NCBI RefSeq assembly: GCF_041956535.1
Contig: NW_027192197.1
Location: 827,647-891,646 of the forward strand
Direction: 5' to 3'
Source of the DNA: Calcarisporiella thermophila CBS 279.70
Taxonomy: Eukaryota > Fungi > Calcarisporiellomycota
Length of the DNA: 64,000 nt
Both the position numbers and the translations under genes were made by a program. The notes under the pieces were generated by a model, which ran no database searches, was not told where the DNA came from, and saw only the letters and a program-made list of their open reading frames with translations. Numbering within the stretch: the first letter of the stretch is position 1; every line of letters begins with the position of its first letter. Below, one piece after another: positions 1 to 64,000 of this stretch.

Positions 1-19
1 CTCTAATCCCCGTAACAGC

Positions 20-402
20 TGTCATAAACTAGAGCGAGATAACTAGGGGATACTCGGGGAACATAGGTAAAACTAAAGGTTTATTCAAGAACAAGGTATG
101 TATCTTAGAAGTTCTCCTTAGAGTGTTCCTTTTATACTATAAGATATAATAACTATTTAACCTGTTAACTAATAAAGCTAATGAATACTGGTTTATAACT
201 AGTTCCTAATTAATGTCGGAGCTTGAATATCGTTGGTTAATTAAGGAGAAATTTTGTTGTTAGTGAACGAAGCGGCGGATTAGTTTTTGAATATCAAGTA
301 TTAATTTTTAAGTTCTTATAGTTTAATTTATTCCAAGAAAGCTGTTTTATTCTATATCCCTCCGTACAATTTTCCATGGTATACCCCCAAACTAACGTGA
401 CA
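20..402 (-). mobile_element. Putative solo LTR relic
   Basis: The minus strand starts TGTCAC and ends ATGACA (inverted termini). It contains TATAAAAGG followed by AATAAA and loosely resembles 1637-1800. No target-site duplication was found. Confidence 0.35.
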
Positions 403-973
403 TTCTGTCTTGTGCTAATGAAAGGATATGTCATAAATTAGGATAAAATATACGAATGAATGGTGATTTTACAGACAGCCAATATTCTAGCCGGTTTAGC
501 GACAGCTACATAGCTCTTTAGTGGCACTGGATTTTTGAAATACAGATTGATGACGGCAATCATCACTAGTAATTGGACAGGAGAATCTAATATTTGCAAG
601 CGATGCACAGCCAACGCAGTGGAAATCATTATCCATGCTTAAATGGAATGCCCTGGCCCTAAATCAGTTATGGTAAGCAGTAGACAGTTACATCTGCCGC
701 ATTCTGAATGATATTGGTTCGCCAATCAATTTCACGATTGTGTTCTTTTAACCATGGCCTTCCAATAATCACGTCAAACCGTCTTTTGACAATACAGTTC
801 ACGAATCATAAACTAAAACTGGCAACTACCTTTGTTCCAATGGTGAAAAATGTGTTCATATCTTTCTTTCACCTCCGCTTTCTGCAATACAGGCAATTCT
901 TTTGTTTAAACCGACGTTCTTCCCTTCGGCATCTGTGAGATAGACCACTACACCACCCCTCCTCCCTCTCCCA

Positions 974-1120
974 TTTTTTTTATTAGGAAGATCTTTATTA
1001 AAATGTTCCTTTTTCGTTCATAATAAATAGGATTGATAAACTCCTCCTTCTCCATTGTTTTTAACAAATGGATTTTATCAAGCTCCGGGGCTCCTAACCA
1101 CTGTGCCATCTAAGGACGGC
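974..1120 (-). mobile_element. Degenerate, internally deleted copy of the tRNA-derived SINE
   Basis: 1081-1120 (agctccggggctcctaaccactgtgccatctaaggacggc) aligns with the SINE head at 2161-2200. The poly(T) at 974-981 and gaagatctttattaaaatgttcc resemble the SINE tail at 1888-1930. Confidence 0.7.
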
Positions 1121-1636
1121 GGACGGCTTCCCCCAGTGCCGTGAGGTTTAATAGGGCAAAATCAACGATTATAATGCTAATTTATTAAAAAATTTCATGT
1201 TGCGACGAATATATGTCTAATAAGGTCTATCCCGACAATCCTCTAGCTATCCCTAAGCTCTTGATTGTCCTTCCTTAAACACTTCAGAAGACTAATAAAC
1301 GACACAAAGTGGATTGTAAACTAATCCGGTTCTATCTCAATACAAAATAGCACGTCTTTTATTGTAAATGAAATATCGGTCTTTTTATACTGTTGTTAAC
1401 ATATCACATAGGGAAAAATATAAATAATAAAAGTAATAAAATGGCATCATCTCAATATAATAAACTTATTATAAAATAAGGTTGGCGTAATAAACAACCG
1501 TATAATATTAAATATTCTCACAAAAGGGCTCAGTTAAAGAAATAAAGATAAAGTGATCAAGTCACAAAAGCTAAGCCTCCATTCTCTACTACTGCGCCAT
1601 TGATCCATTTAGTTCCAAATTTCCTCACAACATTCA

Positions 1637-1800
1637 TGACATAAATTCGGTAGGGATAATCTAGGATAATTGGGACAGGGATAAGGGAATAGAGGATTTA
1701 TTACAGAAAACCAAGGAAGAGGAATATATTCATAGTACTCCGGGGATGATTATTCTCTTCTTACAATGTTCTCAAAGAGTATCCCTTTATATAGGGTGAA
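1637..1800 (-). mobile_element. Possible second LTR fragment
   Basis: Loose similarity to 20-140 (tgacataaattcggtagggataat vs tgtcataaactagagcgagataac; agagtatccctttatata vs agagtgttccttttatac). Confidence 0.25.
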
Positions 1801-1887
1801 GCATGACCAATGAAATAAACTAATAACGGGAATTCAAATTAATATAATCTTAATACTTGTTTGCGGCTGCACTTGCGTCGTAGTCGG

Positions 1888-2201
1888 TTTTTTTTTTGAG
1901 ATTGAAGGATCTTTTATTGAAAAGTCTCCTATACAAGTTAAATGAAAGGATTTGCACGCTATTTCTAACGCTCGGCCATTGCTTACATGTATTTCTTCTG
2001 ACAAGTCACTATATTAAACGTATTTCTTTGTTTTCTGAGGACGATCAATATCAAATTATTAAGAACGAAGTAGCTTATAGCTCAATTCCTAGAGTATGTC
2101 CCGGACCCATCTCTAGTACAGGTGCCGTCGCCGGGAATTGAACCCAGCACACATTGGTTAAGCCCCGGGGCCCTTAACCACTGTGCTATCCAGGGACGGC
2201 T
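1888..2201 (-). mobile_element. Full-length tRNA-derived SINE (~314 bp) with poly(A) tail and 16-bp target-site duplication
   Basis: The minus-strand head GCCGTC...GACGGCA has an A box (TAGCACAGTGG) and a B box (GGTTCAATTCC). The 3' end has AATAAA and A10. The exact direct repeat cttgcgtcgtagtcgg lies at 1872-1887 and 2202-2217. Confidence 0.9.
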
Positions 2202-2283
2202 CTTGCGTCGTAGTCGGGTGCCGGAGGGTAGTCTTTAATCTCGTTGGGCTTCATATTTGATTCAGTTTATGATATTCAAGCAA

Positions 2284-2300
2284 GCTCTAGTGGCGTAATT

Positions 2301-2340
<40 letters not shown>

Positions 2341-2357
2341 GAGTCCACCCTTGAGCG
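2284..2357 (+). tRNA. tRNA-Asn(GTT)
   Basis: Cloverleaf with anticodon arm ttcgg-ctGTTaa-ccgaa and T loop GGTTCGAGTCC, followed by a T-rich terminator. Confidence 0.95.
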
Positions 2358-2890
2358 CTCTTATTTTGTTTATTTTATTAATTAATTTCTAACTAGTTTA
2401 TGTCTATACCTAAATAAGAGTTCCTTTTGTTTTATTTATTTTTCTTTTCGTTTCACCTATGCTCTTTAAAATGCAATCCTAATATTCTGCAACAATAAGA
2501 GTGAACCATGTATATTTCTGTCGCTTAAGCCTCTTCTAGAACTACATAATCTATTAATATGAGGGTTTTTGACATGGTAGGGGAAGATATTAGCGAAGGT
2601 GGAAATCTAAAAGGGTTTCGCTAGGAAAAACCAGCACAATTGCTAATTTAAATAGGATCCCAATATAATTCAATTTTTCACTCCGCTTTTTTAAAGTGTT
2701 TTTCATGATATTCTTTTTATTCTATAATTAGTGGAGTTTTCGAATTGTTCTCTTGCATTCCTCCTCCCTCCTTTTTTCCCCTCTTGATTCTCTTTTATTA
2801 TACTGGGATTTTGTAATAGTATTAGTTGGTATATCTTGTTTTTGATCTGCTCATTTACCTTTTTTTGAAATTCATCAAGATTGCAAAGGT

Positions 2891-5800
2891 ATGAATTTCT
2901 TTAGCGAAGGGGGAGCAACAGGCACAGGCGGAGGGGATACCAATACGGGCAACAGCTGGGGATTCTTCAAACAGGCAAAAGCAATTGTTGCCCAGATGGA
3001 TGGGTTTGTTTCTCAGCCTTCAACAACCAATGATGAAGACGAGAGAGAGAGTAGTATGTGGATCTGTCTAGTATTAATTTGCTGAATCCATGAATGAATT
3101 GTAATTTTATTAATACCAGATGTACTCATCGATCCAATCACTGGCTACATTGAAGAAAGTCCACGAGACCAGCATACAATCTCCCCTCCTACATTACAAT
3201 CCGCACCCTACACGTCTTCAGAATTAGGTGCCCCAAGTGATAATAAGCAAACACAAGCACGAGTACATAGCAGCGATGATCTGCAACGGCGCCTAAATGC
3301 AACAATGCAGCGGTTCCGAGCTACGCCTTCTTCAACATCTTCTCCTTCTCCTTCTTCTCCGTCGCCTCTAACCATTAAAGAAACGAAAAATGTGGAGACA
3401 ATTGAGGATGTTAGCGGAGAAACAAAGGGCATTTCGACCGATTCCAAGAAGTCAAATCCAGCTGTAGATGAACAGGAGCGTGAGACGGAGAAAATGACAG
3501 AAGGAAATGATACAATACCCAATTCTACCAATGATTCTATTCCAGACAAGCATGTAGATACAGAGGAACGCACTGATAACGACACAATAAGAATAACCAA
3601 TGCTAGGGCTAACCAAGACAGCAGCGATAGTCCAGCTTCACCGCATCAAAATGGAACCCAAAGCGCAGGACCATTGTCACATAGTATTCCTGACGCAGCT
3701 ACTAATCACAATTCTGGCACTGGTCCAGATGTCAAGGCAATGCATTCAATACCTAAGTCGCCTGCCAATGCGGAGGAATCGGCTGAAATATTGAGACGGA
3801 TTATTGAACAGCGTGAAAAGCAACTTATGAATGCAATGGAGCAGAACGCTGAACTGAACAGCGAACTAGAGCAGGAACGTAGTAAAGTGCGTGAAATCGA
3901 GAATCGACGAAATAAAGAAGTGGAGACAATGATGGCGCAAGTAATGTCACTTGAAACGCAAATAAAAGTTTGTATCCTTTTGTTTCCAGGCCCATGCATC
4001 GAAGCAAATTCATGCTTATTCTATTCTAGGAATGGGATTCAATGCGCTCGAAAGGTTTGAGTGGATCTGCCGCTGGCCTCCAGAAGATGATTGAAGAGCA
4101 AAAGCAACAGCTCGCGGAAAAGGAGGAGAAGATCTCGGGACTCTTACAAGAAGGTAAGGAAAATTTAAGGAGCAAGCAGAAATGTCACCCACATTTCCTT
4201 TCTTTTGGTACTCTTAGGAGAGAAGCTATCGAAAAACGAATTAAAGAATTTGAACACTATCAAAAAGCTACGAGCAGAGCGCACTGAACAAGAAAAGCAA
4301 ATGAACGATCTTCAAAAGCGTTTCGAAAAACTCACCTCGGATCATGCTGATCTACAGTCGAAATTGACGCGAGCAACGGAAGCGGAAAAGCGAGCTAATG
4401 ATCGAGCAAAGCAGCTGTCAGACACAAGCGACCGACATTTGAAGCAAATTAACAGGCTGGAAGCCGAGCTGGCTTCATTAAAGGAGACAAATGTAAACTT
4501 GCAGGTTGCGCTGGATCGCGCACGATTAGATTTAACAGAGGCACGAAAAGCTGGTGAGGATGCAAGCTCACAGGCTCAGAGCTCTGCACTTGAAAAGGAA
4601 CTCAAGGCGAACGAGGAGTTGCATCGAACTCTTGAAGCCGAGCGGAACAAAGCAAATGAGATGGAGCAGAATCTCCGACGCGAACTGCTGCAATTGCGCG
4701 CTGCCATTTCAAACGCACAAGAGCAGATCCGCCGCCAGGAGGAAGACGCGCGTCACGAGATCGAGTCATTGTATTCACGACTTCATGTTGCTGAAACACG
4801 AGGCGACGATTTGGCTGTAAGTGTGCAGGAAGCAACACGGCCACTACTACGCCAAATCGAATCGCTGCAGTCCCAACACTCCCATGCCCTCAAAAACTGG
4901 AATACGGTAGAGAAAAATCTAACTGCGCGTCTTCAGGAGGCGGAGCTTGAGCGGGAAAAGGCCGAGAAATCGGCACGTTCTTCGCTAGAGCGACTTGAAG
5001 AACTTTCAGGGATGGTTTCCAGTTTGGAGGGTCAATTAACGGCGGAGCGAAGAGAGCGTGCGAAGCAGCGCTCAGAATTTGAAGCAGTGACTATGCGAGT
5101 CAAAGAACTGGAAACGCGTGCAGAGACGGCCGAATCGAATCTTGCAGAGACACGTACGAAGAGCGTGCAGGAGCTTGAAAAAATGAGGCGGGAGCACGAG
5201 CAGGATCTTAAGCATGCAGTTGAAAGGGAGCGTTTACTCATGGAAGAGAAATACCGGCGAGAGGCCGCTTCGGCTTCCTCACCTAGTGCAGCAAATTTGA
5301 ACGCTGCAGCTGGACCCGTGGTCGTTGACCAAGAGCATGCCGCCTCCTATTCTCCAGAAACACGACGAAAACTGACAAATCGACCATTAATTACGACCGT
5401 GGAGGTTGTCGGCTCCCCGCGTTTACCAACGTCTCCTCCAGCTCGCTCCTTAAGTGCTGGTGCAGTCCGACCCGAGGAGAGCCTGGCAGAAGGCACTGAA
5501 GCATACAGTGCGCGATCTAGCCTTGACAGCACAACATATCCTGCATCGACAACCTCGGGAGGCCTACTAACTTCGGGGGCTCCGTCGACGGTGATAGTCG
5601 AGCGGCTTCAATCCAATATACGATACCTCGAGGGCCAGATCGGATCGCTGCAGGTGCAGCTGCAGAGTTCAAACCAAACCAGAGACGAGTTGATGGAGGA
5701 GCTCCTGAAGTTGGAATCGGTCCGGGACGCAGCGGCGCGTTTGCCTCAAGTAGAAAAGGAGATGGAGGAGCTCAACTTCCGCTACCAGACCACGCTTGAG

Positions 5801-5932
5801 CTGCTTGGAGAAAAAACGGAGAAGGCCATCGAGCTGCAGGCGGATTTGGATGACGTCAAGGAGGCGTATCGGGAACAGATTCAACAGCTCCTTGCGAGAA
5901 TCGAAGTTCTGGAGAGGGATAAATCTGGCTAG
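2891..5932 (+). CDS. SGM1: TATA element modulatory factor / Sgm1-type golgin coiled-coil protein (about 4 exons)
   Basis: Long heptad coiled coil with a C-terminal LELLGEKTEKAIELQADLDDVKEAYREQI motif typical of TMF1/Sgm1. Introns at about 3054-3119, 3968-4030 and 4153-4218. Confidence 0.85.
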
Positions 5933-6171
5933 ATATAGGGGAGGGTTTCTTAAATGGCTGGGCTATTTTGTTTGATTTAATTTCATTTTGTGTTGAGTTC
6001 CCCTACCCAGGGACCAGTTGGTCGGCTGGCTGTCGATGTCCACCCTTGTTTATTATTTTATTTGTCTTGATATGATAAATGAAAAAGAGTAAAAACAGGA
6101 AACACGGTGCGGGACATCCTCTATTGAAGCATTGGCTCTCTTGTGAGAGAGCGAGCGAGTGCTTACATGTG

Positions 6172-8053
6172 TTATTCTCGCTTGTCCACCTTTTCTACCT
6201 TGGGTCTAGAGCCAAGGATCCACCGGCGCAAAGTTGCGACCCCTCCATATCCTGTGCCTTCGCTAATGCGTTCAGAAGAAGGTGCCGTGGCTGTGAAAGT
6301 ATTGGCGGGTGCCACGGACGCTGCCGCTACTGGAGTCGAGGAAGAGGTAAGTGCAGAAGAGGAAGTTGACTTCGACACTCCAACCGCCTCGAAGTTAACG
6401 CCACCACCCGTCGTCACCGTTGCAAAATAGGACGGCGATTCGCGATTAAGGGCTGGGACGGGAGGCACAGGTTCTTTAGAGAGGGTATCAGCTCTTTTTT
6501 GCTCCCTACTCCGTGCAAGTGAAGAGGTGGCTCTACAAAATATCCATGTCAAAAGCAAGGGGCCATAAGCTGTCATTCCAAAATATATGATCCAGTGTTC
6601 ACCACTCACAGTTTTAGTCCTTCAAAGGTGGGTTCCACTCTAGAGGCAAGATAGAAGTCTAATCAAGTGTTAGAATATAAGTTTTTCATAGCCATGGAAG
6701 GGAAAGGTGGGAGGAAGGGGGAGAAGGGAAAGCCGGAAAGTGATGAGAATGGATGAAGTTGCTTACCTCCTGGGCCCTTTAATCGCACAAATTCCTAAAT
6801 TGAAATAAACCCATTTGGTGAATTGAACTCAGTGTGATGCTCTACTGAGGGCAGCCTACCTGATTCCCAATGAGCCATGTCTTCAATTTCGCGGAAACTC
6901 TAGACACAGAGTCTACAATACCTTTCACGTAAGGGTTGCTAAGAGTATTTCGCACAGCAGAGTATTGGTTCAGTCGAGAGCCCGTTGAGCGAGGCAATGC
7001 TTTCGTGGGGTTGGTGCGAGCGTCCCAGGCAATCAAAAGTCTAACGATCGTGGTCGTATTAGCACGAGTCATTTTGAGAGCGAGAGCAAATAGATTCGTT
7101 CTTACTTTGGATGTACTAGATATTCCTCGCCCACGCCAAGCACCAGCCGGTAAATGCCTCCGTAGCCAGAGATGGCTAATGGCCCACGCCCTGTGATATG
7201 ATGTGTGAACGAATTGAATAATCCCTTTGGAAAGAACAATCGCGTAAATGCATTGAATTGAGATTCAGGATAGAGTGCCAAATACCACGCCAGAGCCCTT
7301 CATTCCGCGAACGCCAACCTGCACCACCACCCGTGGTCCCTTGGCCAGGAATGAATCCCGTCTTACATAATAAGCAGAGGTGCCATCCATTTGTATAGCG
7401 GCAATATCCGAAACTCGCCGAGGAGCCAACAGTATATCTCCAGATAGATTTCCAGTAGAGAACTATGGCAAAAGTGATATTAACATCCAGTTTGAGAATT
7501 AAAATGAGAATTGACTGTCTTACTTTTTGATAATATAGAGTGTCACCAACTAATTTTCGGCTTATAGCTTTGAGTACATTGCCATCGGTAGTAAAATCAG
7601 CATGCACATCGCTAGAAAGTCCAAGCGCGCTTCCAGAAGCTGCAGTTATCTCGGAGTTAGGTAGAAGTTTTACCAGAAGCGCCGATCCCAATCCGGCAGA
7701 CACCACTTGAAAACTCGGATCAGGTATCCCAGGAGTGACCCATTTCGATCCCGAATTGATGTCTTACAATTCAAGTGAAAGAGAACGCAAAATGAATAAA
7801 TATATATTCCATTCAACATGGCAACCCTAGAATTACCTTCAGACTGTTTTGAAATTGTAGTTGCTGGCCAGTTCTCCGTTGCTTTATTCTCATGCGTATC
7901 ACTCACTTTGCGGTCAAGTGTCGATACGCCCTGCACGCGCTTGGATGCCGCCGTCAGATGGGGTGCTGGCGAGTTGTAAGCGAGACCAGCATAGGAACGC
8001 GTGAGCAATGCATAGGATAGGGAGTAGCGCACCGGTAATGCGGTGAGCTTCAT
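6172..8053 (-). CDS. AIM24: AIM24-domain mitochondrial protein (multi-exon)
   Basis: The spliced translation gives GDILLAPRR..IQMDG..YYVRRDSFLA, GRGPLAISGYGGIYRLVLGVGEEYLVHPKLLIAWD and EFVRLKGPGDFYLASR. The N-terminus is presequence-like (MKLTALPVRYSLS). Confidence 0.8.
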
Positions 8054-8509
8054 TTGGGATATCGACTGGCACTGAATCCTAATGCACTCGTTATTTTTCT
8101 CGCTATTCGCGAATCCACTATTAGCACACTCCAATGCTGCGCCGTGAAAAATCGGGCCTAAAAGCCACAGAAGGATAAAAAATATCGATTCGGGTAGGAA
8201 CCCCTTTAGAAACACCTACATAACTTGAAGGCGGCCATACTGCCATTGTCATACTATTCGTGCTATTCCAACGCGTTCCGCCCTATCTCTCCTTACATAA
8301 GTTAATAGAATAGACTATAAACAAACAAACAAGAATTCCAAATAATGTTTATTCCATCTTGTATCCCACTGAAAGACAAGCGCAGAGAAAGCATACATAC
8401 ACAAAGCAGTAACATTAAAAAAAAAATAAGCAAAACGAAATTAGCATTACTATTAATAATAAATAATTCATGGCGACCAAGTGTCTCGACCCATTTCGCA
8501 GCTTCCGCA

Positions 8510-9745
8510 CTAGGTTGAAAAATCCGGAAAGAGGGTGTCGATCTGGGGATATTTCCTGCCAAGCAGCCTTAAAAACTCAGCGTCCACGTCCTGCGCAGCC
8601 GCCACATTCAGCTCTCTCAACTGAGGTAATCCCTGCACCAACCTTATTACGTCTGACTTGGATAGCCGACTTGCGTACAAATGCAAAACTTCTAATTTCG
8701 CGCACTTGAGCAGCCGTTCGACGCTGATATTGGTAACAGAGGGGTTTTCCTTGGCCATGAGGAGCAGCAGGCACCGGATGTTGGGACAATGGGAGGCCAA
8801 TATTTCGAGCAGTGTATCATTCAGACTCATTCCAGGTGTGCCGGACAAACCACCGGCTCTAAACTCCAACAAATCTGGCGACTCAGTGAGCAGGTTGCGG
8901 AGCGCTTTGCTGCTTCCTGCCTCATTGGTCACTCGAGGACATTGGCGCACGTCGATGACCACCATGCCCCGCAGACAACCCACACTTCGCCAGCTGATTT
9001 GTGAGCATCTCCGCACTTCTAACTGGCAAAGCTCCGTTAAACCCTTTTGCTGTAGCTCGCCGGCCGTGAATATGGTTGCATCGGTCAAACGCTCGCAATT
9101 AGAGGCGTTTAAGATCTGGAGGTTCTGGCATCGCTTTAAAATGGCCACAAGAGACCGGTCTGTAACCTTACAACCTGCCACACTTAGAGCCTGCAATCCA
9201 GTGCAGTTTTCCGCTATGGCCAACAGAGTAAGATCATTGACGGCCTGACACCGTGTCAACTCTAATTCTTTCAAGTGTTTCCAATGTGGAATCAGGCTTA
9301 TAATCTCTGCGCGACATCCTGTTAGGTTAACCTGCATGACTTCAGTACAGGTATTAAACAGTCGCTCCAGCTGCTCCTCTGTTACAGTGTCGCGTAGCTG
9401 AGTACGCGTATGTTGCGGGGTGCGATCAATATTGGCACTCAGATCGATGACGCTAACTAAATTTCGGCCCATGTTGACATTGTCCAGGAAAGCTTCGAAT
9501 GATTTGAGAGATTTGAAGCGGGGCTGGTCGTACAATAGTGATAGAGCCAGTTTGTGCCAGCTCTTATTAACCATGGTGCAAGTGGCGAGGGTGGCCTGTG
9601 ACGTGGAGAGGTAAGAGAGGATATAAGAGATTATTTCGTCGGTTAGGAGCTCATGCGATCGATGGGGAGCAAGATACTGATCGCCCGTGGATCTCCAAGA
9701 AGGCGGTGTACGTGGTGACTCTTGGTTCATCGCTATTTCTATCAT
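8510..9745 (-). CDS. F-box/leucine-rich repeat protein (AMN1/GRR1-like LRRs)
   Basis: F-box LLTDEIISYILSYL..CTMVNKSWHKLA followed by Cys-containing LRRs (LELTRCQAVND, LNASNCERLTD). Confidence 0.85.
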   Translation of the reverse strand: MIEIAMNQESPRTPPSWRSTGDQYLAPHRSHELLTDEIISYILSYLSTSQATLATCTMVNKSWHKLALSLLYDQPRFKSLKSFEAFLDNVNMGRNLVSVIDLSANIDRTPQHTRTQLRDTVTEEQLERLFNTCTEVMQVNLTGCRAEIISLIPHWKHLKELELTRCQAVNDLTLLAIAENCTGLQALSVAGCKVTDRSLVAILKRCQNLQILNASNCERLTDATIFTAGELQQKGLTELCQLEVRRCSQISWRSVGCLRGMVVIDVRQCPRVTNEAGSSKALRNLLTESPDLLEFRAGGLSGTPGMSLNDTLLEILASHCPNIRCLLLLMAKENPSVTNISVERLLKCAKLEVLHLYASRLSKSDVIRLVQGLPQLRELNVAAAQDVDAEFLRLLGRKYPQIDTLFPDFST

Positions 9746-9981
9746 CGATCTCTTTGTTCCGTTGCAACAGTTTTTTTTTCTGATCCCTATTAAAGTGGAA
9801 TTTTGGACTTCATCGAGATGAATTCCTTCGAGGTCGCGAGTGATTCAGTTCAGCCTAAACTGGAAGATTTTATTTTCCTTTTTTATTGGAATGACTACGA
9901 AGGAGTCACTACTGTGGATCTATTTAAGGTCTATTTTCATGGAGCTAGAATATGCCCCTTGGATTGAACAAAATCATTCCT

Positions 9982-11198
9982 ATGGCGGCTGCAGTAGAGA
10001 GACGCCGTAGTGCACGGCTACTTTCCAAGGGGTTATCCCAAGCTAATATGAACACTATTCTCAAACAATCCAAGACGAGCATTATTCAGAAGAAGCGTGT
10101 GCAACCGAAAAAGGTATCCTAGCTCTGAGGTGTTCGCTTGTTTATTCTTCAAACTTAGCTCTCGAGTTGATGCTAGGCTGTCTCCAAAGGAAATAAAGAG
10201 AATCCCCCCTTAGAAAATGCTGAAACGATTACCACAACTACTGATATCTCCATATCCCGAGAACTCCACATTCCGGCGCCCTTTGATTATGACACAGCCA
10301 TGCGTACCCTCACCAAAGCAGATCCACTTCTCGCCCCCCTCATCCAACAGTACCCTTGCACTCCATTCCTTGATGAACCATTGCATCCCTCACAGACATT
10401 TAGCACGCTCATTCGTTCTATTATTTTTCAGCAATTGAGCGGAAAAGTGGCCTCCACGATCATGTATCGCTTTGTGCAGCTCTTTCACGAGGAAGAGCTG
10501 CCAAAGGACTACGACGAGAAGGCGACCATAGTGAAATGGTTTCCGAGCCCAGAGAGTATTTTGGAGAAATCCGTTGGAGAGCTGAGGAAGGTTGGATTAT
10601 CCGAGCGAAAGGTTGGCTATTCCACCGATCTGAGGAGGAGGAAGAGGATCTCCCCATTTATCTCTTCTCTTATCTTGTTGAATCTAGGCCTCCTATATCC
10701 AAGATTTAGCTCAAAAGTTCAAGGATAAGGAAATCGAAGGCGAAAAGCTATTCACCATGACCGATGAGGAAATTTCCAAGACTCTGTGTGCCGTGAAGGG
10801 AATCGGCCAGTGGTAATGTTCAATGGGATTGTGGATTCCATGCCTCCTTTACTAAATGCATTATTCCATATTCAAGGACGGTCGACATGTTCCTGATGTT
10901 TCACATGAAGGTCTCTCTCGTTTTGTGTAGCTTTGTTGTGTGTGATTAGGCTGACCCCTTTGATTTTGTATCACCGTAGAGAACCGATGTGCTTCCCGTG
11001 CTCGACCTCGGGGTCCAAAAGGGCGTCTACCATCACTTTGGCCTCTCGAAAAAAGAGCGAGGAGGAAACGGTAAAACGCGACCCGCATTGCCGAAACCAG
11101 ACGAAATGCGAGCGCTGACGGAAAAATGGCGACCCTTTAGAAGTATTGGGTCCTGGTATATGTGGAAGACGATGGACACCGTGCTGATGGAAAAATGA
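9982..11198 (+). CDS. MAG1: DNA-3-methyladenine glycosylase (AlkA/Mag1, HhH-GPD), multi-exon
   Basis: Motifs LIRSIIFQQLSGKVA, HhH VKGIGQWTVDMFLMF, LPVLDLGVQKG and WRPFRSIGSWYMWK. Confidence 0.9.
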
Positions 11199-12453
11199 TT
11201 CCACATTTGTCAAGATTAAATTATTCAAGATGGTCTACGGATTCGACGATGTATTATGTTTTATATCTGTTAACACTATGGAGTCCATTCAGTATGAAAT
11301 AAATCTAATATTAAAGCCCCGTATTTTCCCTTTTGCTTTATGGTGAATCCTTAATACAGGCTCCAGCCCCCTGTATCGGCTTGCTAGTGGCCTTAAAGCG
11401 TAAGCCGCCTTCTTATCTCTTGGCACGGATGCCCGCCACTTGACTAACCGCCATGTATCGTTGCCCCCTTTCAAACTAACCTTTCTACACCTCTCATTCA
11501 ACGATAACTTCTATGCAAAAAAAAAAATCGCCGCATGCAGTTGGGAAAACACGCTCTTTAAAGAGCGAATCCCATTTCTCAAAGCGAGGCTCTGCACGCT
11601 TTCATCGCCGCCTGCTTGATAGTGGATGGGTTGCATTAGCTCAAAAGGGATCGATTGATAAGGGGACTCCTCGTGTACATGGACTAAATTGCTCAATCAG
11701 CCGTGATAAGCCCCAGCAAGTACAATTATCACCAGAAAGCCACCTATTGTTCTCGGAATTGATCGAGGCTCGTCGGGGTATGATGAGGGATGGAGGAGCG
11801 GCTGTCATCAGAGCGGGACAAGATATCCCAAATGCCACGTTACGGATGACCCATTCTCCTTTGCGCGAGCTGCATATGCTGGCTGATATCGAGAAAAGCC
11901 ACGGCCGGGAGGTCCGGTCGCTCACAGAGGGCAATATGCACTGGGCATGCCGATTACGCTAGATTGCCCCTCACGAACAAGTGGAGCCGTTCTTGCTTCC
12001 CCACCCCAGCTAGGGAACGCCAAACCAGCCCAATCGGGCGGCCCAGAGGCAGGCCGCGGGGGATCGTGGGATCCATAGGACTCGGCCGGAGCCCAAGGCT
12101 TAGATTCGAATACGGAGAAGAAAAACACCGCCTCCCCAGGATGGCAATTTACGCTGAGGAGAGGTTACACACGCATTAAAGAGTTTAACCCTGAAGAAAC
12201 GTGATCCAATTTGGGATTACTAAAGAGATATTTCCAGCACAGACCGCCAATGAAACTGCTCCGCTTGATATTTCGCCGTCCCATCAGAGGTCACGGCCTG
12301 TCCATATTGGCTTAAAGTTTGTGTGCACTTCAGGTGTAATCCGAGCTGCATTTCCCTCGCGACACTCTTCCGTCTCCATCCCTGGTCGCCATTCTCTCCG
12401 AATTCACTGCACTTGCTCGGCGGCTTATAGGCAGAGGCATAGGCATCACCGAG

Positions 12454-14337
12454 ATGGGTACCAGCTACACCGACATTTCCACGTTTGGAGCGGTAAGATG
12501 TTGGCCCCATTTCTGAATGGCACGAGGAGGCTCATTTCATTTCCATTCTGCCTCCATTCCAGATTCATCAGACGCTTACTACCACCTTCTGCTCTGGGGC
12601 TACTCGGAGCCTCGCGTGGCGCCGGAAGCAGCTCAAGGAGCTCTACCGCATGCTCGAGGAGAATGAAGACGCACTCTGCGAGGCGCTAAGGCTAGACCTG
12701 CGCAAAAATCGCCAGGAGTCCATCACGAGCGAAATAGGCGTGTCCAGAAGCGAGGCCGCCAATGCCTATAAGAATCTGCAATCGTGGGCGAGTAAGAAGA
12801 ACGTGTCCAGCAACTTTGCCTTTAAGCTCGACAGCTGTCAAATCCACAGACACCCCAAAGGTGACTCTGCATTCCCCTGACTTGTCTGCAAGCATCTGTG
12901 TGTTCACTTCTTGCTTTGTGCCGGGTAGGGGTGGTTCTCATCATCGGCCCTTGGAACTATCCGGTGAATCTCCTCGTCATTCCCCTGATTGGCGCCATTG
13001 CGGCCGGAAACTGCGTCTTGCTCAAGGTAAAGAACACGAGCCCAACGCCCTTCACCCATCAAGTGAAATCCGCTCAACCCTTCTCTTTTCTGGGCCCATT
13101 GCCAGCCCTCCGAGATTTCTTTCCATACTAGTTCGCTGCTTAGCCGGCTCATTGAAAAATACCTCGATACCTCAGCCATTCGCGTCATCAATGGGGGTCC
13201 GGAGGAGACAAGCGAATTGCTTCGCTTCAAATTTGACCACATCTTCTACACAGGAAACGGCAGGGTCGGCCGGGTTGTCATGCGGGCGGCCGCGGAATAT
13301 CTAACCCCGGTAACTCTTGAACTCGGAGGAAAGTGTCCCACCTATGTGGCCAAGGATGTGGATGTCGCGATAGCGGCTCGCCGCATAGCGTGGGGCAAGT
13401 TCCTCAATGCCGGGCAAACCTGCATTGCTCCGGACTACGTCATTTGCGAGAAAGAGATCCAAGAGGCGTTTGTCAGCGCGTTGCAAGATGCTTTTCATGA
13501 GTTTTTTGGCGGCAACGACTGGAAACAAAGTGTGAGCTATGGTCGCATCATTAACGAACACCACTGGGACCGGCTCGTGAGGATGTTGAAAGGGTCCAAG
13601 GGAAGAGCGGTGATAGGCAATGAAATGGACCGGGAGGATCTTTTCATGGCCCCTACCGTGGTGGTCGATGTTCAGAAGGACGATAGGGTTGGTCATTTTC
13701 ATTAGCTCTGTTTGTAGCAGAGAAATTTAACCTGCTTCATTCTTGCCTCTCAAAATCATGCTGAATTAGTTGATGAGCGAAGAAATCTTCGGCCCCCTTC
13801 TCCCCGTTGTCACCGTCGAGGGCATTCAAGGCGCGATCTCCATCATGAATTCTTTGTAACCTATTGCATATTGAATTTTTACGTAAATTGCACGTTAACC
13901 CACCTGCCGTCATTGTAGTGACCCTCCACTTGCCATCTATGTCTTCAGCAAGAACCAACACACCGTAGAGCACATCCAGAAGCAAACACGGGCGGGCGCC
14001 TTAGTATCTAATGACTGCTTGCTGCACTTCACCATTAATGCACTGCCTTTTGGCGGTGTAGGCGCGTCGGGTATGGGCCGATACCACGGAAAGCATTCAT
14101 TTAATGAATTCAGCGATCACCAAGCGAGTCTGTCGCGAGGTTTCTCCCATCTCATAGAGATGGCCAATAGTGCGCGTTACCCTCCGTATACCAACGGCAA
14201 ACTGAGGTAAACTCTCTTCGTATTAGACTTGGTGGTTGGGAAGTCTAAGACCCCTCTCTTATGCAACATCCTTGTCCAGATACCTCGCGATGCTGCTCTT
14301 TGAGAAACTGAACCTGACCAAAAAGTCTTCCGATTAA
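12454..14337 (+). CDS. Aldehyde dehydrogenase, ALDH3/fatty-aldehyde class, multi-exon
   Basis: Motifs [26 protein letters not shown], catalytic [17 protein letters not shown] and [17 protein letters not shown]. Confidence 0.92.
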
Positions 14338-14764
14338 TGCAGAATACACTTCGCGTTAGAGTAGATTCCCCAGTATTTATGCACCACAGAATAGGACCCC
14401 CTCTTTTATTGTTTTTATTGTTTTTATTGTTTTCTAAGTCTTAATTATGTTCAGATCATAATTGCTGTAATTATACTGGACCCTTTTTAATTTTTAATTC
14501 ACTTGGAATAGCTTCGACGAGTGTAGAGTTTTTTTTTTTTTCTAGGATCTTTGCGAGAACCATCATTCAACTACCAAAACTAAGGATAGTCTAAATATAA
14601 ATCCCAGAGATTTTGACGCTTTAATTTTAGACGCGCAATAGAATAAAAAAGACTGGAATCTCCAACAATATCATTATCTTTTCTAGTTTTTCTTAGGAGC
14701 TAATCCTGGAAGAATGGACTCGTGGCAAGAACACGCTTGCAACATAAAAAAATTCATAAGTGAA

Positions 14765-14837
14765 TGCCGGATCCCGGGATCGAACCGGGTACCTTAAGAT
14801 CTTCAGTCTTACGCTCTCCCAGATGAGCTAACCCGGC
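14765..14837 (-). tRNA. tRNA-Phe(GAA)
   Basis: The reverse complement GCCGGGTTAGCTCATCTGGGAGAGCGTAAGACTGAAGATCTTAAGGTACCCGGTTCGATCCCGGGATCCGGCA folds as a cloverleaf with anticodon GAA. Confidence 0.95.
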
Positions 14838-15001
14838 TAATCACGAATTTTGTGTGAAAAAATACTTGATATACAGCAATTCGTGTAACCTAAAATTTGG
14901 ATGGCGATGGCGCGGGTTCGAATCTCATCCAGCACTCCTATGTCTGGATTATTTACTATTCCTGTCTGGTCCTCATTAGTCCCGTCTGTCTCTCTATACC
15001 C

Positions 15002-15130
15002 CTGTCCCTGTCTGGTTCTCCATTGTCCCTGTTTGGTCCTCCATTATTCTTATCTGGTTCTCCACTATCCCTGTCCGGCTTTCTCTGTCCTCTCTGGTTC
15101 TCCCAGTCCTGTGTGGTTCTCTACTATCCC
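15002..15130. repeat. Degenerate ~21-bp pyrimidine-rich minisatellite
   Basis: Successive units tccctgtctggttctccattg / tccctgtttggtcctccatta / ttcttatctggttctccacta, then decaying copies. Confidence 0.7.
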
Positions 15131-15306
15131 AGTCTCTTACTTCTCTTGTAACCCCTGCAAGTAAATGACTATAATCTGCACAAAATCATACGACCTTTGA
15201 TTCATCTTTCACCCTTCTTATCTATTCTGCTAAAAAAATCTCAGGAAAAAAAAGGCTGGCCAGGAGCATTACCTGGGTGATTTTTGACGTAGAAGTCTAC
15301 CCTGCC

Positions 15307-15358
15307 TTTAACTTGTATAGGAGACTTTGTAATAAATATCCTTAGTTAAAAAAAAAAA
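15307..15358 (+). mobile_element. 3' tail of the same SINE/LINE family with poly(A)
   Basis: The 22-nt tttaacttgtataggagacttt is identical to the reverse complement of the SINE tail (about 1921-1942). It is followed by AATAAA and A11. Confidence 0.75.
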
Positions 15359-15995
15359 CTGGGACGAGTATAGATGGTCAAACATCCATTGCCATTATTA
15401 ATGGAGTGAGTGTGTATACCGTTTGCCCCACCAGCTTCCACTTTTAGATTGTTTCTGCAACCCAAGCTTTATGAATGGGTCATTAGAGAAAGAATAGCTC
15501 AAGTAAAAAGAAGAAGAACACGTTTATCCAGATTAATGATGATCTAGGTGTATTTTACTCTTAATTATAACACCTTACTGGCCTCGGCACTTTACTGCCA
15601 TTTGAAGAAGTCGGCTCTATCTTTATAGACGCACTCGGGGGTAGAAATATGGAACAAATGAACAAGCCGTTTACTTGCAGCGAAAATCTCGATCGCCTTT
15701 GTCTCTCGCTCTGTTCGTTGATAAATTAAGCCTGCAGCAATATATATGGACCAAGCGCTTATCGGCCTTTTCAATGTCAACATACTGGTTTTGCATGCCA
15801 TTTCGCGTGTTTATTGGAAAGACTGGCGAGAGTAAGAATAAAAAAAGTATTTTTATGGTGAAGCTCGATCAAGAATAAAATACTTGTCGAAATAAATAAA
15901 TAGTGTCAAGTATAGCAAACTTAAATAAAAAGCAGATAAATTATTCACGATGGTGGCAAGTTGAATAAGCGGTGATATCCATTAACCCGGTCTAT

Positions 15996-16703
15996 TTACT
16001 TTTCCTCGTATTTGGGCCAATTCCCAGAAGCGGGACACTTTGAGAGGGGTCTCCAGGAGATGTTGAGGATACCGGCATCAGGATTACCAAGCTTAGAGAA
16101 TGCAGACCGAGTTAGGTCAATATTGCCATTCTTTGCACATCCCGCACACAAGTCCACCAGCTTGACGACTACGGATTTACCACCCGATCGTACTTCAATG
16201 CATTTATAGCACATGTTTAAGCCTCCCTTGATGGCACCAATCATGTCGCTGTTTCGGCCATTATAAGGCTTAAGTCTAAACAAAATGGTAAGCTGGCGTG
16301 TAGGTCCTTAGTTCACTAGAAAATCCCATTACCCATTTCGACCATAGCATGCTGCATTGTTGAGATTTCCGCCATCGTACCAAGTCACACGGTTGCTGCC
16401 CGAGTTCGCCGGCGGGCTCTCCTTGGCCGGCTTCTCCTTGGCCGGCTTCTTATTCTTGTTTCCCTTAGCGGGCTGCTTTGCTGGCTGTTTCGCGGGCTTC
16501 TTTGCCTCCTTCTTGGCCGGCTTCTTTTTGTTTCCCTTGTTGTTTTTGTTCTTCGGCGCACGGCGCTCAAAGTGGTGCAGGCCGTTGGCTTGAACCAAGG
16601 AGGCATCGAAGAGGGCTGTGGCGCGGCCAGTCTGCCATTCGTAGGCGCTGGCTCCGGTAAGCAGGGCGGCTGCCCCGACTGAGAGGAAAAAGGTCAGCTT
16701 CAT
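15996..16703 (-). CDS. Secreted RlpA-like double-psi beta-barrel (expansin/loosenin-like) protein
   Basis: Signal peptide MKLTFFLSVGAAALLTGASA and a Lys/Pro-rich linker. DPBB motifs VTWY..AACYG and CYKCIEV..VVVKLVDLCAGC..IDLTRSAFSKL. One intron near 16281-16330. Confidence 0.85.
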
Positions 16704-17293
16704 CGCGGCTAGGGAGCGGGCTGGAGGGAAGCAGGGCAGGGGGGAAGGAGAGGCAGAGGAAAAGCAGCAGTGCAAGGAAGCAGCCGCCGTAGAAACAAAA
16801 AAAGTTGAATGTTTGTGCCATGCTGAAACGCAGCCGAGTCTGCCTGTGTAATCTTCAGCAGCGTGGTGGGATGCTCTTTTGTCGGCGACATCCTAGCACA
16901 AGCGAATCTTCCATCGCTAGCTGAAAACGCGAGTCTCAGTTTGAAATGCGGCGGTGACCAATGGCGGGGCTGCGTCTGTTAGGGTTGATTCAAGGTTATC
17001 AACTAAAGCCAGTTCCTATTTTTGTTGCCGCTTCGAACGCTTTGGTTCTCCGCAGAGGCCGGACGCGGCCCTGGAGTCCGACGTTTGCAGGCAAGTTTAG
17101 GGCAGGCGAGGCACTTAGGTTAGGTTGTGGATGCTAGCCTCAGAGGCCCTTTTTATAGACCGGAAAACTCTTGGCCTAGCTAAATTTTGATTCGATTCGA
17201 CGCTGATTGGTTAGATGGGTGACCCTCATTATTACCTTTCTCCTCAATACCCTCACGGAAATTTCATCATTGACATTTTCCTTCATTTAAATT

Positions 17294-19040
17294 ATGTCGT
17301 CTCACGAAGGCGGTTACTCGCGAACGAAGCCCCAACCCGATCCCTACTATGTACAGCCGCATGGGCATCAGGAATGGGATCAAAATTATAACTACGGGTC
17401 ACACGAGCAAGCAGCCTACCCCCAGCATTCTCAAGCTCCCGATGCCTATTATTACCCCCAGCAATATCAGCCGGATTCATACAATGAGATCCCGCTCACT
17501 ACCAAAACAACTGGCGATGCCCACTATGATACAGGATATCCTGTGCACAATACGAATGAGCACGAGTACTACCCCACCAACTCGTACAATGACGAAATTC
17601 AGCCGAAGCCAACCTCCTATCCATATTCCGCTGCCCAAGATTCGGGTGCTGCATATCCCACCACCTCACAAGCATATCCAATGACGGATTACACCCCCGA
17701 TGCTCGTAATACTGCCACCGGCATCGGATATGATCACAACTCCACATCGAAAGTCGCCACCTACAATAATCAATCTCAGCCAGATCCAGGCCATCATGCA
17801 GAGGGAACGTCTATACCTCCATCCGGCCCAACTCCCGCCAATGACACCGAATACATGCAGGCAGCAAAGCCTCTTATCAACCCGGACGATGTTCCCCGCC
17901 CGCCTCCGCGAAAATGGAGGCCCTGGTTTACCTGGTTTGTGACGGCGGTCCAAATCTGCGTGCTTATCGCTGAATTCGTGATATTCCATAACCTCACCGA
18001 CAAGTGGATCGAAACCTCGCCTTTCAACGTGATGATTGGCCCTTCCGCCCAGGCGCTGGTCTATGAAGGTGGCCGATTTGTTCCCTGCATGCGGCCTACA
18101 AATAACATGGACAAGCTGCTTCCCTGCCCAAATTCTAGCAATGCGCAGGCCACCGCTGGCTGTTCTCTGACGGAAGTCTGCGGCTTCAATGGATTCCCCA
18201 GTGGTAAGCCGGATCAATGGTAGGTGGATGATGGAGTGAAGCTCTTCATATTTCCGTAGCTGTCTCTCCATGAGAATGACGAAATATTACTCCATCTCCT
18301 AGGTTCCGCTTCATTACCCCCATATTTTTGCACGGTGGCATTGTCCATTTGCTCTTCAATTTGCTATTTCAATTAAGAACGGGAGCTCAATTGGAAACCG
18401 ACTTGGGACCTCTCCGTTTCGGGCTTATTTATTTGATCAGTGGCATTGGGGGATTCATTTTTGGCGGTAATTTCGCACCGACGCTCATCACCTCCACCGG
18501 TGCTTCCGGCAGTCTCTTTGGGTTAATTGGCTGCTTGGTGATCGATATCGTGATGAACTATCACACCCTTCATCGCCCTGGCTGGGAACTGACAAAGCTG
18601 GGAATTATGATTTTGATATCATTTTTGATTGGGTAACTGTCCACCCCCTGTTGGATATATTCTGTCCTATACTCACTCATGCTCTTCGCTTTGTCATCCA
18701 GGCTACTCCCATTCCTCGACAATTTTGCCCACATTGGCGGCTTTCTATGCGGCATTCTCTCAGGCTCTATCCTCATGCCGCTCGAGCGCAAAACTAAGAG
18801 TTTGAGACGAATCACGTGGTGGATCATTCGTCTTGTCGCACTGGCTCTGCTCATTGCATTTTATGGAGCACTTTTAGCCAACTTTTATAATGTAAGTGCG
18901 GCCACTGTGGATAATTTCTGACGATTTACTGACCCTTGCCTGATATTTAGCAAAATGATCCCTCTGCAGCGTGCCCGTGGTGTAAATATCTCTCCTGTCT
19001 CCCCATCCAGGGCTGGTGTGACGTTTTCAATAACCAATAA
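17294..19040 (+). CDS. Rhomboid intramembrane serine protease (S54), 4 exons
   Basis: Motifs WFRFITPIFLHGGIVHLLFN, catalytic GASG and AHIGG. It has a Y/Q/P-rich N-terminus and a C-terminal CPWCKYLSCLP. Confidence 0.92.
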
Positions 19041-19534
19041 GGACACTTCTAAGGAGGAGTCTCGGATTGATTTTCTATTACATTCGTTTATTGCTGTCTT
19101 CAATTCAAGACTCTAGTCAATTTCAACACTTTCATCCTTCCATTTCCACTCTGTAATGTTTCATTTGTTTCTTCATTTTGTTTTCCCTTTTTTTTACCCC
19201 CTTGTACTTTGCTTTTGATGCTATTCACTTAGTAGACACCTCTTTCATTCATCCATAATTGGGGACTATGAAGGCGAGAAAAACGGATGCTTTTGGGCAT
19301 ATTGTATTGATTTGAATTATACACTAGGCGAATATGCATGTGATCCATGCATATACAACGGAATCCGGCGTGCAAAACAGTAATGAAATATACAAACAAT
19401 GGCAAACATGAAATAACGTGTAGAAAAGAAAAAGTGAAAAAAAAATCCTTCCCATGAAAAGAGCTAAAACTGGACTCGATCGCGAAGTGCAAGCACAAAA
19501 ATCCCTTTCGCCTACCTCCCACACTGCCTTTTCA

Positions 19535-20904
19535 TCATTTTTGTTTTGAATTCGTCGCTAGAAAAAGATGGGATGAAGGGGTCCCTTCGCACAAAATCAT
19601 GGGAGGCTTTAGCTAAATGATCAATCTGGTTAGACACAAGAAGATAAATTGTCCCCCAAGGGGGGGGTGGACAACACCAAGATGGAATTTACCACTCCTG
19701 CTCGACAAGCTCTACCTTGCCCATTTTCACACAAGTAGGACCCCCCGCCAGTTGCTGGTGCAGAAATAGCATCTGGGATACCAAAAACTCATACTCCGGT
19801 TCGGCTCTCGTTCGGATACTTTCTTTCTGTTCCTCTCGTAGCCTTCGCATCTCCCGCACATTCTCGTCGAGCTCCAAATGCAACCTTCGGTTTGCCCGCT
19901 GCAGGCGTGAATTCAATAGTCGCAGCTTGTTTGCCTCATCCTCAAGGAGACGCGAAGCGCGTTGCAGCCGCACATTTTGCAGTATAAGGTGCTCCATCTG
20001 ACACTCGAGCGCGCTGACTCGAGAGTCAGAGTCGCGCTGGCGCGGCGCCACATCAAGAAAGAAAGCAGGGTGGGATGATACTCTGTGTTGGTGAGGGCGA
20101 TGGAGCCCTTCCTTGCGATCCTCCGGAGATTCTGGATAGCCTGGCTCGTTAAGCAATTGCTGGGCACCCTTTATCACTCCATCATGAATGGTAGCCTCCC
20201 CTTCGAATGTCCCTTCTTCTGTATATTCTTTTGGTTCTTCCGGAATGGTTTCAGACAGGGAGACATCATCCATATCACTTGGAGAGGGGCTCACTTGATT
20301 CTGGCACTGCTTTTCGTCCATCGATCCCTCCTCCCCCTCCCCCTCCTCATCCACCTCTTGAGCCACACTAAGACGGTCAAAGTTGTGCACACGATAAGAC
20401 TATGAAGAAGAAGATAGGGGTCAGTAAAATAAAAGCATGCTTTTCGACAAAATCCACATCTTTACTCGTTCAATTTTCGAATGCAGTTGGGTATACTCAT
20501 CTCTGGGGCGTCTAGTCGAGCGCTTTCCGAAGTCAAAGAAGCCCGAGAGCGGTCGTTTCTTCGCCTCTCTGTTTAACTTTCTTCCGCCCACTATATTTTC
20601 GGAGGGAAACCTATAGTTCAAGGGAAGAATGTCGTACACAGACATAGGGCGGCGATGCTCCGAATTGCGCCTTAGTCCTGAATTTTTGGTGGAGGCCTCA
20701 GGGAAGGGATGGCCAGGCGTGCTTGCCCGTCGAAAGAGTCGCTTGAGAGGGTTAGAGGGTTTATCGCCGGGGTGGTTCGAGTTTGAGAAGGACTAAGTGA
20801 GAGAAGGGTAAGTACAAAGGGGGTCAGATGCGACGAATGCCCGTCACTGTGTCACTTACGAAAAGGGAATCAATGGTCAATGAGTACGATTTCAGGCCTC
20901 TCAT
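19535..20904 (-). CDS. Hypothetical coiled-coil protein (multi-exon; boundaries approximate)
   Basis: A 233-aa core ORF (19689-20390) with a coiled coil (LILQNVRLQRASRLL), linked by plausible GT-AG introns to an ATG at 20904 and to a short terminal exon. Confidence 0.55.
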
Positions 20905-21817
20905 TGTGTATATCGAAAGAGTTTCAAGACGAGTGGAGAGAATGTTAAAGGACAGAGGTATGAGTTATCAATATTAAATGAAAGTGCCTTGATTCTTTGC
21001 GGAAGCTATGAGGTATTAAAGATAGCCTGGAAGAACCAACCTTGATTGATTCAAATGCTGCAAAAGAAAAGGGGGAGTGGAGGAGGGGGGTCTCGGCTCC
21101 CTTTTTGATTTATTTGCCACCACTGCAAATTCAAATTAAAATAAAGCATTAATAAAATAAAGCAATATAAAACGAAATCACAACCGGATTCAAACTTGCG
21201 AAATTGCCGTCTTTTGTCAGCTTGCTGCTTGCTTAATTGTTTTCATACATAATTATTGCTATTACAGACCTTCTAGAAAGCGAGGTCCAAATTTATACCT
21301 CCTGCTTTAATTTTTATTTATTTTTTTCGGGCCCTAGCTTTTTTCCCTTGCCTCATTTCCAAAACTCCACATTTTTATCCTGTGCAATTTAGGAGGTGGT
21401 TGAAGAATGATTTAAGGAGCTCGCCCATGAACTGAAAATAAAAATAAATAATTGCCACCATTACCTCTAACGGTCCACCATTCTTGTAAGCCCAGAGAGC
21501 TTCTGAGCTTTTCTTAGCCCAATAACACCCGATCCAACGGCACCATGGTTTGATAATTAATTTGATGACATTATTCTCGCTATGGGTGCGGGGTTTGCAA
21601 GCGGGTTAGACTTGGATGCCTTCAACAAAACTCCCAGAGCGATGAAGAGGTCTACTTCCTCGAGCTTAGCTTGAATAGTTTCAAATTCGATCCATTAAAC
21701 AATTCAACCAGGAAAATATAAATGGGGTGGTTCACGCTACCGCTTTTTCTGATTATTCTCTTGAAATTATGCGAAATCCTGCATATTAACTTGGCTGATT
21801 TGGTTTCAGCAGAATAC

Positions 21818-22070
21818 TCAGAAAATCGTAATAACCATTTTCCACAACGTTAATTTAGTCTCTTCGAAAAACCCTACTCGTTTCCAATCTTCCACGGTCA
21901 AATTTAAACACTTTCTCGCGAACTCCAGGCGATGTCTACGGTGCACAGCTGAGAGAAGAGGCTTCTTTGGACGCACTCGAGTCAGCACTTCCTCTCTTTG
22001 GATTACCCTCCTCACGGTATCATCGGTCAATTCTCTGTTGTATTGCTCTTTGAAAATTTTCTCACATCGG
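21818..22070 (-). mobile_element. Tc1/mariner transposase relic
   Basis: TVRRVIQR..RPKKPLLSAVHRRHRLEFARK..TVEDWKRV.F.EETK matches the Tc1-type HTH-to-catalytic linker (KKPLL...RL.FA...W..V.FSDE). It is truncated and no TIRs were seen. Confidence 0.8.
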
Positions 22071-22725
22071 TTGGTTTTTGCAGTGTAGTGTAGGAGCTGT
22101 AGTTTTTTCTCAACCTATTTGCACTGTTCCCTTGAAAGAGATTACTGAAATATAGTGATTTTAACAAAATATATCGATTTGTGACTATGCTTTTGAGGTC
22201 GGCTGTAAGTAGATGCCTTCATTAATGAGCTTAAATAGAACATCACGGAATACAGTTAACCAAAAGCAAATCGTAATAACTAAAGTATATAAGCAAGGTT
22301 ATAAAACAAATATAGAAATATAGAAATATGATAAATACGAATTTGGGGGATATTATATTAAATCTACATGCTTGATTCTTTTTCTAAAAAGCAGACAAGA
22401 TCAAATCCCATAGTGCAACCTAGGGCGTGAGTTGTCCCCACTAATCCCGCCGCCACACTTGGTGATCCTTGAGGTAGAAACAGAGCAGTGCCTCCTGTTC
22501 CAAGCGCTAACGCAGTTCCGTAGGCCTCAGCGTTTGCATTATGCGATTAAGACTCTGGTTGAGCCACCATGATTTCGGGTATGTAATATTCGCCTATTCA
22601 ATTGGGCAACCGGCACCTCAAGTGCATGAAATTGAGAACTAGCATTCTCTACGGCATTTCGTAGCACACTATCAGGCAAATCAAGGCAAGTCATTTATTC
22701 TCTCGCCACATAAGGGGTTCTAATT

Positions 22726-23238
22726 TCATACAATGACGATTCCACATCCAAGTACTATTGCACCTTGGCAAGCACACCACGAACATTCCCGTGGATGCTG
22801 TGCATACACAGGCACTCCAATGCTAAGGGCCACCTTACTCACAACTTTCTGCCAGAGTTCTCCTGTCCAGCAGTCCTCTTTTCCTATCCAGTAGTCCTCT
22901 CTCCCTGTCCAGCCTGGAATGTTCATGAATGATTGCACCTGCATCACCTCATACCCCTCAGATATACTCCTTGTCCCCGGATCAAGTGTACCTGAGGTAG
23001 ATGATAGCACCCTGCTAGACCATGTCTCCGTCCGCGAAGGATCCGGAGTGTACTCTTCATCCGGTATAACGGTGGCGTCAAGATCTTCGTCGTCCCATAA
23101 TTCTTCATTGGAGTCATTCAAATTATCCGCTTCCAGTAATTCAGATCCCGGAGAAGAGATAGGTGTGATCGTTGTTTGTGACGACAGGAAAGATTCTGGA
23201 CTTGGCCATATAAAATGATTCAATTGTTCAGTATTCAT
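22726..23238 (-). CDS. Hypothetical acidic protein or relic
   Basis: A 170-aa ATG-started ORF with an acidic tract and a 7-aa repeat (WTGREDY/WIGKEDC/WTGE). No family recognised. Confidence 0.3.
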   Translation of the reverse strand: MNTEQLNHFIWPSPESFLSSQTTITPISSPGSELLEADNLNDSNEELWDDEDLDATVIPDEEYTPDPSRTETWSSRVLSSTSGTLDPGTRSISEGYEVMQVQSFMNIPGWTGREDYWIGKEDCWTGELWQKVVSKVALSIGVPVYAQHPRECSWCACQGAIVLGCGIVIV

Positions 23239-26200
23239 TTTTTAATCGTACAGTGTACGAGCAGGTATGAACCAGATGAATCTAGATAGCGCCTGCACAA
23301 AATAATATTTGTAATGAATATTCAGTTAAAGGTTGAAAATTTTTGGATACAAGCAATATCACAGAAAACTTTGCAGTGAAAAGTGGGATATATTTAAGTA
23401 CCTCGAAGAGTTGGATAGAATCGTAGCAAAGGAGATTCCTGATTTGATAAAACGCGATAGTTTTTGTGTATTCTCGTCTAATGTAGCAATCTCAAGTTGG
23501 ATTGAAATGATATTTCGGCGAAGTAGGTTACGTTACCCATAGGATGGAAAAGAATTGGTCCTAAAAAAAAACATACGGGAAGTGATGCATTCCCTATGTT
23601 GTTTATAATAAATCCGGAAGGTTATAGTTGCAAAATTGCATCAGGTTTATTAACGATATCATGTCAATAATATTTATAAGATTTATTATATATTCAACGT
23701 GGTTACAGATAAAATAAGACACAAGTATATCAGATACGCTTTGATTTCAAATATCGTCCTTATCGCAAGCATCATAGTTGTATTAAGCTTGTATTAAAAT
23801 GAGCGTACAAAGAATTAACAAAAATAAAATAATCAGTTTTGTCAAGACAACATCGTGAGCTTTGAATTAGGAGAGATGCATACATAGCCATATTAATCAG
23901 AGGCTATATTAAGAAAGGCTCGATTGGATAAGCGCATGCCTAGCCAGGCATGGAAGAAAAGAGTCTACAACCCTTCTAGTAGAGTCCCTGTTAATGATGC
24001 ACACATAAGGCTCCATACCACATAGCAAAATTCAACAAAGAAATGGCCTTTATAATTACGAAACATTGAACCGGATGCTTTATTGAAAACCTAGGCCTAA
24101 TGCTGGCCTTTACTTTTATCTCTTCAAACCCCTCGGTATCAGCAGGAGATGACCTCGCTAACAGACCATTGATGTGAAAACCTAATGACTCTCTCCGGTA
24201 GAAAATATACGGCTTCATCTGAATTGCAAGCAGATCTGTGGTTTGCAATCATTTGCAAGACTCCGATCTTGACCTTCTACAAATTACGAGAGGAGCTTTA
24301 AATCCCGATATACGGAGCATGGGGAGATTACTTCTTTATTCTCCCCAAATTAGCACTACGGGCACAGGGAGAGATCGAGAGCTTTCTTTAGCCTCTCCTC
24401 AGCGAGTTGAGGGGCAAACTGAAAGAATAAGATTTCCACGTGTAATATCACCTGTTTTTTACGTGACAGTAAAGAGTATACAAGTCAATGAGCAGCTATC
24501 CAAAACCGACAGAGTCGTATCGCAGGGGGATATCAGCCCACCTAAGCTGCCCGTTTCCTTCAATGGAATGACTGGTTAGCTGGAGCTTTCAACCTCTCGC
24601 GGGGAAATCAGAGTTGGTAAAACCAGCATGCTGCGCGTGAGTCATCTTCTGGACCCAAAGGAGAGGGACCGCTGGTACTCTAGGAAGAGGCGTAAATGCC
24701 TCCGAGCCTTCTTTCTAGCCATGAACCCTAACGCATATCCTTGGCGGCCAGTGGATTCATTGGAATAGTGGGCAAAATAAAGCTGCTTTAGCCCATATTA
24801 CTGCTTTATGACGGCCGCAAGCCGCCCGTCCCATCAAGATGCCGAACCGAGCCATCCTTGACGAAGTCCTTGAGTGCGTGATGGCGGAAATCGTCGAGTG
24901 CCCGAGCTTATTGGTTCCCTACTATTTTCCTTACCACACCATGGCATTCTCTTTGCACTTGGAAGAAGAGCTGTGTTGCACTAGTGGTTGCATTGCCAAC
25001 GCCCGTGTTTACCCGATCACCAGAGCTGCCTACCCCAAATACAGCCAACCTAACCCAGCGGGCCGCCTTCCCTCCCGATGGCTGGCCCCCGCTCGCCGTC
25101 CCGATTGAGCAAAGTTCGCCTGGGACTTGTATTTCCTACCACGCCTGGGATGTTGGATGCAAGTCCTTAATTTTACATCGCTCATGCTCTGAATCCTTCT
25201 GTTTTTCTCCTGCGCTGCCTAGCCTTTCCTGGTTCCATCGGCGGGATAGGAAGCAACCCATGCATCATGGTTCGTGTTGCGCTGCTCTTGCGGGGGAGTT
25301 TTTCGGGTTATTTGGGAAGCCATCGAGGAGCGAGCCCAGGCTTCATGGCCGCGGGCAAACTTTGGGGACATGTTTGCTGGAGCCTCCGGGCGATTGGCTT
25401 TGTTTTCTTTTTGATCACTTTTAATTTTTGTGCCAAATGCGACGCAAAGTACTGCTCGCTTGGGACTAATCAAGCCTCAGCGCTCTCATTCATGCACCTA
25501 CGACTCTCACTCGCGTCATGCTTTTTGCCATTTTCGCTCCCGTCCGCGGTTGTGACCCCGGAATTCTGACTGGCTGCCCTTTTTGACCGCAGAAGTGTCA
25601 CCTATATATTCAATTACTGCCTTGAAAAGGTTGTGGCCTTCTGGCACTGTTATAAAAAATAGCACTCTTCTTCAAGTATTACTTTTCCCGCGGCGCTATA
25701 CCTGTCCCACTATACCTGCCTTCGTTGCGATTCTTCTCACCATTACTGAGTTCCAGCCTTATTCTTTTTTTTTTTTAATTATTTCCCCTCGATTTTCTTT
25801 TCATGAGCTTTGGAAATACGAATAGCAAGTTTTGCTCTGCATGCCGTGTTCCTGTACCCCTTGCAAGCTGGAGTTCCCACTGCGATCAATACCACGGGCA
25901 GCACGTTAAATGCAATGTCTGCTCTTCCAATTTCAAGAGCGCGGAGGAATGTAAGTGAGATGAGAAATTCATTCGGTCCTCTCTGTGTAATTTTCTTTTT
26001 TCATCCTCCAGTGGTTCGACACGGGGGCACATGCACGGCAAATCGTAAAATGACCCGGTGGTTTAAATTGGCATGACATTCCATCGACCATAGAAAAAGG
26101 ACTTTCTGGCATCATTTCCATTTTATTAGTTCAATCTTCAAAGAACATCCATCTTTTCTTGTCGTCCCCCTTATCATTTGATTGTATTATTTATTCATTT

Positions 26201-27746
26201 TTATTTGTCTATACATTCGCTTCCTAGGTTTCTGTCTTATATCTACCTCGCACTATGACTCTATCCCCTCCCCCATATATTTGCCTTCCCCCCCATAGCC
26301 CTCTTGTGGCCTTGAACATTGGTTTATTTTTGTGTAATTTATTGCAAAAAACATTGAAATACGTATTTATATATTTTGGTAGTGATAGCACACGATAAAT
26401 AAAAAGAAAGCTGTACCTTGTTTTTCGCCCAACATAATTCGATGGTTTTTTTGAATCAATTTAAGGGATATTAAGGGGGAATCTCGATTGTGACCGTTTG
26501 AGCTCCGAACTGGATTTTGCCCGGGAGAACACGCTCCACTTGATAGGGCAGGCCGAGGATCTTGAAAACGCGGGGGGAGTTATCGGTGCATTATCCGACC
26601 GGCAAAATATCAGTAGCGGGAGGCGGAATGCAGCGAGAGGTCTGGTGGAAAGGCTGACTAAGCAGAATATGGAGTAACAAAGTGTTTGGAAGTAACCTAG
26701 TTTCGAGATCGAAATCTAGGTTACTACCTTGTCTCTTTCTGTGTCGCAATGGGCTGCGGATGGATGGGAGGAGATTGGCAATCCTCAGGGTCACACAACC
26801 CATCCATACGCCTCAAGCAAACAGGTTTCCCCCCCCCGTTCATTTGGTATGCTTACGTTTGAAATGAATCCCTTCCATGTGATAATGCAAAGTCTGTATT
26901 CGTTAAATCTTATTGTCTAGCTCTTTCAATCCGATTGTCATTGAAACTTTGAGTCATTCCCCTCCGTGCTCCTTCTCTCCATGCACCATGTATTAAGCCG
27001 TAAATGGCAGCGGTCATTCGTCTGCCAAGCCTCGCCTATGCATCAGTTACAATGAAATGAGGAGGGGCGGCAGTTGATTGATAAATTGGGTCAGGTACAC
27101 CGGGAATGCCGGCTGGATCATGGTGAAGGAAAACATAAGCAAACGGGCGGTACATCCGCCTTCATTTCTAGTATGAGGAGGTGTAAAGCCTAAACTAAAA
27201 ACTAAACATAAAATCTGCAGCGCCATCCACATCAACACGACTGGATTTTGACTTTCAGAAAGCCTATTCCGTAATCCGTCTATGGTTGCTCGGATCTACC
27301 ATATCCCCCGCATAAGCAGAATCTAATATAAGACAGGGGATAACCAAGCGAAAATCCATGTCAAATAACCCCTCTCCTTCCCGAGTTGGATTGAAAAAAT
27401 AGGCTGAGAATGGAATGTCAAGTCTTAAGATTCATCCAGATTTCTTTCAATCTAGTGCAATAGAATCACAATCTCCCTATCCTAAAAAGCACTTTATGGT
27501 TCCGTTCATGTTATAGGAGCAGGGTGAAAAGATTCGGACCATTTGGATAGAATGGATTGTAGTTAGGAGTCGGCGGACGGCAATTTACCTTGCATTACAG
27601 GATTTTTATTTGGGTAAACAAAGCATTTGGGAATAGGACAAAATCTGTGGCAGAGGGATCGAAGGATAAAAGTACTAGTATTAGGTCTTAGGCTTCATTC
27701 TTGGGGAAAAAAAGGTGTCCATATTCGTGCTCATGCGACCATGAAT

Positions 27747-28559
27747 TTAAAGGCCACCGATTTTTGATCGGATCCAGTCGGAGTAGTAGCCAACGCGAGT
27801 GAAGTAGGCAATGTTTTGACCATCGGCGCAGTATCCAGGTGCTCCCCACGAGGTGGCCCCAAGAAGCTGGTAGCTTCCGTTGCTTCCGGTATAGAGGGGA
27901 CCTCCACTGTCTCCGTAGCACACTCCTTTTCCACGCGTGGGCGCAAGACAGATCTGGGAGCCGGATTGGCCTCCCCAGTTGGGGTTCTGTCGTCGGCAAA
28001 CTTGGTCGTTGCCCACCACCACGTCCACCTTCATCAGCTGAGCGGGAGGACGCCCGTTGGGGTCGGAGGTGACTCCCCAGCCGGCAGCCCAAACTCGCGA
28101 TCCTGGCGCAGGGGGACTGGAAGCAATTGGGATGGCTTGAGCATTGGGTCCAAAACGAATTGGCTGTGAGAGGATCAACACGGCAATGTCGTTGGTCAGC
28201 TGGTTGGGGTTGTAACGCTCGTGGGGAATGGCCCGGGACACCGTGACTCTAGTTCCGGAGCGCGCCACTACGTTTCCGTAGGTGATAGACATGCCAGAGC
28301 CAACGCAGTGAGCTGCGGTCACGACGACGTTCTCCTTTATGATGGAGCCGGTGCAGGAGCCCCGGCTGTTCGACACATAAACGGCAAAGGGAAGCTCTCC
28401 TTGTGGGACGGGTGTGCCTCCGATGATTTGGGGTCGGACCTCGACTCCATCCTCTTGGATGGTTGGGACCTGGAGATCGTCACTTTCTTCTGGTTTGGCG
28501 GGCGCAGCGGCTATGAGACTGGCGCCGGTTAGGAGGAGAATGGCACTGAGAAGACGCAT
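27747..28559 (-). CDS. Secreted S1 (trypsin-fold) serine protease, intronless
   Basis: Signal peptide MRLLSAILLL, a propeptide and a mature IIGG N-terminus. Catalytic motifs TAAHC, NDIAVL and GDSGGP. Confidence 0.95.
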   Translation of the reverse strand: MRLLSAILLLTGASLIAAAPAKPEESDDLQVPTIQEDGVEVRPQIIGGTPVPQGELPFAVYVSNSRGSCTGSIIKENVVVTAAHCVGSGMSITYGNVVARSGTRVTVSRAIPHERYNPNQLTNDIAVLILSQPIRFGPNAQAIPIASSPPAPGSRVWAAGWGVTSDPNGRPPAQLMKVDVVVGNDQVCRRQNPNWGGQSGSQICLAPTRGKGVCYGDSGGPLYTGSNGSYQLLGATSWGAPGYCADGQNIAYFTRVGYYSDWIRSKIGGL

Positions 28560-29328
28560 GTTAAGGAAGGGGGAAGTTGGGAAGGATGGGGGAGAAGGTG
28601 TAAGAGAATGGGGGAGGGGGGTGAATCGGTGAAGAGGCAAGGGTGACCTACCTGGTTCTATATATACTGCTCGAGGGGATTTGTCTCGACACCCCGAGTG
28701 GTTGCAAGTAGGTTGAACCGAGTAGTTACTCAATCTTTCTTACGTGATAATTTCAGGCCTTTATGAGGCCACTTGCCGACCTTATGTCACTCTATTGACT
28801 GCGGATGTATAAAGAAGTCTGAAGTAATTAGCAAACATAAAAAATACCAAAAAAGGTTAGGAACCTAAAAAAGAGAATTTCCAAAATTTAGGGTATTTTT
28901 ATTTTGAAATATCCGTAGCAAGTGACAATCGAACCCAGCGTGTTATGTAATCCCGTATATTGGCTGAACCATGGGCGACCCTCAGAGCTAGGATAAATAC
29001 TAAACTGGTGCATGAAGAGTTTCGGGCATCAACCAAATGGTTATGATTAGTTGATATAGTTACGATCTCTCTTATTTTAACCTTAATAACCGTTTCGCAT
29101 GAATTTATTAACTATTAAGAGTTCAACAAGTCAGAGGGAAAAAAAACACTGTGTTCAGAAGCGCAAATAGCTCTATAAAATTGTTCAAAAGTTGTCAGTT
29201 TTTAACGTCAAATGATAAATCTAGGGAAAATGGAATATGGAGCGTGAGGAAAATGATATATAGCACACGGAATGCAGAGTAGATCTATGACAAAATCTCT
29301 GTGCATAATACACAAATAGATGTGAGTA

Positions 29329-29411
29329 GGAGAGAGAGAGGGAGAGATAGAGAGAGAGGGAGAGATAGAGAGAGAGGGAGAGATAGAGAGAGAGGGAGAG
29401 ATAGAGAGATA
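29329..29411. repeat. 18-bp GA-rich tandem repeat (gagagagagggagagata)n, about 4.5 copies
   Basis: Directly visible tandem units. Confidence 0.9.
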
Positions 29412-29545
29412 GGGAAAGGGAGAAAGGGAGAAAAGAAAATTAGTCTTTTGGTAAGAGAGGCGCGATTAATGTTAAACGGAAAAAAAACAAACAAAGTCCC
29501 GTGAAACGATGCGCGGGAGGGCGGGGTCAAAAGAGTGGTGATTAT

Positions 29546-31106
29546 TTATAGAGTTGATAGGGTGGAAAATAAGCTCGCAATTAATGAAACATAGAAGAGA
29601 TTAAAGCAGAGAAATGTGACCCCTGCGGAAATGGAAGAGTTTTGGGTGCTTGAGGTGTTGCTGGGCAGTGGAGATTGGAAGGAGAAGTCGTTGCCAGGTA
29701 CGCCCGTTGGCTGCATATTTCGTCGGAGATGAAGCTTCGGCAGTTCATCATGGTCCTTTGCAAGATCATACCCCAGCGTGTGCAGGGATTGAAGAAGCTT
29801 GGGACCAAGGGGGCCGCCGTAGTGTTTCACGGACTCGGTTAGCGGCAGGTTTTCCTCATTTAGGTAGGTCATCAGTCGCTCGGGAGTGCCGCGATAGGTG
29901 GCTAAGTCGACATGGCTAATACTGGAGGCCCCCTGAAATGGTTTCAGACTGGTTTCTAGAATGAGTGCATCGTCCGCCGTCTTCCCCCCCACTGGCAAAA
30001 ACCCTAGGCGTCGGGGAGTGGTTGCAATTCGAAGAAGTTCTTGTGATACATCGTACTCGGAGGATTGCATGAATGCTCTTGCGAAATCATTTGTGGAGTG
30101 AAATTCCATGCCCACCCCTCGAAAGCGGTTGATGCGGTTGATGTATTCATCGAGTGGTATGAGGTCGGGTAATACGGCAATATGGCGATCAAACACATAC
30201 TGGAGAAAGCCTCTAAATTTGAAAGGGGATTTGTCGGAAGCCGGCGCATCATAATACCAGTCGGGCGTTAGCCCCGAGGATTTCCCTGATTCTCGAAAGT
30301 TATCAACGGACGCTCTGAAGTCATAGAGGGATGAAATAAATCCGAGCCCATGAACCAGCTCGTGGAGGGCGGTTTCGGTCAAATCGGCTTGATCTGCACG
30401 CATCGGCCCTTCTCCCTGCAGAAAAGACAAGAGGTAGGAGAGGGGGAGAGGTGAGGTGAGATTGAAATGCTCACTGGATAACAGCCAGGCTGGCTATTTA
30501 CCTCGAAATACCAAGGGTAATCCATATTAAAATTCGCCTCGATGTCATAATCGCTGTATTCCGGGTGAGGAAGCATTCCTAGCTGTTTTGCTAATGCCTG
30601 TGGATAGAGGGTGGGAAATGCATCATCGCTATGCTCTTTTATGGGAATCAGTCGTACTGGCTGTGCTAGTCCTATTGATGAAGCCTCTGTTAATCCGGAG
30701 GTAAATTGTCTTCAGTAGCAACTCTCTTGCCCTTACCGATAAACAATCCTTCATTCGCTTTACAGCTTATACCCAAATCCTTGCAAAATGAATGGAACGA
30801 TGCATTGACCAAAATTGGAGTCTTTAGATGAAGTGCACTCGAGAGAATGTCACCCGCTTTCTCAAACGACTTGCGAACCTTTTCGCAGGAGTGAGAATCT
30901 GCAGAACATCGAAAGTCGAACTTAATGCCCTTTTCAAACAGACCTCGGCGTTCCATCGTCCTGTCTGTGAGTGGGCAGTCGATGAGCTTTTGGTATCGGT
31001 GGCTCATGGGTTCATTTCGCTCTAGACACCAACCGTCCGGAGATATAGCAACTACTATTGAAATGGTCAGCCATATGATGTATAAAAGTTTGAATAAATC
31101 GAACAT
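29546..31106 (-). CDS. Secreted, probably GPI- or membrane-anchored zincin-like metalloprotease (HELVHGLGF)
   Basis: Signal peptide, then exons with LYPQALAKQL and YDIEANFN..WYF, HELVHGLGF and SSISHVD..LM. The protein ends in an S/T-rich stretch and a hydrophobic C-terminus. Confidence 0.7.
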
Positions 31107-31635
31107 GGTACAAAGACAAAAAAAAGAAAGTTTGGGTTCTAAGAATTGAATGGAGAGTTTGGATAATTGTCTCGATTATGATTTTGAGAACATGAAGAGT
31201 ATCTGATAATGAGTGAATGGATAAGTTGCTAAGCTGGAGGATTAGAAGACGGAGAGCCGGAAAGAGAACAGAGGCTTTCCGGTCAGTCCGTACTTCCTTT
31301 GAAGATTTGTAAATTCGAAATGATATGAAATCAAGATGAAGAGAACCTCGACAAGTTATCAAGGCAAAGAAATTGAATTAAATTATAAAGTTTGCCGCGC
31401 ATTGATTATAAGGATCATCAAGCAGATTGCACCTAATTGAGATATATGAATGCTGGTCCTTTCCTGATACATTGGGTCATCGTGCGCAGGGTGGCTTATT
31501 CTCGGGTTATATCATTTATGGTCTTAAAGATTCTTATATCCATCCTAAGAGCAATTTGGGAGGTTATTATAGAGCAATTAAGTGCAGTACATGTATTGCT
31601 TGGATCCTTGATTAACTTTATCTGAAATTTACAGG

Positions 31636-32534
31636 ATGAAGCATGTCGACCATTCTAGCGGTGATAAAGAAGGCGAAGTAACGGAACAGGTTGTTCTTAC
31701 AGGGTTCGAGGTACATTATAAGTGTTCTTCTTTTATATCTAATAAGAAGTGATCTAATACTGTGGCCAATTCACGTAATAGCCTTTTGGCCGAGTAAAGA
31801 TTAATCAGTCTTGGCATTCCATCAAGCCGCTAGCCGAGTGTCCCATTCTTCCCTTACCGCCATCTACCCCCAAATCTTACTCTGAATGCTCTCAACCTCG
31901 TATATCTATTCAAGTATACGAGCTCCCCGTAGTTTACTCACAAATTCCCAATCTTGTTCGCAATCTCCATCGTACAGTCAATGTGCCTAGAAGGCATTTC
32001 ATCCACGTCGGAGCAGGAAAAACAGGTTCTATCTGTCTGGAATCTCTTGCCAATCAGAGTGGGTATAAGCAGCCGGATAACTTGGGAGAGCATCCGGCTG
32101 ATGGAGAAGTTACGGAGTATGTTGGAAAATGTCCGGGAATACTAAATGTGCGAGTGGATGTCCATGCTTTGTGTAGCTGGCTGCATTCTCGAGGGTGGCA
32201 GCATGTTTCGGTTAGTAAAGATGCGGGGCGCTATTTGTGCGAATACACTCTGTATTGTTCGTTGGCCGAATGTTACCTTGCACGAGAAGGAAACAAAGAG
32301 AAAAACGACGACGAACACCAGCAAGAGACGAATACGGAGTCGGAGCATGTAGCTGGAGAGAAATCTCATACAAAGCCTAACCATCATTCTCAGGAACAAA
32401 ATCTACGAGAGCACAAGTCGCGCAACAAGGTTGCAATGTTTGTGCATCTTCCTCCTGTCAATGAGCCTTATACGCTCCTCGAGATGACCGCCATTTTGAG
32501 AGACATCGCCGAATGGGTCGCTGCCCACTATTAA
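31636..32534 (+). CDS. Pyroglutamyl-peptidase I (C15), 2 exons
   Basis: Motifs VVLTGFE|PFG..IN.SW, ELPVVY, FIHVG..LESLA, SKDAGRYLCEY (catalytic Cys) and MFVHLP. Confidence 0.9.
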
Positions 32535-32794
32535 TGGAGGATACTGTATTTATTATTTATTCATTTTGTGTCTACTGATACAGATATTTACCCTCTCGGT
32601 GAATATATTATATCAATGAGAAATAATTACGAAATATATGGATCTCTTTAGTAGCACAGTTAAATAACAGTAAAAATAATAAATAATTAAACGCACTGTA
32701 GAAAAAATAATGTATAAAAATAGGGATAAATAAGGCAAATAAAAAACAAGTTGAGAGAGAACAGGACTCGGGGGGGGGGGGGGGCAGGATGCCT

Positions 32795-35539
32795 TCACAG
32801 AAATGGTATCTTATCCAAATCGAAAGGAGTCTTCATTCCATCGATGTTATCAAAGTCGTCCTCGTCAAAGGCGTCCTCTTCCCGGTCTCCCTCGTATTCT
32901 TCATCTATCTCTCTTCCGGGGCGCTGGTCATGTTTAGAGGGTGTGGACGGAGGACTTTTCTTCCTTGTGAATGAGACTAGTCCTGCTAGTAGTGAGGGGG
33001 AGAGGGGCGGAGACTTTTTGTAGCTGGACGAAGAGCTTGGCGACAAAGGAGGCGTAGATAATTCAGGGGATGCCAGTCGAGTTAATATAGGTTCAGAATG
33101 ACTTGCGGTTATTCCAGATTGCGAGGGAGATGCTGTAGAGGCTCCTGCATATTCCGTTATCGTTCGCAGCACTTTCCTTTTCCTTGACGATGTCGGAGTG
33201 CCCTCTCCAGCGGTAAGGGTCTTAGGGGATGAAGCTGAGTTGTCGTGGGGCTCTAATTCGGGCAGCTCTATATCTGGCAAAGCGGGCTTCCACCAGTTGT
33301 AATCGTTGAACTCCGCAGCAGCTGGAGAGAGGTCGGGTTTAATGGGCGGGAATATCATGTCGACCAACTCATTGATGCTCGTATATGTTGTATTGTAACC
33401 GGCTTTTGCTAAGAGGTCAAGCTCAACAACGCCGTACGGGTTTATCGTAAATATCCTCGATGCAGGTATACCAACGCTTCGATAGGAGAGGGCGTCCTAT
33501 TTATGCAAAGACCATCAATACTCCAGCTTCAGCATGAAACAATCAATTCAAAAATTTACCGTGATTCTGTTTCCAAATCCAGCGTAAAAGGGGTTCTTAT
33601 TACCAAATAATCGCTTAATATCCTTTAGACATGCCATCTTGAAAACTTCAGGTTTGCGCATCACAACCTCACGGTGAAGAGCGGAGAGAAGACGGTCAGG
33701 AGACATGATCACCGGTCCATCGGGTAAGGAATATTTGTTTTGGTTGACTTTCACTAGGTAATCTCGTGTGTAATCAGCCTAGACAAGCCAAATTGTAATT
33801 ATTCTAGATAACACACATCGCCATGGTGAAGTCGCTCTATACCTGTCCTAAGGACCTGGATGTGAGATAGAGCATTGAATATCCATTATTACTGATCTGT
33901 GAGAAGAGCTTGGCTACACCGACATGTGTCCAGTCCTTCCCTACCATAGTGAACAAATGGCCCAACGCATCCGATCTTTGGAAATAGTTAGCCCCTTTCT
34001 CATAAATACAAGTTAATCATCTGGGTACAAGACTTCACTTCTTACTTTGTGATCGTTCCATCAATATCCGAGATCACGATTTGCGTGTCCGAGGACCAAA
34101 AAAACAGTTTTGAGACACATGTCGACTTCCCATAGTAGGATGAAGAGACGGTAAAGGAGAGTGTGCTCACACCCTTTTTCAAATTCAATTTTTTCTGGTA
34201 TTTCAGAGAAAAAATTATTTAATATCCCAAAATAACATATAAGATACGCTTGCTTACCAATTGATCGGAAGTCAATCTCAAGGTTTTCATATAATTCTTT
34301 TTTGACTTTGCAGCTAGAGGCTGCTCTTTTTGCTCGGGTTTACTCTCCAGTATATCTAATCCAGCGTAGTCGACAGGGAGAGATTTACTTCTCTCTCTTA
34401 GCCTTTGCACGCCTGAAGAAATACTGGCACTGGTTGTCTGTGGCAACGGCTCCTCTTGCACTCGATAAATCGCCTTTGCCTCGCCCATCTCAGCCAGGTG
34501 GACCAGATCTATCATGCGCTCAGTTTTAACTGTTGGTCTATTTGCTTCCGCTTCCTCTAAAAGAGCCTTTTTGTCAGTCTTATATCCAGTAGCATCGAAC
34601 ACATCACTTGTTTCGGAGTTTTCTGACTCGACATTGGAAAGAGTGATAGCAGTCTCGCTGCGATCTTTGGCGGTATTTGACAAAGGTAGAGTGCTAGCGG
34701 GTAATGTATAGGGGTTGCTAGTTTCAGTTGTGTTTGCTAATATAATTCTTATGTGAATTGAGAGATCCAAATGATATCTGGAGATGGCTTAACATTTACA
34801 CGAGAGGAATTCATCGTCGTCTAAATCTAGCGTTCAAAAACAAAGAAATTAGAATTCATTCATTGAGAAATTATTCTTTTCAAGCTGTAGTATTACCATG
34901 AGCACTATGCGCACTCACATACCCGGGGTCATCTAGAGAAATAGTGAGTGAGTACTTCTGTGTAATGAAACTTTCAATAATTCCTGGAATATACCGTCGA
35001 TTTCTTTTTGAGCCTGATTTGTAGCATTCGACGAACTCAGGTCAAGGAATGGAGGCTCCTACAGAGAATATTAATTCTACCTCCGTCTAATACACGAGTA
35101 TAAAGGAGATTATTACCTCCTGATCGCTTCCTATTGTACCTGAAGATGCATACATAGGAGGGGACGTCTGCAACTCTTCCGGAACTTCGTCTTCAGTTTC
35201 AAATACAAAGAAAGTTTCTCCCGTCTCACTTATTTTCATAGGCAGGTCAATAAGCTCTCCATTAATACGGAATTCAACCTACGCAATAGCGAGAAAAAAA
35301 TTCATTCGTGTAGATGTTTGTTATAGTATGTCTAGTGGTTTCAAATTTACAAGTTTTTCCTGCGGTCTTAGGACGGTTAACTTGCCGAACCGCACATGAA
35401 ATGGAGAGCAAGCTAACTCCCCATTAGGCTGTTCTACAACTATAATATCAATTGCTCCAGAGAGTGTGGCGGGATTAATTTCCTTGTAAAATTGCGATAC
35501 TGAAGAGAGAGCACGCCCGACCTTGCCCACGTAGTCCAT
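32795..35539 (-). CDS. PAH1: Lipin/Ned1 phosphatidate phosphatase, multi-exon
   Basis: N-LIP domain INPATLSGAIDIIVVEQ..CSPFHVRFGK, catalytic ISDIDGTITKSD, FYAGFGNRITD and the conserved FNDYNWWK. Confidence 0.95.
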
Positions 35540-35834
35540 GGTGATTCATCAGGCAGAAAAACTAGGAAAGAGAGTGCTCTGATGTTCAGGTATATGAACA
35601 AATGGGCAGTGAAGGAAATGGAGAAACTGGGGCACAAATTATATAAAAGGAGATGGCAACGCTCAACAGTCAACTTTCAAGCTCCGCATATATGTCCTCT
35701 TAATTTAGCACTCTTATCCCCCATTCTTTGGGCAGAAACACAAGCAAGGCCATAAGCAATAAAAAAATTTCTATTACATTTAGCTTATTCGAGGAATAAG
35801 TACAGCGTATTGTAAACAGTTAAATATCCTCTTC

Positions 35835-36690
35835 CTAATCATCAAATTGGAGTAGCGAATAAACAGGAGCACAAAGTGCTTTTCTTCCATTGAGGGCCGT
35901 CAATTCGATCAGGAAGATATATTCAGCGACCTCACCACCTGATTTTTGCACAAGCTGGCCAGCTGCAGCAGCACTTCCTCCTATACTCACAGATACAAAT
36001 CGTTAGAGACGGGGCATTGCGCTTGGTATGCGAAAGTATTACCAGTTGCAATAAGATCGTCGACGATGATGCATTTCTGACCAGCTTTCACTGCGTTTTG
36101 TTGCATCTCAAACACATCCTGTGTGGCGACAAAGCAAGCTCACTTATTCCGCCATCTCAGTGAAAGAAAAATTAAAACCACTTGCCTCGCCATATTCCTT
36201 TTCATAGGACACACGAACAGTCTCGCCGGGGAGTTTGCCCTTCTTGCGCACGGGCACGAAAGCAGCGCCTAGACGCATGGCAATCAGAGGGCCAAAGAGG
36301 AAACCTCGAGCATCGAGACCTATTTGGCATATGAAGTATGAATAACCGAAAGATCAAATGAAAGCAACAAAACAGAAAGCATATCGATTATACGAACCAA
36401 CGATGACATCGACTTTACCAATCGTGGATTGGATATGGTAAACGATGTTTGTGATGATGGATTCGACAGCCAGATGATCCTGGAAGATAGGAAAGATATC
36501 CTGGAATAGGATTCCCTGTAATAGAATTCAACCGATTATTTCCAGTAACTGAATTTTCATTAATGCCATATAATTGGCACTGAACTGTCTATTTTGTTCT
36601 CCAGGAATCTTAAATATTTACCTTCTTGGGGAAATCGGGAATCGCCCGCAGCAGGCTCTTGATACGCTGAATATCCAAGTTGTTGGTCAT
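35835..36690 (-). CDS. APT1: Adenine phosphoribosyltransferase (about 5 exons, absent from the ORF track)
   Basis: Spliced translation: [65 protein letters not shown]. Confidence 0.93.
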
Positions 36691-36956
36691 CTTAAGGAGG
36701 TCTAATGTAATCAAGGGGGAGTCGAGTTTTGATACGATAATTTGAAAATTTTAAGCTTCTGATTAGCGGATCACTAATTTGTTGTTGCTTCGCTATTTTG
36801 ATTTATTTCGGATAAAGCTTTACAGACCTACAAATCTCGAAACCAGCCTAGAAAACTTATACGGCTAAAATATAAAATAAAATAAGGCACAAATGAAAAA
36901 TGGAATTTAATATTAAAACATGGTGAAATAATTCTTTTATATGTGACAATGCTCAG

Positions 36957-38007
36957 TTAGATCAGCCGTAGATAATTACTAGGGACAATTCCCACCGTCC
37001 CATCTAGTTTTCTCGCCTGCCACCAGCGGCCGTTAGTAGACGCAATTGCCATGATTTCATCCTTTTCGAACGAGATCTCGTTAGGATCTTCTGGGTTGGC
37101 ATTGTATTTGTAAAGTGCTATGAAAAATTTAGGTGAATATCAGAACGATAATCCTCACGGTGCTCATCATCGTTAGAATACCTTTAGCCTTGTAGTTATA
37201 TTCCACATTTTGCTGAAGGGTGCTGAGTGGGCGCACGCGACCCCTAGATCCCGGTGTTAATCCCAAAGAATTGATAGAAGAGGTTGTCGCTCCGCCTGCA
37301 TCGACAATATCTGTGTTCGCACCCATCACAACCGCCCGCGGTGGAGCTGCGATTTTTTCACTTTCTTGTGCACGCGAAGTCTTCCCGTTGACATTTTGAC
37401 CGGAGAAACTGTTCCCTTCGCGTCCAAAATAAACTATCCAGGAAAACTATTATACAAGAACGACACTGAGTTTGATTTGATTTCATCGGCTAAAAAGTTG
37501 GGCTTACTACCTGCGCTATCAATATAAGTATGCAGCCCGCTGCACCGGCCTGCGCAGGTGCGAATGGCGAAACAGTGCCACCAGGAGTGCTCACCAAAGT
37601 TACGCCCAAAAGCACAGAAGCAAGCTGGCTCAATATAGTAATGCTATAAACCAATAATCCTACAATCTAGAGCAAAACGGCACCTTAGCAACAAGTTTTT
37701 TGTGACATATATAAAGCAGTGTACCATCACTCTGTAATTCCATAATTGCTCAGTGAGAAACACGTAGCTAATGCCTATCAGCAGAACGAGTTCATAGATA
37801 GCCATCCACCAGAGGATTCCGAAATCGCGTATGGCAATTGCGCCAGAAAATAAGATAACCCAGCCGGCCTAGAAGGTCAGAGATTCAAGCCTTAGCTGTG
37901 GATGTAAGTTTGAGGGAAATACCACAAGGGCTTCTTACTGTGTCTAGCGCCAGTGTTCCGAGCGCGAAAGCATTCCCCGTAACACGAGCAACTTTCATCT
38001 CGGCCAT
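36957..38007 (-). CDS. SHO1: High-osmolarity sensor Sho1 (4 TM segments + SH3), multi-exon
   Basis: Four hydrophobic segments ending WIVYFG and a C-terminal SH3 [38 protein letters not shown]. Confidence 0.9.
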
Positions 38008-38786
38008 GCTTGAATTATGGAAAAGATGAAGACGCGCCAAAAATAAAAGAATGTGGTGAAAGTAATGAAAGTAATGAATTTAAAGAATGGAAGAAAATAA
38101 TTCTAACGCTTTTTTGTTCTCCTTTGCCTGTAACGTTGAATTACAAAGGGGTAGGAGGGATCTATTATTTTTTTGAACCGAAACCTCACCCAGCCGCCAC
38201 TGGTCAGAGAAACGTTTTTAAGCAATCTTTCAGCTCTCCCAAGAGAAATTCATTTTGACGAATTAGTAAAATTGCCGCAGCAGCTCCATTGAAAACTTAA
38301 TTCCGTCATCCTTATTGCTTATCTTTGATTAATAATGTAAATCAATAATAGTGAGCGCCTACAATTACTTTCTTTCCATCTACACCTATTCTTACATCCC
38401 ATCCCAATCCATTTCGCCGCTTTCATGCAGCTCCACTAACTTTACAAATCTCATCGATATAGTCACTATCTTTTTCTCTATCCTTTCTTCCGGAAATCTT
38501 AATTTTGTCAAATGGCAAATAAATTTCGTGACTGCTTTTATTTGTGATCGAAGAGTTCATTGGGTGAAAATTGCACAATGTTAAGGGACGAGCACGAACG
38601 ACTGAAAAAAACTAGATAAAGGCGTTGGTCCTAATGTTCGACTCTCCCCCACTCTATCCTCCCTGTATCTTACTCCAACTCTCTCGAAGAGGAGTGTATT
38701 CTACTTCTTCTCTTGTTTTCTTTCGACAACCTTGCTTCTCATTCCCCCCCCCCACACACTCTCGAGTTTCTCTAAACTCCGTGAAT

Positions 38787-41700
38787 ATGGTTCTTCTAAC
38801 AACATATCTACTTTTTAAACTTGCACAAGAGGCTATAGCCTCCAGCAAAACGAACCCTCCCCAAAATTTCAGTGACCCTGCTCTATTAAAGCAATATGTT
38901 CATACGGTTGTATCTGCCGGTTCTGCTGAAGATATCGACGAGGAGACCCGCTCTACACGCTCTTCTTCCGAAAATACGGTTGTCGATGAACCAGCTAGCC
39001 TACGACTGAAGGAAAGACACTCAGCCCTTCCTTCTGGACCCTTTGATACTCCTCAACTTGTCGATGGGCAGACTGCAGTCGCATTCGCTGCATATGCGTT
39101 ATCGGAACTTGCTTTCTTTTATCCTCTATTGCCAGAGGGCTATCTAGGCGAGGAGTCAGAGTACTGGGCCAAGAAAGGCTTGGAAAATGCGAGAGGAAAT
39201 ACACCGAAAGTGGTGAAGATGGAGACTCGCCCTGGCTCACTGAATGCAGTGCTTGGTGCCGCAAACTCTACGGCCTCTCCGATTTCAGTACTGACGAGCT
39301 CAGCAGCCATTCCCTCTATGATTCCCAACATGCATGCCATTGCAAACTCGAAAAAGCCCGTTGTGTTCCATGTGAAATCGGCATCTCTTGATTCCCAGCT
39401 TACCTCGGTTGCGAATCAATCGGATGTGCTCGCTGCCCGTCATACTGGCTTCGCCTTCCTAGCTTCCGGCACCGTGCAAGAGGCGCATGATTTTGCAATT
39501 ATCGCACATTTAGCGGCCCTTCGCTCTGGCCTTCCCATACTACATCATTTCGATGATAATATTGCCAGGAACCTGAGCCAAATTCAAATCGTGTCATACG
39601 ATCAGTTGAAGGAGCTGGAATCTCTAAGTGAACGACAGCCTGGGCTGTCATTCTACCGCGCCCAGCAGGTCATCCAGGATGCCATGAATATTTTTGCTCG
39701 TGTGACAGGAAGACAGTACAAGACATATGAATATACTGGCTCACAGGAAGCAGAAACGGTGATCATTGCTCATGGCGCTTTGGCTAACATTGCTAAAACT
39801 GCTATCGCGAAAAATAAGGTTTGCAAACATACATTTTTTTCCCTCATTTTCATTAGTGAATTAAGTTTTTATTTATCCTTTCGTTATCTAGTATGGAGTA
39901 GTCAACATCCGAGTGTATCGCCCCTGGTCAGAGGATGAATTTCTCGCAGCTCTACCCGCCGCAGTGAAGCGCGTCCTAATCCTGGAAGAGGGTGAAATTG
40001 CCACAGCACCTGGAACCCTCTTCCTTGATGTTGCTGCCTCCATCCTTCTTGGCCGAGGATTTGCCCATAGCCGCCCGACACTTGTCAATGCCCCCACACC
40101 AGCTCACTTTGATATTCGCGTCGCACATATTAAACTTGCACTCAAGGAAGCCGAAACCGAGCGCCTTATTGATTTCCGCAGTGAAATATTCGCGAATCTG
40201 CCTTCAGAGAAGCAAGAAGATGCTCCAGCGCCGAGGAAAGCTGTCTTCTGGGACATCGAGAACTCTCCTACTGCCACTGTTGCCAAGCGTTCAGTTTCGG
40301 TGGTATCATCAGCTGGTCATAATGTGAACTCCGTCGTTTCACGAGACGCTTATCAACCTATTGGCAGCGTTGTTAATACGCAGGTCGCCTTCTCCAAAGC
40401 AGCCCATGTGGTAGGACTAGATGGACTTGCGGATTATATTGCTGTACACGACATCTCGTTGCTCAAAACCTACGACGTCCTTGCCACTGCTCGAGATGGA
40501 GCAACTTTGGTTGTGAATTCAAGCATCGAATCATTGGAGAAGCTTCCTGAAATTGCGAAAGTGCATCTAGCAAAGAAGCTTGGTCTGCAAGTGTATTTAA
40601 TTGATGCCGGAAAGCTCGCTGGTGACTTGGGACTCGATGGCAGCAGCGTCCATGGCATCCTACTTGGCTTATTCTTGAAACTTAATGACCTGGAGTCGGA
40701 CGCTTCTCTACAGGCGGCCATTAGCTCCGAATACGATAATGAAGAAAAAGTCGAAGCGTTGATTCGGTCCATAGTCGAGAAGACTCTATCCAACGTGCAG
40801 CGATTTGAGATTCCTTTGGAGTGGAAAGACATTGCTATTGCGGAGGATGCCGCTGCACTTCTCACCATCAGCCATCACTCTGCTGTGTCAGATAAAGATT
40901 ATGCTATCCATTCCAAGAAGATCAGCGATGAGGAATCCTCCGTCGTTCCGGCTAAACTCTACAGTTGGCATCAGAGTGCATGGCATCTAATTTTCCGAGA
41001 GGCTTATGGCACGGAATACTCACTCCATCCTGAAAGCCGCGAGAAGAAATTCCTCATTAGCGTGTCGGAGAATCGCCGACTTACTCCTTTGGATTATGAC
41101 CGCAACGTATTCCACATGGAGTTTGATACCACAGGCACGGGTTTGCGTTACGAAATCGGTGATGCCCTTGGTGTTTATGGGCATAACGATCCTGAACAAG
41201 TGCTTGCATTCTTGCAGTGGTATGGTGTAGATCCTCTGCAAACTGTCGTGATGCCCGCGCCCGAGGGCGTGATGTCTCAGGAATCACGCACTTTGCTTCA
41301 ATTGTTCACCCAGCATTTGGACCTCTTCGGCCGACCGTCCAAACGATTCTACGAGTCGCTTGCCGGGTATTCCACGGACGAAAAAGAGCGCGCCAAGCTG
41401 TTGCATCTCGTCTCGAGCGAGGGTGCCGCGGAATACAAATCTCGAGTTGAAGACACCGTCACCTATGCGGATCTCCTCCGTGAATTTACGTCCGCGAGGC
41501 CACCTGTGTCCGATTTAGTTGCACTAATTGCTCCCATTAAGCCGCGCCATTACTCAATTGCGTCTTCGCAACGTATGCATCCGAACTCGGTGCATCTGCT
41601 AGTGGTTGCAGTGGACTGGCAAACGAAGTCGGGCGAAGTTCGTCAAGGTCAGTGTACTCGTTACCTTGCTAACTTGCGGGTTGGTGACCAGGTCACCGTG

Positions 41701-42198
41701 AGCATCAAGCCATCGGTAATGCGCCTCCCGCCCTTGGATTCGCAGCCAGTCTTAATGGCCGGACTTGGAACAGGCATGGCTCCATTCCGTGCATTCTTGC
41801 AGGAGAGGGAGATGGCAAGACGGGAAGGACGAAAGGTGGGTCCAATGATCCTTTACTTCGGATCAAGACATCGCAGCATGGAATATCTCTATGGCGAAGA
41901 GCTTGAGGTGTATTCCGAAGATGGCCTTCTCACCAGGCTTGGGCTTGCCTTCTCTCGCGATCAGGCACAAAAAATTTATATTCAGCACCGTATGAAGGAG
42001 GATTCTGCTTTGCTCTATCGACATCTAGTGGAAGAGAACGGGCACTTTTATCTCTGCGGGCCCACTTGGCCAGTACCCGATGTAAAGGAGGCAATTGTGC
42101 AAAGTATGGTAGAGTGCGGCGGAAAAACGGCTGCACAGGCGAGTGCTTTTATTGAGGAATTAAAGGAAAAGGAACGCTATGTGCTTGAAGTGTATTAA
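38787..42198 (+). CDS. MET10: Sulfite reductase [NADPH] flavoprotein alpha subunit
   Basis: PFOR-like N-terminus, then RRLTPLDYDRNVFHMEFD, PRHYSIASS, GLGTGMAPFR and FYLCGPTWP, ending RYVLEVY. One intron at about 39819-39890. Confidence 0.93.
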
Positions 42199-42867
42199 TA
42201 TCATTTTGTTTACTATTCCACCAATATTGTATTGAGCTTTTCCCATTAGATCGATATTGCACTATGCTATTTATTATTCTATTTTTTTTTTTTACTTTTA
42301 TTGAAGGATGGTTGATGATTCTAATTGACAAAATATATTTTCATTTATTGATTTTTTTTGCTTATATTCAAAAACTGAAACGACAAGGGAGTGTGGTTCC
42401 CTCGCTAAGAAACGCATAGGAATGCTTTTAAGTCACTTCTAGACTGGCTGACACTCCAACCAAACGTTTTAAGCTGCATTAAAGAGAGATTTACTAGCTC
42501 ATTGCGGATTCGTATAGGGTCATAGCTCGAATCCATATTCCAGTACTTCATATCTTGAGAGCTAACTGACATTTCGGTAGTAAGCCTTAGTTGTAAACTA
42601 AATAGAAAGTTTTATTAAAGTAGAATACCCTGAAAAGCAGGATTTGTTTGAGATATCATTTCATATATGCTACCCGTACACTCGCAAATATTATCGGAAT
42701 AATTAAAAGGCATATTCTCTTCGTAAGGATAAGTAACACGGATTCGCTCGTCAAGTTTCTAGGGAGCATCAAAAGGAGAGTAAGCATATGCACTGTTTCC
42801 CATACTTTCATTTAAATATCCATTTGTTCGGTTGGGTAAAACTTACACAATAATGGCAGGCGATATA

Positions 42868-42948
42868 TCAAGAAGCTCCGGCTCCTGCTTGGAAGCAGAG
42901 ACCGAAGCAGGCACAGCAAGCACACAGGCATTCGCAAAGATGAGCCAT
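42868..42948 (-). CDS. Putative 26-aa cysteine-rich micropeptide MAHLCECLCACCACFGLCFQAGAGAS
   Basis: ATG to TGA ORF with 7 Cys. A TATTTAAA lies about 85 nt upstream and a GTAAGT donor just after the stop. It is below the ORF-track cutoff. Confidence 0.55.
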   Translation of the reverse strand: MAHLCECLCACCACFGLCFQAGAGAS

Positions 42949-45214
42949 GAACTCGGTGGTTGCGCTACTCTTTTCAGTAACTTCTTGCAATTTAAGGGGG
43001 AGGGTCGACGGAGAGACGGCGTGAGACTGTTTAAATAGACCTGAGAAAGTCTTTGGCTAAGCGTGATATCCTGTCACAAAAATATGCTCTTGAAATAGCT
43101 AGATACCGATTGTGTAAATGTTGCCAAAAACTGGACTTGAACTCTAATGCATTTGGTTAGCAACCCATGCTGAGATATTTCGAGAACTAAAGAATAATTC
43201 CGAGCCATACTTTGGTTCCAATCCATTCAGGCAAAACATGTCTACTCTGCTTCCAACGCCGATGTTTCAATGTGCATTTTAATTGCCATGAAACCCGGGA
43301 TTGAATTCCATCATGGCTGCAGAGACCAAAAATAAACTTAACACTGCAATCGAAATAAAATCGTTTATCCTACTACGACATTTTCCCCTCGGAGCCGGTG
43401 CTCTAGCCAATATGATTATTGGCCGAGTATATTAAGTTGACGTGATGTTGGAAATTCAGTCTCTGATTTTCAGGCCGCCAACTATTCTCTGTGGTAATAC
43501 AAGTATTAGCTCGGTACACTATTCTTTCGTTAAATTATAGTTATTATCAGCTCCGAAAACATGAAGAAGCTTTTGTATCCATGACAACCAAGACAACCTT
43601 AGTAATTTGTATGTTATATTTTATTTTCTATTTGCTTATTCATTTCTTAGTGGACTTTCGCCGTTTATTTCAAATTTTAATAACATTTTCCAATCGTACT
43701 AGTGAAATGCTGACAGAAGCGGTAGTGGCTCAGTGTGAATACCCTAGACACGGGAAATTATAAATAGTTGACTATGCTCAATGGTGCCATATTAAAAGAA
43801 AGGGAGAGTAGAGCGCAAATTAAAGACACCATAGTCTCCTATATAGATAATTCATACAAGTCAGATTACTAACATACAATGCATCATCGTGTATTTGTAT
43901 TGACGTAAACGCCTGCGAGTAAAAGGCATTTCTTATGGTATCCTCAGTATTTGTACCTCAAATAGGTTTCAATAGGCTAGGCAATGGCTTTGATCCATAT
44001 GTACCACAGTAAAAAATCCCCTTGTTCACAAGCAGTTTTATAGGATTAATTCAATCTCCTGCGTTGTTCTAAACTATCATATCTTTCCAAGTGATATGTG
44101 AGCAAAGAGCTTCCAATTGATAGCGCTTTTCTCACATATTTCGTCTCTTCTTCCAATACGTTCATCTACCCTCCCCCTCTCGCCCTTGTAGATTTAGCAC
44201 TCACTACTCTTTCATATATACTGAGCGATGCAGTTATCATCCAGGATTGCTATTATGGTCTTTGTTGCGCCCTGTTCTCAAATCTCTTTTACACGCCAAC
44301 TCCTACAGTTCCTCTTTATCGACATAGACGTTAAAATAAAATTTATGTACAGTATTTTTAAATTTTACAGAGTGACATATTATACGGCGAGTTATCTACT
44401 ATGGCAAGCTATTTTTTGGTTATCCTAAGTCCAATGAATGAATTCGAAACTCTTCTTTTACGGTCCAAGCCCAAACTCAAGCACCTTGATATAGGGTATG
44501 ATTGGCACGCAAATCTGTTTTGGACATTCCGTGCACGTGCGGTTTGAATATTGGCATTGGTAATCAGTTGGGCAATCTAAGTGACATCGGCGCATAATAC
44601 GGGAACAGTTTCTGCATTCTTAAGGTGATATGTGAGTTGTGCTTCGCTCCCCCTCTATAAATATGTTCCTCAGCTTACCTTCTTTTAGAACGCATTTTGC
44701 GGACCCACAGCTATAGCAGGTAGGCTCTTCAATTTCACATTTCTCGTAATCTTTGCATTTGGGACAAATGGGGTAGGTGAAACAATTGATGCAAGGTTCT
44801 TGTAGTTGGCCCTCAATATGTTCTATAAAGTATTATATAAATATATATTTAGAAAGAGCGTATTAAGAAAAAAAGCCCCAATTAAAAAAGTACCTCTGCC
44901 ATAGATATAAAGCGTAGCAGAAAACTGTATAAATAGCATAAGAACTAATAAAAATAAAGAATGTCTTCCAATCATGTCGCCAAAGTGAGAGTGAGAAAAA
45001 AAAGGCGAAAGAACTTTAATAAAAGGAAAATGTCATGAAATTAAATGGTTGAATCGGGAATCGAAATAAAACCAAGTGTTGGTGACGTAGTTGGCCCAAG
45101 TCGAGACTGCACATTAAGCTTTATGTGACTTCTCTAATTAAAGCCATTATGCGGGTAGCGACCCTGCTTCTCCATCTAAAACCGCCGTCTTCGCCTCATC
45201 TCGACGATAAATAG

Positions 45215-46935
45215 ATGAAAATTCTAAATACATCTCTGGCACTCCTCACGTCCCTCCTCGCTTTTGGACGCGTCACAGCACAGTTCCGGCAGTTGACACG
45301 TGAGAATTTCAATAATGTCATCTCAGAGGAAAAAGTGTAAGTTAACTGGCCGCGCTCTCGAATTAATATCCCATCATTAACAAGAACAATCATCAGCATA
45401 ATGGTGGAGTTTTTTGCGCCATGGTGTGGTGTCTGCCAGGCGTTCGAGCCTCACTATGAAGCGGCGGCAAAAGATCTAAAGTTACAGGACATCCCACTAG
45501 CAAAGGTGAACTGTGATGAGGAGGAGGAGCTATGCAATGAGTACGATATTGGCGGATTTCCTACTCTCAAAGTGTTCAAGAATGGTCACGAAGAAGCAGA
45601 GTACCAAGGACCATTGGACCAAGCAGGTGTAGTTGGATACATGAAAAGGTAAGCATGGGAATTGGGTGGTCCCACATCCTCAAGATATTCCTCAACATAT
45701 ATACCTTTACTACTAGGCAATCTTTACCTACCATTTCAGAGTTGTCGGTGGAGACAGTTAGCGGATTTGAGGACGTGGATTCTGTAGTCATTGTGGGATT
45801 TCTTGACGAACAAGAGTCGCGCAGAATACTGAGCGAGGTTGCAGAAGAACTTCACGAAGATTATGTGTTTGGTGTGGCTCCCGTCGAAGCCGCCGCTAAA
45901 TTCAACCTCGAAGCTCCTTCCATCGTGATATTCAAGAATTTTGAGGAATCGCCCGAAGATTCGCGCGAAGTTCTCACTGGGCACTTCACCCAGGAACAGC
46001 TCGAGCAGTTCATTGAGAATGGAGTGCAGCCGATCGTGGAAGAACTCACACCCACCAATGCAGGATCCCCATCTGATCTTCCAATTGCGTACCTGTTTAT
46101 CAATAACGAAGCCCAGAAAAAGGAGTTGGTACCAGAGCTTAAGCGCCTCGCACGCGAGTACAAGGGCAAGATGGTATTCGTGTGGGCGGATGTGTCGAAG
46201 CATGAAGATGAGATATTTGAAATCCTTGCTCTGAAGAATATATTCCCTGCTTTCGCGATACAGAATCCAATCAACTCCCTTAAATACCCACTGGACCAAT
46301 CTAGCCCGTTCACGTTGGATGCGGTGCGTGAACACTTGAAGAGTTTCATCCAGGGCGAGCTCAAGCATACAATTCGCTCTCAACCCGTCCCGGAGAAGAA
46401 CGAGGGACCTGTGGCGGTTGTGGTTGGAAGTAGCTTCGAGGCGTTCGTGAACGATCCCACCAAAGATGTGTTCATCGAGTTCTATGCCCCCTGGTGCGGA
46501 TATTGTAAGAAACTTGCCCCCATCTGGGAGCAGCTGGGCGAGGTGATTCAGAAAGGCGACAACAAAAATATTGTCGTGGCCAAGATTGACGCTACAGCGA
46601 ACGATCTGCCCGAATCAGCAGAAGTGTACGGATACCCGATGATGAAGCTATACAAGGCCACAGAGAAGCCCGGTGAGAAAGTTGTGCTCGACTACGAAGG
46701 AAAACGAACGTTGAGAGACTTAGTCTCCTTCCTGAAGGAGCATGCCACCAATAAGGTGGAGATTATTGGTGAGCTGCCTGCGGAGATCGAAGAGGAGTGG
46801 GCGGAGGAGGGGGAGGAGGATTCAGAAGAGGCACATGGCTCAGAGGAGGAAGATGAGAATGAAGCGGACACGACGGAAAAGGGAGCTTCTCAAAGCGAAG
46901 TAGGCCATGGAGAAAGAAGACATGACGAGCTGTAA
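45215..46935 (+). CDS. Protein disulfide isomerase family protein (a-b-b'-a'), 3 exons
   Basis: Signal peptide, active sites FFAPWCGVC and FYAPWCGYC, an acidic tail and a C-terminal HDEL. Confidence 0.92.
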
Positions 46936-47320
46936 TTGCTGATATTCCAATTTAATATTTATTTGCTTCACCTTAACATTTTTGTTGCAACCTCGGATGC
47001 GTTAACAAACAAATATCAATAGAATTCTGATCACCCCTCACCCCCTTTCCTCCTCTTTGATGCTCCGAACTTATCGGGCCAAATATTAAGAGTGGGCTGG
47101 AAAATCTAGGGAACTGTTTTGAATCAAGACGGTTCGGGGAAATCCCTGATTGCAATTAAAATGTTTCGTTTCGTCAGAAGATTTCAGAGATCTAATCAAA
47201 TTGCTCGAGCGGACTCCAACCTGAAACCTCCTTTTTTCCCTAATATCCATCGAAACTCAACGGTGGGGAGCACGTTTATTTTTCTATTAGGACTCTAGTA
47301 TAATACACAGAGATTGCTTA

Positions 47321-49296
47321 ATGGATTCATCCGGCCTCATACATCGATCGCCGAGCCCTGCGCTCCATCCGCCTGATGTAGTAGCCGAATCATCTTCGCC
47401 TCGGCTCTCCCTCGGAGGCAATAGCAGTGGAGGGCAACCAAATTCCTTGCAAGTTCCACAGCCAAAGGGGGCGAGACGATCACCCTCACCCCTTCTACTA
47501 AGTGCAGATAAGGGCATCAGTAGTTCCGCATTGCTTTCGCCTAGTCTTATGAACCTTCAGGAACAAATGACAGAGTCAACGGTTCATATTGATGTAAGCC
47601 TAAAATCCGTGCCTCATTCATTTATAGATCTGATTTTCTCTTCTTCCCACTCTCTTTCGATCAGCCCTCGCATGACCACGATCATGTCCTGGACAATTCG
47701 TATCCGTATGGTCATCACCATCACGATCATCACGACCATCACTCCGACCACCACCACGATCACAAACATAATTCTTTTTCCCATCACCATGATACAAACA
47801 CTATAGACAAGCTCAAGTCTCGATATCTTAAACAAGATCACCCTATGAATGATCGTTCGCACAACCACCACCACCATCACGATCATCACGATCATCACGA
47901 CCATACCCATCACTACCACGCGCACCATCACAATGAACACGCTAGCCATGCGCATCATTCCCATCAGACAACGCACTCGACACCCCTCCCTACTCTGTCA
48001 CAAATATTTTCGACGTTGGCGCCGGCTCAAAAGACAATATTTACTTGGGCCCTCTTCCATATGCTTATTGGGTTTGCAGTATGGTTGGTTGGTCAGTCTT
48101 CAGGCAGTCTGGGTAAATATGCCTTAGTGTGTTTGCGATGGAAACATTGCTTAAATGTATTGAACCCGTCTTTGTGTACACGTTCTCGATAGCCATGGTC
48201 GGTTTTTCTTTTGCAATCATTTTTGATGCGCTGGGCGTATTCAATATCTTTATATCGAGTGCAATTGCATCGAATCGCGCCTTTTGGTCAGCAGCCGTTA
48301 AACGGCCGTTCGGGTAAGGACGCGCGGCTATATGAAGGGATAACGTGACGCGGAATGAATTGAGTTTTTCTCTCCTTTGTGTCCTACTACTAGGTTTCAG
48401 AGATTTGAGGTGCTATTTGGATTCTGCACTCTGCTCTACTTGCTCTTTGGGGCAATGTATCTTACCAAGGAAGCCATTGAGCATTTGATGCTGGACCATC
48501 ATGAAGGACACCATGACGAAGACCGAGGGTAGGCTTGAAGGGCTGTTTGCAATTACGGATGAATGCTAATGAGAGCTCTTTATTTTGGTCCCTCTTCCAG
48601 ACTTGCAGTCTCTTTCTTGATGGTCTTTCTAGGGTTGGCCGCAACCGTGATTGGGGCGATTGGATTTCAGAACCATCTTTCGATAGCTTCCTGTGAGTGC
48701 CCTATGCTTCTTTTTGTTTTCAGGCGAACACTCTTTTCAATGATGATCTATCTCTTAAATTAGTAATGAGAACAAACGCACATGGCGGCCTCGCTCAACC
48801 CGCCTTTCTCATCCAAAACCAAAGCGCGGTCTCGGCTATCGTCCAAAGCCCGTTTACTCTGCTCACCTTCGCCTGTGGGTTCGGGGTGATGTTCAACGCC
48901 GTGATGGAGCTCATCGGATACAATGACGGAACCCTGGACAAACTAAGTGCCATTCTACAGACCGTGCTGGCCTACTACTTCGGATGGCCTGCCACGATAG
49001 CCTTGGCAAAACTGCTATTGCAAACCGCGCCCGAGGGAGCTATGCTTGTGCTAGAGGCATGCCTACGCGATATCCGGCAAAATCCCGCCGTCCTCTCGGT
49101 GGACACGGCGCATTTCTGGCAAAATACCTACGGGCAATTGGTTGGGACTCTGCGGGTGCATATTCGGGCGGGGGCTGACGAGCAAGCGGTGCTGGCCCAT
49201 GTCCACCAGCGGCTGGGGTCGCTGGTGGTGGGGAAAACGGTGCAACCCGGAATGGAGTGGCACGGTGAGCTGACGGTAGAGGCCATTCGAGAATAA
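47321..49296 (+). CDS. Cation diffusion facilitator (Zrg17/Msc2-like zinc transporter) with His-rich N-terminus
   Basis: His/Asp-rich tracts, TM segments, RPFG|FQRFEVLFGF, LAKLLLQTAP and a HFWQNTYG..VGTLRV C-terminal domain. Confidence 0.85.
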
Positions 49297-49838
49297 CGGT
49301 CTACCCATGGCTAACTCTACATTTATTTCCACTTCTATTTTATATTCGTTCGTCTCGTTTTTTTCTACTTTTTTTTTCCTGTTCGTTTTGTTTTGTACTA
49401 GACAAGAGGTCGGGCTTAATGGGGCTTATCTATCTGTTTTCTATTTATTTATTTCTTTTTTTTTTTCTCTCTCTCACCCTTTCGCTCTCACTTTTTTTGT
49501 TGCTATTGTTCAATGCACCAGTTTCCGAACGATTTCTTCATCTTCTTCTTTAGTAAGGTATAAAAAAGCAATAGAAATAAAAAGTCTCGGAAACTCTTTT
49601 GATTTCCGAGGCCATATTTAGCTCCATCTCACATCGAAATAAAAATACAATAACCATAGGACAACTTGTTCCATCCACTTCCTGAACAAGGGGAGCGACT
49701 GGGACCAGGGAATGTAGAGAATATAGTGGGGAGAAGTCTAAGGGATACAAGATTAAAGTTGACAAGAGGGGATAGAAAGCAGATGAGAGGATCCGGTCTA
49801 AACGAGAGCAAGGACAGCGCAGAGGGCTCTCCGAAAAT

Positions 49839-52775
49839 CTAAACAATCCCTCCCCATACCAGTTCGGCCGCCTCCTCAAGAGTGCTGCACTCCCCAATCG
49901 CCGGCGAGCAAAACTCGACCATCGACCGAGAAGCGCCCGCGAATTCCCACACCAACAAATAACACATCGCCCGCTTTACAAACTCTTGTGTGCTGATTCG
50001 CGGCCCTTCGGGGCCGCCGTTGTACACTTGAATGAATCGCCGTAAGAGCGGCTTTGAGGCGCACATGGTTGTGAAAAAGAGAGGAATGAGCTCGAACAGA
50101 GGATCGCCGCCGAAAGGGAACGCGTCGCCGAAATCCACTAGGGTCACAGGGCGCCAATTCAATTGCAATTGGTGTTGAGGATGAGAAGGAGCCGGCGGTG
50201 GTGCGGTGGGCGGAGGGGGGTAGTATGGCGGGGGCATATTGCCGTTCTTGTTTGGAGCTACATGTGTGGGAGGCGTGCATCCGACTTTGCCTAGAAAATT
50301 AGAAGGATTTAAATCGCCGTGCAGCACGTTCACATCGAGGTATTGGCCATCTTGGCGGGCGAGAGCTAGGAGTTCGGCCCCTGAGCCCGGGAGGTAGCTC
50401 TCGATCTGACCAATAAGATGAGGGGGTAATATCTGCCAGGAGGCATGCATTTTTGCAGCAAGCGCGATGCGGCGGTCAAGGTAAGCTTCGAATTTTTCGA
50501 CGACCGGTTTATTTTCGTCGACAGCATCCTCGGGCCGGGAGCTGAAGGAGTGAGTCGCAATGGCGTCGGCATCAAGGATGCTTTGCGATGGCATTTCATC
50601 CAACGGAGGCAAGGTGTGTAGTGCTACAGAGACGGTTTAGAAGCAAAAAGGCTCAGTAGGTAATTGGGGTGAATAAGCGTTCTCATGAGGAGTGCTCACC
50701 TTTGATAGTCTCAGCCATCCATTCCACCGTCTCGCTCCATATCACGACGTTCTCCTGCTTGGGGTCGGGTTCCAGCGCGTCATCCAAGCCATTGGCCGCA
50801 TAGCCTGCATTCATCAATTGGGCCAGAGATACCTCCAAAGAGAAGTTCCCGTTAAGCAAGCTCATGACATTCTCGGGCGTGTCTGCCAACGCATCCACTT
50901 CAAGCACTATGAATGGCCACGGCCAAGGCGCGGAGGACCGATCGGCATAGAGCATACCACTTCCCAACAGGCGCGAAAAACGAGAGGATAGTTTTGGCGA
51001 AAGGTGGTCGCGAAGGCGGGCATAGGTGGATGTCTCCGCGAAATAAGACCGCATTCCACCGTAAAGATGCGAAAAAAATTTGACGACCCGGCGGCCGGTT
51101 TTAAAGAGCTGAACATAGGAAAAAGGTGAGTTTGTGGGGTACCAAAAAAGCCAAAAGAATGAAAAGGCGACTCTTTACCGGATTACTTCCATCCATCAAA
51201 GCCTTCACTTCGCTCTCCTTCACGGTTTCTTCACAGCGCCGCAACACCTCCACCACCCGTCCTGCCCACACCTTAAGGTCATGGAAGCTCTTCGCATAGG
51301 CTCGTGCGTTGTCATAGCCTTCTGCGCGCACAATTGCATCCGCCGTTGGATTTTGTGACGCCGCCACACGATGGACGAACAATTCTAGCTCAGGCCGCCC
51401 CCTCACCAGAGCTGCTCGGAAACTCTCCCACAACTTGGCACGTTTAGGTTTCGTTTCGTGCGCCAACGCTTGACACACATTCTCAAGGTTGCCGACACTC
51501 ACAAAATTCTGCGTGACGGCCACGGTGTCTTCGATATTGAGGACCATATGCCACCACCCACTAGGAACGAAAATCGTCTCACCGGGGCGCTGAAGGACCT
51601 CCATCGGGCGCATTTCCGGGGGGAGCGTGGGGTACACCTCCAGATACCACATCAACGAGGTGGGCGAATCGAAACTATGCTCATCTTCTTCGTCGCCGCT
51701 TGCATTTTCATCGCCCCCTCTTTTGCATGTCGTGACTCGGACACCGGGTGGGACGACGTGTGGCGGGTAGAGAGCCCAGCGCTTATATCCGCTTAGCAGG
51801 GTGTTCCACGCAGACGTACCCGACGGATCCACGTGCCACGACGCCCCAGAACGAGCGGGGCCCACGATGATCCAGCGAAAAGGCGGCCGCTCATCTCCTT
51901 GAAGCCACTCGAAATAATCCTCGCGGAAATATTTGGGCACTTCATACTCCTCGATCATATGGGGCCACTTTTCCCCAAAGGCAGGGTCGAAGACATACAA
52001 GGGGGTTTCATCATGCTGGTCGCGAGCATAGTCGATGTAAGCACGTGCCGTCATTTTTATATACTCGTGCTGGCCTCCCTGCTCATTAGCAACTCGCAGC
52101 GGAATATCTCCCAAGCGATCGGCGAGTTTGTCGAGGCGCCACTCTGTCATTGCTGGCCAGCGTTCTACACCACCGTTTTGGAGGAGGGCTGGAGTGAGGG
52201 TCTGGTCGTAGCGGGCAGCAAATTGCTCGACCGTGAGACAGCTAGCATCTTCAATGGAGATTTGCTGGAATGGAAATGCGGGCGGGGGCGGAAAATAGTT
52301 AACCAGATTCATGTTACAGCGGGACCACTTGGTATAGAGATAAAACGACTGAATATCTACAAAACAGTAGGAATTGGGTCATAATGCTAGGTTGGGTGCG
52401 TTCAATGAGGAAAGCTAACCTGGGAAATACAATGTCTTTTGATTTAATGGATGCCATCTTATTTGCTCCTCCTCTTCTGCACTCAACTCCTTTGGAAACA
52501 GAAAAGTAAGCAGCCACGACCTTCTATATTTGAAGTGGGCCATGGTGTCCGCGTCTTTTCCCCAGCGGTCCAGACAGTGGCGCCGCCATTGCTGATCCTC
52601 TCGACAAAACACATAAAAGAAGCGACTTGTACGGGACGCGCGAGCTAGATCCTTTTATTGTAAAAGAATGAGCGATGAAATCCCAGGAGTCGATCAAGGA
52701 GTGGATTACCGTGGGATCAAGAAGCGGAAGGATTTTCTCCGCTATGATGTGATGGGGAAGATCTGTGAAATGCAT
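49839..52775 (-). CDS. F-box + JmjC (JMJD6-like) + APH/choline-kinase-fold protein, multi-exon
   Basis: F-box FTDLPHHII..IL..LD..DLARASRTSRFFY. JmjC GPARSGASWHVDP..KRWAL..PGETIFVPSGWWHMVLN..AVTQNF. C-terminal VLHGDLNPSN and LVDFGDA. Confidence 0.85.
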
Positions 52776-53121
52776 TGAAAGAGACGCAAGAATGTACCAA
52801 GAAGGAGCCCAAGACTTTAGATTTCCGAATGGACCGAACGGTCTTGGGAGGACTGCTAAGTTTTTTCGAGAAGATTGACTAAATGGACTGCCTAAAATTA
52901 ACAGGGAACAGGACTTCAACAAATTAAAGGTGCTGATAGATGACATCCAGCAACCACCGACAACAATGCAATAGAAACGAGAATAAAAAATAAACAGAGA
53001 CAAATTTGGGTTACAGATGGCTGTTTTGAAGACAGTATAAAGGGTAAAGTATCAAAGCTAGTGCAATATCCTTGCTCAATAAGATTAGGCCAGTCTCCTC
53101 TTGGGGATAGGCTGGGACGCT

Positions 53122-55167
53122 TCAGATAAACGAGTACTTTACTGCTCCACTCTTCTCGACCGAGGATTTTTCAATAGCCTGATCCTCTTCAACCCACGCG
53201 TCTTTGTGCACCGGCAACTGAACTCCTTTGAACCAATCGTACTCTTCTGAATCCACCGCGCTCCGGGCCTCGGAATCCGAGCGTTTTTCCAGCGACTGCT
53301 GTGCTCCTTGGTGCGGTTGATGGGGGCCAAAGCTCGGGCGGCTAGGCCCAAGCGCTTTGTCCTCTTCCGAAACAATCGCCACTTCCGGCAGAGTTAATTG
53401 CAACTGGTGCTGCAGAGATGGGGAGAGCTCTGCCTTCTGCGGCTGTTGAATAGGCAGGGAAGGGGATTCGAACACCACGGTTCTCATCTTATGGTTCCTC
53501 TTGGAAGCGTCGGCCCCACCCATGGAACTGGACGCTGTGATGGTACTTCTACCTATGGCGATATAGTCCACAGGCTTTACTACGAAGTGTTGGATGCCCA
53601 GATACAGTGAATCATGCGTATGCCCATCCATATCGGCCTCCTCCGAGTTTGCTGACACAGGTTCGCGGAACTTTCGCTGCTGTTCCAAATCAAGATTTTG
53701 CATCAGGGCAAGCGAATCATAAATGGGCGCAAATCTGGAAGGGCTGTGCCCGTTAGGAGAGGTCGCTGGGTCGTGATCCGGGCCTGATTGCGTCGATGTG
53801 CGCATATGCGAAAACGCTTGCGCCAGGTAGCTGTATTTAGAGAGGCGCGAGCTCAAACGACCCCCACTCGTTGCTGAAACCGTCCGCGCCCCGTTACTCT
53901 CAGCCGATCGCACGTCGGAATAGGCGTTTACGTCCTCGGAAGAGTATGCATTCTCGGCACCCAAGGGAACGGCGTTGGGTGCATCCGCTGAGGAGGGCAC
54001 GTCTCCCCTTGGTGTGGGGAAAACGACGGCCTGGTCCCCGATGGTGAGGACCATGGAAGGAGATATTCCGCGATTATTCAATCGGCGCCCTGGGCGACTA
54101 GCATAGCGCGCGACCCTCCAACCCATGAAGGATATCAACAGGACCCCAGAAAGGGCGCCCATGATGATGCCTGTGAGTCTGCTTGAGCTATTTCCCAAGG
54201 AGTTCTGCGCGGGGTTTTCCACCGCAAGCACGGTCGATGACTGGGCACAGTGACCTCGGTCGCAAATATTCGACTGACACTGCGACGAAGATTGACACGT
54301 CGACCCGATGGCAAGCTTGGGCAGACAACTCAACGACGCGGTATCGCAGTAAAAGCTGTCGACCAAGCATACGAACTCGGTGGCATTGTTCGGGTTAACA
54401 AGGCATGCGGGTGGCTGCATGGAGGTGGGGAGCGGGGCGGGGGGTGATGGAGGAGTGGCTACGGCCACGGAGAGAGCAGACGAGCCAAAAGCAATGTTCT
54501 CGGTTTGGGCCAGGACACTAGCCTGAGTTGGGGAGTCTAAGGAGACCGCCACGGGGCTGCTGGCGCTCGACGACGGCGTATTTTCGGGAGTTGGAGCGAC
54601 TTCCGGAATGGAAATAGATGAGGAAGCAGAGGTTGGGGTGGAAGTCGGGGATTCCACCGTCTCTGGCTTTGGTTCTGGTTTGCGCTTTTCGCTTGAATCC
54701 GCCTTGGCTTCTTGTTTTCGTTTGTCGGAGAGCAGTTCGGGTTTCAGCGGTTGTTCAGGCTCTTTCTTCTCTTCCTTCCTTTCCGTCTCTTCCTTCTTTA
54801 TATCGCCCCGGTCGTCCCCGTTACCCTCTTTTCTCTGGTCGAGTAGTAGCGCCTTATTTTTCCCGATGGCGCTCTTTCCGATCTCATCCTCCTTGTCGCC
54901 GTTTTCATTGTTACCGACACCATTGTTATTGTTTCTATTGATGCTGGCTTCCTCGTTGTTGCCTTCCCCGTCTCTGTCATTCTCGTCATCCCTGTCTCCG
55001 TCATCCTTGTCATCCCCCGGTCTGAACTTTTCATCGTCTTCAAACTCGCCGTCGCCGATTCCGGGAATGAACGCGAGCGCTGGGTTCCCTTTTTTCTTAT
55101 TTTCTTTTCCAGGCTTGAAATTTTTGAGGTTTTTCAGGCCTTTTTTGCCCGGGAAAGGAGGAGGCAT
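53122..55167 (-). CDS. Predicted single-pass membrane protein with Cys-rich extracellular module
   Basis: A 681-aa ORF: charged region, S/T/P stalk, 8-Cys module (CLV..C..YCD..C..C..C..IC..C), TM IIMGALSGVLLISFMGW and a cytoplasmic tail. No signal peptide is evident. Confidence 0.7.
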   Translation of the reverse strand: MPPPFPGKKGLKNLKNFKPGKENKKKGNPALAFIPGIGDGEFEDDEKFRPGDDKDDGDRDDENDRDGEGNNEEASINRNNNNGVGNNENGDKEDEIGKSAIGKNKALLLDQRKEGNGDDRGDIKKEETERKEEKKEPEQPLKPELLSDKRKQEAKADSSEKRKPEPKPETVESPTSTPTSASSSISIPEVAPTPENTPSSSASSPVAVSLDSPTQASVLAQTENIAFGSSALSVAVATPPSPPAPLPTSMQPPACLVNPNNATEFVCLVDSFYCDTASLSCLPKLAIGSTCQSSSQCQSNICDRGHCAQSSTVLAVENPAQNSLGNSSSRLTGIIMGALSGVLLISFMGWRVARYASRPGRRLNNRGISPSMVLTIGDQAVVFPTPRGDVPSSADAPNAVPLGAENAYSSEDVNAYSDVRSAESNGARTVSATSGGRLSSRLSKYSYLAQAFSHMRTSTQSGPDHDPATSPNGHSPSRFAPIYDSLALMQNLDLEQQRKFREPVSANSEEADMDGHTHDSLYLGIQHFVVKPVDYIAIGRSTITASSSMGGADASKRNHKMRTVVFESPSLPIQQPQKAELSPSLQHQLQLTLPEVAIVSEEDKALGPSRPSFGPHQPHQGAQQSLEKRSDSEARSAVDSEEYDWFKGVQLPVHKDAWVEEDQAIEKSSVEKSGAVKYSFI

Positions 55168-56437
55168 GGTGTTGAGCAGTAGATCTCGGGCACTTTGCTA
55201 AAGAAGGGCTTTGTCAAAAGCGAGGATGCAAAGAAAAGGAGAATGCTCTATGCAAAGAGAGGAGGGAGAGGGGTGGGTTGAATATCCGATGTGTAATAAT
55301 AAGGAAAGGGCTGATAGCTAAGGGGGGTTGAAGAAGGGAGGGGAGGGGGAAGGATGGAGCGATGAGGGCCGAAAGAAAGCGCGGCTGGCTCGCGTAGGAA
55401 TCAAGAAGAAGATGAGAGACGAATGTCTTGGTCCGGAATGCAATGTCCTCATGAGCGCTGGTGCGCGAAATGGTAAGCGACCTAGATTTGTGTAACCCCG
55501 TTAGCCACTTTTGGCACCAACCTTAATCTATCGGGATGCGCAATAAAATCTGTGCGAAACATGGGAGAAATGCGCGCGCACTACTTGGCAGTGTATCTCC
55601 ACTCAACTAAATCAGTGCCACTTTGTAAATATACGGAAGGCGCATGCCCTGCAAGCAAAGCCGCCCTCCCCCTCCCTCCCCGCGCCTTTCTCGCCCCCGC
55701 TCCTACTCTCGCCTCGCTCCCTAATCCATCCTCCCCTTTGCATGCCTGCTTGATCGTATTGCCAACCCGGCATCAGCATGATGCGCATATTAAATTGAAG
55801 GAAATCACATTAATATCGGTAAACCCCGAAGCAGATGGATAAGCGATCCACCACTAATCCACAAATGCATGCTCCTTCCAAGGATGTACCCAATGTAGCC
55901 CAGCTGCTAAAAGTGGACCACAGGATATTACCATATGGAGAAGAAGCGCTGAAATGCAGAGTCAGCCAGATGATGACAACGGGTTAGTAACACGTGGCAG
56001 CTTGGGGAGATGCGTGCAAGGCTTAAGCAAGACACTCTGTGCAAGAGCAGGGCCGGAAGCACGAGCATAATACCTAATAAAATGGTGAGCACACATCAAA
56101 TCGGCCCTCGGTACGAAGTATGGGTGCGTGGATGTGCTTTAATCGATTTCTTAACGGCTACTTTTTGATTGTAGCCCCATTGCAACTACTATTACTTTTT
56201 GCAAACCACCATGGGTGAGCCTCTCTAGCACACATAGGCGCTTATATCTCTGGTTGCGCTCTATGCGGGGGGTGGCAAAAATTGCCAAGTACTCGTGCCA
56301 TTTCCATCTTGCTGTTGTCTGCCAATTACACAAGGATGAAGAGGAGAAGGGTTCTTTTGAAAGTTTCTACAGGAATAAAATAAGAAGAAAAAAATATTAA
56401 TAATGCAACTTGCTCAGACCAAAAAAAGGGAGGAGAA

Positions 56438-57100
56438 NNNNNNNNNNNNNNNNNNNNNNNNNNNNNNNNNNNNNNNNNNNNNNNNNNNNNNNNNNNNNNN
56501 NNNNNNNNNNNNNNNNNNNNNNNNNNNNNNNNNNNNNNNNNNNNNNNNNNNNNNNNNNNNNNNNNNNNNNNNNNNNNNNNNNNNNNNNNNNNNNNNNNNN
56601 NNNNNNNNNNNNNNNNNNNNNNNNNNNNNNNNNNNNNNNNNNNNNNNNNNNNNNNNNNNNNNNNNNNNNNNNNNNNNNNNNNNNNNNNNNNNNNNNNNNN
56701 NNNNNNNNNNNNNNNNNNNNNNNNNNNNNNNNNNNNNNNNNNNNNNNNNNNNNNNNNNNNNNNNNNNNNNNNNNNNNNNNNNNNNNNNNNNNNNNNNNNN
56801 NNNNNNNNNNNNNNNNNNNNNNNNNNNNNNNNNNNNNNNNNNNNNNNNNNNNNNNNNNNNNNNNNNNNNNNNNNNNNNNNNNNNNNNNNNNNNNNNNNNN
56901 NNNNNNNNNNNNNNNNNNNNNNNNNNNNNNNNNNNNNNNNNNNNNNNNNNNNNNNNNNNNNNNNNNNNNNNNNNNNNNNNNNNNNNNNNNNNNNNNNNNN
57001 NNNNNNNNNNNNNNNNNNNNNNNNNNNNNNNNNNNNNNNNNNNNNNNNNNNNNNNNNNNNNNNNNNNNNNNNNNNNNNNNNNNNNNNNNNNNNNNNNNNN
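56438..57100. other. Assembly gap (663 N)
   Basis: Run of N flanked by GA-rich simple sequence. Confidence 1.
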
Positions 57101-57165
57101 GGGGGGAGGAAGAGGAGGAGGAGGAGGGAGTGGATAAGGGAGCAAAAATAACATCAATCAACATT

Positions 57166-60100
57166 CTATACAAAGTCCTTGAACCGCCCGTCCACCTTTT
57201 TAGGAGTCTCTTGCACCACCAGGTCCTCTTCGCCATCGGAGAACCCACCGCCCGCGCCGTTGCCCATGCCCGGCGTCCGGCTGTGTGCGAGGGGAGTTTG
57301 GGGTACGGCCAGCGTCGGCGTTGGTCGTTGCGGAGTATGTGGGATATCGGTGGGGGTGGTGGGGGGCGGGGGGGTGGATGCTCGCACGGGGGAATCGGAC
57401 GGATCGGCTCGCCTTCTTCCAAGCATGCCCTGCGGAAAAACAACCAAGCACAACAAACAGTATTTGCATTAGCGAAAAAGAGAAGAGCCACTGTCATGTA
57501 AAAGCAGAAAACGAAATGTACCCTCCCCCGTCGCGTCGGTGTGGTGTCCGGTCGGTGGCCCATCGTCTCACCACGCTGCTTCCGCTTGCCGGGAGTGGTC
57601 TGCCCGCCTGCCCGTTTGGCGCCCACCAGCACCTCGGTCTGCCGGTCGCCCGTGGCCCCTGACAAAATGGAAACAGAAGAAGAGAGCTCGAGTAAGTTCA
57701 GAGGACGGGTGGCCCCTCACTTGAACATGCTTACGTTTGGGCTCCTCCCCCTTTCTTTTCAGCTTACTGGCACCTCCCCTCGCCGCCCCCACATTTGACG
57801 AGGACGAGGAGGAGATGATGGCGTTCTTGATACTGCTGGTCAACTTTTTCGTCATCTCCACTTCTCGATTTTTGAACAGAGAAGACGTCACCACAATTCC
57901 GCTTCGCCGGGCTGCATCGATGGCCGGCAGCAACTCGCCGTTGGACCGGGAGTTTTCCTTCCGAGAGGGTCCTCCCTGATGAGAGGTAAACGAGGAGGTG
58001 GAGAGAAGAGAGGAGGTTCTGGACGGGCGCGCCAAGCTCGGGAACTCGTTTTCCCGTGTCTCGGGCACGAATCGCCCAAGTGCACTGATGAAGACATCAA
58101 AATCCCCCTTCTGAATCTCGATAATCCAGGGCTCAAAGTTGTCGAAGCGACCAGAGATGCCGGCCACGCGGGCAGCCTCCTGAAACGCCATTCCAAATCG
58201 ACTATGGCATGAATAAAAGGTGAATGCCGAAGGGGGGGGGGGAAGGCAGGTTACTAAGCCCATCCACACTTACTTTCTTCGGGTGGCTCCATATTGGTAG
58301 CCTCCATATATTCCCACCAACAAATAGGTATCTTTCACCTGGTTATAGGCTGCAATCAGCAGAGGAAGATGCTTACTACTTCCTGCCTCCTAAGCAAGGG
58401 AAAAAAAAAAGAGAATCGCGGCGGAGCCGGACCCTGTTACATCTTTTGCAGCGCATTCATCCAGAAGGCGGTGGCACCTACCCGTATTGCTTCTGAAATA
58501 TATAAGCCGATCCGCTCTAACACCAAGGGTCGTACACATAAACCCAGATTGGCTCCATCCTGCAACACTGCGAGGCGAAATCTTGGCTTGTCATGACCTT
58601 TGGGCTGTTTGGAGAACCCACGGCGTTTCATGGTTGCATTGGCTTCTTGTGCAATCGATTTTTGAAGCTGCTTGAAAATAGCAATGCCCTTGACCAGTAT
58701 ATTGAGGCTATTATTCTGGTGTCTAATTTTATAAATGAAAAAAGGAGAGCAAGAAAATAAATTTGTTATGCTCTGCCGCTGAAGGAGAAATAGGATGTTT
58801 ACGTGTCGAGGGCATCGAACGCAGAATAAAAGTTTTCCAGCCATCGATCAGCATGGTGGTGTACGAGCTTCCCTCCGCTGCCACCGCCGCCGCCATCCCT
58901 ATTATCATCGGCCCCAAGGCCCCATTCCACCTCAGAAGAGGTTGAGGCAAGCAACCCCGTGAGCGAGTGGACAATGTCTCCGGCAGCGAACACCCCTTTG
59001 TACCCAAACGTGCGGTAGAAAGATGGGTAAAATATGTGCTCCAAGTCGTAGCGAGGCGCAACCTCTTCGAGTTTTTCTCGCAGAGTACGCTTGAACTCAC
59101 GGCGCATGTCATTATAATCCTCCTGAACCTCACGCAGCGGTATACTGGATTTGAAACGCACCAGTAAGGATTACCAAAGAGAAATAAAAAGGAGATGAAA
59201 ATAATAAAACTGCCACCCACCCCATTTTTGCCAGCATGTTCCTCAAGCGCTTCTGGCCAGACTCGTTCCATATACGCAGCTTGGTGGCGACATAATTTGA
59301 ATAAAATAAACTATTATACACGGACCAATGTCGATAAGCTACAATATTCAATGTGGAGAGAAGCGATAGGGTTAAGGAAAATCCGTTTGTGGGACGGCAC
59401 TAAGATCTGTAGCCAAATAATCCATGAATAAAAGGATATTCTTCTTGGAATCGAATTCCATGGTCATCAGGCCCTTTCGCAGAAAAAATATCGGAGTCCT
59501 TGTCAAAATTCAGTCGTGACACCTCGTCCCTAAACCCATCGACCTCGAGCAAATAGCTCTCTAAATCGATAAAGCCAGAGAGGTATTGACTTGTCACCCC
59601 GACAATGGCCAACCTGGAAAGAAAAAAAATATGAGATATCCCCTCACCATGCTACAATATAAATTCTAGACTGAGTACCACAACTGGTCGTTAGTTGTTT
59701 TAGAGATACTTGTTGATATTGAATAAGCTTGGGCCGAAGCTGAATTACCAAACCATGTTCCATTATTATAGTATCGATGTATGATGGCTCGATGTTTTTC
59801 TCGCGATTCTCGTGAAACTCGGCGAGATTTTCTCGGTAAAGAGTTCTGCACAAAAGGAGTCGTCAAAAAATGAGCCTATGTGTTCCTATGGGTCGGCCAT
59901 GACCCCACTGACCTTTTCTGGGGATTTTCTCCGTTTCTTTGGCACCAGGTTTTCATTATTCTCGTCATTCAGTACCTCTCTATTTTCAGCGTCGCTTTCC
60001 TCTGATGCTTCATCCTCTTCCATTTCGCTCTCTTCCGACTCCTCGAACTAGGCGAAGAGAGTATTGGCAATATTCGAAGTTAAAATTGGACAAACTACTA

Positions 60101-60884
60101 GCATAGTGAGGGATAAACTGGCCTACCTCGATAGATTCGTACGCCTCTCTTACATCTTGTAATTGCGTCTCGATTTCACCATCGTCAAGTACAAGTATCT
60201 ATTAGCTCGCGAGATATTCGAATAAATATTACGCAATAAAAACAACACTTGAAAAGAACATGTAAGCCGATCCCACCTGATTACTTCCAAATATATTGTG
60301 TAGATTAAGAGGTCTATGGCTATCCATGATGATGACATTTATATCAGGAGATAGTTCAAAATCCTCAGCGATATCCATCATTCCGCCACAGTTGATCATG
60401 AAAATTGTTTTAACCTGTTTGCCATCGGATCAGCTAATTTCAAATTCACAATTCACAAATGGGTCAGAAAGAACTATATATTACGTGTTGGTTTATGATT
60501 TTCGATCTAGTCTTGGCGTCAGTGTAGTTCGCAACAGGCACGATTTCATATTCAATCACATCTGACTTAAAGAGGGTCTAATATGGAAATAGCGATAAGA
60601 GACGTGGGGAAGAAGAGTGAGCAGAGAGAGAGAGAAGAAAAAGAAATGGGTTGAAAATTTCTCCAAGCGCTTATATGGGAAAAATATTCTCAGAAATGAG
60701 CAAAGGGATCGATTCTGATAACCAGTTGAAAAAAAAAAGACACTTAGAAGTTGACACTCACTACGAGTATTCGACATGCACACAATGCATCAACGTCCGG
60801 TGGTACGAAGATTAAACACTTTCCATGGCTGCGAATAATAGTATCATAGGCTTCCCCGATCTTCTCATGGGGAATGCACACCAT
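57166..60884 (-). CDS. CDC45: Cdc45 replication initiation factor with a ~247-aa Sld3/Treslin-like C-terminal extension
   Basis: Cdc45 motifs LIFVPPDVDALCACRIL, INCGG, IDSHRP, LWLAIVGVTSQYL, YRHWSVYNS, RLRNMLAKMG and RFGMAFQEAA..FDNFE..IIEI. The reading frame continues past the core through introns 57659-57734 and 57430-57521 to a TAG at 57166. Confidence 0.9.
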
Positions 60885-60988
60885 TCTAAAATCGACTACT
60901 CGATGTTCAAGAAAAAGGCTGATCCCTAGAGCTGATCGATCTGAATGAGTGTGTTTTGCTTCTTCGAGGATGAAAATAGAGGTCTAAC

Positions 60989-61052
60989 ACGCGAAAAGGT
61001 TGGAAAAACGCGAAAAGCGCGTCACAAAATTATTTTGAAGATCCTGCCGCGT
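60989..61052. promoter_or_regulatory. Cluster of SCB/MCB/E2F-like CGCG elements upstream of CDC45
   Basis: ACGCGAAAA at 60989 and 61008, GCGCGT at 61017 and CCGCGT at 61047, all 105-170 nt upstream of the ATG. Confidence 0.6.
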
Positions 61053-61665
61053 TCTACAGCCTTGAGCCACTCGAAGAGCTCGGGATCCGTTCCCCGCATT
61101 TGGAATACGAATTCTGATCGATTTCCAAAGGCTGCAAAAGATGCTGGGATGTAAGGTTTCTCGTCACTTCACATTCTTCATACGTCACCCCATAGAAGTA
61201 GACGAAAGTTTTTGTTGAAATCACCAGTTTTGCACAACGATAGGGCATTTATTGGGGAGAGAAGAGTGTGGATGTCTTGCGTAATAAAACGATTCCATCT
61301 CTTCGGCCCATGTATAATATCCGATCACCTTGTTACGCAATTAGTATTAGCTTGTCTCCTCTTTAATAATCCTACACGACAAGAGAAACCTCCGAACAAA
61401 CAATAGCGCGCCTTTTCCTCATAGAATGCATTCTCCAACCCTAACCTACCTACATGCACAAGGACCCGGTCAAGCTGAATCATACCGATATTAACTCCCG
61501 GCACTCTGGGTCAAAACGTAATTTACAAGGGTGTTGTCCAAGCTAGTCTGACCGTTTCATTCCCTCTACTAAGAGTGTTTGCAAATATATATATTTTGAT
61601 TTTGCCTAATAAATATAAAGTGATCAAACCACCGGTGTCAAAGTGGGATGAAAGTTAGCACAAAA

Positions 61666-61998
61666 AAGGGGTTGCGTTCAAGCTGTGCAAAGAAAACAAA
61701 CTGTCTCCATTTGCGTGTATGGTCCTGCAAGTGGTTATAATGCTCGGATGTTCCGTCTGCTCTCCGGGCAATATCCACTTGGGGAGAGGGCGCATTCTGC
61801 GAGTGGTGAAGGCGACGGATAGAAGGAGTATTTTCAGACTCTGTTACCCCTTACCATGCATGCATGCATACGCCAGCTCAGTGCCCGATGTATTTCTTTT
61901 GAAGCAGGGGAATAGTCTTTGTGAGGGAATGGTTTTTGAAAAGACACATTTCAAAATGCAAGGGGTGAGCTAGAGCCCTTATAAATACGGGAGAGGGG
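61666..61998 (+). promoter_or_regulatory. HSP12 promoter: TATA box plus STRE-like AGGGG motifs
   Basis: TATAAATA at about 61980. AGGGG at about 61666, 61906, 61961 and 61993. Confidence 0.5.
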
Positions 61999-62073
61999 CT
62001 TTAAGCACCCACATCAACTCTTCCAACCCATTTTTCACCCTATCTCAAAGAGAAAACCCCAAACCTATCTAAA

Positions 62074-62337
62074 ATGTCTGACACTGGACGCAAAGGATTC
62101 ATGGAGCAGGCCAAGGAGAAGATGACTCCAGAGGACCAAAAGTCCACCGGCCAAAAAATAAGTGAGTCGGTTTCGGGCGCAGCCGACAGGATGGCGGCGG
62201 GAGTTACCCCCGAAAGCCAGAAATCGTACGGCCAGCAGGCGGCGGATTCAGCGCGCGGTGGAGCCGACCGTACCAGGGAGCAAGGCTCCTCGATGCTTGA
62301 CAAAGCGAAAGACGCTCTTGGCATGAACAAAAAGTGA
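62074..62337 (+). CDS. HSP12: Hsp12/Hsp9 small heat-shock (LEA-like) protein
   Basis: MSDTGRKGFMEQAKEKMTPEDQKS..ADRMAAGVTPESQKS matches the Hsp9/Hsp12 pattern. Confidence 0.9.
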   Translation: MSDTGRKGFMEQAKEKMTPEDQKSTGQKISESVSGAADRMAAGVTPESQKSYGQQAADSARGGADRTREQGSSMLDKAKDALGMNKK

Positions 62338-62910
62338 TCTTGAGCTCTCCCAAAGTCATGTTCCCAACCTGGGGATCTCCCCTCTAAAGCATTGTGATAG
62401 CGCTTTCACTTGTCAATAAATAAGGATTTAAAAAAAAAACCATCCAATTCCAAATTTCTGGTTATGTTTGGTCAACACACAAAACTATATTTATTCCGCA
62501 TACTGATAAAATGAACAATTATTCTATCTATACGTCAAATGCAACGTAGAGAATCAGCTTTTCTTTGGCAGCGTTTTACTTTGCATGGAGATACTTGTAA
62601 GTCTTATGGGAGCATCTTTTAGCGGCGAATTTTCTCAACCATCCCTATGGTTCTAGGAAGAAAAGCATTATAGCCATCCTATCTTCTCGAAGCCTTGTCT
62701 TTTCTGCCCAGCTTTAAATTCTTATATATAAACAATGGCTTGTCCTTCAAAACAGCAAAGCCAGCTTACCACTCTATTCTGCCGAATTAAGTTCGCCCGC
62801 CTCACCTCTACCGATTTCTAAAAATACCAAGAAATTCCAATCTTTTTTTTTTAATTTTCATTTTTTTGTCCTTCTCAACGATCATTGTAAAATTCAATTG
62901 CATTCATCCA

Positions 62911-64000
62911 ATGTTCTCATTACCAAAAGCTTTCAAAGGCTCATCTCAAGCCAACAATGCAATACTTGAAAACGATGCATTTGCCGACTTTCCTTCTGTC
63001 GCCAAGTCCGAGGTAACCTTACTTAATTTCTATGAACAATTCATCCAACAAACTAACTAATGTGGTCATTGGGTGGACAGAATATTGCCCAATTACAAGA
63101 ATACATTGTAAGAATCCACAAAGCACACTACGAAAATGTAAATATCCAATCCTATCCCTAGTACAGCCTCAGAAATTTTAATCTTTCTTTACTTTTTTAC
63201 TCCACTCAAGTCTATCGCACTTCGCGACGCGTACGGAAAGATAGAATCCCTCACCAATGAGAATAGAGAGCAGAAGACAAACATACTTGATCTAACTGAT
63301 GAGAATTCAGAGCTCCGACGTGAGATGAAGCGTCTAGCGCGACAGAGTACGGACTTGGAAGACGTTTTTTCAGTGTGGCAATCCAAACTTGTGGAACAGG
63401 CGCAGCATGATAGAGCATTGCTCAATGAGGAGCATTTAGCAGAACGTGAGCGGCTTAAAAATAAGGTGAGTTTTGACGATGGGGCCCAGTAGGTGCCTGC
63501 AATTTACCCATCGCCTGTGAATGTTCGATGTTAGGTAGCGGAATTGGAGGAGGCTTTGCACATCGCCAACGATGAGATCCATCGACAAAGAATCCTCCTT
63601 AATGAGCACACTGCATCCGAGCGAGCCACTTCCCCCACTGCGCCCTCTTTCTCGTCTTTTTCAACCGCTCCAACGGAGGACCCTCCCAAACAGGAAAATG
63701 GGTCCGTTCCTTCCTATCCCCTTGAGAAACAAATTATCGACATCACCGAAAAGCGCGTCTCATTGCAGTTTGAGTTGGAGAAGGCTGAGGAGGAGAATGA
63801 CGTGCTCAAGGTACAAAGCTTTGTTGAGTTGAATAGCTCTCGTATGTTTTAACTCTCCTCTGTATTTTGTTTGGCCCGCTTAGTTGAAATACTTGCAGGC
63901 CCAGGAGCTCATCAACACTCTGAAAAACGAAAACAAGAGACTCAAGGAGCAGCTGCTAACAATAGAGGTGAACCGATCGATGGAGTCCATCAAGCTCGAC
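62911..64000 (+). CDS. Coiled-coil protein, multi-exon, truncated by the window end
   Basis: ATG at 62911, successive GT-AG-bounded exons encoding heptad-rich sequence, and an open frame at 64000. Confidence 0.6.

Follow-up and report, generated by a model that had tools for sequence, protein, structure and literature searches.

Cdc45 of Calcarisporiella thermophila Bears a C-Terminal Tail Reminiscent of the Regulatory Half of Sld3/Treslin

The CDC45 Locus Encodes a Complete Cdc45 Core

Calcarisporiella thermophila, a thermophile of the Mucoromycota (PMC11393059), has only one CDC45 locus in its 28-Mb, 116-contig genome, located on the minus strand of the 64,000-nucleotide stretch of DNA that we analyzed (the window). 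Using one core exon as the query, we found a public protein, KAL1922012.1 / VTP21DRAFT_10654 (866 aa), which is a 100% identical match, and placing this protein on the DNA gives a gene of 14 exons running from the ATG at 60884 to the TAG at 57168-57166. Exons were joined by script, with frame, stop and GC3 checks only. Single-exon searches were done with the window sequence, and multi-exon searches with KAL1922012.1, which is equal to the joined product.

The first 619 residues (58078-60884, minus strand), encoded by exons 1-11 and 41 further codons at the start of exon 12, correspond to a complete, single-copy Cdc45. The PF02724 DHH/DHHA1 model matches aa 24-619 with 573 bits over positions 2-621 of 624, and the last core residue is L619, at window position 58078. 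This core displays the Cdc45 fold seen in CMG, with a Foldseek E of 9e-45 to chain E of yeast CMG and a TM by target of ~0.88 when the AlphaFold2 model is compared with CMG Cdc45. In that model, a confident Cdc45 fold extends to ~aa 630 and is followed by a mostly disordered tail. Intron 7, which lies inside the core (59353-59439, minus strand), is of the U12-type AT-AC class, with the donor ATATCCTTT, the branch site TTCCTTAAC and an AC end; CDC45 of mouse and human are likewise minor-intron genes (PMC12332006).

Several CGCG-core elements (60989-61040; GACGCGCT and two copies of TTCGCGT) precede the CDC45 ATG by around 110-140 nt and resemble G1/S sites of the E2F/MBF type, and an HSP9/HSP12 gene (62074-62337, plus strand) is divergent from CDC45. 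The window also contains, on the minus strand, a gene for a JmjC/cupin hydroxylase domain protein (51101-52312) and a single-ORF gene for a 681-aa protein (53122-55167). The N-terminal half of the latter is charged and rich in Ser/Pro, and the protein also has a single transmembrane segment and a Cys-rich module weakly matching EB/Dickkopf, but no obvious signal peptide.

The Cdc45 Frame Continues for 247 Codons beyond Its Usual End

The Cdc45 frame continues for 247 codons beyond the usual end of the protein, with 114 open codons directly after the core (58077-57736). Junction exon 12 (57735-58201, 467 nt) runs in one unbroken frame from the C-terminal residues of Cdc45 through tail codon 114. 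It is followed, still on the minus strand, by the 76-nt phase 1 intron 12 (57659-57734, GTAAGC..CAG), which is T-rich relative to its flanking exons, and by exon 13 (57522-57658, 137 nt), a basic linker with full CDK sites at T755 and T773. The 92-nt phase 0 intron 13 (57430-57521, GTACAT..CAG), with a branch-like GCTAAT, precedes exon 14 (57166-57429), which encodes 87 Pro/Thr-rich residues with eight S/T-P sites and ends with the TAG stop. An earlier note on this DNA had given the coordinates, introns, phases and exon sizes of the tail correctly throughout, and the public 866-aa model has the same two introns. This public model is a second prediction and is perhaps ab initio, since SnowyOwl took RNA-seq only "when available" (PMC11393059).

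Several features speak to the integrity of this arrangement. Judged by base composition, a run of 114 open codons has a P of ~0.015. Codon use supports the frame in the junction exon and in the last exon, exon 13 being uninformative. Escape to a normal-length Cdc45 via a cryptic intron was rejected for want of a credible one: every intron that would restore the normal length combines a weak donor with a pyrimidine-poor acceptor (<=53% pyrimidines), and the lone pyrimidine-rich acceptor (57976) is reachable from weak donors only, in which case 29-150 extra residues would remain. A repeat-mediated misjoin was also rejected, there being no repeat at the junction, and GC3 is continuous over it (0.61 before, 0.70 after). 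The join between Cdc45 and its tail, known here from the DNA of one assembly, is confirmed at the level of that assembly. A search against Rfam gave no match. Downstream, a 617-base N gap in the assembly (56484-57100), flanked by C/T-rich simple sequence, starts 65 bases past the CDC45 stop and hides the 3' UTR and poly(A) site.

The Tail Is Found in No Other Sampled Cdc45

Among the other Cdc45 proteins with an intact C terminus (n = 53), which represent every major fungal group in the sample, all but one end 4-11 residues past the core, and the remaining protein has an unrelated acidic tail. C. thermophila departs from this norm of ending ~10 residues past the core, with 247 residues against 4-11. 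The earlier note had suggested looking for the same extension in related fungi, and none of the 53 intact proteins sampled has it; the comparators identified by name are Mycotypha, Pilobolus and Gamsiella (Mucorales, Mortierellomycotina), Basidiobolus, several chytrids, blastoclads and basidiomycetes, a set from which Umbelopsidales, Endogonales and Glomeromycotina are absent. Two Cdc45 records with 178-aa extensions were set aside as unrelated, one having an acidic tail and the other a truncated core with read-through. When the tail or the junction exon was compared with 5.8 billion proteins, the self-match alone was returned, and metagenome, viral and prokaryote contigs contained no relative of the tail and no additional Sld3.

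The Tail Contains a Pair of CDK Sites of the Dpb11/TopBP1-Docking Type

The 619-aa core has just two S/T-P sites; the tail has ten, five of which are full CDK consensus sites, and a net charge of +18. The earlier note had likewise described the tail as basic, with ten S/T-P and five full CDK sites and a pair of threonines 30 residues apart, which are T824 and T854. Day et al. (PMC6175577) describe the ligands of BRCT1/2 as hydrophobic at -3; in ligands of BRCT1, a run of hydrophobic residues leads up to and includes this position. By this rule, two BRCT-type sites can be recognized on the minus strand: LAVPQ-T824-P (57292-57312), where a hydrophobic triplet at -5 to -3 precedes a minimal CDK site, and LVVQE-T854-PKK (57196-57222), which combines the triplet with a full CDK consensus. 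The full triplet occurs at T824 and T854 only, that is, at two of the ten S/T-P sites (P ~0.01 with the sites fixed and 0.002 in free shuffles, for a background of 5% per site). The T854 site resembles both Treslin pS1001 (PMC6175577) and the IQETP site of Eurotiales Sld3, and the Treslin peptides quoted in the earlier note agree with those printed there (PMC6175577). Paired CDK sites are known from yeast Sld3 (T600/S622) and human Treslin (T969/S1001) (PMC8807876). Such a motif is not confined to Sld3, as a similar site is present in the Sld2 of C. thermophila.

As for a possible binding partner, a Dpb11/TopBP1-like multi-BRCT gene is present on contig C4 (1206000-1210200). The Thr and Lys pocket residues of its BRCT1/2, as well as the BRCT2 Trp, are kept, as judged from reading the translation by eye, and this gene likely encodes the partner of the tail.

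A Stretch Resembling the MCM-Recognition Region of Sld3 Precedes the CDK Pair

Yeast Sld3 has, between its STD and CDK sites, two MCM-recognition segments, MRD1 (497-507) and MRD2 (522-539), that bind DDK-freed Mcm6 and Mcm4 (PMC13572456) and are essential (PMC13572456, PMC4864760). To collect Sld3 sequences, metagenomes were scanned with a brief degenerate pattern modelled on ascomycete Sld3, which gave three genuine Sld3 ORFs (PF08639, >560 bits), whose STD drew 120 more Sld3 from Eurotiales. A profile was then made from the post-STD region of 105 Eurotiales Sld3 sequences; these had been gathered through the STD and not by way of the tail motif.

This profile matches aa 648-694 of the C. 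thermophila protein (57853-57993, minus strand), a stretch ending in NREVEM, with 9.3-9.4 bits and an E of 0.17; compared with 4,719 decoys, the junction exon comes out on top. On the organism's own genome, the junction exon is the top of 942 frames (9.4 vs 4.9 bits), and only 1 of 5000 global shuffles and 0 of 5000 local ones reached the score of the tail (P ~2e-4). The best hhalign segment pairs aa 655-693 with Penicillium Sld3, with 42% identity over 38 columns, a probability of 1.8% and an E of 0.027. The core hexapeptide pattern occurs at 8 sites genome-wide, where the CDC45 tail scores 9.4 bits and the others <=3.7 bits; the hexapeptide by itself is no more frequent than expected by chance (8 sites vs 8 in the control), and a fortuitous NREV is present in the Cdc45 core as well, at aa 164. 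A comparison of the tail with Sld3 alignments, as suggested in the earlier note, therefore yields a weak match, which falls below database significance: a score of 9-10 bits is not significant at genome scale, as an unrelated Sgf73 obtained 10.3 bits with the STD profile. The match counts because it lies within a 247-residue region, named beforehand, of Sld3's own partner.

The architecture of the region is also comparable. Models of both the tail and Sld3 show a disordered stretch and then the motif opening a long helix, the helices predicted in the tail by AlphaFold2 being aa 671-676 and 687-710. The motif lies 70 aa from the core end in C. thermophila and ~98 aa from the STD end in Eurotiales Sld3, and the distance from the motif to the final ETP (T854) is 165 aa, compared with 146-169 aa to IQETP in Eurotiales Sld3. 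At the offset (+83) of VQVMATP, the site best conserved in Eurotiales, the tail offers no hydrophobic-led equivalent. The Eurotiales motif may correspond to yeast MRD2, in a tentative register to MRD1/MRD2. Neither Pfam, phmmer nor Atlas (features, structure) gave a usable match for the tail, and PDB sequences matched only Cdc45, Sld3 being represented in the PDB set by STD fragments alone. Since the MRD-like match is found together with the triplet-bearing T824 and T854, the tail looks like an MCM reader plus a Dpb11 dock, and not a dock alone.

Searches for a Standalone Sld3

We searched the C. thermophila genome for a standalone Sld3 with PF08639, PF21855 and PF21854, with a Penicillium STD query and with an STD motif pattern, and none was found by these insensitive searches; nor was a second copy of the motif region found. 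Seven sites fitting the STD pattern were rejected, as was a candidate on contig C5 (592132-595374), which is Sgf73/ataxin-7 (SCA7 domain), matched by the STD profile by chance. As a positive control, Sld2 was found above the cut-off by its Pfam model with the same method: a standalone Sld2/Drc1 gene lies on contig C5 (493486-493878) and has numerous full CDK sites, including one that is hydrophobic-led. The earlier note had proposed that absence of a standalone Sld3 would support a fusion. Sld2 and Dpb11 were indeed found and Sld3 was not, but this absence is unproven and suggestive only, because the Eurotiales profile scores the yeast STD at just 28.6 bits, genes here consist of short exons and the assembly is gapped.

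The Tail as a Probable Fused Regulatory Half of Sld3

Sld3 hallmarks outside the tail are missing from the 866-aa protein, in which no match to the STD (PF08639/PF21855) was found and there is neither room nor a match for the N-terminal Sld7/MTBP-binding beta-barrel. The N-terminal domain of Sld2/RecQ4 (PF11719) is absent from the tail. Because it qualifies as a Cdc45 and has neither the STD nor the N-terminal domain of Sld3, we class the protein as a Cdc45 variant that probably combines the function of Cdc45 with that of the Sld3 regulatory half.

The reading that we favor, and consider fairly probable on these sequence features, is a natural gene fusion. The regulatory portion that forms the C-terminal half of Sld3/Treslin, with its DDK-dependent MCM-recognition region and then the CDK pair that binds Dpb11/TopBP1, would sit on the C terminus of Cdc45 and replace the Sld7-binding and STD domains, a covalent linkage serving in place of Cdc45 binding. 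The proposal of the earlier note that an Sld3 half is fused to Cdc45 thereby gains a second, independent element, the MRD-like stretch, in the order of Sld3, and a triplet confined to T824/T854. It is tempered by homology below database significance, a docking motif not specific to Sld3, relatives that do not have the tail, an unproven absence of standalone Sld3 and the fact that "natural" comes from one assembly. The yeast STD contacts the DHHA1 domain of Cdc45, including E642, eight residues from the C terminus (PMC13572456), and therefore the fusion point would be where Sld3 sits. The yeast STD also touches Mcm2 (PMC13572456), a contact that the fusion would lack, which counts against this reading.

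Three other explanations were weighed. It is unlikely, although well above the other two in our estimate, that the tail is a real, expressed, lineage-specific disordered extension that does not derive from Sld3, with convergent CDK and BRCT-type motifs and a divergent standalone Sld3 persisting elsewhere; the tail would then be an added CDK-controlled Dpb11 dock or a nuclear-import/degradation switch. The lack of a significant family match for the tail, the limited reach of the Sld3 searches, as illustrated by the 28.6 bits of the yeast STD with the Eurotiales profile, and the shortness of BRCT-type sites, common to many ligands (PMC6175577) including Sld2 of C. thermophila, all fit such a convergence, which must however account for a colinear 47-residue match to an Sld3 region, upstream of the CDK pair, in Sld3's own partner. 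We find it improbable that the tail derives from Sld3, by partial duplication or gene split, but replaces nothing, with an STD-containing Sld3 encoded elsewhere still chaperoning Cdc45. Yeast and human cells cannot do without the STD (PMC4864760, PMC8807876), and divergent, intron-split STD exons could evade every search run; three Pfam models, a single-protein search and a motif pattern nevertheless revealed no STD, and no further copy of the motif region turned up. Least probable is an artefact in which a dropped segment joins the 3' end of CDC45 to a neighbor (possibly SLD3) or the transcript ends earlier, for although there is one assembly, with an N gap close to the stop and a public model that may be ab initio, the junction lies within one repeat-free exon of continuous GC3 with no credible escape intron, an accidental in-frame join exactly past the last core helix to partner-like sequence is unlikely, and CDC45 of Basidiobolus has no PF08639-marked neighbor.

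How Such a Fusion Would Work

In yeast, the MRDs of Sld3 anchor on Mcm4/6, and the STD with Cdc45 swings to Mcm2/5 (PMC13572456). By analogy, the MRD-like stretch of a Cdc45-Sld3 fusion would bind Mcm4/Mcm6 after DDK action, and the 70-residue tether would set Cdc45 at Mcm2/5; a C-terminal fusion with such a tether would keep the yeast geometry, and hence remove the need for the STD. S-CDK would then phosphorylate T824 and T854, allowing Dpb11 BRCT1/2 to bind and to bring GINS and Pol epsilon via Sld2, as in yeast. Once the origin has fired, the tail would come off Mcm4/6 and travel with CMG, which would preclude its recycling as a free limiting factor, again extrapolating from yeast. On the fork, Tof1 would clash with MRD binding (PMC13572456). 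We see an even chance that C. thermophila has no free Sld3 and that a single polypeptide recognizes DDK-phosphorylated MCM, brings in Cdc45, docks Dpb11 after CDK action and stays on the moving CMG.

Comparison with Known Systems

The protein is like other Cdc45 (PF02724) over aa 1-619, which are single-copy and have the CMG fold, and differs by its basic, CDK-site-rich tail. Its likeness to Sld3/Treslin-TICRR (PF08639, PF21855) consists of a putative MRD-like stretch and, beyond it, two CDK sites that are hydrophobic-led and spaced 30 aa from each other; in contrast to these proteins, the tail has neither the Sld7/MTBP-binding domain nor the STD, is covalently attached to Cdc45 and remains under every family threshold. 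The Dpb11/TopBP1 BRCT1/2 ligands Crb2/Rad9, RHNO1 and Mdb1 have the same phospho-Thr-Pro motif with hydrophobic residues at -3 or -5 to -3 (PMC6175577), although, unlike the tail, they have no connection to an Sld3-like upstream stretch or to Cdc45. In keeping with the earlier note, which knew of no described natural example, we found no natural Cdc45-Sld3/Treslin fusion in the literature searched, most subscription journals being outside its scope. In engineered yeast bypass alleles (an Sld3-Dpb11 fusion and CDC45-JET1), forced links between Sld3, Dpb11 and Cdc45 can reportedly stand in for a regulated step. Those alleles are artificial and have no CDK control, whereas DDK and CDK control would both persist in the C. 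thermophila fusion, which would drop only the step of Sld3-Cdc45 binding.

Signals from DDK, CDK and the checkpoint converge on Sld3/Treslin, which in current models binds Cdc45 transiently and is then released and reused. If the fusion is true, the STD would be merely a tether and release would be unnecessary; if, in addition, there is no free Sld3, C. thermophila would offer natural proof that neither the STD nor the recycling of Sld3 is needed, as well as a ready-made minimal design for origin firing. One chimeric gene in yeast makes addressable whether Sld3 does anything other than tether, whether recycling determines origin timing and how Sld3 is displaced, for which a clash with Tof1 has been proposed (PMC13572456). 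The sequence retained in the fusion would mark the essential short motifs of Sld3.

Finally, a second GT donor (GTGAGG) is present at window position 57720 (minus strand), 14 nt into intron 12. Its use would put the last two exons in another open frame, in which both BRCT-type sites are lost, and a regulatory isoform arising in this way is possible.
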